This document shows positions 1 through 6,734 of a DNA stretch of 6,734 nucleotides, one piece after another. Numbering within the stretch: position 1 is the stretch's first letter; every line of letters begins with the position of its first letter. This DNA is from a virus: the UHGV virus genome UHGV-0318484; one strand, written 5' to 3'. Position numbers and translations under genes: made by a program. The notes beneath the pieces are model-generated. The model was not told the DNA's origin. It did not search any database and saw nothing but the letters and a program-made list of their open reading frames with translations.

Positions 1-501
1 ATTTCCGCCGCAGGTGAGTCTTGGCGGTAAAAATGTGGCCTGGCTGCACTCTGAAGTCACCGCATGGATGGCCGGGCGCATTGCCGGACGCAAACGGGGG
101 TACGACGCATGATGATGCCTGTTCTGCAAAAACTCCCTTTTTCTGGCTTGCCTTTTTCCGGCATTTGCGGATATAGTTTTTCCGTTGCCGCAAAATCGGC
201 AGCCGGGCGTGAGAACCCGAGTATGTTATCGGCGACATATGACGCGCCATGCGTCTTTTTTTGTGTCGCAATCAACGCCACAGAGCACCAGATTATGGTG
301 TGGCGTGTGGTTTGCCGTGCAGGTATGATCCTGTTCGCAATCGCATGTTATGCCTCTGAGTCAATGGTAGCTCAGGCGGGGCAGCCTCCGGGCTGGCCGG
401 TTTCCGATAACGCCGGTATTCTCACCCCCGTCTGGGCTATCGCCATCGAGCGTGAGAACTCCGGCGATAGCGTCATTTACGCTGTTATCGGAGGTTGCCT
501 T

Positions 502-699
502 ATGGCTACGACCCTTACCCCTTCACACCCTGAATTTGTCTTTGTGTTTGCGGCTGTCCGTCGCGCAGACCGTCATCCCCGTATCTGCATGCTTCGCACC
601 GTCGCCGGTGATGAACGCAGTGCCCGCCGTTCCCTTGTCCGTGACTATGTGCTCTCCCTTGCTGCCCGTCTGCCGGTGGTGGAGGTGTCCCGTGCGTAA
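502..699 (+). CDS. Hypothetical small protein, 65 aa ([65 protein letters not shown]); first gene of a two-gene coupled pair
   Basis: ATG at 502 preceded by GGAGG (490-494) with 7-nt spacing; in frame with the long track ORF 64-699, whose upstream part looks like non-coding read-through. Ends in tandem stops TAATAA (697-702). No recognisable family. Confidence 0.4.
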
Positions 700-979
700 T
701 AAAAAAGCCCCTCAGACCGTCTCAGCGCGTCATGACGCCCGTGAACACCTCAGCATTGAGGCTTATCATAAGCTCAACCGTGCCAGCGCCGTATCCCAGT
801 TTGTTGGGGGTGATTTGATTCACCGTGAACTCTCCGGCCTGCATCAGCTCTACATTCCGCATATTTTCAGCTACCTGAATGAAGATATTGATTTTGTGCT
901 GAATGAGCTGAAAGCCAAAGGCCTGTGCCGCGATTTTCTCGCCCAGCAGAAAGACCGGGGAGACAGGACGCATGTTTGA
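692..979 (+). CDS. Hypothetical protein, 95 aa, GTG start ([28 protein letters not shown]...[19 protein letters not shown]); second gene of the coupled pair
   Basis: GTG at 692 preceded by GGAGG (681-685) with 6-nt spacing; overlaps the upstream stop by 8 nt, suggesting translational coupling. This is the 3' part of track ORF 452-979, whose 5' part overlaps the better-supported frame of gene 502-699. Followed by an intrinsic terminator. Confidence 0.45.
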
Positions 980-986
980 TTTTCCC

Positions 987-997
987 CAGCTCCACCA
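987..997 (+). other. Possible att core: CAGCTCCACCA (CCAGCTCCACCA from 986), identical to the 3' acceptor end of tmRNA (ssrA)
   Basis: A 12-nt identity to the recalled E. coli ssrA 3' terminus, about 185 bp upstream of a P4-type integrase start. P4-family integrases recombine at the 3' ends of tRNA/tmRNA genes. The sequence upstream of 986 is not ssrA, so this is a core copy only. Confidence 0.3.
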
Positions 998-1030
998 CTT
1001 GCTCTTCCGGATACGTCCGGAGAAATCCTA

Positions 1031-1066
1031 AAAGCCCGCATGGCACAAGCTCTGCGGGCTTTTTTG
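1031..1066 (+). terminator. Rho-independent terminator
   Basis: Stem GCCCGCA (1034-1040) pairs with TGCGGGC (1053-1059), extended by flanking A/T pairs, followed by TTTTTT (1060-1065). Lies downstream of the 692-979 gene. Confidence 0.6.
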
Positions 1067-1110
1067 TGTCTACCATTGTCCGAGGATATCCAGCTAAATC
1101 CAGTGATTAT

Positions 1111-1160
1111 TGGTATACGTTTAGGTATACGGTAGGATGTATACCTAAACGCGTATACCA
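1111..1160. promoter_or_regulatory. Imperfect 20-bp inverted repeat with four GTATAC motifs, overlapping the presumed int promoter; candidate Int arm-type sites or operator
   Basis: TGGTATACGTTTAGGTATAC (1111-1130) and GTATACCTAAACGCGTATACCA (1139-1160) are reverse complements apart from a 2-nt insertion. GTATAC occurs at 1113, 1125, 1139 and 1153. The repeat lies 20-70 bp upstream of the int start. Confidence 0.45.
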
Positions 1161-1181
1161 ATTCATGAAGGAGCGGCCACA

Positions 1182-2393
1182 GTGGCAAGAACGACACGCC
1201 CCCTGACCAACACAGAAGTTCTGCGCGCTAAAGCGTTAGAAAAGGATCTAACGTTACATGATGGCGATGGCCTTTTTCTGCTCGTTAAAACGAACGGTAA
1301 GAAGTTGTGGCGTTTCCGTTATCAACGTCCAGCAACAAAACAGCGGACAATGATGGGGCTTGGTGCTTTCCCCGCCCTTTCACTTGCTGATGCTCGAAGG
1401 TTAAGAGCGGATTACCTTGCTTTGTTGGCTAATGGTATAGACCCACAAGTTCAAGCTGAATTTATCGAAGAACAACAACAGATAGCTCTAGACAGTATTT
1501 TTTCGACTGTTGCGACCAACTGGTTCCAGATAAAAAGCAAAAGCGTTACCCCTGATTACGCTAAAGATATATGGCGCTCACTGGAAAAAGACGTATTCCC
1601 TGCCATCGGGGAGATTCCTGTCCAGCAAATAAAAGCCCGAACACTAGTTGAAGCCCTTGAGCCAATCAAAGCTCGTGGAGCACTCGAGACAGTGCGCCGA
1701 CTTGTACAGCGCATTAACGAGATAATGATTTATGCCGTAAACACTGGTCTGATTGATGCCAATCCAGCATCAGGTGTTGGGATGGCCTTTGAAAAGCCCA
1801 GAAAACAAAACATGCCGACGCTGAGGCCAGAAGAATTACCAAAGCTGATGCGTTCTTTGTTCATGTCAAATCTGTCTGTTCCGACTCGCTGTCTCATTGA
1901 ATGGCAGCTTCTGACTCTAGTGCGTCCTGCTGAAGCTTCCGGTGCTCGATGGGCAGAGATCGATCTCGATGCAAAGCTCTGGATGATTCCAGCCGAACGG
2001 ATGAAGGCCAAACGAGAGCACATAGTTCCTTTATCCACGCAGGCATTAGAAATTCTAGAAGTGATGCAACCTATTAGCGCACATCGTGAGCATGTTTTCC
2101 CAAGCAGAAATGACCCTAAACAACCAATGAATAGCCAGACTGCGAATGCCGCGCTTAAGCGCATTGGTTATGGTGGGAAGCTTGTTGCTCATGGATTACG
2201 TTCTATAGCAAGTACAGCACTAAATGAAGCTGGTTTTAATCCGGACGTAATTGAAGCGGCACTTGCTCACAGTGATAAAAATGAAGTTCGAAGAGCATAC
2301 AATCGTTCAACTTACCTTGAACAACGTATAGACTTGATGAATTGGTGGGGTGAATTTGTGCACAACCGCCACCGCCTCATGCAAGCGATTTAA
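1182..2393 (+). CDS. int: P4-family tyrosine integrase (site-specific recombinase), 403 aa, GTG start
   Basis: AAGGAG (1168-1173) 8 nt before GTG at 1182. The N-terminus (LTLHDGDGLFLLVKTNGKKLWRFRYQRP) matches the P4-type integrase N-terminal DNA-binding domain. The C-terminus carries the HGLRSIAST box and a tyrosine in RRAYNRSTYLEQR, consistent with tyrosine recombinase catalytic residues. Tandem stops TAATAA. Confidence 0.92.
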   Translation: MARTTRPLTNTEVLRAKALEKDLTLHDGDGLFLLVKTNGKKLWRFRYQRPATKQRTMMGLGAFPALSLADARRLRADYLALLANGIDPQVQAEFIEEQQQIALDSIFSTVATNWFQIKSKSVTPDYAKDIWRSLEKDVFPAIGEIPVQQIKARTLVEALEPIKARGALETVRRLVQRINEIMIYAVNTGLIDANPASGVGMAFEKPRKQNMPTLRPEELPKLMRSLFMSNLSVPTRCLIEWQLLTLVRPAEASGARWAEIDLDAKLWMIPAERMKAKREHIVPLSTQALEILEVMQPISAHREHVFPSRNDPKQPMNSQTANAALKRIGYGGKLVAHGLRSIASTALNEAGFNPDVIEAALAHSDKNEVRRAYNRSTYLEQRIDLMNWWGEFVHNRHRLMQAI

Positions 2394-2420
2394 TAAGATT
2401 GCACAGCAAAGGAGTCTTAA

Positions 2421-3779
2421 ATGCCAAATAACTACCATCAATACATCGAAGACGTTAGTGATGATATAAAGACATGTCTTGAAGGAATGGGATGCCAACC
2501 CATACTTTTTGTTGGATCGGGATTAACCAAGAGATATCTTTCTGGCCCAAACTGGGAAGAACTTCTTCAGCAACTTGCTAATGAATGTCCTAACATCGAT
2601 AAAAGATTTGCCTATTATAAACAGAAATACCCCGAGTTGATTGATATCGGCAGTGTATTTTCTGATTCTTATAACGAGTGGGCATGGGGTGATGGAGAGA
2701 AAGAATTTCCAGCAGAGTTATTTGATGCAGGCAATGAGCCAAGTATTTATTTTAAATACAAAGTATCTAGTATTTTCAACTCATTGTTACAAGAAAAAGA
2801 AATCGTAAACAACGGTGAAATTGAACTTCTGAGAAAGATTCACCCTCATTCAATCATCACAACAAATTACGACAAATTACTTGAATCGATATATCCTGAG
2901 TTTACCCCCATTATAGGCCAAAAAATCCTTTACGCTAATCACGGTAGCATTGGTGAAATACTTAAAATACATGGTTGCTGCTCCACTCCTGAAAGCATAA
3001 TAATAAACCGCGATGACTACGATGACTTCATAAAGAAGAAGAAATATTTAAGCGCAAAACTGCTTACTTTCTTTGCTGAACACCCTCTTCTATTTATAGG
3101 TTACAGCGCAGAAGACTCGAACATAAAAAACATACTATCTGATATTGATGAACTACTTTCAGAAAATGGAGATGTCATTCCAAATATATACATTTTAGAA
3201 TGGACGAGCAAACAAAATGAAAGTGAATACCCACGCCGTGAACGGCTGATTCAAGTATCTGCAAACAAAAGCATTAGAATAAAAAGTATAGTAGCAAATG
3301 ACTTCTCTTGGGTATTTTCAGCGTTTGGCGCGAACAGAGCACTTGATAACATAAATCCCAAATTATTGAGGGCACTTTTAGCTCGCACTTACGATCTCGT
3401 CAGAACTGATATACCTCGCAATCCTGTCCAAGTTGATTACCGAGTTTTATCAAGCATTAGCGAGTCAGAAGGTGAATTAGCGAAATTATATGGTATCGCC
3501 ACATCGTCAGATGGTATGGCATTTAATGCCAGTTATCCTTTTACTTTAACCACGCTAGGGCAATCACTTGGTTTCAAAGGCTGGCATGATGCGAACAAAC
3601 TATTAGAAGTAGTTAAAAACATCACGAACGTAGACATCAAGACATTCGATAACAAATACCACTATGCAATAATGAACGGTGATGAGATTCAGTCCCATAG
3701 ATATTCAAACTATCTTCGAGAACTCCTCGAAAAGGTTAGGGATGGAGAGGAGTTTGAGTTAGGAATAAAGGCTCCATAA
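2421..3779 (+). CDS. SIR2-like (sirtuin/DHS-like NAD-binding fold) protein, 452 aa, with an unassigned C-terminal domain of about 200 aa; candidate NAD+-depleting anti-phage effector in the P4 int-cos hotspot
   Basis: AAGGAG (2409-2414) 6 nt before ATG; only 27 nt after the int stop. Motifs typical of defence-associated SIR2 domains (as in ThsA, DSR, SIR2-HerA): PILFVGSGLTKRY (Gly-rich NAD loop, aa 27-39), ITTNYD (Asn at about aa 149), KIHGC (His at about aa 184), LLFIGYSAEDSNI (aa 223-235). Markedly AT-rich compared with neighbours. Terminator follows. Confidence 0.85.
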   Translation: MPNNYHQYIEDVSDDIKTCLEGMGCQPILFVGSGLTKRYLSGPNWEELLQQLANECPNIDKRFAYYKQKYPELIDIGSVFSDSYNEWAWGDGEKEFPAELFDAGNEPSIYFKYKVSSIFNSLLQEKEIVNNGEIELLRKIHPHSIITTNYDKLLESIYPEFTPIIGQKILYANHGSIGEILKIHGCCSTPESIIINRDDYDDFIKKKKYLSAKLLTFFAEHPLLFIGYSAEDSNIKNILSDIDELLSENGDVIPNIYILEWTSKQNESEYPRRERLIQVSANKSIRIKSIVANDFSWVFSAFGANRALDNINPKLLRALLARTYDLVRTDIPRNPVQVDYRVLSSISESEGELAKLYGIATSSDGMAFNASYPFTLTTLGQSLGFKGWHDANKLLEVVKNITNVDIKTFDNKYHYAIMNGDEIQSHRYSNYLRELLEKVRDGEEFELGIKAP

Positions 3780-3807
3780 TTATTCATATAGCCTTACTAC
3801 TTTTTAT

Positions 3808-3830
3808 GGCCGCTTTAATAGCGGCTTTTT
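3808..3830 (+). terminator. Rho-independent terminator downstream of the SIR2-like gene
   Basis: Stem GCCGCT (3809-3814) pairs with AGCGGC (3820-3825), loop TTAAT, followed by TTTTT (3826-3830). Confidence 0.55.
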
Positions 3831-3966
3831 CACAGCATTATTCATGCTTCTAGCACGATATGATGAACCGCAATAATCATAGCTAACAGGATTAATTTAA
3901 AGCATTACTCCTCGACTGAAGCGTGCTGTCATGCGAAAAAAATTTAAACTACCACGTTAGCGCGCA

Positions 3967-3985
3967 GTGCTTTCCCCGCCTCGCC
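3967..3985 (-). other. cos site: 19-nt P2/P4 cohesive-end sequence (GGCGAGGCGGGGAAAGCAC on the minus strand)
   Basis: Plus strand reads GTGCTTTCCCCGCCTCGCC, the exact reverse complement of the recalled P2/P4 cohesive end. Position between the accessory region/int and psu matches P4 genome organisation (left end cos-accessory-int; right end sid-delta-psu-cos). Confidence 0.8.
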
Positions 3986-4087
3986 CGCCCGCTTTGCGGG
4001 GCGGTTTTAATGCAGTTGCACTGACACGCTCAGACCGCGCCGGGAATGGTGCGGTCTGCAGAAAATGAGGCAGGAAAACGCATGCAA

Positions 4088-4119
4088 AGCCATGCACCTT
4101 ATCGATGCATGGCTTTTTT
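4088..4119. terminator. Hairpin with flanking T/A tracts between cos and psu; possible bidirectional terminator
   Basis: 9-bp stem AGCCATGCA (4088-4096) pairs with TGCATGGCT (4106-4114), followed by TTTTTT on the plus strand; on the minus strand it is followed by TTTGCATGCGTTTT. Lies just 3' of psu. Confidence 0.5.
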
Positions 4120-4149
4120 CAGTAAAAACGGGCGGATTTTCGGGGAATT

Positions 4150-4722
4150 TTACACAGACTGACGTGATGCCAGTTGCGCACTTTTACGCGAAAAAATCAT
4201 GTTCTGCGCAGGGGTGAATTTTTCACGGCTGTCATCCACCGAAGCCGCGTCAGGCCTGAATCCGATGGCCGTTAAAATGTCGCTATCCTGTGCGGAATAA
4301 TTAATTTTTTCACCCTTCGCAAGCCAGGACAGGAGGGCTTCACGCAGGGCATCTGTGGCACGCTGTATGGCACAGTTTCGGGCAATGGCCGTCAGCTCAC
4401 TGTAGCCCATCAGCTCCGGTGCCAGTGCCGCCGCCAGTGCTGTGCCGTGCTGCTGCATAAAATCATTCAGCCGGTCGCGGATGCTGATGTGCTGAACGGC
4501 TTCATGCGAACGAATATAACGACCGGCGGCCTGATTCACCTGCCATTTTCTGACTTCGATAATATTGCGTAATTCGTCCAAGCGACTGACGTTTCTGCCT
4601 TCTCCTGACAGAAGCCGCAGATATTCCTGTTCGGCCGCAGCCAGCTCATTTTTGCGTTGCAGCCATGCTGCTTTGTTATTCTGACAGGTGTCAAAGGCCT
4701 GCTGTAAGGCTGTGCTTTCCAT
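4150..4722 (-). CDS. psu: Psu, polarity suppression protein (P4 capsid decoration protein and Rho antagonist), 190 aa
   Basis: Length and sequence (MESTALQQAFDTCQNNKAAWLQRKNELAAAEQEYLRLL...SRQSV) match recalled P4 Psu; third gene of the sid-delta-psu late operon reading toward cos. Confidence 0.92.
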   Translation of the reverse strand: MESTALQQAFDTCQNNKAAWLQRKNELAAAEQEYLRLLSGEGRNVSRLDELRNIIEVRKWQVNQAAGRYIRSHEAVQHISIRDRLNDFMQQHGTALAAALAPELMGYSELTAIARNCAIQRATDALREALLSWLAKGEKINYSAQDSDILTAIGFRPDAASVDDSREKFTPAQNMIFSRKSAQLASRQSV

Positions 4723-4795
4723 CGTTATCTCTTTCTCATCATGCTGAAGAATAAAAATACGGTGTGCGGCGACGGCCGGTGTTAACCGGCAGCCC

Positions 4796-5296
4796 TCATT
4801 CCAGACGCAGCGAATATGATTGTGTTTTTAACCGTACTGGCGGCAGTTCCTGTTTTTCATGCAGGCGTTCTGCCAGTTCGTCCGGTGTGACCGGGCGGAC
4901 AATGAAGCGGTTGATGGTCTGAAGCGTTTTAAACACCAGACCACATCCCGGATCCGTGCACACATAAAAACGCTCGGTGACTTCCTGAGACAGACGCCGC
5001 GATGTTCTTGACAGTGCAAGGCCTTTACATCTCCGACAACAATATCCGGTAACAAGCATTCTTTTCGGGCGTTTCATACTACCGGAGGCTGACGTCAGTG
5101 AATCGCGGTATCTCTGTTTGCCTGAAATGTATTCCATTCCTGAATCTTTACAGTCAGAGAAAAAGCTTTCACTCGCTTCAAATGTCGCAGAGCAATAAAT
5201 ATTCCGGCACTGTGCAATCATTATCTTGGTGCCATCGTCCATGAAATGTGCGCGACGGGTGTGAGCAACATGTCCACACGACGGGCAGTAAATCAT
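4796..5296 (-). CDS. delta: Delta, late-gene transcriptional activator (tandem Ogr-like zinc-finger domains), 166 aa
   Basis: Two Ogr-like Cys motifs (CPSCGH...CRNIYC and CCRRC...CTDPGC); length matches P4 Delta. Its start overlaps the sid stop in ATGA (5293-5296). Confidence 0.92.
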   Translation of the reverse strand: MIYCPSCGHVAHTRRAHFMDDGTKIMIAQCRNIYCSATFEASESFFSDCKDSGMEYISGKQRYRDSLTSASGSMKRPKRMLVTGYCCRRCKGLALSRTSRRLSQEVTERFYVCTDPGCGLVFKTLQTINRFIVRPVTPDELAERLHEKQELPPVRLKTQSYSLRLE

Positions 5297-6027
5297 GACA
5301 GCAGTCCTCTGGCCTTAAGCTCTGCTCCCTGCTGGTCTATTTTGTCCTGCCACACCTTGCGCTGTGCCGGTGTGCCTGCCACCTCATAATCCATGTGCGG
5401 GAGTGTTGCCGCTGACAGTCCGGTCAGCCGGAGAACCGGCTCGCCGGTGAGGCTGATTTGCATCTGTTTTATTTTCTGTTCCAGCGATGATTTCACCTGC
5501 TGCATGACAGCCTTTTCCGGCGCGACGTAGCCCTGATGGCCGGTGGTGTTGGCGAGCGGATTTTCCTGTACCAGGATACTCAGATGCATTGCCCGGACAA
5601 GCGCCTCACAGGTTTCATTCAGGGCGTGTTCCAGCTCATGCTCTGCATACAGACTCAGAAGGTGATGATGTGCCTTCCGGTAGGCGGTGGCCGTGCTGTC
5701 ACACGCCCCTTTCAGGCGTTCACGTTCGAAATTCAGCACCACGGCCAGATTGTCATATTCCTGTACCAGCTCCCGGCGTGCCACGCGCTCAATGTGGCGC
5801 TGTTTCAGCTCGTCGCTCAGGACACCACCGGCTGCACGAAAGGCCGTGCGCCAGTCGTCAGCGTCGTTTCCGTCGGCCTGCGCCAGCGCATTTTTTTCCT
5901 GCTCTGCCCGTTCAATGGCCGTGATGGTCTCATCCATCAGGCGGGCGTTCTCAAGATGAGCGGCTCTGGCCTTTTCCAGTTGTGCCAGCGCGGGTTGCAG
6001 ATATTCAGGGATGGTGTTGTCAGACAT
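5293..6027 (-). CDS. sid: Sid, capsid size-determination (external scaffold) protein, 244 aa
   Basis: Sequence MSDNTIPEYLQPALAQLEKARAAHLENARLMDET... matches P4 Sid. Start placed at ATG 6027 (GAGGAG 7 nt upstream) rather than the in-frame GTG at 6045 used by the ORF track. Confidence 0.88.
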   Translation of the reverse strand: MSDNTIPEYLQPALAQLEKARAAHLENARLMDETITAIERAEQEKNALAQADGNDADDWRTAFRAAGGVLSDELKQRHIERVARRELVQEYDNLAVVLNFERERLKGACDSTATAYRKAHHHLLSLYAEHELEHALNETCEALVRAMHLSILVQENPLANTTGHQGYVAPEKAVMQQVKSSLEQKIKQMQISLTGEPVLRLTGLSAATLPHMDYEVAGTPAQRKVWQDKIDQQGAELKARGLLS

Positions 6028-6061
6028 TTTCCGGCTCCTCGTCACTTCAGGTTAAGAAAAT

Positions 6062-6117
6062 TGTGACGTACACCGGACAACAACACGACGCATTGCAGAT
6101 GTGCCAGCCCTGACACA
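6062..6117 (-). promoter_or_regulatory. Psid-type late promoter with two TGT-N12-ACA activator (Delta/Ogr) dyads
   Basis: TGTGCCAGCCCTGACACA (6100-6117) is centred about 81 nt upstream of the sid ATG, consistent with a -55 activator site. A second dyad, TGTGACGTACACCGGACA (6062-6079), is centred 38 bp closer. P2/P4 late promoters are defined by TGT-N12-ACA near -55. Confidence 0.6.
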
Positions 6118-6196
6118 GGAGACTCATCCTCAGACCGGCAAGCCAGGAAAAGGTCGCAGGAAAAACCGGCTTACTGTTTGTTTTTTTATATTTTAC

Positions 6197-6300
6197 TGTT
6201 CACCTCTGTTCACCATAAGAAAAAAGATAAGTAATACAGTAAGTTAAATGGTGAACAATCGCAGTAATGACTGTTCACCGTCTGTTCACCACTGTTCACC
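6197..6300. repeat. Iteron cluster: five direct and one inverted exact copy of TGTTCACC; candidate replication origin (P4 ori/crr-type alpha-binding sites)
   Basis: TGTTCACC at 6197, 6207, 6272, 6283 and 6293; the inverted copy GGTGAACA at 6250; degenerate copies (TGTTTACT, TGTTTGTT) flank. Spacing of 10-11 bp between neighbours. The octamer matches the recalled type I iteron bound by P4 alpha primase-helicase. Confidence 0.7.
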
Positions 6301-6404
6301 CGCTCATGGACTTTTTGTGCTGTTTACTACTGTTTGTTTTTATTAATTCGCCGGGAATGAATAAGAAGAAACGATTTGTATTTCACTATAAAAATTACGA
6401 ATTG

Positions 6405-6434
6405 CTTTAAGTGGCTTTAAATGACTTTAAGTGG
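6405..6434 (+). repeat. Three tandem 10-bp units (CTTTAAGTGG / CTTTAAATGA / CTTTAAGTGG); possible regulator-binding array upstream of the rightward late promoter
   Basis: Direct reading of the sequence; helical-turn periodicity; ends 26 bp before the TGT-N12-ACA at 6460. Confidence 0.3.
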
Positions 6435-6459
6435 GAATGAACAAAAAACACACAGTCAT

Positions 6460-6477
6460 TGTAAGGCGGCCGGAACA
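6460..6477 (+). promoter_or_regulatory. TGT-N12-ACA dyad; candidate activator site of a PLL-type late promoter driving the AlpA/Vis-like gene
   Basis: TGTAAGGCGGCCGGAACA; a -55 site here would put the transcript start near 6523, about 57 nt before the ATG at 6580. Divergent from Psid, as in P4. Confidence 0.4.
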
Positions 6478-6579
6478 AATCCCCCCTGTTGCGTCTGCCA
6501 AAAAGATTCACAAAATAAAGCGCTACCCGAAGCCGGACGGACTTATCCGGTGCTGTATGGACATTAACGAGGTAGCCCG

Positions 6580-6734
6580 ATGCAAGCTGTTTTTTCTTCC
6601 CCGTCTCCCTCCCCTGTGACGCCACTGATGCCGCTGCCGGACATCACGCAGGAGCGTTTTTTACGTCTGCCGGAAGTGATGCACCTGTGCGGCCTGTCAC
6701 GTTCGACCATCTATGAACTCATCCGTAAGGGGGA
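6580..6734 (+). CDS. AlpA-family HTH protein (Vis/excisionase-like regulator), 5' partial; runs off the window end
   Basis: GAGG (6569-6572) 7 nt before ATG at 6580. Translation MQAVFSSPSPSPVTPLMPLPDITQERFLRLPEVMHLCGLSRSTIYELIRKG contains the AlpA-type helix-turn-helix signature. In P4 the vis gene occupies this position. Confidence 0.8.
   Translation, partial: MQAVFSSPSPSPVTPLMPLPDITQERFLRLPEVMHLCGLSRSTIYELIRKG

Follow-up and report, generated by a model that had tools for sequence, protein, structure and literature searches.

The overlapping small genes kil and epsilon of a P4-like satellite, found beside a C4-type immunity RNA in a truncated left operon

Two small open reading frames (ORFs) that overlap one another and are followed by a hairpin with a T-run raise the question of whether such a pair forms a self-contained module, for instance a toxin with its antidote, or whether it belongs to a larger and already known arrangement. 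The pair considered here lies in the viral genome UHGV-0318484, of which the whole stretch of 6,734 nucleotides is referred to below as the window. A preliminary description, made from the letters of the sequence, saw in the two ORFs the architecture of a toxin-antitoxin or other two-component accessory module, followed by a clean intrinsic terminator, recognised no family in either protein and considered the longer ORFs of the six-frame translation, which merge the pair, to be an artefact. The basic reading of the pair holds and recurs in related sequences. The first ORF encodes 65 amino acids and the second, from a GTG start, 95; on direct reading each is preceded by a GGAGG Shine-Dalgarno sequence (490–494 with a spacer of 7 nt for the first, 681–685 with a spacer of 6 nt for the second), and the two share 8 nt (GTGCGTAA, 692–699). 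A hairpin and T-run are also present, 52 nt past the stop codon of the second ORF. By sequence, the two ORFs are kil and epsilon (E) of phage P4, both already known as P4 genes under CI-RNA immunity, and the region as a whole very probably forms the start of the left (early/replication) operon in a P4-type phage satellite, the part subject to immunity control. The features on which this reading is built are collected in Table 1.

Table 1. Coordinates of the features discussed, counted from the first nucleotide of the window.
Feature	Coordinates	Strand	Description
eta	109..699	+	196-codon ORF in the kil frame; spans PLE, seqA and CI, with kil as its 3' end
PLE-type constitutive promoter	148..177	+	TTGCCT, 18-nt spacer, TATAGT; sigma-70-like, from the promoter scan
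seqA leader, upstream CI target	171..261	+	GTTATCGG at 225–232; hairpin and T-run at 241–261, terminator-like in the terminator scan
CI immunity RNA, C4-type antisense	360..447	+	Rfam RF01695 C4, 76.2 bits (GA 45), full-length
seqC, downstream CI target	484..499	+	GTTATCGG at 484–491; abuts/overlaps the kil Shine-Dalgarno sequence at 490–494
kil (ORF1)	502..699	+	ATG 502, TAA 697–699, 65 aa; gene of an Icd-like, putatively cell-killing peptide
epsilon/E (ORF2)	692..979	+	GTG 692, TGA 977–979, 95 aa; predicted helper-derepression protein
orf151 remnant	972..1031	+	six native codons (MFDFPQ) and att-arm sequence, 19 aa in total
ssrA 3' end (CCAGCTCCACCA) and ssrA-type intrinsic terminator	986..1065	+	integrase-proximal att arm
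SIR2_2-domain protein	2421..3779	+	452 aa; int-psu hotspot; best PADLOC match the candidate system PDC-S25, 2.1e-84

The identity of the two proteins follows from profile and pairwise searches. HMM searches, which had been suggested as a check on the pair, matched each protein to a curated family far above the respective cutoff. ORF1 matches the host cell division inhibitor Icd-like family of NCBIfam (NF033153; 76.1 bits against a cutoff of 25), with residues 12–59 aligned to profile positions 1–48, and has 100% identity with translated P4 8171–8365, which forms the 3' end of an ORF labelled ‘cI/ash gene product (aa 1-137)’ in old P4 records. P4 Kil is presumably 65 aa long, in agreement with the sequence. 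ORF2 matches the Derepression protein family of Pfam (PF25738; 170.3 bits against a cutoff of 27) end to end, residues 1–95 being aligned to profile positions 1–95, and stands at 97.9% in tblastn against P4 epsilon, with 94 of 95 residues identical, a GTG start in both and R36Q as the single substitution. The two proteins, first thought to resemble no recognisable family, are thus named by both family and closest relative. The location of kil is also that expected of the P4 gene, directly 3' of a C4/CI-type antisense RNA with a loop complementary to the kil ribosome-binding region. Beyond P4, a tblastn search with Kil (E<=1e-3) recovered cA/gp32 of N15 and icd of PY54 at 44–50% identity and did not recover P1. 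A PDB sequence search with epsilon gave no match at E<=1, and its single-sequence AlphaFold2 model (pLDDT 45.8, pTM 0.23) was too poor for a fold search. In P4, E (epsilon) is an anti-repressor which binds the C repressor of the helper P2 and derepresses the prophage (PMC2995052), and Kil is a truncated form of Eta with a cell-killing function (PMC10111431, summarising Forti et al. 1999). By analogy with this literature, the Kil of the present copy would be toxic and its epsilon would bind P2 C.

Conservation of the pair was assessed in 87 related loci drawn from IMG/VR contigs, genomes and P4 records, which yielded 78 unique sequences of window region 1–990 with nucleotide identities of 70–99.7%. 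Kil begins with ATG in every one of these 78 relatives and is 65 aa long in 77 of them, the exception being a Serratia locus (L008) with 66 aa. Epsilon starts at the aligned GTG in relatives, with ATG in the four most distant, and has a length of 95 aa in 73 of the 74 closer ones, the remaining copy (L088) being interrupted after 14 codons; among the four most distant, it measures 99 aa in one (L091), and in the other three the extracted segment ended before the stop codon. The 8-nt overlap is kept in 77 of the 78 relatives, and the overlapping start and stop are common to those from Escherichia, Serratia and Buttiauxella. Variable sites fall mainly in third codon positions in both genes (6, 2 and 18 at positions 1, 2 and 3 of kil; 4, 3 and 14 in epsilon), and dN/dS against distant relatives is 0.10–0.17 for kil and 0.10–0.20 for epsilon. 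Because of this third-position bias and these ratios, kil and epsilon are to be regarded as real, constrained proteins with the boundaries initially drawn for them; loss of conservation of either ORF in related sequences, which would have spoken against the pair, is not what the relatives display, since lengths and overlap are kept under purifying selection.

The RNA surrounding the epsilon start (640–720) has a predicted folding energy of -15.7 kcal/mol, no better than that of shuffled sequences (z = +1.05), and an RNA structure occluding the epsilon start was rejected on this ground. Given that this RNA is not unusually structured, it is the conserved overlap, and this feature by itself, that suggests translational coupling between kil and epsilon. 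Within epsilon, at 742–769 on the plus strand, a sigma-70-like promoter match was observed (TGAACA, 16-nt spacer, TATCAT), as a match to the consensus only.

The longer ORFs that run across the pair differ in their standing. The six-frame ORF 64..699 shares the frame of kil. The start that matters biologically is the ATG at 109, which overlaps the vis/alpA stop codon (ATGA, 109–112), and the equivalent ORF, eta, is annotated by PGAP in E. coli genomes as ‘Icd-like protein’. Between 109 and 501 the eta frame of the window contains 0 stop codons, versus 7 and 4 in the other two frames; from 109 to the kil ATG it is open in 74 of the 78 relatives, with stops in the other frames summing to 453 and 326. 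The part that belongs to eta only has a dN/dS of ~1 and no codon-position bias. The frame, open in 74 of 78 relatives and yet with such a ratio, is therefore maintained without amino-acid conservation, and the conserved protein of the kil frame begins at 502, as had been proposed. In P4, eta is a gene with kil nested inside it, and its translation prevents termination (PMC10111431, summarising Forti et al. 1999).

The ORF 452..979 was, on the other hand, rejected as a gene, the epsilon frame upstream of 692 being without coding signal. Third-position bias follows the kil frame over 502–691 and the epsilon frame over 700–976, and the variable sites within 502–691 are third positions of kil, which are second positions of the epsilon frame; since the bias over 502–691 fits kil, no coding signal is left for a 452–691 extension of epsilon. 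The dismissal of the longer merged ORFs as artefacts is accordingly sound for 452..979 and mistaken for 64/109..699, which is P4 eta. An antisense ORF (722..973) was likewise rejected, as a mirror of epsilon. The Pfam ‘Ash protein family’ (PF10554) was observed to match 172–537, that is aa 37–158 of ORF 64..699, which covers the translation of the seqA/isrK-like leader and of the CI RNA. As this stretch has a dN/dS of ~1 and no codon-position bias, the family mostly reflects conserved RNA genes. PF10554 has been used as a marker for ‘epsilon’ (PMC8628076), while the real epsilon is PF25738, not PF10554 (Ash).

The control region upstream of the pair contains the elements of CI immunity. The -10 hexamer of the PLE-type promoter (172–177) is, in mapped coordinates, the ‘consensus -10’ annotated at X02534 2367–2372, and the first gene to be translated after PLE is kil, which also forms the 3' end of eta. 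The leader matches the Rfam models c4-a1b1 (171–223; 50.0 bits, GA 46.7) and isrK (184–261; 67.5 bits, GA 50). The loop of the CI RNA, CCGATAAC at 404–411, is its specificity determinant and is complementary to GTTATCGG in both of its targets, seqA upstream and seqC downstream, while CGGAGGTTGC (489–498) is also able to pair with CI 381–390.

Among the 78 relatives, ten variants of the CI loop are found, accompanied by corresponding changes in seqA and seqC. Examples of loop and target are CCGATAAC/GTTATCGG in the window, CCGTTAGA/TCTAACGG, and CCTGTGAA/TTCACAGG of the P4 type, with CCTTGAAG/CTTCAAGG, CCAATAAG/CTTATTGG and CATAGTTA/TAACTATG as further ones. The CI loop of a given relative forms at least 9 contiguous pairs with its own seqC in 76 of the 78, versus a mean of 6.0 for foreign loops. 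This co-variation of loop and seqC was considered to show directly that the antisense RNA targets the ribosome-binding region of kil. In two loci (L062 and L034) loop and targets were observed to be mismatched, the eta frame of L062 being closed as well, and these are possibly recombinant or decaying copies. As read from loop and targets, the immunity type of the window differs from that of P4 itself, and the element is probably heteroimmune to P4; the ten or more loop variants represent a probable catalogue of heteroimmune types.

A mechanism for the region can be proposed from these elements and from P4, in which processing of the untranslated leader releases a CI RNA that pairs with seqA upstream and seqC downstream to cause premature termination (PMC4825925). 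By analogy with the P4 literature, repression in this element would also operate through termination. In the immune (lysogenic) state, transcripts from PLE would be processed into the CI RNA, the loop of which would pair with seqA and with seqC, the latter next to the kil Shine-Dalgarno sequence. Pairing at seqC would exclude ribosomes from kil and trigger premature termination of transcription, and as a consequence of CI pairing neither the toxic Kil peptide nor epsilon would be made. The alternative start would be transcription from the upstream late promoter PLL, whereupon ribosomes ending vis/alpA would re-initiate at the overlapping eta start and translate eta, in the kil frame, straight through seqA, CI and seqC. 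CI would thereby be overridden and transcription would reach epsilon; the protein would then derepress a resident P2-type helper prophage by binding its C repressor. Nothing in the sequence contradicts this explanation as a P4 operon. Because the operon of the window is cut six codons into orf151, downstream read-through would here serve no replication genes.

At its downstream end, the pair leads into orf151, whose ATG overlaps the epsilon stop codon by 8 nt (ATGTTTGA), the same overlap linking epsilon and orf151 in relatives. Six codons into orf151, at 990, the window ceases to be homologous to P4 and to any of the relatives. Epsilon is followed by orf151, not by a terminator, in 87 of 87 related loci, and the order in full relatives is vis, eta/kil, epsilon, orf151, cnr (DUF5375) and the alpha primase-helicase. 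The terminator of the window consists of a 10-bp stem (1031–1040 paired with 1053–1062) and a T-run (to 1065), of which the terminator scan recovers the inner part of the stem at 1047–1061. In E. coli chromosomes, the ssrA 3' end and its terminator are connected to this integrase by a stretch that the window matches without a difference from 986 onwards, and for this reason the terminator is assigned to the ssrA-type attachment arm and not to kil and epsilon.

Two further observations concern this arm. A match to Rfam IsrM at 933–1065 coincides with the 3' flank of ssrA and its terminator; at 32.7 bits, for a gathering score of 376, it is far below threshold and was put down to chance or to shared similarity of att flanks. 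Just upstream of int, at 1104–1170, lie inverted and direct repeats containing GGTATAC (ggtatacgtttaggtatacggtaggatgtatacctaaacgcgtatacc), a similar repeat (GGTATACGATTAGGTATACG) being found near attR of a full element (L092 841–863); these repeats are probably arm-type binding sites of the integrase.

Other explanations of the pair have to be weighed against the P4 operon. The reading as a type II toxin-antitoxin system or like accessory bicistron, in which a toxin and an overlapping protein antidote would end at a terminator, draws on the two small overlapping ORFs, their strong ribosome-binding sites and the terminator 3' of them in the window, and over-expressed Kil does kill cells according to the P4 literature (PMC10111431). 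That terminator, however, is the one of the ssrA/att arm; the pair continues into orf151-cnr-alpha within the same operon in all 87 related loci; and the promoter does not lie directly upstream, PLE being 320 nt away behind an RNA leader with CI. The adjacent promoter and the end of its own that would mark a self-contained bicistron are not found for kil and epsilon. Searches of NCBIfam, Pfam and PADLOC matched neither protein to any family of toxins, antitoxins or defence proteins, nor was an HTH, RHH or AbrB domain found in either, the Icd-like and Derepression families being the only matches, and epsilon is documented in another role, as the anti-repressor of P2 C (PMC2995052). With epsilon so identified, the pair heading a longer operon and the CI RNA in control, the module originally favoured is very unlikely.

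The restraint on Kil is the CI RNA, and this leads to a different form of the same idea, a type I-like pair of toxin and antisense RNA in which CI would serve as the RNA antitoxin of Kil and epsilon would be a passenger. It is in keeping with the complementarity of the CI loop to bases abutting the kil Shine-Dalgarno sequence, which co-varies over ten variants, and with the reported toxicity of Kil (PMC10111431), but it relabels the known immunity circuit of P4 and P1 without offering a different mechanism. CI also pairs with the upstream seqA, and the entire operon downstream is under its control through termination (PMC4825925); purifying selection on epsilon, the supposed passenger, is as strong as that on kil; this form of the idea, too, has a very low probability. 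That the region is a single frameshifted gene, or that the ORFs arose by chance in non-coding sequence, might be suspected from the six-frame ORFs 64..699 and 452..979 that span it. Both ORFs, however, match separate curated families over the full length, the two-gene layout with its 8-nt overlap recurs in P4 and in 77 of 78 relatives, third-position bias fits first the kil frame and then that of epsilon, and one continuous ORF across both genes occurs in none of the 78 relatives. Homology thus points to two genes and not to the single frameshifted one against which the preliminary description had cautioned, and this last explanation can be given almost no credence. The immunity-controlled head of a P4-type left operon is the reading retained.

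Compared with P4 itself, window 1–990 is collinear with the left operon (NC_001609 7888–8875) at 93.8% nucleotide identity. The two have in common Kil (100%), epsilon (94/95) with its GTG start, the -10 hexamer, the ATGA overlap of vis and eta, and the 8-nt overlap of kil and epsilon, located at 8168–8175 in P4. They differ in the CI loop, which is CCTGTGAA in P4 and CCGATAAC in the window, with both targets differing too, and in the extent of the operon, which stops in the window six codons into orf151 so that orf151, cnr, alpha and crr are missing. The integrase is leuX-specific in P4 and ssrA-specific in the window, and the int-psu hotspot holds gop/beta/cII in P4 and a SIR2 gene in the window.

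The closest analogue in logic appears to be the immI locus of P1/P7 (c4, icd, ant), as judged from Rfam and NCBIfam matches together with the P1 literature. In both, an antisense RNA is processed from the transcript that it controls and has one target upstream and another where ribosomes bind to the first ORF, and a small toxic peptide of the Icd family has a stop codon overlapping the start of an anti-repressor gene. The matches of the window to Rfam C4 and c4-a1b1 and to the Icd-like family of NCBIfam form the profile side of this likeness, whereas a tblastn search with epsilon gave no match in the P1/P7 records of the phage collection. Ant of P1 acts on P1's own C1 repressor. Epsilon of the window (PF25738), in contrast, would be directed at the repressor of another phage, the helper P2 (PMC2995052), and the outcome reported for elements of the P4 type is premature termination together with its override by eta translation (PMC4825925, PMC10111431). 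A likeness also exists to isrK/orf45/anrP of Salmonella Gifsy-1: the seqA leader of the window is recognised at 184–261 by the isrK model of Rfam, and the Gifsy-1 locus has an RNA-controlled anti-repressor gene with translation coupled to that of a small ORF ahead of it (PMC4825925). IsrK, however, acts in trans and activates the translation of orf45, and orf45 is conserved in nucleotides and not in amino acids (PMC4825925), whereas kil of the window is under purifying selection at the protein level.

The window as a whole is a circular permutation of a 6,734-bp P4-like element, since vis/alpA is split by its ends (6580..6734 and 1..112; 87 of 88 aa identical to P4 Vis) and the corresponding P4 coordinates are contiguous (8876/8875), window 3986–6734 being equivalent to P4 11624–8876 and window 1–990 to P4 8875–7877. 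A tandem pair of two different islands was rejected, the end and the start of the window being contiguous in P4. The gene order of the circle is int (ssrA type), SIR2_2, cos, psu, delta, sid, vis, PLE-CI, kil, epsilon and att, without orf151, cnr, the alpha primase-helicase and crr, and full ssrA-integrated relatives contain the same genes with orf151-cnr-alpha before attR. The SIR2_2-domain protein has weaker PADLOC matches to the SIR2 regions of ThsA and LmuA and is a candidate single-gene anti-phage system; the hotspots of P4 carry anti-phage systems of such kind (PMC9122126).

At the junction (986–990), epsilon/orf151' runs into the 3' end of ssrA and the int-proximal arm, with only CCAGC (5 bp) common to the parental sites. 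The genuine attR is TTCAAACTCCGCCAGC, and the epsilon/orf151 boundary GGACGCATGTTTGATTTTCCCCAGC agrees with the ssrA T-arm GGACGCGGGTTCAACTCCCGCCAGC at 13 of 21 positions, a loose resemblance. The exact epsilon-att junction was absent from IMG/VR and JGI metagenome contigs, from the 87 epsilon-bearing loci and from 10 loci with the identical integrase, and it was covered by none of 5,426 complete E. coli genomes and by no PLSDB plasmid; for the two ORFs spanning the junction, no record was found. It is rather unlikely that the circle is a real, replication-defective ‘mini-P4’, for which the integrase would have recombined the ssrA att with a pseudo-att at the epsilon/orf151 boundary through a crossover in CCAGC. 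A one-off aberrant excision product, or an artefact of assembly or circularisation, is at least as likely. Should the ‘mini-P4’ be real, epsilon would be the last gene of its operon, ended by an ssrA-type terminator, and the element would need a P4-like element in the same cell in order to replicate, besides P2 for packaging.

As a statement about the pair, the finding re-identifies two textbook genes of the P4 satellite and their control by an antisense RNA, and taken as such it matters little. These two small genes often appear as ‘hypothetical protein’ in RefSeq records, and homology names them unambiguously. The triplet of CI loop, seqA and seqC, with at least ten variants in 78 relatives, provides a simple sequence read-out of the immunity type in P4-like satellites.

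What the first reader, a model, noticed from the sequence alone, without database searches (positions are those of the whole stretch)
960..1180. Possible att core matching the tmRNA 3' end, without an upstream tmRNA gene
CCAGCTCCACCA (986-997) is identical to the last 12 nt of ssrA and lies about 185 bp upstream of the int start, where a P4-type attachment core is expected. The sequence to its left is not ssrA; it encodes two small ORFs and a terminator. An integrated, int-proximal junction should carry the complete target gene, so this looks like an attP-type site (episomal or phage-derived sequence), a tandem-island junction, or a different integration target, not a simple attL.
Basis: partly seen in the sequence, partly recalled or inferred. 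Interest (0 to 1): 0.5.

Follow-up and report, generated by a model that had tools for sequence, protein, structure and literature searches.

The report
Hybrid attachment site, truncated P4-like satellite
The 12-base match to the end of the tmRNA gene is a real integrase attachment core, but here it is fused to an internal gene of a P4-like phage satellite, closing a 6.7-kb circle that has lost its replication genes; it is a rare by-product of a well-known integration system.

Summary
CCAGCTCCACCA (986-997) is unique in the window, equals the last 12 nt of E. coli ssrA, lies 184 nt upstream of a CP4-57/P4-type integrase gene, and has no tmRNA gene upstream.

The window is a circular permutation of a 6,734-bp P4-like satellite: int, SIR2 cargo, cos, psu-delta-sid, ori, alpA, CI RNA and eps. 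It lacks ORF151, ORF106, the alpha primase, crr and the far-side (P) arm of attP.

Bases 991-1181 are the canonical int-proximal arm. It carries the last 7 nt of tmRNA, a terminator and arm-type repeats. A genuine 10.2-kb circular relative (L061) has the same 12-mer in its attP.

The left flank, however, is the first 19 nt of ORF151. That site shares only CCAGC with the att core, so this is a hybrid attP and not a canonical attP, an attL or a tandem-island junction.

The join lies inside the 8-nt segment where this integrase family crosses over. The same ORF151 site is fused to the att core at the far end of alpha-less islands in three complete E. coli genomes.

Best reading: integrase-mediated secondary-site recombination, making a truncated derivative. 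The biology is known and the detail is modestly new.

The parts
692..979 (+). eps (helper derepression protein) gene, the last intact gene before the junction
   Evidence: Pfam PF25738 Derepression, E=7.7e-51. Collinear with P4 epsilon.
966..990 (+). Secondary (pseudo-att) site: GGACGCATGTTTGATTTTCCCCAGC, spanning the end of eps and the first 19 nt of ORF151 (ATG at 972)
   Evidence: In 45 full-length relatives and in P4 itself it continues CCGGTGAG... as ORF151. It is the best match in the 10.4-kb island to the 25 nt of ssrA ending at CCAGC (17/25) and ranks first of 38 CCAGC sites (12/20 in the left flank, P about 9e-4).
984..990 (+). Presumptive crossover/overlap segment, CCCCAGC (canonical CGCCAGC)
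   Evidence: 983 (T) and 985 (C) are of the ORF151 type and 991 (T) is of the att type, so the switch lies in CCAGC (986-990). Canonical attL and attR share CCGCCAGC. Published excisions take the next T out with the circle. The BCE049, 2013C-4974 and OkiPb01713 hybrids have G at the position of 985 and T at the position of 983.
986..997 (+). The reported 12-mer: CCAGC (shared) plus TCCACCA (the last 7 nt of mature tmRNA, supplied by the element)
   Evidence: The same 12-mer is in the attP of the circular element L061.
998..1071 (+). Int-proximal (P') arm: a small hairpin (1005-1022) and an intrinsic terminator (stem 1030-1063, then a T run). In the integrated state this replaces the ssrA trailer and terminator.
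   Evidence: Terminator scan. Fold -32.8 kcal/mol, z=-3.97. Identical sequence follows ssrA in L001. 986-1500 is 100% identical to the attL-int region of wlxctx60.
1109..1161 (.). P'-arm arm-type repeats: TTGGTATACGTTTAGGTATACGG (1109-1131) and the inverted GTATACCTAAACGCGTATACCAA (1139-1161), just upstream of the int RBS. Inferred Int arm-binding sites overlapping the int promoter region.
   Evidence: Inverted repeat I9. The same motifs are at the same place in L061. A third copy sits about 60-75 nt on the far side of the core in L061 and L001, but it is missing from the window, where GGTATAC occurs only at 1112-1159. P4 has the analogous arm repeats annotated. Binding itself is inferred.
1182..2393 (+). 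int: tyrosine integrase of the CP4-57/P4 type
   Evidence: Pfam Arm-DNA-bind_3, Phage_int_M and Phage_integrase. 63% identical to K-12 IntA. The exact protein is found next to ssrA in L001, L004, L007 and others.
2421..3779 (+). SIR2_2-domain cargo gene in the int-cos hotspot
   Evidence: Pfam PF13289, E=4.3e-27. The hotspot is described in PMC9122126.
3966..3984 (-). Sealed cos site (reverse complement of GGCGAGGCGGGGAAAGCAC)
   Evidence: Matches the joined end and start of the linear P4 record and P2-type phages.
4150..6027 (-). psu (4150-4722), delta (4796-5296) and sid (5293-6027): capsid-hijacking operon
   Evidence: Pfam Psu and Ogr_Delta. 97% identical to P4.
6197..6300 (.). P4 ori type-1 iterons (TGTTCACC, five direct and one inverted). 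The partner element crr is absent from the window.
   Evidence: Motif positions. P4 annotation of ori and crr. crr-like iterons lie only beyond alpha in L001 and L061.
6580..6734 (+). alpA/vis (excisionase-type HTH regulator), 5' part. It continues at 1-112.
   Evidence: An 88-aa ORF reads across the window's end and start. Pfam Phage_AlpA, E=7.3e-21. L040 and L041 are contiguous across this point.
1..112 (+). alpA/vis, 3' part
171..447 (+). P4 immunity RNAs: c4-a1b1 targets (171-223), isrK (184-261) and C4/CI antisense RNA (360-447)
   Evidence: Rfam hits above gathering score.

Best explanation
The interval is a hybrid attachment site (attP') on a circular, truncated P4-like satellite that targets the tmRNA gene. 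The element's integrase is a relative of CP4-57 IntA and is assisted by AlpA/Vis. It normally recombines a 15-nt core, CCGCCAGCTCCACCA, shared by attP and the 3' end of ssrA. Strand exchange falls within CCGCCAGC. The element's int-proximal arm then supplies the last 7 nt of tmRNA (TCCACCA, including the U of the G3:U70 pair), a new terminator, and arm-type Int sites in front of int. In the window that int-proximal half is intact (991-1181). The other half is not the normal far arm (arm-type repeat, crr, alpha). It is the start of ORF151, whose sequence GGACGCATGTTTGATTTTCCCCAGC mimics the ssrA side of the core. I propose that Int recombined the true core, in attL or in an excised attP, with this internal pseudo-core. 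That reaction looped out or left behind the 3.7-kb ORF151-ORF106-alpha-crr-P-arm segment and produced a 6,734-bp circle: int-SIR2-cos-psu-delta-sid-ori-alpA-CI-eps. Shown here: the anatomy, the canonical sites, the position of the join, and its recurrence in other genomes. Inferred: that Int catalysed the join, that the window is a free circle and not a tandem or nested repeat, and the 7-nt overlap.
For: (1) The window is a closed cycle. alpA reads across the ends, and L040/L041 are contiguous there. (2) The rotated window is collinear with ssrA islands from the 12-mer to ORF151 codon 6 (L001 20001-26698, 97.7%). The three-way alignment shows the internal site ...TTTTCCCCAGC|CCGGTG, attL ...CCCGCCAGC|TCCACCACTTGC and the window ...TTTTCCCCAGC|TCCACCACTTGC. 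(3) The canonical sites are defined. The reconstructed empty attB covers at least 80% of the query in 2524 of 5426 genomes, at 100% identity over 400 nt in the listed top hits. T-containing attR sites exist (L062-64). The attP of the circular 10,182-bp element L061 reads TTCAGACTCCGCCAGCTCCACCACTTGC, with arm repeats on both sides. P4 has the same architecture. (4) Crossover position. attL and attR share CCGCCAGC. Excision of CP4So removes the next U from ssrA, confirmed by sequencing (PMC5148205). CP4-57 excision leaves a one-bp change in ssrA (PMC3105296). The window's switch point, CCAGC, lies inside that 8-nt segment of a roughly 10-kb element. (5) The partner site is the best ssrA-core mimic in the island. 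(6) Recurrence. BCE049, 2013C-4974 and OkiPb01713, plus IMG/VR contig L067, have alpha-less islands at ssrA whose far end is the same ORF151 start fused to GCCAGC plus flank, with different cargo and two different flanks. In these the base at -6 is G (att type), while in the window it is C (ORF151 type), and -8 is T in all. That is the pattern expected if -7 to -1 is a heteroduplex overlap. It is not what use of the longest microhomology would give. (7) The integrase has arm-binding and catalytic domains and is 63% identical to IntA.
Against: No experiment links Int to this join. The pseudo-site resembles the core only on its left side: the 7 nt to the right of CCAGC (CCGGTGA versus TCCACCA) match at just 1 of 7 positions. 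It has no arm-type repeat nearby, which lambda-type excisive recombination would normally need. The ORF151 start is conserved in P4-likes that use other integrases, and in P4 itself, so the mimicry is a coincidence of coding sequence and not an evolved site. The exact junction was found in none of the collections searched, so it rests on this one sequence. The window shares its first base and its first 707 nt with a MEGAHIT unitig (L044). The cycle may therefore have been read from an assembly graph, and a tandem or nested arrangement with a collapsed repeat would look identical. The psu-eps module is closest to satellites at other loci (L040/L041), which allows a mixed-strain path.
Confidence: 0.65

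Rival explanations
1. Integrase-independent illegitimate recombination (slippage or microhomology-mediated joining) between two CCAGC pentamers 6.7 kb apart. This would give a deletion circle or a tandem duplication of the ssrA-proximal 6.7 kb.
For: Only 5 nt are strictly shared at the join. Similarity extends 25 nt to the left, further than a core-binding site would need. The pseudo-site has no arm sites. A tandem duplication would assemble as a cycle.
Against: The att-side breakpoint falls inside the 8-nt canonical crossover segment of a roughly 10-kb element, which by my estimate has a chance of order 1e-3. The same two partners are joined in three other genomes. There the switch lies to the left of the -6 mismatch, where only 1 nt of microhomology exists, instead of in the 6-nt perfect run CCAGCC.
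Confidence: 0.15
2. The cycle is not a free molecule but an assembly-graph path. One version: an ssrA-type satellite integrated into the ORF151 pseudo-site of a second, resident P4-like satellite, with the two near-identical psu-eps modules collapsed. Another: a mixed-strain path. The junction is real, but the 6.7-kb circle is not.
For: Window 1-707 is co-terminal with and identical to a MEGAHIT unitig from ERZ27239565 (L044). Window 1-990 is 100% identical, and 3958-6734 is 99.3-99.4% identical, to satellites with other integrases (L040/L041). No int-SIR2 island in 5,426 complete genomes has this psu-eps module at better than 98.5% overall. Integration of attP into a core-like secondary attB is the least demanding Int reaction and gives exactly this attL'-type junction.
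Against: A nested arrangement would add branches at 990 and about 3958 that should break a unitig-based contig. No such nested structure exists in 5,426 complete genomes. P4-like modules are routinely mosaic. The integrated alpha-less islands show that the truncated element exists in its own right.
Confidence: 0.12
3. Canonical attP of an intact excised or plasmid-state P4-like satellite.
For: Circular permutation. The 12-mer and the whole int-proximal arm are identical to those of canonical sites.
Against: The canonical attP (L061, P4) has an arm-type repeat, crr and alpha on the far side. The window has none of these, and its left flank is ORF151 codons 1-6.
Confidence: 0.03
4. Tandem-island junction, chance match, or sequencing chimera.
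For: Tandem arrays at ssrA are common, and their internal junctions lack a full ssrA gene (L002, L005, L047-L057).
Against: Tandem junctions carry another element's far end plus at least 20 nt of displaced ssrA 3' sequence, whereas here the flank is internal coding sequence. An exact 12-mer by chance is expected about 8e-4 times. A de Bruijn misjoin needs at least 20 shared bases and only 5 are shared. A random chimera would not land on the crossover segment, nor recur in finished genomes.
Confidence: 0.05

Closest known systems
CP4-57 of E. coli K-12 (IntA/SlpA integrase, AlpA, attL within ssrA, attR annotated as 'psaA')
   Same: Same target and same core: K-12 attL is CCGCCAGCTCCACCA and attR is CCGCCAGC-CCACCA. 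The integrase is 63% identical. An AlpA-type regulator is present. The element supplies the tmRNA 3' end and terminator. Excision changes one base of ssrA (PMC3105296; Kirby et al. 1994, from my own knowledge).
   Different: CP4-57 is a 22-kb cryptic island without psu, delta, sid or cos, and its int-proximal arm sequence differs (AAATTCTCC...). The window is a P4-type satellite, is circular, and its far half-site is non-canonical.
Satellite phage P4 attP (target leuX)
   Same: Same layout: int, arm repeats overlapping the int start, core, arm repeats, crr, alpha. The rest of the window is 97% identical to P4 over psu-delta-sid-ori-vis-cI-eps. cos is identical.
   Different: P4's core is GAGTCCGGCCTTCGGCACCA (tRNA-Leu) and its integrase is a different lineage. 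P4 retains ORF151, ORF106, alpha and crr.
CP4So of Shewanella oneidensis (P4-like IntA/AlpA island in ssrA)
   Same: Excision takes the U of the G:U wobble pair out of ssrA, which places the crossover 5' of that base, as inferred here (PMC5148205).
   Different: 36-kb mosaic prophage with a 94-nt att repeat (PMC8682789). No secondary-site product is described.
Secondary attachment sites and aberrant site-specific products of lambda-type integrases (textbook knowledge, not tested here)
   Same: Recombination of a true att core with a partly matching sequence, where the overlap identity is incomplete and the products are resolved to either parental base.
   Different: Here the secondary site lies inside the element itself, so the outcome is self-truncation and not integration elsewhere or specialised transduction.
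Alpha-less 'Type B' P4-like satellites (de Sousa & Rocha 2021, PMC8628076)
   Same: Six of the seven core components are present, with alpha missing. Such variants are reported as fairly frequent.
   Different: That study did not address how alpha is lost. Here the loss has a precise breakpoint at the att core.

Membership tests
attP of a CP4-57/P4-type tyrosine integrase targeting the ssrA 3' end | Core identical to the 3' end of the target gene, next to int | tested here: met
   12 nt are identical to the ssrA end, 184 nt upstream of int. The canonical core is 15 nt; the window matches 13 of 15, with C for G at 985 and T for C at 983.
attP of a CP4-57/P4-type tyrosine integrase targeting the ssrA 3' end | Adjacent integrase with an arm-type DNA-binding domain and a tyrosine recombinase catalytic domain, related to ssrA-specific integrases | tested here: met
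   Pfam PF13356, PF22022 and PF00589. 63% identical to IntA. The identical protein sits next to ssrA in many genomes.
attP of a CP4-57/P4-type tyrosine integrase targeting the ssrA 3' end | Arm-type repeats on the int-proximal (P') side of the core | tested here: met
   GGTATAC-containing repeats at 1109-1161 are conserved in position in L001 and L061. Int binding itself cannot be tested here.
attP of a CP4-57/P4-type tyrosine integrase targeting the ssrA 3' end | Arm-type repeat and element far-end sequence (crr, alpha) on the P side of the core | tested here: not met
   No GGTATAC motif outside 1112-1159, no crr, no alpha. The left flank is the ORF151 start. L061 and P4 show what should be there.
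attP of a CP4-57/P4-type tyrosine integrase targeting the ssrA 3' end | In integrated relatives the core is repeated at the other end of the element | tested here: met
   Exact in L062-L064. T-less or further shortened in 21 other far ends.
attL of an island integrated in ssrA | Complete target gene immediately upstream of the core | tested here: not met
   No tmRNA by ARAGORN or Rfam. The upstream sequence is eps/ORF151.
Tandem-island junction at ssrA | Left flank is the far end of another element, ending in a displaced ssrA 3' fragment | tested here: not met
   Real examples carry 20-45 nt of ssrA 3' sequence preceded by foreign prophage ends (L002, L047-L057). The window shares only CCAGC and continues into the satellite's own coding sequence.
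P4-like satellite (seven core components of de Sousa & Rocha) | int, psu, delta, sid, alpA and eps present in P4 order | tested here: met
P4-like satellite (seven core components of de Sousa & Rocha) | alpha primase-helicase present | tested here: not met
   No ORF of that kind in 6.7 kb. It is present in all full-length relatives. This makes the window 'Type B' in the sense of PMC8628076.
Secondary-site (pseudo-att) recombinant of a tyrosine integrase | Breakpoint inside the canonical crossover segment | tested here: met
   The switch lies within CCAGC of CCGCCAGC. The literature places the crossover 5' of the T.
Secondary-site (pseudo-att) recombinant of a tyrosine integrase | Partner sequence resembles the core | tested here: met
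   17/25 identity to ssrA, top-ranked in the island, on the left side only; 6 of 7 within the presumptive overlap.
Secondary-site (pseudo-att) recombinant of a tyrosine integrase | Independent recurrence at the same site | tested here: met
   BCE049, 2013C-4974, OkiPb01713 and L067, with different cargo and flanks and the alternative base at -6.
Secondary-site (pseudo-att) recombinant of a tyrosine integrase | Formation depends on the integrase | not testable with these tools
   Needs genetics or biochemistry.

The most novel reading that the evidence does not exclude
The 6.7-kb element is not a dead-end by-product but a functional 'mini-satellite'. In this reading it cycles between an ssrA-integrated form (as in BCE049, 2013C-4974 and OkiPb01713) and this circular form, using a hybrid attP that lacks the P arm. 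It keeps cos, psu-delta-sid, ori, immunity and a defence gene, and it borrows the alpha primase from a co-resident P4-like satellite and capsids from a P2-like helper, making it a parasite of a parasite. The same hybrid left half-site next to two different right flanks would then reflect movement, not repeated in-situ deletion.
Probability: 0.1. Interest if true: 0.6.

Novelty: new variant of a known kind. Interest (0 to 1): 0.3.

Why it matters
The attachment system itself is well known: CP4-57/P4-type integrases at the tmRNA gene. Three details appear to be new. First, a specific internal sequence of P4-like satellites, the ORF151 start, acts as a recurrent secondary partner of the ssrA-type att core. 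That gives a precise, probably integrase-made route to the alpha-less satellites already noticed in surveys. Second, the window together with the four integrated hybrids narrows the crossover of this integrase family to the 7 nt CGCCAGC immediately 5' of the tmRNA G3:U70 uridine. This fits the published loss of that U on excision. Third, on the practical side, a circular contig with an att-core match can be a truncated derivative and not a complete mobile element. None of this overturns current understanding.

Tried and rejected
(1) I searched for the window's exact junction in IMG/VR, JGI metagenomes and GTDB genomes, in complete E. coli genomes, and in INPHARED and PLSDB. It was not found. 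(2) I searched for a predicted T-less canonical attP and a T-containing one with the AAACT arm. Neither was found; the real attP (L061) turned up only with a pattern limited to the P' side. (3) I held an interim model in which the crossover lies in CCACCA, 3' of the T, because every attR first seen lacked the T in several flank contexts. I abandoned it after finding the T in the episomal attP, T-containing attR sites and the excision data for CP4So and CP4-57. The prevalence of T-less attR remains unexplained. The rare ASH-frame protein led only to partial contigs. (5) Scans for further C-type hybrids in IMG/VR gave only a synonymous variant of intact ORF151. (6) Williams 2003, Wang 2009 and Kirby 1994 are not held, and two look-ups failed on term length, so what I say about those papers is from memory. 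(7) I dismissed the weak Rfam hits as noise or shared flank: IsrM at 933-1065 (32.7 bits against a gathering score of 376), alpha_tmRNA and mir-297.
Full report
OBSERVATION. CCAGCTCCACCA occurs once in the window, at 986-997 on the + strand. It equals the last 12 nt of annotated ssrA in E. coli wlxctx60 (L001 20001-20012) and in K-12. The int gene starts at 1182, which is 184 nt downstream. ARAGORN and Rfam find no tmRNA gene in the window. The only correction is that the strong terminator (1030-1069) lies to the right of the 12-mer.

WHAT THE WINDOW IS. An 88-aa AlpA/Vis-type ORF reads from 6580 across the window's end into 1-112. Two independent contigs, L040 and L041, are contiguous across that point. 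The 6,734 bases therefore form a closed cycle.

The content is a P4-like satellite:
- alpA
- the P4 immunity RNAs: c4-a1b1, isrK and C4/CI
- the icd/ASH frame
- eps
- the junction
- int
- a SIR2_2 cargo gene
- a sealed cos site
- psu, delta and sid
- the P4 ori iterons

Missing relative to P4 and to every full-length relative are ORF151, ORF106, the alpha primase-helicase, crr and the far-side arm of attP.

WHERE THE TWO SIDES OF THE 12-MER COME FROM. In 1,058 complete E. coli genomes the match to a probe covering 600-1500 starts exactly at 986 in the listed hits and overlaps ssrA plus an integrase. No genome has the 985/986 junction.

The rotated window is collinear with the island of wlxctx60 from the 12-mer to codon 6 of the ORF151 homologue (L001 20001-26698). 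The three sequences are:
- internal site: ...GGACGCATGTTTGATTTTCCCCAGC|CCGGTGAG...
- attL: ...GGACGCGGGTTCAACTCCCGCCAGC|TCCACCACTTGC...
- window: ...GGACGCATGTTTGATTTTCCCCAGC|TCCACCACTTGC...

The 12-mer is therefore a fusion. CCAGC is common to both parents, and TCCACCA plus everything up to int is the element's int-proximal arm.

THE CANONICAL SITES OF THIS INTEGRASE.
- Joining the ssrA side of attL to the host side of attR reconstructs an empty attB. It covers at least 80% of the query in 2,524 of 5,426 genomes, and the listed top hits are 100% identical over the full 400 nt.
- K-12 CP4-57 has attL CCGCCAGCTCCACCA and attR CCGCCAGC-CCACCA, the latter annotated as 'psaA'.
- Some islands of the window's type have a complete second copy at attR, TTCAAACTCCGCCAGCTCCACCAATCATG (L062-L064).
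- Most far ends lack the T or are shortened further.
- IMG/VR contig L061 is 10,182 bp and its two ends abut inside alpha, so it is a complete circular element. Its attP reads ...TTATTCAGACTCCGCCAGCTCCACCACTTGC....
- In L061 a GGTATAC arm-type repeat sits about 60 nt on the far side of the core, crr and alpha lie beyond it, and the same terminator and paired arm repeats lie on the int side. This is the P4 architecture.

The window has only the int-proximal half of that site.

WHERE THE CROSSOVER IS. attL and attR share the 8-nt block CCGCCAGC, followed by T or no T. Excision of the related CP4So leaves ssrA without that U, as confirmed by sequencing (PMC5148205). CP4-57 excision leaves a one-bp change (PMC3105296). 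The episome L061 carries the T. Exchange therefore occurs within CCGCCAGC, and the T belongs to the int-proximal arm.

In the window the last ORF151-type bases are T983 and C985 and the first att-type base is T991. The switch thus lies in CCAGC, inside that block.

IS THE PARTNER SITE SPECIAL? The ORF151 start is the best ungapped match in the 10.4-kb island, on both strands, to the 25 nt of ssrA ending at CCAGC (17/25). It ranks first of the 38 CCAGC sites (12/20 in the left flank; binomial P about 9e-4). It is conserved in P4 itself and in P4-likes that use other integrases. The resemblance is therefore a by-product of coding sequence and not an evolved site.

RECURRENCE. A synthetic probe for an integrated version, eps-TTTTCCCCAGC-TCCACCA-host flank, found strain BCE049. 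Its island reads ssrA-int-NACHT-psu-delta-sid-alpA-ASH-eps and then ...ATGTTTGATTTTCGCCAGCCTCATGATTGG..., which is host flank. That junction is unique among the 5,426 genomes.

The G-type hybrid also occurs in IMG/VR contig L067 and in complete genomes 2013C-4974 and OkiPb01713. There it abuts a lambdoid prophage that in O145 strains sits directly at ssrA.

All these islands lack ORF151 through the P arm. The cargo differs (NACHT; DUF2326/ABC-3C). In all of them -8 is T (ORF151 type) and -6 is G (att type), whereas the window has C at -6.

A fixed pair of exchange points flanking a 7-nt overlap (CGCCAGC against CCCCAGC) predicts exactly this result. The single mismatch inside the overlap would be resolved either way. 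Joining by the longest microhomology (CCAGCC) would always give C.

MECHANISM PROPOSED. Int, probably with AlpA/Vis and IHF, recombined the true core with the ORF151-start pseudo-core. The true core could have been in attL on the chromosome or in attP on an excised circle. The product that carries int is the 6,734-bp cycle seen here. The reciprocal product carries ORF151-ORF106-alpha-crr-P arm.

Alternatively, the window could be the excised form of an already truncated island of the BCE049 kind that retains C at -6.

The circle has ori but lacks alpha and crr, and its att site lacks the P arm. Autonomous replication and efficient re-integration therefore look unlikely (inference from P4 biology; the annotation is).

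RIVALS.
- Integrase-independent microhomology joining is disfavoured by the coincidence with the crossover segment, by the recurrence, and by the G-type products.
- A graph-derived cycle remains possible. This could be nested or tandem satellites with a collapsed psu-eps repeat, or a mixed-strain path. Window 1-707 is co-terminal with a MEGAHIT unitig (L044), and the psu-eps module is closest to satellites at other loci. That would change 'free circle' to 'repeat junction' but would not change the nature of the join.
- Canonical attP, simple attL, a tandem-island junction, chance and a de Bruijn misjoin are each excluded by tested features (see the membership table).

COMPARISON AND NOVELTY. 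The system is the known CP4-57/P4-type integration module at the tmRNA gene. The cargo hotspot (PMC9122126) and alpha-less 'Type B' satellites (PMC8628076) are also known. What seems new is the recurrent, precisely placed self-truncation through an internal pseudo-att site, and the resulting delimitation of the crossover to the 7 nt 5' of U70. I rate it a new variant of a known kind, of modest interest (0.3).

UNRESOLVED. It is unclear why most attR copies lack the T, or more, immediately 3' of the overlap in several unrelated flank contexts. Experiments and the episome put that T on the side that should come from the host at integration.

Noticed in passing
L001 30445-30450; L023 573-586 (K-12 'psaA'); L002-L021, L031, L036, L037, L047, L059, L071 far ends: In attR the displaced tmRNA 3' fragment is shortened immediately after GCCAGC in most loci: CCACCA (9), CCA (5), CA (5), CCCCA (1), CCAC (1), against the full TCCACCA in 3. 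The T-less form occurs next to E. coli, Salmonella and tandem-island flanks. This is a deletion hot spot at the edge of the presumptive overlap. It would make excision yield a U70-less tmRNA and so penalise loss of the island.
   Followed up: partly
L066 12212-12245; L068 and L069 9017-9045; L067 (reverse strand) 17-50: Four integrated alpha-less P4-like islands at ssrA end in the ORF151 start fused to the att core, with G at -6. They have two different right flanks and two different cargo systems (NACHT; DUF2326/ABC-three-component).
   Followed up: yes
L061 (IMGVR_UViG_2600255186_000010), whole contig: A complete, circularly permuted 10,182-bp P4-like element with an ssrA-type integrase (91% nucleotide identity over int) and an intact attP. 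It appears to be an episomal or excised satellite captured in an isolate assembly.
   Followed up: partly
window 1-707 versus L044 (ENA ERZ27239565 k119_1027): A 707-bp MEGAHIT metagenome unitig is 100% identical to the window's first 707 bases and starts at the same base. This suggests that the window was read from an assembly graph of the same or a related sample.
   Followed up: partly
window 3958-6734 and 1-990 versus 986-3957: Modular mosaic. The int-SIR2 module is 100% identical to ssrA islands. The psu-to-eps module is closest (99.3-100%) to satellites that have other integrases at other chromosomal sites (L040, L041). The exact Sid protein was found only in such satellites (L024-L029).
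   Followed up: partly
L002 8520-8580; L047-L057 (left of the P' arm): The same int-proximal arm is preceded in many genomes by the far ends of at least five other prophage or island types, each carrying an ssrA 3' fragment of different length (about 20 to 45 nt). These are tandem arrays of elements that use different sublocations of the tmRNA gene.
   Followed up: no
window 2421-3779: A 452-aa SIR2_2-domain protein sits alone between int and cos, the known defence hotspot of P4-like satellites. The exact protein is widespread (listed in 1,523 index blocks) in E. coli and Salmonella islands.
   Followed up: no
window 933-1065: Partial Rfam hit to the Salmonella island sRNA IsrM (32.7 bits against a gathering score of 376). 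It probably reflects a shared int-proximal arm and terminator downstream of ssrA and not an IsrM gene.
   Followed up: no
window 676-687 and 987-998: GTGGTGGAGGTG (in the icd/eps overlap) is 92% complementary to CAGCTCCACCAC at the junction, 299 nt away. It is most likely a chance match.
   Followed up: no
whole window: Five copies of 6,734 bp make 33,670 bp, close to the size of a P2 genome (about 33.6 kb, from my own knowledge). A cos-bearing multimer could in principle fill a P2-sized head. This is numerology only.
   Followed up: no

Follow-up and report, generated by a model that had tools for sequence, protein, structure and literature searches.

Organization of the locus

The stretch of DNA analysed here, the window, is the 6,734-nt UHGV virus genome UHGV-0318484. 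It carries the core genes int, psu, delta and sid together with AlpA-like and epsilon-like open reading frames, all in P4 order. Between the integrase gene and psu, adjoining cos, lies an AT-rich block with a gene for a SIR2-like protein. The features of the window are as follows.

360-447: C4 immunity RNA
Ending at about 985: epsilon-like open reading frame
986..997, plus strand: last 12 nt of the ssrA (tmRNA) 3' end, collinear with the annotated ssrA end of the related locus L001 (7593-7604); the attachment-site side and left limit of the int-cargo block
1182..2393, plus strand: int, tyrosine integrase of 403 aa (Pfam Arm-DNA-bind_3, Phage_int_M, Phage_integrase); GC 46.7%, GC3 39.6%
2352..2393, plus strand: variable C-terminal tail of int, 13 codons and the stop, at which homology with other ssrA-type P4-like elements ends
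2394..2420, plus strand: 27-nt spacer with a ribosome-binding site, AGGAG, at 2410-2414, six nt 5' of the ATG
2421..3779, plus strand: cargo gene for a 452-aa SIR2_2-domain protein (Pfam PF13289, PADLOC PDC-S25); GC 0.374
3780-3966: 3' flank of the cargo, 187 nt, non-coding; GC 0.380
3808..3831, plus strand: intrinsic terminator for the cargo gene: GC-rich hairpin of 7 bp, then UUUUU
3832..3959, no strand: AT-rich non-coding spacer of 128 nt, part of the cargo module
3960..4032, no strand: cos region, conserved sequence from GCGCGCA at 3960
3967-3985: 19-nt cos cohesive end, GTGCTTTCCCCGCCTCGCC, the reverse complement of the P4 left end
4150..4722, minus strand: psu, helper-subversion backbone (Pfam Psu, 8e-89); GC 53.1%
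4796..5296, minus strand: delta, Ogr/Delta zinc-finger activator, backbone (Pfam Ogr_Delta, 7e-22); GC 48.7%
5293..6045, minus strand: sid, capsid size determination, backbone (region 97.1% identical to P4; annotated sid in homologous loci); GC 58.0%
6580-6734 plus 1-112: AlpA-like open reading frame

The RNA of the terminator folds at -15.1 kcal/mol (z = -3.4), and the sequence at 3959-4032 also matches the cos of P2-like phages.

The window behaves as a 6.7-kb circle without the alpha primase. No alpha primase-helicase gene was found in its 6,734 nt, and the epsilon stop is joined directly to the 3' end of ssrA at 985/986; in related chromosomal loci, alpha was present wherever the downstream region was retrieved. 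Because alpha is missing and the sequence is circularly permuted, the window may not represent an intact satellite. The 985/986 junction was not found in viral, genome or metagenome contigs scanned for its exact pattern, nor in 5,426 E. coli genomes searched by megablast, and no attR-type direct repeat of the ssrA end of at least 10 nt was seen downstream of alpha in L001. We also considered a contig in a 'Clostridiales' MAG (L036) as the source of the junction, but it has only the backbone in common with the window.

Base composition of the AT-rich block

The GC content of positions 2394-3966 is 0.374 (589/1573), compared with 0.512 (2642/5161) in the rest of the window (chi-square = 90.7, p = 1.6e-21). 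We also segmented the sequence in its native order by an unsupervised recursive likelihood procedure, with 200 shuffles as the control, and obtained three blocks: 986-2387 at 47.1% GC, 2388-3951 at 37.0%, and 3952 via the window end to 985 at 52.9%. The left composition break, 2387/2388, thus comes 6 nt ahead of the last base of the int stop codon, and the right one, 3951/3952, precedes the cos cohesive end by 15 nt. The left break is weaker than the right, with log-likelihood gains of 15.4 and 41.0 against a shuffle maximum of 9.7 (n=200). Chance heterogeneity is ruled out both by the chi-square test and by the comparison with shuffles. A reading made from the sequence alone (the sequence-only reading) had described the SIR2-like gene and its 3' flank as AT-rich, with a break that begins within about 30 bp of the int stop and ends before cos, and these measurements bear out both statements.

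That reading had also proposed that GC and codon usage be computed; the cargo differs from the rest in GC, and in codon usage it does so partly. Compared with psu, delta and sid, the SIR2 gene is enriched in ATA (20/452 codons versus 4/606, p 7e-5) and TTA (14/452 versus 4/606, p 0.003), two of the four codons that had been called frequent, but not in the other two, AAA (p 0.35) and AAT (p 0.53). Its GC3 is 0.336, as opposed to 0.573 in psu, delta and sid and 0.544 in host genes (p 1e-15 versus host). The integrase gene, which had been grouped with the GC-balanced genes, does not belong there: at 46.7% GC overall, its GC3 (0.396) is not significantly different from that of the cargo (p 0.075), and ATA makes up 36% of its Ile codons, versus 6% in eight neighbouring host genes. 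Cargo and int do differ at codon position 1 (p 1e-4) and position 2 (p 0.009).

Slot boundaries

Alignment with related P4-like elements that carry other cargo, also suggested by the sequence-only reading, located the exchange breakpoints at about 2352 and at 3959/3960. In BLAST alignments homology ends at window positions 2350-2365 for five loci (L003, L004, L005, L007 and L008) and at 2490 for L006; it resumes at 3955-3960 in six E. coli ssrA elements. Nine aligned elements have unrelated sequence on the left side of 3960, and conservation sets in with GCGCGCA at that position, 7 nt short of the cohesive end. On the left, the breakpoint falls about 41 nt inside the 3' end of int, after the conserved ...LMNWWG motif that the Int proteins of ssrA-type elements have in common and beyond which they diverge in sequence and length (395-406 aa). 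The slot therefore runs from the last 13 codons of int to a point 7 nt from the cos cohesive end. The right cargo boundary drawn near cos stands, while the left one, drawn at the int stop, has to be moved into int as far as the homology is concerned.

All six E. coli ssrA elements carry unrelated cargo in this slot. The flanks are common to these six, P4, Enterobacter kobei and six other elements, and the slot genes are unrelated in all but E. kobei, whose slot holds SIR2 and one extra gene. Wider sampling by a Psu search of genome contigs gave six loci, so the cross-genus sample is small. Relatives of the block were found in other mobile elements and in other phyla. Since the slot is replaced by unrelated genes and has such relatives elsewhere, its content is cargo that can be exchanged and circulates horizontally, with cos as its right edge; functional constraint on cos would explain why that edge is sharp. 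The slot holds one self-contained cassette, consisting of the ribosome-binding site, the 452-aa SIR2_2 gene, the intrinsic terminator and the 128-nt AT-rich spacer. We considered whether the spacer (3832-3959) might be a relic common to other cargoes and rejected this, because distant-mode BLAST of 5,426 E. coli genomes matched seven SIR2-bearing genomes alone.

The AT-rich block thus very probably represents the variable slot in which a P4-like phage satellite, integrated at ssrA, carries its cargo, that is, the int-to-cos/psu defence hotspot. The slot, the hotspot and the protein are already known: Rousset et al. 2022 described a defence hotspot between psu and int, beside cos (PMC9122126). 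Our additions are the composition tiers described below, the base-level boundaries and the linkage to an int allele. The phrase 'GC content' is absent from that paper (PMC9122126) and likewise from the 2021 and 2026 follow-up papers.

Linkage of the cargo to an int allele

The sequence-only reading had placed int in a conserved satellite backbone, and sequence identities contradict this. Whereas int is 99.8-100% identical in all SIR2-bearing loci, it shows 80-90% DNA identity beside other cargo in E. coli ssrA-type elements; among E. coli elements psu is 98.3-99.5%, delta 98.0-99.6% and sid 98.0-98.9% identical, whatever the cargo. From int to the spacer, 12 SIR2 loci are 99.4-100% identical, except that some have a single mismatch in the 44-nt int tail; compared segment by segment, the backbone of these loci matches the window at 91.7-100%. 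The exact Int protein adjoins SIR2 in 10/10 places, and a second int allele is tied to its own cargo in 14/14 genomes, in a sample of a few dozen loci chosen by similarity. SIR2 is co-inherited with one int allele, and the psu-to-epsilon backbone is a mosaic.

The int-SIR2 pairing is old, being kept in E. kobei and Ewingella. In E. kobei the block 986-3830 shows 88% DNA identity, versus 68-73% for the backbone, and the int-SIR2 homology ends at 3830. Ewingella has kept the pair at 75% nucleotide identity, with a decayed int. In locus L006, whose int is 90% identical, a deletion scar of the window's SIR2 gene lies next to int. In Enterobacter chuandaensis and Photorhabdus, non-SIR2 cargo adjoins an Int protein with 92% identity to that of the window, which indicates that on longer time scales cargo has been exchanged beside this lineage of int. 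What moves between satellite lineages would be int together with its cargo (att to cos), and not SIR2 alone. In published work, the integrase phylogeny is discordant with those of other core genes (PMC8628076), and a survey of 3,085 P4-like elements found defence genes weakly correlated with every core gene (Spearman <= 0.2) and a rapid turnover of defence genes (PMC13586616).

An alternative that we regard as unlikely is a recent insertion of SIR2 by itself between int and cos, in a conserved backbone of which int is part, with the AT-richness as a mark of recency. In its favour are the composition step near the int stop, the 99.6-100% identity of the SIR2 block in the seven E. coli genomes carrying SIR2, and the very fast turnover reported for defence loci in P4-like elements. 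However, int beside other cargo is 10-20% diverged, with no int of at least 99% identity seen there; the int-SIR2 pair persists in Enterobacter and Ewingella; the scar in L006 records a loss of SIR2 beside a related int; and all cargoes, including that of P4, are equally low in GC.

Cargo GC across P4-like elements

Cargo GC is 34.0-35.5% in six E. coli ssrA elements, 35.9% in the gop-beta-cII segment of P4, and 31.4-37.1% in six further elements from Enterobacter, Tatumella, Citrobacter, Kluyvera, Photorhabdus and an E. coli-like contig in a gut MAG. Every P4-like element examined has three GC tiers, with cargo at 31-37%, int at 44-48% and psu-delta-sid at about 51-54%; the alpha primase is at 61% in the two measured, P4 and L001. 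The flanking DNA of the hosts varies from 43 to 55% GC, and the cargo stays at 31-37% regardless. Even in P. aeruginosa, a SIR2 homologue 73% identical to ours has 41.8% GC within surroundings of 61-63%.

Because 13 other P4-like elements, P4 included, all have cargo of 31-37% GC, low GC does not date the acquisition. The sequence-only reading had taken the break as consistent with recent horizontal acquisition; the horizontal part of this holds, but 'recent' cannot be read from composition. The cargo is probably drawn from an AT-rich pool of defence genes circulating among mobile elements, in which case its low GC would be a standing property of that pool and no sign of recent arrival.

H-NS and Rho silence AT-rich foreign DNA in E. 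coli, and mobile elements in general are AT-richer than their hosts. The first of these facts allows a reading that we hold somewhat less probable than the insertion of SIR2 alone: the AT-richness would itself be selected, cargo at about 35% GC being silenced by H-NS/Rho in the lysogen, which would limit NADase toxicity, and released on satellite activation, for example by the anti-Rho protein Psu, described as a Rho inhibitor (PMC11718236). Such selection would suit the constancy of cargo GC across unrelated genes and hosts, the AT-richness of the SIR2 family even in P. aeruginosa, and a promoter scan that detected no sigma-70 consensus from 2150 to the SIR2 ATG, although the same type of scan found no promoter for int either and so has little power. 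The second fact would yield the same pattern without selection for silencing. We consider slightly more doubtful again a combined form, in which the cargo GC of about 35% is a selected property, with H-NS/Rho silencing toxic effectors until Psu is made, and int with its cargo (att to cos) is what passes from genus to genus, joining psu-delta-sid backbones that are adapted locally.

It is very improbable that the low GC is a by-product of a protein rich in F, Y, M, I, N and K and uninformative on origin: these residues do form 34% of the SIR2 protein versus 18-24% of the int, psu, delta and sid products, and GC1 and GC2 are the positions most different from int, but amino-acid composition alone is contradicted by the low GC3 and by the 38% GC of the non-coding 187-nt flank, and the unrelated cargo proteins of the 13 other elements come with the same GC.

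The SIR2 protein

The cargo protein is an exact 452-aa match to WP_001133507. It matches PF13289 (SIR2_2) over residues 144-266 (4e-27, 95.4 bits versus a cut-off of 24.5). Its best family match is PADLOC PDC-S25 (PDLC04968; 2.1e-84), in which residues 12-376 align to positions 10-358 of a 517-position profile, leaving the C-terminal third of the profile unmatched; PDC-S25 is a candidate family and not a validated system. The motifs GSG32, TTNYD147-151 and H184 are conserved, and 26 homologues, with identities down to 52%, all have N149, D151 and H184. The last of these corresponds in alignment to H171 of DSR2, the residue mutated in deposited H171A structures. In its SIR2 part, the structure model has fold matches to DSR2, ThsA and KomC (identity 15-20%; Foldseek probability 1.0 across about 320 residues; sequence E-values 1e-10 to 1e-5); the model is of moderate confidence (pLDDT 75.7), with residues 311-363 poorly modelled.

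These matches predict an NAD+-consuming defence effector, which most likely would act as an infection-triggered NAD+ hydrolase in abortive infection. The C-terminal 150 aa or so, poorly modelled and with no fold identified, may serve as a sensor.

We examined three known systems as possible identities and rejected each. For Thoeris ThsA, PADLOC matches cover only residues 117-251, the SIR2 core, there is no second cargo gene between int and cos, and the Foldseek TM-score is about 0.4 on query length over about 330 aligned columns. DSR1 and DSR2 have about 1,000-1,200 aa, compared with 452 here, and their profiles match weakly and in the SIR2 core only (Dsr1 1e-5, Dsr2 2e-3). SIR2-HerA is ruled out by domain content and by the missing partner genes.

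WP_001133507 is listed as a single-gene 'SIR2_2' locus by Rousset et al. 2022, who cloned a 'SIR2' construct, pFR88, from E. coli M605 (Table S2B; PMC9122126). The first 399 nt and the 399 aa shown for pFR88 are identical to the window from 2300 onward. This cassette appears under 'additional tested systems', outside the seven validated systems (PMC9122126), and its defence role is accordingly predicted and unproven.

Implications for mapping cargo slots

A fall in GC to about 35% that stops 7 nt short of the cos cohesive end reliably marks the cargo slot of P4-like satellites, and it should not serve to date the acquisition. In mapping exchange breakpoints, one should not count the integrase as part of the conserved backbone. 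For the reading of raw sequence, the locus is mostly a positive control, in which the edges of a known hotspot were placed within about 10-40 nt. The negative result of 2022 for the SIR2 cassette may merit revisiting with forced expression, since the pFR88 clone had only 121 nt upstream of the ATG, in which the scan detected no consensus promoter.

Comparison with known systems

The protein of the window has the SIR2 Rossmann core with the N/D/H catalytic residues of DSR2, ThsA and KomC. At 452 aa it differs from them in being without SLOG, a ThsB/TIR partner, HerA, or the large sensor domains of DSR2.

The slot resembles the cos-proximal hotspot of P2-like phages (the old/tin locus), where variable defence cargo likewise abuts the P2/P4 cos. 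That hotspot, however, is located between gpA and gpQ of the helper phage, whereas the slot of the window lies in a satellite. Defence genes have been reported to be almost never exchanged between P2 and P4.

The hotspot of Rousset et al. has the same order of int, cargo, cos and psu and the same conserved flanks, and nothing essential differs in the window. In P4 itself, gop-beta-cII occupies the same cos-int slot, at 35.9% GC versus 46.2% for the P4 int and 53.9% for sid-psu. The P4 slot has three unrelated genes where the window has one, and the P4 integrase is of a different family (37-38% aa identity to the Int of the window) with a leuX-type att. The P4 genes gop-beta-cII are reported to form a working anti-phage system.

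Gene content of the element

Gene calls from an ORF listing and Pfam, together with the other features of the window, are as follows.

1182-2393, plus strand: tyrosine integrase gene, int (Pfam)
2410-2414: AGGAG, upstream of the SIR2 ORF
2421-3779, plus strand: SIR2_2 protein, 452 aa (PF13289, 4e-27)
3808-3831: hairpin-plus-U terminator (-15.1 kcal/mol, z -3.4)
3967-3985: P2/P4 cohesive end, 19 nt, GTGCTTTCCCCGCCTCGCC
4150-4722, minus strand: psu (Pfam)
4796-5296, minus strand: delta (Pfam)
5293-6045, minus strand: ORF at the sid position (region 97% identical to P4)

The cohesive end reads as the reverse complement of the P4 record's left end, P2-like phages also match the window at 3959-4032, and positions 986-997 are the final 12 nt of ssrA. 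The four backbone and integrase genes, the cohesive end and the ssrA end therefore identify the window as a P4-like satellite, of the kind that E. coli carries integrated at ssrA. Rfam also located the P4 immunity RNAs (C4 antisense RNA at 360-447, 76 bits; isrK at 184-261; c4 target a1b1 at 171-223), and an annotated Icd-like ORF contains all three (171-447). An imperfect, GTATAC-rich inverted repeat at 1109-1162, located between ssrA and the start of int, plausibly represents arm-type binding sites for Int.

The window behaves as a circle of 6,734 nt: in every related locus the sequence runs on directly from its last base to its first, and the ends are spanned by an intact AlpA-like ORF of 88 aa (6580-6734 plus 1-112). 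Its one non-collinear join, at 985/986, connects the epsilon stop to the 3' end of ssrA (last 12 nt) through a 5-nt microhomology, CCAGC, and was not found in any collection searched. The 6.7-kb circle is missing orf151, the DUF5375 gene, the alpha primase and attR; it may have arisen by deletion, may exist as a true mini-circle or may be artefactual. Another contig of similar size, URND01000141.1 (6,780 nt, from the 'uncultured Clostridiales' MAG UMGS1151), has a P4 backbone of E. coli type with other cargo, and its Psu shares 99% identity with that of the window; it is probably a mis-binned Enterobacterales contig.

Base composition and codon usage

The SIR2 gene and its 3' flank form an AT-rich block, with 37.4% GC in 2394-3966 versus 51.2% in the remaining window (chi2 90.7, p 1.6e-21). 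A recursive likelihood segmentation, blind to annotation, produced three blocks (986-2387 at 47.1% GC, 2388-3951 at 37.0%, and the remainder at 52.9%), with gains of 15.4 and 41.0 versus a maximum of 9.7 among 200 shuffles. The compositional break is thus confirmed, and the limits of 2394 and 3966 proposed in a sequence-only reading were off by no more than 6 nt (left) and 15 nt (right). Of the AT-rich codons which that reading had named, ATA (p 7e-5) and TTA (p 0.003) are indeed enriched in the cargo relative to psu, delta and sid, but AAA and AAT are not. Its description of int as GC-balanced did not hold: GC3 is 0.396 in int versus 0.336 in the cargo (p 0.075), and ATA accounts for 36% of isoleucine codons in int versus 6% in eight neighbouring host genes. 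The left step, between int and cargo, is due to codon positions 1 and 2 and is weaker than the right step.

The break had been interpreted as recent acquisition into a conserved satellite backbone, which is partly supported. Composition, however, is no sign of recency, as the cargo has 31.4-37.1% GC in all 13 comparison elements, P4 included.

GC content of cargo, int, and psu or psu-sid in the comparison elements
Six E. coli sister elements: cargo 34.0-35.5%; int 44.4-47.2%; psu or psu-sid about 54%
P4 (gop-beta-cII): cargo 35.9%; int 46.2%; psu or psu-sid 53.9%
Six further elements (Enterobacter, Tatumella, Citrobacter, Kluyvera, Photorhabdus and an E. coli-like contig from a gut MAG): cargo 31.4-37.1%; int 44-48%; psu or psu-sid 51-53%

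Host DNA past int is 43 to 55% GC in the loci of the six further elements, and alpha is 61% in both elements measured. In Pseudomonas aeruginosa, a SIR2 homologue 73% identical to the window's has 41.8% GC in surroundings of 61-63%. Low GC is therefore a lasting feature of the slot contents, and of the SIR2 gene family wherever it is found, and carries no timing information. In three P. aeruginosa loci (for example, L031 5001-7157) this homologue adjoins a Pf-like filamentous prophage (Zot, DUF2523); directly downstream is a conserved ORF of 256 aa.

Limits of the variable slot

In six complete E. coli genomes, a sister element occupies ssrA, and its int and psu flank unrelated genes: an AAA ATPase with an HNH protein, a 913-aa restriction endonuclease, and four distinct sets of hypothetical proteins. 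In five of the six, alignment with the window drops out at 2350-2365; in all six it restarts at 3955-3960. Past the shared ...LMNWWG, the Int proteins differ both in sequence and in length (395-406 aa), which places the last 13 codons of int (2352-2390) in the variable zone. On the right, an alignment of nine elements, including P4 and one from Enterobacter, is unrelated left of 3960; conservation begins there with GCGCGCA, 7 nt ahead of the cohesive end.

The cassette inside the slot is complete, comprising AGGAG, ORF, terminator and a 128-nt spacer that turned up only in SIR2-bearing genomes. In Enterobacter kobei, a second, unrelated 298-aa gene lies between the SIR2 terminator and cos (L030 6457-7353), so additions happen on the cos-proximal side of the cassette. 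Two insertion sequences were also seen: in strain MEI4BO-21 an IS5-family ISKpn26 splits SIR2 at a CTAA site (L002 10600-11775; window ~2585), and in another genome an IS21-family element separates SIR2 from a truncated psu (L015 8010-10312).

Proposed exchange of int together with cargo

Twelve loci with SIR2 match the window at 99.4-100% identity through the att-int spacer, int, SIR2 and the 3' spacer, the sole exception being the 44-nt int tail, which has one mismatch in some of them; their psu-to-epsilon backbone is a mosaic, 91.7-100% identical by segment. In elements with other cargo the backbone is equally similar while int is just 80-90% identical; int therefore does not belong to the conserved backbone. 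The exact Int protein adjoins SIR2 in 10 of the 10 places read. A second int allele (that of L006, E. coli Z1323HEC0423; at least 99% identity) behaves similarly: all 14 genomes retain no less than the int-proximal 63% of its own cargo, differing at the cos-proximal end. Enterobacter kobei is 88% identical to the window over 986-3830 versus 68-73% in the backbone.

An Int 92% identical to the window's adjoins non-SIR2 cargo in E. chuandaensis and Photorhabdus, so the cargo beside this int lineage has changed over longer times. In L006 (8422-8595), a 57-aa ORF joins the first 23 and last ~23 SIR2 codons in-frame, beside a 90%-identical int and followed by unrelated cargo; it is a deletion scar of the SIR2 gene. 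P4-like elements reportedly contain few defence pseudogenes. In Ewingella americana (L034/L035, 3761-6364, at ssrA), an intact SIR2 (91% aa identity) lies beside a fragmented int and P4-gene remnants, which looks as if the cargo has been kept during decay of the satellite.

Our reading, from a small sample picked by similarity, is that int and cargo are inherited and swapped between satellite lineages as one att-to-cos block, and that the int/cargo junction is an old join, not a recent one. In a large survey, defence genes correlated only weakly with each of the core genes (PMC13586616).

The SIR2 protein and comparison with known systems

The top family match of the SIR2 protein is the unvalidated PADLOC candidate PDC-S25 (2e-84); ThsA, LmuA and Dsr profiles match more weakly and only in the SIR2 core. 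N149, D151 and H184 are unchanged in 26 homologues (identity down to 52%), and H184 aligns with H171 of DSR2. The AlphaFold model (pLDDT 75.7) matches DSR2, ThsA and KomC at 15-20% identity, with TM-scores of ~0.4 by query length and ~0.6 when normalised to isolated SIR2-domain chains. In the C-terminal ~150 residues the model is partly disordered, and a full-length search identified no fold for them because the SIR2 core dominates it. By analogy with DSR2, ThsA and KomC, the protein is predicted to be an infection-triggered NADase acting by abortive infection. A promoter scan found no sigma-70 consensus between 2150 and the SIR2 ATG, and the int-to-SIR2 gap is 27 nt; read-through transcription from int is therefore possible. 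The same scan found no promoter for int either, so this argument is weak.

The AT-rich feature is already known. In P4-like satellites of E. coli, Rousset et al. 2022 (PMC9122126) describe the psu-int locus adjoining cos as a hotspot where anti-phage systems are found. WP_001133507 occurs at least 21 times in Table S1A of that study, as a 'SIR2_2' locus of a single gene; a locus matching window 2394-3966 at 100% DNA identity is annotated with this protein. Table S2B of the same study contains pFR88, 'SIR2', cloned from E. coli M605; the first 399 nt displayed for it match the window exactly from 2300 onward, and the first 399 aa displayed match the window's SIR2 protein exactly. Table S2B holds 'additional tested systems' and the seven with robust resistance are in Table S2A, so the cassette has no defence phenotype reported there. 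Later work describes very rapid turnover at the hotspot (PMC13586616) and an integrase phylogeny in conflict with the other core genes (PMC8628076).

Follow-up and report, generated by a model that had tools for sequence, protein, structure and literature searches.

The DNA analyzed here (the window) is a stretch of 6,734 nucleotides from the virus genome UHGV-0318484. It represents a circularly permuted or shortened form of a P4-like element and does not include the alpha primase region. On the plus strand, positions 1182–2393 encode a P4-type tyrosine integrase (Pfam Phage_integrase, 1e-32; NCBIfam PRK09692, 2e-181), which is ssrA-specific in related genomes and adjoins ssrA in strain 2018-10-1CC. 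The cos cohesive-end sequence lies at 3967–3985 on the minus strand as the exact P2/P4 19-mer GGCGAGGCGGGGAAAGCAC, for which 200 shuffles gave 0 matches; the same 19-mer is present in the cos-proximal DNA of the clones of Rousset et al. discussed below. Three further genes follow on the minus strand: psu (polarity suppression and capsid decoration; 4150–4722; Pfam Psu, 8e-89), delta (an Ogr/Delta zinc-finger activator; 4796–5296; Pfam Ogr_Delta, 7e-22; PHROG 603) and sid (capsid size determination; 5293–6045; PHROG 6165, 4.5e-116; RefSeq 'capsid size-determining scaffold Sid'). In a complete genome, the remainder of the element consists of an HTH regulator, an icd-like gene, two small ORFs, a DUF5375 gene and the alpha primase-helicase, all of which are P4 backbone genes.

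The region between the integrase and cos (2394–3960) is the variable int-cos cargo hotspot of P4, delimited by a break in homology to elements with other cargo and by a GC content of 34–40%. Homology with P4-like elements of E. coli bearing other cargo ends at position 2351 or 2490 on the left and restarts at 3960/3961 on the right, six bases ahead of cos. Between the same flanks, one of these elements carries a PARIS-like AAA+DUF4435 gene pair and another a hypothetical gene. The flanks are present in 2339 of 5426 complete E. coli genomes, seven of which carry the gene studied here, in the same context in every case. That gene, an ORF of the SIR2 family at 2421–3779, is the sole cargo of the hotspot in the window, and the first-pass annotation was right in placing a single gene between the integrase and cos.

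The ORF lies on the plus strand, starts with ATG and encodes 452 amino acids plus a stop codon; it is identical to RefSeq WP_001133507 and to the insert of plasmid pFR88, and it is annotated as 'SIR2 family protein' in the seven E. coli genomes. A candidate ribosome-binding site, AAGGAG (2409–2414, plus strand), can be read from the sequence 6 nt 5' of the ATG. Only 27 nt separate the integrase stop codon from the SIR2 start, and the corresponding junction measures 29–33 nt in P4-like elements of other genera. A consensus scan of the plus strand over 2200–2420 found no sigma-70-like promoter; such a scan still leaves room for a promoter. Downstream, 29 nt past the stop codon, RNA folding predicts a terminator-like hairpin, GGCCGCU-UUAAU-AGCGGCU followed by UUUUU (3808–3832, plus strand; −15.1 kcal/mol, z = −3.2). 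The distance from the stop codon to cos is 187 nt, and the cos-proximal part of this DNA holds no hidden small partner, as no further ORF of at least 20 amino acids lies wholly within 3780–3920. The GC content of the ORF is 37% (34–40% in local windows across it) against 47–54% in the flanks, as would be expected of imported cargo.

Full-length homologues with 41–95% identity were found in Gamma- and Betaproteobacteria, Bacillota, Cyanobacteria, Planctomycetes, Bacteroidota and methanogenic archaea. Compared with the homologues at 91–95% identity, the ORF shows a dN/dS of about 0.03, which indicates purifying selection. Together with the full-length homologues across phyla, this value argues that the ORF is a real gene. 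It is also a gene that is readily lost, since an IS5-family element has inserted into one of the seven E. coli copies and since a 57-amino-acid deletion remnant is all that other P4-like elements retain of it.

The contexts of the homologues are mobile or defence-rich. P4-like elements of Ewingella, Pantoea and Symbiopectobacterium also house homologues; that of Pseudomonas aeruginosa flanks a filamentous prophage, that of Cohnella lies in an integrase island, and those of Vibrio and Photobacterium are carried on conjugative plasmids. Four Bacillaceae homologues directly follow a DarT1-NADAR module and a type I restriction system.

The gene is already known, as two published surveys and one database of defence candidates record the same finding. 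Rousset et al. described the psu-int hotspot and named SIR2 among its uncharacterized cargo domains (Rousset et al. 2022, PMC9122126). In Table S1A of that study, WP_001133507, the RefSeq accession of the ORF in the window, appears as a single 'SIR2_2' cargo, and Table S2B gives pFR88 as 'SIR2, P4, 1 gene, E. coli M605' (PMC9122126). A Domainator survey recorded the same cluster as 12 loci with one CDS, corresponding to Rousset system #9 and described as 'Sir2-like (likely a NADase)' (PMC11754643). The database entry is PDC-S25, a single-gene SIR2 candidate in PADLOC. In the literature searched, we found no later functional study of the WP_001133507 protein or of PDC-S25.

The SIR2 system on pFR88 is the same gene, with no difference within it: 399 of the 399 residues compared are identical. 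Over the portion compared, the cloned DNA equals the window from base 2300 onward, and the insert starts 121 nt upstream of the ATG, inside the integrase gene. In the published experiments, P4 systems were challenged in two hosts, MG1655 for eight coliphages and E. coli C for P2-like phages (PMC9122126). Seven of the 19 P4 hotspot cargoes tested protected against the eight-phage panel, and TIR-NLR was the sole P4 system protective against P2-like phages; by the authors' own account, a small phage panel underestimates the defensive fraction (PMC9122126). Validated systems are given in Table S2A and 'additional tested systems' in Table S2B, and pFR88 appears in the latter only (PMC9122126). Thus, the phage challenge that the first-pass annotation had proposed for the cloned gene is already in print, with no protection reported and with pFR88 absent from the validated table. 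Given this placement of pFR88, we infer, rather than take as given, a function in abortive infection by NAD depletion. The first-pass annotation had itself named a lack of phage protection and of NAD+ depletion on expression as evidence against this function, and the published result counts as one mild strike against it.

The design of the clone bears on how this result is read. Considering the 121 nt of upstream DNA, the tight junction with int and the scan that yielded no sigma-70-like site, the SIR2 gene may be transcribed together with int, and the pFR88 clone may have expressed little protein. The published result would also fit a gene that has no anti-phage role and travels as selfish or neutral cargo, for instance as an addiction or toxin-like module or as a provider of some other benefit to the satellite; the interrupted and remnant copies in some elements point the same way. 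We consider this reading unlikely, as it sits poorly with the strong purifying selection, with the conservation of the full-length protein and its invariant catalytic residues across phyla (see below), with the repeated location of the gene in defence hotspots and islands, and with the lack of an adjacent antitoxin-like small gene.

We characterized the protein by profile searches and by structure prediction. Pfam SIR2_2 (PF13289) matches residues 144–266 with 95.4 bits against a gathering cut-off of 24.5 (E = 4.3e-27), which bears out the SIR2-like assignment of the first-pass annotation. An AlphaFold model built from 46 homologues, with a mean pLDDT of 77, predicts a Rossmann-like SIR2 catalytic domain without a zinc module over residues 1–305 (2421–3335, plus strand; pLDDT mostly 80–95), and Foldseek comparison agrees with this assignment. 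The domain contains a Gly-rich, putative NAD-binding loop, FVGSGLTKR (residues 30–38; 2508–2534, plus strand), in which F30, G32, G34 and R38 are invariant and S33 is nearly so among the 46 sequences. The putative catalytic residues are Asn149 in a TTNYD motif (codon at 2865–2867, plus strand), which aligns with the ITTNYD motif of DSR2 and ThsA, and His184 in a KIHG motif (codon at 2970–2972, plus strand), which aligns with DSR2 H171, the residue altered in the 'DSR2 H171A' PDB entries. The Gly-rich loop and the Asn and His motifs noted in the first reading of the sequence are therefore present, with G32, G34, N149 and H184 invariant in an alignment of 46 homologues that extends down to 52% identity.

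The best Foldseek matches of the model are ThsA (1e-11), KomC and DSR2, with the SIR2 protein of Thoeris at the top. A sequence search of the PDB likewise found ThsA, DSR2 and KomC, and not the deacylase sirtuins. The best PADLOC models are all defence SIR2s, led by PDC-S25 (2e-84) and ThsA (1e-20), followed by LmuA, Dsr1 and Dsr2. The canonical sirtuin family, PF02146, gave no match at E ≤ 0.1, and a Cys4 zinc-binding module is absent, the protein having five cysteines and no CxxC pairs; these two observations speak against a canonical sirtuin deacylase of the CobB type. By sequence and predicted fold, the protein is thus a defence-type SIR2 that is nearest to ThsA, KomC and DSR2.

We then compared the protein with the known SIR2 defence systems. 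Thoeris ThsA is of similar size (~475 amino acids), has an N-terminal SIR2 domain with the same catalytic Asn and His, and is the best structural match. However, ThsA carries a SLOG domain, whereas the protein in the window has no SLOG domain and its C-terminus has a different predicted fold; the PADLOC ThsA models match residues 117–251 only. An assignment to Thoeris was rejected, as the protein lacks a SLOG or Macro domain and as no ThsB/TIR gene was found in the window or recurrently at 79 homologue loci (see below). DSR1 and DSR2 are likewise single-gene systems with an N-terminal SIR2 domain, but they are ~1000–1200 amino acids long and contain a large repeat sensor domain, compared with 452 amino acids here. 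The protein is too short for a DSR, as the first-pass annotation had it; in addition, the NCBIfam Dsr2 model scores 14.6 bits against a cut-off of 1400, and the PADLOC Dsr1 and Dsr2 models match the SIR2 core only. KomC of Kongming and the SIR2 subunit of SIR2-HerA (Nezha) have the defence NADase SIR2 fold in common with the protein. Both are short, SIR2-only subunits that depend on KomA/KomB or on HerA. Nezha, SIR2-pAgo (SPARSA) and Kongming were all rejected, as neither the window nor the remainder of the element encodes HerA, a short pAgo with APAZ, or KomA/KomB. The best model match by far is PDC-S25 (E = 2e-84), which covers positions 10–358 of the 517 in the profile and residues 12–376 of the 452 in the protein. 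The match leaves out residues 377–452, so the seed proteins of PDC-S25 probably have a different, longer C-terminus.

The C-terminal part of the protein is a distinct conserved module, in which conservation over residues 296–452 equals that of the catalytic domain. A central segment (residues 306–364; 3336–3512, plus strand) contains the invariant motif LRALLARTYxLVRxDIP, with L316, R317, A321, R322, Y324, R328, D330, I331 and P332 unchanged in all 46 sequences. The segment is predicted with low confidence, and pLDDT falls below 50 over residues 308–366 in both structure models; it is possibly an oligomerization or switch element. It is followed by a small domain (residues 365–445; 3513–3755, plus strand) that is predicted to be a winged helix of the MerR/excisionase type. 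The structure matches of this domain are the DNA-binding domains of MerR, excisionase, ParA/Par and small terminase proteins, with modest scores, and the domain itself is only mildly basic (median net charge, +1.5). Given the modest fold scores and the mild basicity, we treat DNA binding by the domain as hypothetical.

Other searches with the C-terminal 157 residues gave no significant match, with Toxin_YhaV (E = 0.18) as the best Pfam family and with only SWIB-domain chains (E = 0.16–1.4) in a PDB profile search. Against a library of viral structures, the C-terminal model found nothing below E = 0.07, and only weak antirepressor- and KilA-like entries appeared. A SLOG or Macro ligand-binding fold is not what the domain shows. 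A profile of the module, searched against 1.84 billion representative proteins, retrieved 217 sequences. The full-length matches are all SIR2 proteins of ~440–600 amino acids with the module at the C-terminus, and when four matches of unusual length were scanned, SIR2_2 was found in all four. A domain-swapping test, in which the module would occur as a shuffled sensor on other effectors, gave no such fusion among the 217 sequences. Since the module is found only fused to SIR2_2, it belongs to this SIR2 family alone rather than being a sensor domain that shuffles between effectors. The matches of the PDC-S25 model, of PHROG 2695 and of phage-encoded relatives end at approximately residue 340–376, and sister SIR2 families therefore probably bear other C-termini.

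SIR2 folds include ADP-ribosyltransferases as well as NADases, and the protein could accordingly be a targeted NAD-dependent modifier, an ADP-ribosyltransferase or a deacylase, that is guided by the winged-helix-like domain to DNA, to a DNA-bound protein or to a packaging protein and that acts in defence or in the interplay between satellite and helper. The resemblance to MerR, excisionase, ParA/Par and small terminase domains would fit such a role, as would the four Bacillaceae homologues next to DarT1-NADAR, which is a DNA-ADP-ribosylation module. We judge a targeted modifier to be rather unlikely.

The first-pass annotation had suggested a self-contained protein, and we therefore searched for partner genes. 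In the window, the genes other than the SIR2 gene are int, psu, delta and sid, and no TIR, HerA, Argonaute or STAND gene was found; this upholds the earlier claim that no ThsB/TIR, HerA or Argonaute partner is encoded there, as none appeared among the ORFs or the profile matches. To cover relatives, all ORFs of at least 70 amino acids within 5 kb of the gene were clustered at 79 loci that encode homologues with 41–95% identity. No neighbour family recurs in more than nine of the 79 loci. The commonest families are an IS3 transposase (nine loci), a P4 integrase (seven) and HsdR (six), at variable distance and orientation. A same-strand ORF of at least 100 amino acids within 100 nt is absent upstream in 59 of the 79 loci and downstream in 65. 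The P. aeruginosa homologue is followed after 34 nt by an ORF of 256 amino acids; no relative of that ORF is encoded at any of the other 79 loci. An obligate partner elsewhere in the element, which the first reading had named as a finding that would count against it, was not found, the rest of the element in a complete genome being made up of backbone genes. The SIR2 gene is self-contained, as far as sequence can tell.

A partner or signal could also be encoded by the host at an unlinked site, for example a TIR-type or other producer of a nucleotide signal, in which case the SIR2 protein would be an orphan effector that is inert alone or in K-12. ThsA, KomC, SIR2-HerA and SIR2-pAgo are defence SIR2s activated by second messengers or by partners. 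The nearest structural matches of the protein thus belong to the class that such a model calls for, and the gene was cloned alone when no protection was reported in MG1655. Nevertheless, we consider an orphan effector quite unlikely. The C-terminal domain of the protein lacks the ligand-binding fold of SLOG or Macro domains, the neighbourhoods of the 79 homologues from many phyla share no recurrent partner family, and the remainder of the element holds backbone genes only; moreover, for a single-gene satellite cargo passing from genus to genus, an encounter with a matching unlinked partner would be rare.

Taken together, we regard it as somewhat probable that the gene encodes a stand-alone, auto-inhibited SIR2 NADase of an abortive-infection-type defence, carried as exchangeable P4 cargo and regulated by a family-specific C-terminal module that serves as a putative sensor. 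Residues 1–305 would bind NAD+ in the SIR2 fold, and the Asn/His pair would hydrolyze it to ADP-ribose and nicotinamide, as in ThsA, DSR2 and KomC. The enzyme would stay off until the C-terminal module, comprising the LRALLARTY..DIP segment and the winged-helix-like domain, detects a cue of infection. Activation would probably proceed through a change in oligomeric state, comparable to the filaments of ThsA and KomC or the tetramers of DSR2, after which the active SIR2 domain would deplete NAD+ and the infection would be aborted. The beneficiaries would be the clonal host population and the resident satellite, against phages other than the helper. This stand-alone NADase reading is supported by the location of the gene in a hotspot where seven of 19 tested cargoes protect and by the defence and mobile contexts of its homologues; it is weakened by the place of pFR88 outside the validated set, by the mild basicity of the C-terminal domain and by the ready loss of the gene.

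A more specific proposal, which we hold to be possible if doubtful, is a single-chain sensor-effector in which the winged-helix module would respond to a particular structure in phage nucleic acid, or to a protein of DNA packaging or replication, by activating the SIR2 NADase or, alternatively, targeted ADP-ribosylation. The negative result of 2022 would then be a false negative arising from a promoter-less clone and an eight-phage panel. If this proposal holds, the module would be a new sensing module for SIR2 immunity, and PDC-S25-like proteins would become a validated and widespread single-gene system.

To the existing record, our analysis adds that no conserved partner accompanies the gene across phyla, that only this family carries the C-terminal module, which may be a winged helix, and that the published test, with its negative outcome, is weak at a specific point that can be checked. 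Since the most direct published test reported no protection, the main use of these results is to guide a re-test of better design. If the protein is active, immunity by NAD depletion would gain a compact protein whose sensor module is undescribed, and it would follow that P4 cargo can be scored inactive in error.

A related design has been described in CRISPR-supervised systems. According to a preprint, the stand-alone sole-Sir2 protein of ~440 amino acids converts NAD+ to ADPR in vitro, and one of its homologues confers protection from T2 and T4 (bioRxiv 10.1101/2024.12.27.630466). As described there, sole-Sir2 has its Sir2 domain at the C-terminus behind an N-terminal part of unknown kind, the reverse of the order in the window protein. 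Compared by description alone, it would serve only as a proof of principle that a stand-alone Sir2 protein can hydrolyze NAD+. Single-gene SIR2 proteins of the type found in the window occur in many bacterial phyla and in some archaea, and on conjugative plasmids and satellites.

The gene order of the window is a circular permutation of that in integrated P4-like prophages, as revealed by comparison with four genomes. In all four, window positions 986-6734 align with the segment running from attL/int through sid, and positions 1-990 correspond to the prophage DNA that immediately follows the equivalent of base 6734. The two segments are joined at approximately 986-990, where DNA downstream of an icd-like gene is fused directly to the final ~12 nt of ssrA together with int. 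The window lacks ~3.5 kb bearing DUF5375 and the alpha primase-helicase gene. It may derive from a 6.7-kb circular or tandem contig, from a mini-element from which alpha has been deleted, or from an assembly artefact.

A P4/P1-type immunity RNA region was identified by Rfam at 171-447 on the plus strand. It comprises the c4 a1/b1 target (171-223, +; 50 bits against a cut-off of 46), isrK (184-261, +; 67.5 bits, cut-off 50) and the C4 antisense RNA (360-447, +; 76 bits, cut-off 45). The long ORFs at 64-699 and 452-979, located in this region, are probably not genes. Rfam also returned a weak match to the IsrM sRNA at 933-1065 (+), which spans the att junction immediately upstream of int. This match reaches 32.7 bits (E = 2e-6; cut-off 376) and is probably not meaningful.

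Several E. coli P4-like elements with different cargo contain a 57-aa ORF located 27 nt after int, in which the first ~23 residues of a related SIR2 gene are fused in frame to its final ~30. In the element from strain LSN03-016011/A (L090, 1936-2109), this ORF is equivalent to window positions 2421-2490 joined to 3674-3769. The ORF is what an internal deletion has left behind, and lies beside newer cargo on the opposite strand. Separately, of the seven copies of the SIR2 gene present in E. coli, the one in strain MEI4BO-21 (hit H7, NZ_CM149565.1, 1180502-1183060) is interrupted by ISKpn26, an IS5-like element.

In E. coli strain E47 (L001, 1-12337), the satellite directly adjoins a P2-like prophage that carries, next to its integrase, a gene annotated as an anti-phage dCTP deaminase. 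Thus, satellite and helper-type phage stand in tandem, each with separate defence cargo. The P. aeruginosa homologue (73% identity) adjoins a filamentous (Zot/DUF2523) prophage. Downstream of this homologue, at a distance of 34 nt, lies a 256-aa ORF (L003, 8387-9157) that has no Pfam or PADLOC matches, and no relatives in the other 79 loci.

Four Bacillaceae loci (L037, L038, L043 and L048) encode a SIR2 homologue downstream of the gene for a DarT1-associated NADAR antitoxin, as in Bacillus seohaeanensis (L038, 69-5960). The spacing between the two genes is ~40 nt, or ~930 nt in L037. Upstream of the NADAR gene lie genes for DarT, a YgjP-like metallopeptidase and a type I restriction R subunit. 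An NAD-consuming toxin thus adjoins a putative NADase at these loci.

What the first reader, a model, noticed from the sequence alone, without database searches (positions are those of the whole stretch)
6046..6530. Divergent late-promoter region with three TGT-N12-ACA dyads
Two dyads lie upstream of sid, at positions consistent with -55 and about -17, and one lies upstream of the AlpA/Vis-like gene on the opposite strand. This matches the P2/P4 late-promoter activator signature (Ogr/Delta). The expected chance frequency of the pattern is about 1 per 4 kb, so three in under 450 bp is notable. I recall that P4 Psid and PLL carry an extra dyad near -18; this is from memory and unverified.
Basis: partly seen in the sequence, partly recalled or inferred. 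Interest (0 to 1): 0.4.

Follow-up and report, generated by a model that had tools for sequence, protein, structure and literature searches.

The report
Known P4 satellite late-promoter control region
This stretch is the well-studied divergent late-promoter and replication-origin region of a phage P4-type satellite prophage, nearly identical to P4 itself, so the three dyads are real but the feature is ordinary.

Summary
Exactly three perfect TGT-N12-ACA dyads occur in the window (6062-6079, 6100-6117, 6460-6477), and all three lie in the 552-bp sid-vis intergenic region.

The window as a whole is not enriched for the pattern. The clustering is unusual: P is about 0.01 for any 485-bp span and about 0.002 given the local base composition.

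The region is 96.9% identical to phage P4, and the Psid side is base-for-base identical. P4 carries the same three dyads.

Conservation in other P4-like elements differs by dyad:
- Distal sid dyad: perfect in 48 of 48 distinct sequences, with 15 different spacers. This is a strong footprint of an activator site.
- vis-side dyad: perfect in the P4-type clade and one other lineage.
- Proximal sid dyad: perfect only in the P4-type clade. All other variants read TGT-N12-AGA, because its ACA overlaps the predicted -10 hexamer.

Transcript starts and activator dependence were not testable with these tools. The feature is already known and of low interest.

The parts
6100..6117 (-). Distal Psid dyad TGTGTCAGGGCTGGCACA (read on the sid strand). 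It is the activator (Ogr/Delta) site, centred about -55.5 from the predicted sid transcript start and 81.5 nt from the sid ATG.
   Evidence: Perfect match. Identical in P4. Perfect in 48 of 48 distinct P4-like Psid sequences with 15 spacer variants. Same distance as the annotated P2 activator sites.
6062..6079 (-). Proximal Psid dyad TGTCCGGTGTACGTCACA, centred about -17.5. Its ACA lies inside the predicted -10 hexamer. It is a possible second Delta site whose role is uncertain.
   Evidence: Perfect match. Identical in P4. Perfect only in the single P4-type 18-mer; the 14 other variants read TGT-N12-AGA. A Delta footprint at -18 is recalled from Julien and Calendar 1995 and was not verified here.
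6060..6065 (-). Predicted Psid -10 hexamer CACAAT, with a predicted transcript start near 6053. Other P4-like clades have CAGAAT here.
   Evidence: Read directly from the sequence. The consensus scan found no sigma-70-type promoter with a good -35 in 5950-6734, as expected for activator-dependent promoters.
6460..6477 (+). PLL dyad TGTAAGGCGGCCGGAACA. It is the activator (Ogr/Delta) site, centred about -55.5 from the predicted vis-operon start and 111.5 nt from the vis ATG.
   Evidence: Perfect match. P4 has TGTAAGACAGCCTGAACA, with three spacer changes and intact half-sites. Among 42 distinct P4-type sequences the half-site columns are nearly invariant while spacer columns vary. At this fixed offset, TGT occurs in 85 of 103 and ACA in 48 of 103 distinct P4-like sequences.
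6489..6516 (+). Predicted PLL core: TTG-containing -35-like TTGCGT (6489-6494), a 16-nt spacer, and -10 CAAAAT (6511-6516). The predicted start is near 6523-6524. It contains the degenerate TGC-N11-ACA at 6496-6512, the only candidate for a -18 site.
   Evidence: Read directly from the sequence. TGC-N11-ACA is present in 42 of 42 P4-type sequences, and TG(A/G/T)-N12-ACA in 42 of 61 others. The ACA was part of the pattern used to fetch those loci, so only the left half is informative.
6197..6300 (.). P4 replication origin type 1 iterons TGTTCACC, six copies: 6197-6204, 6207-6214, 6250-6257 (inverted), 6272-6279, 6283-6290 and 6293-6300. By established knowledge of P4 these are binding sites of the alpha primase-helicase.
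   Evidence: Repeat family D1 and inverted repeats I4, I5 and I11. Annotated as 'ori type 1 repeat' at the matching positions of X51522 and NC_001609.
6402..6434 (-). Three tandem 10-bp repeats. They are annotated as 'ori type 2 repeats' in P4 and match the P2 Cox-box consensus TTAAA(G/C)NC(A/C) on the minus strand. This is the Cox-binding region upstream of PLL.
   Evidence: Repeat family D3. P4 annotation. Two perfect Cox-box matches and one with a single mismatch at 10-nt spacing, 6402-6430. The Cox-box consensus and Cox binding upstream of P4 PLL come from PMC3936717.
5293..6027 (-). sid, the capsid size determination gene (244 aa). [quoted passage not shown]
   Evidence: ORF list. P4 annotation of the sid product, AA 1-244.
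4796..5296 (-). delta (166 aa), the two-finger Ogr/Delta-type transcription activator encoded in the Psid operon.
   Evidence: Pfam Ogr_Delta, E = 6.8e-22, two matched stretches.
6580..6734 (+). 5' part of vis/ORF88, an AlpA-family HTH regulator and excisionase. It is the first gene transcribed from PLL and is cut off by the end of the window.
   Evidence: Pfam Phage_AlpA, E = 3.1e-7. P4 ORF88 annotation.

Best explanation
The interval is the divergent late-promoter control region of a P4-type satellite prophage: Psid reads leftward into sid-delta-psu, and PLL reads rightward into vis and the early/replication genes.

Proposed mechanism:
1. A zinc-finger activator, either Ogr from a P2-type helper or the element's own Delta, binds the TGT-N12-ACA dyads centred about 55 bp upstream of each start (6100-6117 and 6460-6477).
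2. The bound activator recruits RNA polymerase to promoters that lack a usable -35 element.
3. Because delta lies in the Psid operon, activation feeds back positively.
4. The second sid-side dyad (6062-6079) overlaps the spacer and -10 of Psid. It is most likely an auxiliary Delta site that is not needed for activation.

The same intergenic DNA carries the alpha-protein iterons of the P4 origin (6197-6300). It also carries Cox boxes (6402-6430), through which the helper's Cox protein switches on PLL.

Shown here: the sequence identity with P4, the positions of the dyads, their conservation pattern, and the presence of delta. Inferred from established P2/P4 biology: activator binding, transcript starts and regulation.
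For: - Identity with P4: 96.9% overall. The alignment shows all three dyads in P4, and 6019-6214 is identical.
- P4 annotation places sid, ORF88/vis, the origin iterons and the type 2 repeats at the matching positions.
- Delta carries two Ogr_Delta fingers, and vis is AlpA-like.
- The P2 record annotates activator-binding sites and transcript starts. The 5-of-6 matches to the dyad lie 55.5-57.5 nt from those starts, and the same geometry fits the predicted -10 hexamers here.
- No sigma-70 consensus promoter was found in 5950-6734.
- The distal Psid dyad is perfect in 11 of 11 E. coli elements down to 68% identity, and in 48 of 48 distinct IMG/VR sequences with 15 spacers.
- The PLL dyad half-sites are conserved while the spacer varies.
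- Literature: TGT-N12-ACA and Ogr dependence of the P2 late promoters (PMC3931495). Ogr trans-activates P4, and Delta is an Ogr homologue (PMC7552001; PMC8628076). Cox binds upstream of PLL through Cox boxes (PMC3936717).
Against: - No transcript start, footprint or reporter data exist for this element. The public P4 records do not annotate Psid, PLL or the activator sites.
- The total number of dyads in the window is not above chance.
- None of the four P2 late sites is a perfect TGT-N12-ACA. Several P4-like clades have N11/N13 spacing or no ACA at the PLL position. The six-base pattern is therefore an idealisation, not a strict requirement.
- The proximal dyad's ACA coincides with the -10 hexamer and is AGA in every other variant, so it could be incidental.
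Confidence: 0.92

Rival explanations
1. The proximal sid-side dyad (6062-6079) is not an activator site. It is a by-product of two separately constrained core-promoter elements: the conserved GTTGTTGT block at about -31 to -24, and the -10 hexamer. A single G-to-C change (CAGAAT to CACAAT, plus-strand G6063) in the P4-type lineage happened to complete a TGT-N12-ACA.
For: - Only one 18-mer, the P4-type one, is perfect. All 14 other variants are TGT-N12-AGA, with a conserved CAGAAT and a highly variable spacer (alignment).
- The TGT is part of a GTTGTTGT block that is conserved in every clade.
- The site sits where bound protein would be expected to hinder RNA polymerase rather than help it.
Against: - From memory of Julien and Calendar 1995 (PMC177091, not held), Delta footprints a second site near -18 at the P4 late promoters. 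This was not verified.
- The perfect form co-occurs with the two-finger 166-aa Delta in 42 of 43 loci, and the AGA form with one-finger Delta in 38 of 38. This correlation is confounded by shared ancestry, and locus L040 breaks it.
Confidence: 0.35
2. The three dyads are a chance cluster in an AT-richer, T/G/A-biased intergenic region and have no sequence-specific function.
For: - The whole-window count of 3 is ordinary (46 of 200 shuffles; P = 0.25).
- The origin iterons TGTTCACC inflate TGT frequency locally and produce one-mismatch hits.
- P4 has two further perfect dyads elsewhere in its genome.
Against: - The clustering has P of about 0.002-0.01.
- The distal dyad is invariant across 15 spacer variants at a fixed distance from sid.
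- The PLL half-sites are conserved at a fixed offset.
- The geometry equals that of the annotated P2 activator sites.
Confidence: 0.03
3. The dyads serve replication or recombination proteins, such as the alpha primase-helicase, Vis or Cox, rather than the late activator. They lie inside the annotated P4 origin fragment.
For: - The P4 rep_origin feature (9086-9809) spans window positions of about 5801-6524 and so covers all three dyads.
- Cox boxes lie 30 bp from the PLL dyad.
Against: - The annotated origin repeats are the TGTTCACC iterons and the 10-bp type 2 repeats, not the dyads.
- The Cox-box consensus TTAAA(G/C)NC(A/C) is unrelated to the dyad.
- The dyads sit at promoter-like distances from the two start codons in every element, even where the DNA between them has diverged.
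Confidence: 0.05

Closest known systems
Bacteriophage P4 late promoters Psid and PLL (X51522 / NC_001609, about 9030-9583)
   Same: Same locus. Overall identity is 96.9%, and the Psid side (6019-6214) is identical. All three dyads are present at the same distances from sid and vis. The flanking genes, origin iterons and type 2 repeats are the same.
   Different: - The PLL dyad spacer differs at three positions (AAGGCGGCCGGA here, AAGACAGCCTGA in P4). A few substitutions lie in the origin and in the PLL -35/-10 spacer.
- Elsewhere the element differs from P4. A SIR2-like gene replaces gop/beta/cII, and no tRNA gene precedes int.
Bacteriophage P2 late promoters PP, PO, PV and PF (Ogr-dependent)
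   Same: Partial dyad with a left half TGT, centred 55.5-57.5 nt upstream of annotated transcript starts. The promoters depend on an Ogr/Delta zinc-finger activator. PP and PO are arranged divergently (PMC3931495).
   Different: - The P2 sites are 5-of-6 matches (TGT-N12-CCA, or CAA), never perfect.
- PP and PO share one site, whereas Psid and PLL are 360 bp apart with separate sites.
- No -17 dyad is present in the P2 promoters.
Other P4-like satellites of Enterobacteria with one-finger Delta (phiR73-type lineages)
   Same: Same sid-vis divergent layout. All have a perfect distal Psid dyad at the same distance, a conserved GCAATGNNTCG...GTTGTTGT block, and the conserved PLL core ATTCACAAAATA.
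   Different: The proximal site is TGT-N12-AGA. The PLL upstream element often has N11/N13 spacing or lacks ACA. Delta has a single finger and is 72-87 aa long.

Membership tests
Ogr/Delta-dependent late promoters of P2/P4 | Element of dyad symmetry approximating TGT-N12-ACA upstream of the promoter | tested here: met
   Perfect matches at 6100-6117 (sid side) and 6460-6477 (vis side). The consensus is stated in PMC3931495.
Ogr/Delta-dependent late promoters of P2/P4 | Dyad centred about 55 bp upstream of the transcript start | tested here: inconclusive
   The geometry fits the predicted -10 hexamers CACAAT and CAAAAT (centres at -55.5). It also equals the 55.5-57.5 nt seen in the annotated P2 promoters. 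No transcript start is measured or annotated for this element or in the P4 records.
Ogr/Delta-dependent late promoters of P2/P4 | Poor match to the sigma-70 -35 element (activator-dependent core promoter) | tested here: met
   The consensus scan found 0 promoter-like sites in 5950-6734. Only weak hexamers are visible by eye.
Ogr/Delta-dependent late promoters of P2/P4 | Cognate C4 zinc-finger activator of the Ogr/Delta family available (in cis or from the helper) | tested here: met
   delta at 4796-5296 matches Pfam Ogr_Delta with E = 6.8e-22 in two stretches.
Ogr/Delta-dependent late promoters of P2/P4 | Transcription requires Ogr or Delta and is blocked by the host rpoA109 mutation | not testable with these tools
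   This needs reporter or transcript assays. It is known for P4 and P2 from the literature (established knowledge; PMC7552001 and PMC8628076 state trans-activation by Ogr/Delta).
Ogr/Delta-dependent late promoters of P2/P4 | Half-sites conserved among relatives while the spacer is free to vary | tested here: met
   Distal Psid dyad: 48 of 48 perfect with 15 spacer variants. PLL within the P4-type clade: half-sites vary in 1 of 42 sequences, spacer columns in up to 6. The PLL right half is not conserved outside two lineages.
P4 Psid/PLL specifically (orthologous locus) | Located between sid and vis/ORF88, with the P4 origin iterons in between and near-identity to P4 | tested here: met
P4 Psid/PLL specifically (orthologous locus) | Second activator site near -18 at both promoters (recalled from Julien and Calendar 1995, unverified) | tested here: inconclusive
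   Psid has a perfect dyad centred at about -17.5. PLL has no perfect dyad; the best candidates are TGC-N11-ACA at 6496-6512 and the one-mismatch TGT-N12-AAA at 6487-6504. The source paper is not held.

The most novel reading that the evidence does not exclude
The -17.5 dyad of Psid is a derived feature of the P4-type lineage. A single G-to-C change in the -10 hexamer (CAGAAT to CACAAT) created it, and it travels with the tandem two-finger Delta. It may let the covalently duplicated activator occupy the -55 and -17 sites together, giving Delta-specific tuning or autoregulation of sid-delta-psu. One-finger Delta/Ogr proteins would not exert this control. Parsimony across 15 site variants supports the change being derived. 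The functional link is speculation, and one recombinant (L040) already uncouples the two traits.
Probability: 0.15. Interest if true: 0.3.

Novelty: already known. Interest (0 to 1): 0.1.

Why it matters
It matters little beyond annotation. The finding correctly marks where helper-dependent late transcription of a P4-type satellite starts, and the same DNA is present in about a fifth of complete E. coli genomes (1068 of 5426).

Practical value:
- The public P4 records and the RefSeq prophage annotations do not mark Psid, PLL, their activator sites or the Cox boxes. The coordinates given here can be transferred to them.
- The comparative result gives a cleaner definition of which bases matter for Ogr/Delta recognition than the six-base mnemonic does. 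The distal Psid dyad is universal, the PLL dyad is lineage-dependent, and the proximal dyad is specific to the P4-type clade.

Tried and rejected
- Relatives through the Sid protein in species-representative genomes: only one locus was returned, 99% identical, so it was uninformative. I switched to E. coli genomes and to a DNA-pattern scan of IMG/VR.
- Classic P4/P2 promoter papers: Julien and Calendar 1995 (PMC177091), Halling and Calendar 1990 (PMC213327), Saha et al. 1989 (PMC287370), Christie and Dokland 2012 (PMC3518693) and Christie and Calendar 2016 (PMC4836473) are not held. Several full-text searches returned nothing useful. The -18 footprint and the mapped transcript starts therefore rest on memory.
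- Promoter annotation in the P4 records: there is none. X02534 carries only 1984-era 'consensus -10' guesses, one of which falls inside the distal dyad.
- Rfam scan of 5950-6734 at a permissive threshold: no RNA family was found.
- Sigma-70 consensus scan: no site was found.
- Perfect dyads at the P2 late promoters as a positive control: none is perfect. I re-read them as 5-of-6 matches anchored on the left TGT.
- A perfect second dyad at PLL: absent in the window, in P4 and in all relatives.

Full report
**Observation**

A search for TGT-N12-ACA finds exactly three perfect matches in the 6734-bp window:
- 6062-6079, TGTGACGTACACCGGACA
- 6100-6117, TGTGCCAGCCCTGACACA
- 6460-6477, TGTAAGGCGGCCGGAACA

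The total for the window is ordinary. The expected count is 1.65, 46 of 200 dinucleotide shuffles reach three, and Markov simulations give P = 0.25.

What is unusual is that all three fall in the 552-bp gap between two divergent genes:
- A span of 485 bp holding three or more occurs in about 1% of simulated windows.
- With the composition of the intergenic region itself (42.8% GC, expectation 0.25), three or more occur in about 0.2% of simulations.

On sequence statistics alone the cluster is suggestive rather than compelling.

**What the region is**

The stretch 5900-6734 is 96.9% identical to bacteriophage P4 (X51522, NC_001609, X02534). A pairwise alignment shows that P4 has the same three dyads. 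Bases 6019-6214 are identical to P4, and the vis-side dyad differs from P4 only at three spacer positions.

The P4 annotation transfers directly:
- sid (244 aa) starts at ATG 6027 on the minus strand.
- ORF88/vis starts at ATG 6580 on the plus strand.
- Between them lie the six 'ori type 1' iterons TGTTCACC (6197-6300) and three 10-bp 'ori type 2' repeats (6405-6434). The repeat finder recovers both sets independently.

Pfam gives these assignments:
- delta (4796-5296) is an Ogr/Delta zinc-finger protein with two fingers.
- psu is confirmed.
- The vis fragment is AlpA-like.
- int is a tyrosine integrase.

The window is therefore a P4-type satellite prophage, laid out as int, hotspot gene, cos, psu, delta, sid, ori, vis.

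**Geometry**

The dyad centres lie 43.5 and 81.5 nt from the sid ATG, and 111.5 nt from the vis ATG.

On the sid strand, the proximal dyad's ACA sits inside a hexamer CACAAT (6065-6060). If that hexamer is the -10, the start is near 6053 and the dyad centres fall at -17.5 and -55.5.

On the vis side:
- A TTG-containing hexamer (6489-6494), a 16-nt spacer and CAAAAT (6511-6516) predict a start near 6523-6524.
- This puts the dyad centre at -55.5.

The consensus promoter scan finds no sigma-70-type promoter anywhere in 5950-6734. That fits promoters that need an activator.

As an external control I used the annotated P2 genome (AF063097), which records activator-binding sites and transcript starts for its four late promoters:
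- None of the four sites is a perfect TGT-N12-ACA.
- Anchored on the left TGT, they are 5-of-6 matches: TGT-N12-CCA for PO/PP and PF, and TGT-N12-CAA for PV.
- They are centred 55.5, 55.5, 56.5 and 57.5 nt from the annotated starts.

The predicted geometry here is therefore that of proven Ogr-dependent promoters. The transcript starts of this element remain predictions.

**Comparative evidence**

The intergenic region occurs in 1068 of 5426 complete E. coli genomes, at identities from 100% down to under 70%. Ten of these elements were fetched.

A scan of IMG/VR with a conserved piece of the PLL core (ATTCACAAAATARAGNGCTACC) brought in 120 more P4-like loci. Neither selection used the dyads. 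The one exception is the ACA inside that core motif, which matters only for the putative -18 site of PLL.

Results for each site:
- **Distal sid dyad.**
  - It is perfect in all 11 E. coli/P4 sequences.
  - It is perfect in 48 of 48 distinct Psid segments, with 15 different spacers, always at the same distance from sid.
  - The sid genes themselves are too diverged to align.
  - This is the footprint expected of a protein-binding site whose contacts are the outer triplets.
- **vis-side dyad.**
  - TGT is present at the fixed offset in 85 of 103 distinct sequences.
  - ACA at N12 is present in 48 of 103, which are the P4-type clade and one other lineage.
  - Other clades have TGT-N11/N13-ACA palindromes or no right half.
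  - Within the 42 distinct P4-type sequences, the half-site columns are nearly invariant while four or five spacer columns vary.
- **Proximal sid dyad.**
  - It is perfect only as the single P4-type 18-mer.
  - The 14 other variants all read TGT-N12-AGA, because their -10 hexamer is CAGAAT rather than CACAAT.
  - The TGT belongs to a GTTGTTGT block that is conserved everywhere.
- **Second site at PLL.** No perfect dyad exists in the window, in P4 or in any relative. The best candidate is TGC-N11-ACA at 6496-6512.

**Mechanism**

Ogr from the helper phage, or P4 Delta, binds the -55 dyads and activates the promoters.

Literature available here supports several pieces:
- The P2 late promoters share TGT-N12-ACA and depend on the zinc-finger protein Ogr (PMC3931495).
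- Ogr trans-activates P4, and Delta is its homologue, acting on both P2 and P4 late genes (PMC7552001; PMC8628076).
- P2 Cox activates PLL by binding an upstream region made of Cox boxes, TTAAA(G/C)NC(A/C), spaced 10-11 bp apart (PMC3936717).

The three 'ori type 2' repeats match that Cox-box consensus on the minus strand at 10-nt spacing (6402-6430; two perfect, one with a single mismatch). Only one other perfect match exists in the whole window.

The interval thus integrates four inputs:
- Ogr/Delta at the dyads
- Cox at the Cox boxes
- the alpha replication protein at the iterons
- Vis at PLL (from memory of Polo et al. 1996, unverified)

These points are inferred from established P2/P4 biology and were not shown here:
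- activator binding
- contact with the RNA polymerase alpha subunit
- positive feedback through delta

**The proximal dyad**

The paper is not in the held library, so this remains unverified.

The comparative data allow an alternative: the dyad is a by-product of the conserved GTTGTTGT block plus a lineage-specific C in the -10 hexamer. I give that alternative about one chance in three.

One side observation: the perfect form co-occurs with the two-finger 166-aa Delta in 42 of 43 loci, and the AGA form with one-finger Delta (72-87 aa) in 38 of 38. Shared ancestry confounds this correlation. One recombinant locus, L040, combines the P4-type Psid with a one-finger Delta.

**Comparison and verdict**

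This is the orthologue of a textbook regulatory region, nearly identical to the reference, so it is already known.
- PLL lacks a perfect second dyad.
- The six-base pattern is an idealisation. The P2 sites are imperfect, and the PLL sites of other clades use other spacings.

Interest is low. The only mildly new material is the conservation pattern of the three sites across P4-like satellites.

Noticed in passing
window 6197-6300 and 6402-6434: The interval flagged for its dyads also contains the P4 replication origin: six TGTTCACC iterons and three 10-bp type 2 repeats. The type 2 repeats match the P2 Cox-box consensus TTAAA(G/C)NC(A/C) on the minus strand at 10-nt spacing. The 'origin' repeats and the Cox-binding site upstream of PLL therefore appear to be the same DNA.
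   Followed up: partly
window 2421-3779 (+): A 452-aa SIR2-like protein sits between int and the cos region, where P4 has gop/beta/cII. It matches Pfam SIR2_2 (E = 4e-27) and the PADLOC candidate defence family PDC-S25 (E = 2e-84). This fits the known defence hotspot of P4-like satellites. A genome whose sid-vis region is 100% identical carries a Kiwa KwaB-like gene there instead (L005).
   Followed up: partly
window 171-447 (+): Rfam hits above the gathering score lie upstream of the integrase: the a1/b1 targets of C4 (171-223), isrK (184-261) and the C4 antisense RNA (360-447). This is a P1/P7-type antisense immunity module. No tRNA or tmRNA gene precedes int, unlike the tRNA-Leu site of P4 (L005). 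The left flank may belong to another mobile element.
   Followed up: no
IMG/VR loci L015-L134; window 6062-6064 and 4796-5296: Across P4-like elements, the perfect proximal Psid dyad (-10 hexamer CACAAT) goes with the tandem two-finger 166-aa Delta (42 of 43 loci). The TGT-N12-AGA form (CAGAAT) goes with one-finger Delta of 72-87 aa (38 of 38). Locus L040 is a recombinant with P4-type Psid/sid and a one-finger Delta.
   Followed up: partly
window 6533-6552 (+), vis leader: An inverted repeat CCGGA-N8-TCCGG lies in the predicted PLL leader. It is retained, with changes on both arms, in diverged elements (CCGGACGGACACGTCCGG in L006, CCGGACGGACACGACCGG in L007-L009). It could be a leader hairpin or a protein-binding site.
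   Followed up: no
L003 (P2 AF063097) 3063-3080, 10243-10260, 17561-17578: None of the four annotated P2 late-promoter activator sites is a perfect TGT-N12-ACA. They read TGT-N12-CCA (PO/PP and PF) and TGT-N12-CAA, or TGT-N11-ACA, for PV. The five perfect matches in the P2 genome all lie elsewhere. A strict pattern search would therefore miss every genuine P2 late promoter.
   Followed up: yes
window 3957-4032: A 70-75-bp stretch is 91-93% identical to P2-type phages (Escherichia phage P2 and pro147). This is presumably the cos packaging site shared with the helper, located between the hotspot gene and psu.
   Followed up: no

What the first reader, a model, noticed from the sequence alone, without database searches (positions are those of the whole stretch)
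6170..6330. TGTTCACC iteron cluster between the divergent late promoters
Five direct and one inverted perfect octamer, plus degenerate copies, phased at about one helical turn. The octamer is the one I recall as the alpha primase-helicase binding iteron of P4 ori and crr, so this is probably the replication origin (or cis replication region) of the element. The alpha gene itself is outside the window. Its placement between Psid and the PLL-like promoter also suggests possible replication-transcription coupling.
Basis: partly seen in the sequence, partly recalled or inferred. Interest (0 to 1): 0.45.

Follow-up and report, generated by a model that had tools for sequence, protein, structure and literature searches.

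The report
Known phage P4 replication origin
The repeated TGTTCACC octamers are the well-known replication origin (ori) of satellite phage P4, carried here by a 98%-identical P4-like element of E. coli, so the feature is real but already described.

Summary
There are six perfect TGTTCACC octamers, five direct and one inverted, at 6197-6300. Chance predicts 0.22, and all six lie on one face of the helix. The region is 98% identical to phage P4 (X51522). The six octamers coincide one-for-one with P4's annotated "ori type 1 repeats" inside its annotated origin of replication, between sid and ORF88/vis. It is ori, not crr. The same layout (2 direct, ~35-bp AT-rich spacer, 1 inverted, 3 direct) is kept in 30 P4-like elements from other genera. 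Iteron columns are about 90% conserved against 47% elsewhere. A second octamer cluster (crr) sits just after the alpha primase-helicase gene, whose C-terminus matches the solved P4 origin-binding domain (1KA8). Two caveats apply. The "degenerate copies" are not supported. The window also closes on itself: base 6734 continues into base 1, and a unique joint at 986-990 replaces orf151-alpha-crr. This 6.7-kb sequence therefore holds ori but neither alpha nor crr, while all full-length relatives hold both. Replication-transcription coupling remains untested speculation.

The parts
6197..6204 (+). type I iteron 1 (TGTTCACC)
   Evidence: Exact match. Equals P4 'ori type 1 repeat' 9406-9413. 81% column conservation in 30 other-species loci.
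6207..6214 (+). type I iteron 2
   Evidence: Equals P4 9396-9403. 91% conserved.
6215..6249 (.). 35-bp AT-rich spacer (83% A+T), the presumed unwinding region; holds the conserved AATACAG at 6233-6239
   Evidence: Composition. The 6220-6240 windows are the only non-iteron 8-mers conserved as strongly as the iterons (0.85-0.95).
6250..6257 (-). type I iteron 3 (inverted)
   Evidence: Equals P4 9353-9360. It was used as the alignment anchor, so its own conservation figure is biased.
6272..6279 (+). type I iteron 4
   Evidence: Equals P4 9331-9338. 90% conserved.
6283..6290 (+). type I iteron 5
   Evidence: Equals P4 9320-9327. 95% conserved.
6293..6300 (+). type I iteron 6
   Evidence: Equals P4 9310-9317. 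95% conserved.
6404..6433 (.). three tandem 10-bp 'ori type 2 repeats' (GCTTTAAGTG-like); role unknown
   Evidence: family D3. Equals P4 9176-9205 'ori type 2 repeat'. Not conserved across genera in the alignment.
6100..6117 (.). TGT-N12-ACA dyad, the inferred Delta/Ogr activator site (-55) of Psid, which reads leftward into sid
   Evidence: A dyad sits at the same distance (-148 +/-2 from the inverted iteron) in 29 of 30 other-species loci. Assignment to -55 is an inference from established P2/P4 late-promoter knowledge.
6062..6079 (.). second TGT-N12-ACA dyad 38 bp closer to sid, the inferred -18 Delta site of Psid
   Evidence: The same 38-39-bp pair is seen in the Pantoea and Rosenbergiella group. 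The role is inferred.
6460..6477 (.). TGT-N12-ACA dyad on the vis side, the inferred activator site of the PLL-type promoter, which reads rightward
   Evidence: An exact dyad at this position is found in only 3 of 30 other loci.
5293..6027 (-). sid (244 aa), the left-hand neighbour of ori
   Evidence: Translation. Matches the P4 sid CDS and is annotated Sid in L004.
6580..6734 (+). 5' part of vis/ORF88 (AlpA family), which continues at window 1-112
   Evidence: Translation. Contiguity of 6734 with 1 shown. P4 ORF88 annotation.
986..990 (.). joint (CCAGC) fusing the first ~20 nt of orf151 to the last 12 nt of ssrA; it replaces orf151-cnr-alpha-crr
   Evidence: Absent from 5,426 E. coli genomes and from three public collections.

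Best explanation
The cluster is the ori (ori1) site of a P4-like satellite prophage of E. coli, homologous to and nearly identical with the origin of phage P4 itself. The six TGTTCACC octamers are type I iterons. In P4 they are bound by the C-terminal winged-helix domain of the alpha protein, a single polypeptide with origin-binding, SF3 helicase and DnaG-type primase activities. Because the iterons lie on one helical face on both sides of a 35-bp AT-rich stretch, bound alpha is expected to assemble there, open the AT-rich DNA, load itself as helicase and prime synthesis. This needs the second iteron cluster, crr, in cis, downstream of alpha. Shown here: sequence identity with the annotated P4 origin; conservation of the architecture across genera; the paired ori and crr octamer clusters; and the presence of an alpha with the solved origin-binding domain in full-length relatives. 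Inferred from P4 literature and not tested here: alpha binding, melting at the AT-rich spacer, bidirectional theta replication, and independence from DnaA.
For: The window matches P4 X51522 at 96.9% over 835 bp and 98% over 381 bp, with all six octamers identical in sequence and position. The GenBank annotation places 'ori type 1 repeat' x6 inside 'origin of DNA replication' at exactly these sites, and lists the same octamer x10 in crr next to alpha. Full-length chromosomal relatives that are 98% identical to the window run ssrA-int-SIR2-cos-psu-delta-sid-ori-vis-cI/eps-orf151-DUF5375-alpha(777 aa)-crr. Their crr carries five perfect octamers. Residues 671-770 of alpha match PDB 1KA8, the P4 origin-binding domain, at E=1e-63. 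In 80 loci found through alpha, TGTTCACC clusters at two fixed places: about 1.7 kb upstream of alpha and immediately downstream. De novo, the octamers shared by those two regions are CTGTTCAC, TGTTCACC or TGTTCACT in most loci with alpha at 80% identity or more. The 2 + AT-rich + 1 inverted + 3 layout holds in 30 loci from other genera, with five non-anchor iterons 90% conserved against 47% for other columns. Variant octamers (CCTTCACC, TCTTCACC) occur at both ori and crr in the Pantoea group. No DnaA box or GATC lies in the region. Papers held state that alpha is essential for P4 replication and binds the origin through its C-terminal winged helix (PMC8628076; PMC4889955; PMC6092414).
Against: Nothing argues against the identity. 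On function in this particular sequence, the window contains no alpha (tblastn found nothing) and no second octamer cluster. Its ends are contiguous, with a unique joint where orf151-alpha-crr should be. If the window is a complete molecule, this ori lacks both its initiator and its cis partner. The primary binding and mapping papers could not be read here, so the biochemical steps rest on the database annotation, secondary citations and my own knowledge.
Confidence: 0.95

Rival explanations
1. It is a genuine P4-type ori by descent but is inert in this molecule. The 6734-base sequence would be a closed circle (or one unit of a tandem) that lost orf151, cnr, alpha and crr. The origin would then have neither its initiator gene nor the cis-required second site, and could not support autonomous replication.
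For: Window base 6734 continues into base 1 in P4 and in L003. The joint at 986-990 fuses the orf151 start to the ssrA end. No alpha-like coding sequence and no second iteron cluster are present. crr is annotated as 'cis required region for replication' (10.64898/2026.03.30.715334).
Against: The origin of the window is unknown, and the joint could be an assembly artefact or one junction of a tandem array that ends in a complete copy. The joint was found in no public collection or complete E. coli genome. All ten long contigs read that carry the same SIR2 protein continue past eps as in P4, and eight of them reach alpha within the stretch fetched.
Confidence: 0.3
2. The octamers are the crr (cis replication region) rather than ori.
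For: The same octamer is used in crr.
Against: P4 crr consists of two 120-bp direct repeats directly downstream of alpha, each annotated with five octamer copies, perfect or one-off, in a different arrangement. The window cluster lies between sid and vis and aligns base for base with ori. No 120-bp repeat is present.
Confidence: 0.01
3. The repeats are primarily transcription-factor sites that control the divergent late promoters Psid and PLL, or they couple alpha binding to late transcription, and they do not serve initiation.
For: They lie in the 400-bp gap between two divergent promoters with activator-type dyads.
Against: The late-promoter activator motif (TGT-N12-ACA) is a separate conserved element 80 bp or more away. 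The same octamers recur downstream of alpha, where there are no late promoters. The octamer variants change together at ori and crr. P4's annotation assigns them to the origin. From my own knowledge, P4 in-vitro replication does not need RNA polymerase (Diaz-Orejas et al. 1994; not verified here).
Confidence: 0.04
4. The cluster is a chance or low-complexity repeat.
For: None.
Against: Six copies against 0.22 expected, with 0 of 200 shuffles reaching 6. The layout is conserved in register across genera.
Confidence: 0

Closest known systems
Phage P4 ori (ori1), X51522 positions about 9300-9420 within rep_origin 9086-9809
   Same: Same six TGTTCACC iterons with the same orientation and spacing, the same AT-rich spacer, the same flanking sid and ORF88/vis genes, and the same type 2 repeats. 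Identity is 98%.
   Different: Only a few point differences in the spacers. The host element integrates at ssrA with a different integrase and carries a SIR2 gene in place of gop/beta/cII. In the window as given, alpha and crr are missing.
Phage P4 crr (cis replication region), X51522 4291-4590
   Same: Uses the same type I octamer and is the partner site of ori for alpha.
   Different: It consists of two 120-bp direct repeats located just after alpha, with a different iteron arrangement. It is not present in the window.
Iteron-type plasmid and PICI origins (for example the E. coli PICI EcCICFT073 pri-rep ori, with iteron sets flanking an AT-rich region)
   Same: Directly repeated initiator-binding sites flank an AT-rich melting region (PMC6092414).
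   Different: The P4 initiator is itself the primase-helicase. The origin is bipartite (ori plus a distant crr). No DnaA box is present. PICI Pri-Rep proteins differ in sequence from P4 alpha.

Membership tests
P4 ori1 (cis-acting origin site) | Six type I iterons TGTTCACC arranged as 2 direct, 1 inverted and 3 direct, spaced near the helical repeat | tested here: met
   One-for-one with the P4 annotation.
P4 ori1 (cis-acting origin site) | AT-rich stretch of about 35 bp inside the iteron cluster | tested here: met
   6215-6249 is 83% A+T and is conserved across genera.
P4 ori1 (cis-acting origin site) | Position in the sid-vis (ORF88) intergenic region between the divergent late promoters | tested here: met
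   sid is at 5293-6027 on the minus strand and vis starts at 6580 on the plus strand. Activator-type dyads are at 6100-6117 and 6460-6477.
P4 ori1 (cis-acting origin site) | Sequence homology to the experimentally defined P4 origin | tested here: met
   98% identity over 381 bp.
P4 ori1 (cis-acting origin site) | Specific binding of the alpha C-terminal domain to the octamers, and replication starting here | not testable with these tools
   Known for P4 from literature that is cited but not readable here. Needs a footprint or EMSA and origin mapping.
Complete P4 oriI replicon (alpha + cnr + ori1 + crr) | An alpha primase-helicase gene with an origin-binding domain in the same element | tested here: not met
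   No alpha is present in the window (tblastn; ORFs and Pfam). It is present in all full-length relatives, with a 1KA8-type domain.
Complete P4 oriI replicon (alpha + cnr + ori1 + crr) | A second iteron cluster (crr) in cis | tested here: not met
   All six octamers of the window lie in ori, and the one-mismatch hits elsewhere are at the chance level. crr is present after alpha in relatives.
P4 crr | Two ~120-bp direct repeats carrying octamers, immediately downstream of alpha | tested here: not met
   No such repeat exists in 6040-6600, and the location is sid-vis.

The most novel reading that the evidence does not exclude
The window is a real 6.7-kb circular 'mini-P4' made when the element's integrase recombined attL (ssrA end, core CCGCCAGC) with a look-alike site (CCCCAGC, 7 of 8) at the start of orf151. 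The circle would keep int, a SIR2 defence gene, cos, psu, delta, sid, ori, vis, cI and eps, but would lack alpha and crr. It would be an origin-bearing, packageable, non-replicating derivative that could spread a defence gene by riding on a helper phage or on a co-resident full P4.
Probability: 0.12. Interest if true: 0.35.

Novelty: already known. Interest (0 to 1): 0.07.

Why it matters
The result matters little beyond correct annotation. The octamer cluster is the textbook P4 origin, found here in a P4-like prophage of the kind present in a large share of E. coli genomes. Its practical value is as a landmark. It shows that the window is a P4-like satellite and fixes the orientation of the late operons. 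Because ori needs alpha and crr, it also exposes the abnormal topology of this 6.7-kb sequence. The cross-genus alignment adds a small point: the whole origin layout, including an AATACAG motif in the AT-rich spacer, is conserved down to 57% alpha identity.

Tried and rejected
(1) I searched for the orf151'-ssrA' joint (a 38-mer) in the viral, genome and metagenome collections, and a 131-bp query in 5,426 complete E. coli genomes. Nothing was found, so the window's provenance stays open. (2) I searched PLSDB for a 6.7-kb plasmid counterpart and found none. (3) I looked up contigs encoding the exact SIR2 protein. Only long chromosomal contexts with full elements were returned. (4) I tried to read the primary P4 replication papers (Tocchetti 1999, Ziegelin 1993 and 1995, Christie and Dokland 2012) by DOI or guessed PMC id. 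None is held. A text search for TGTTCACC found no paper. (5) The sigma-70 promoter scan of 5950-6734 found nothing, as expected for activator-dependent late promoters. Its single 'terminator' hit is just the inverted and direct iteron pair at 6250-6279. (6) There are no DnaA boxes or GATC clusters at ori. (7) I considered the degenerate octamers as extra iterons and rejected them, because they are not conserved. (8) The exact TGT-N12-ACA dyad on the vis side is conserved in only 3 of 30 other loci. The PLL assignment therefore rests on identity with P4, not on family-wide conservation.

Full report
Observation. TGTTCACC occurs six times in the window, and all six copies lie within 104 bp. Direct copies start at 6197, 6207, 6272, 6283 and 6293, and one inverted copy is at 6250-6257. 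Dinucleotide-preserving shuffles predict 0.22 copies, and none of 200 shuffles reaches six. Start-to-start spacings are 10, 43, 22, 11 and 10 bp. At 10.5 bp per turn all six sit within 0.2 turn of one phase. A 35-bp stretch that is 83% A+T (6215-6249) separates the first pair from the inverted copy. The "degenerate copies" are weak. One mismatch adds nothing in the region. Two mismatches add only 6321 and 6436. The TGTTTGTT stretches are part of a 21-nt direct repeat that flanks the cluster, and the 6321-6348 stretch is not conserved in relatives.

Identity. A blastn search of 5900-6734 against phage records hits phage P4 (X51522 and NC_001609) at 96.9% over the full 835 bases. The features under the match are "origin of DNA replication", six "ori type 1 repeat" and three "ori type 2 repeat". 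The annotation table places the six type 1 repeats at P4 9310-9413, inside rep_origin 9086-9809, between sid and ORF88. Window 6100-6480 aligns with P4 9130-9510 at 98% identity without gaps, and every octamer is identical in sequence, orientation and position. The three type 2 repeats correspond to window 6404-6433. P4's other octamer site, crr, is a pair of 120-bp direct repeats at 4291-4590, just downstream of alpha (4636-6969). The window cluster is therefore ori and not crr.

Surroundings. The left neighbour is sid (5293-6027, minus strand), preceded by delta (Ogr_Delta) and psu (Psu). The right neighbour is vis/ORF88, starting at 6580. The only three TGT-N12-ACA dyads in the window all lie in this intergenic region, at 6062-6079, 6100-6117 and 6460-6477. 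From established knowledge of P2/P4 late promoters (Delta/Ogr sites centred near -55, with a second site near -18 in P4; my own knowledge, not re-read here), these fit a leftward Psid starting near 6053 and a rightward PLL starting near 6523. The iterons would then sit in the untranscribed gap. The sid-side dyad lies at a fixed distance from the iterons (-148 +/-2 from the inverted iteron) in 29 of 30 elements from other species. The vis-side dyad is exact in only 3 of 30. The region has no DnaA box and no GATC.

The element. Complete E. coli chromosomes hold 98%-identical DNA as a roughly 10.6-kb P4-like prophage next to ssrA. The order is int, a SIR2-family gene, cos, psu, delta, sid, ori, vis, ash/icd with the cI RNA, eps, orf151, a DUF5375 protein, a 777-aa primase-helicase (alpha) and then crr, followed by ypjA. 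The crr of that relative carries five perfect octamers plus variants. Residues 671-770 of its alpha match PDB 1KA8, the P4 origin-binding winged-helix domain, at E=1e-63. Papers held confirm that alpha is the essential primase-helicase and that it binds the origin through this C-terminal domain (PMC8628076; PMC4889955; PMC2777425; PMC6092414).

Comparative test. I collected 80 loci through alpha (57-99% identity), mostly Enterobacterales. TGTTCACC falls in two recurrent clusters: about 1.7 kb upstream of alpha and immediately downstream of it. Without assuming the motif, the octamers most often shared by these two regions are CTGTTCAC, TGTTCACC or TGTTCACT in most loci with alpha at 80% identity or more. 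I aligned the ori region of the window, P4 and 30 loci from other species. The 2 + AT-rich + 1 inverted + 3 layout is kept almost without indels. The five iterons not used as anchor are 90% identical to the window, against 47% for other columns. Only the AT-rich spacer around AATACAG (6233-6239) is as well conserved. In the Pantoea group (alpha 68-70% identical) the octamers are a mix of CCTTCACC, TCTTCACC and TGTTCACC at both ori and crr. This is what recognition of both sites by one protein predicts.

Mechanism. The best-supported account is the known P4 one. Alpha binds the phased iterons at ori and crr, opens the AT-rich spacer, acts as its own helicase and primes synthesis. What is shown here is homology, architecture, conservation, the ori/crr pairing and the presence of the origin-binding domain in relatives. 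Binding, melting, directionality and host-factor independence are taken from P4 literature that I could not open. The activator dyads are separate conserved elements, and the same octamers work at crr, where there is no late promoter.

An anomaly in the window. Base 6734 runs directly into base 1 in both P4 and the E. coli relative. Window 986-6734 equals L003 8001-13748, and window 1-990 equals L003 13749-14747, overlapping by the five bases CCAGC. The joint fuses the first ~20 nt of orf151 to the last 12 nt of ssrA. The attL and attR of the relative share CCGCCAGC, and the orf151 site reads CCCCAGC, a 7 of 8 match. The 6734 bases therefore behave as a closed circle or as one unit of a tandem, from which orf151, cnr, alpha and crr are missing. 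tblastn with alpha finds nothing in the window. The joint occurs in none of 5,426 complete E. coli genomes and in none of the viral, genome or metagenome collections. No plasmid record matches either. It may be an integrase-mediated aberrant excision, a tandem junction or an assembly artefact, and I cannot tell which. If it is real, this copy of ori lacks both its initiator and its cis partner.

Verdict. The feature is the already described P4 origin in a common P4-like prophage. Novelty: already known. Interest is low. The only open question is the topology of the window, not the iterons.

Noticed in passing
window 6734/1 and 986-990: The window is circularly closed: base 6734 continues into base 1. 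A unique CCAGC joint fuses the start of orf151 to the 3' end of ssrA, deleting orf151-cnr-alpha-crr. The orf151 site (CCCCAGC) resembles the att core CCGCCAGC shared by attL and attR of the full prophage. The joint is absent from every collection searched.
   Followed up: partly
window 2421-3779 (+): A 452-aa SIR2_2-domain protein sits in the int-cos defence hotspot, replacing P4's gop/beta/cII. The best PADLOC match is candidate system PDC-S25 (2e-84), with ThsA-like SIR2 similarity (1e-20). The exact protein is widespread in E. coli (1,523 collection blocks).
   Followed up: partly
window 1182-2393 (+) and 1100-1165: The integrase is ssrA-specific (CP4-57 site), not P4's own integrase. Inverted GGTATACG/CGTATACC repeats upstream of int also recur near the right end of the full prophage (L003 about 18400), and are probably arm-type integrase sites.
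   Followed up: no
window 6233-6239: AATACAG inside the AT-rich spacer of ori is as conserved across genera (0.95) as the iterons themselves. It could be a priming or unwinding signal. I know of no assigned role.
   Followed up: partly
whole window: GATC is strongly depleted: 7 sites against 25 +/- 4.7 expected. None lies between 4955 and 6734, which includes ori.
   Followed up: no
window 6404-6433: P4's 'ori type 2 repeats' (three tandem 10-mers, GCTTTAAGTG-like) lie between the iterons and the vis-side dyad. They are not conserved in other genera, and their function is unclear.
   Followed up: partly
window 171-447 (+): Rfam finds the P4 immunity RNA system: C4 antisense RNA (cI) at 360-447, its a1/b1 target at 171-223, and an isrK hit at 184-261.
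   Followed up: no
window 3967-3985 (-): There is an exact 19-nt P2/P4 cohesive-end sequence (GGCGAGGCGGGGAAAGCAC), so the sequence keeps an intact cos site and should be packageable by a P2-type helper.
   Followed up: partly
L002 (P4) 4281-4289: A perfect DnaA-box sequence, TTATCCACA, lies immediately before P4's crr, although P4 replication is regarded as DnaA-independent (my own knowledge). I did not check it in relatives.
   Followed up: no
L047, L052, L053, L073, L076, L077, L082, L083 near position 9767 (inside alpha): A TGTTCACC copy recurs at the same position inside the alpha coding region in several divergent loci. It may simply be conserved coding sequence.
   Followed up: no
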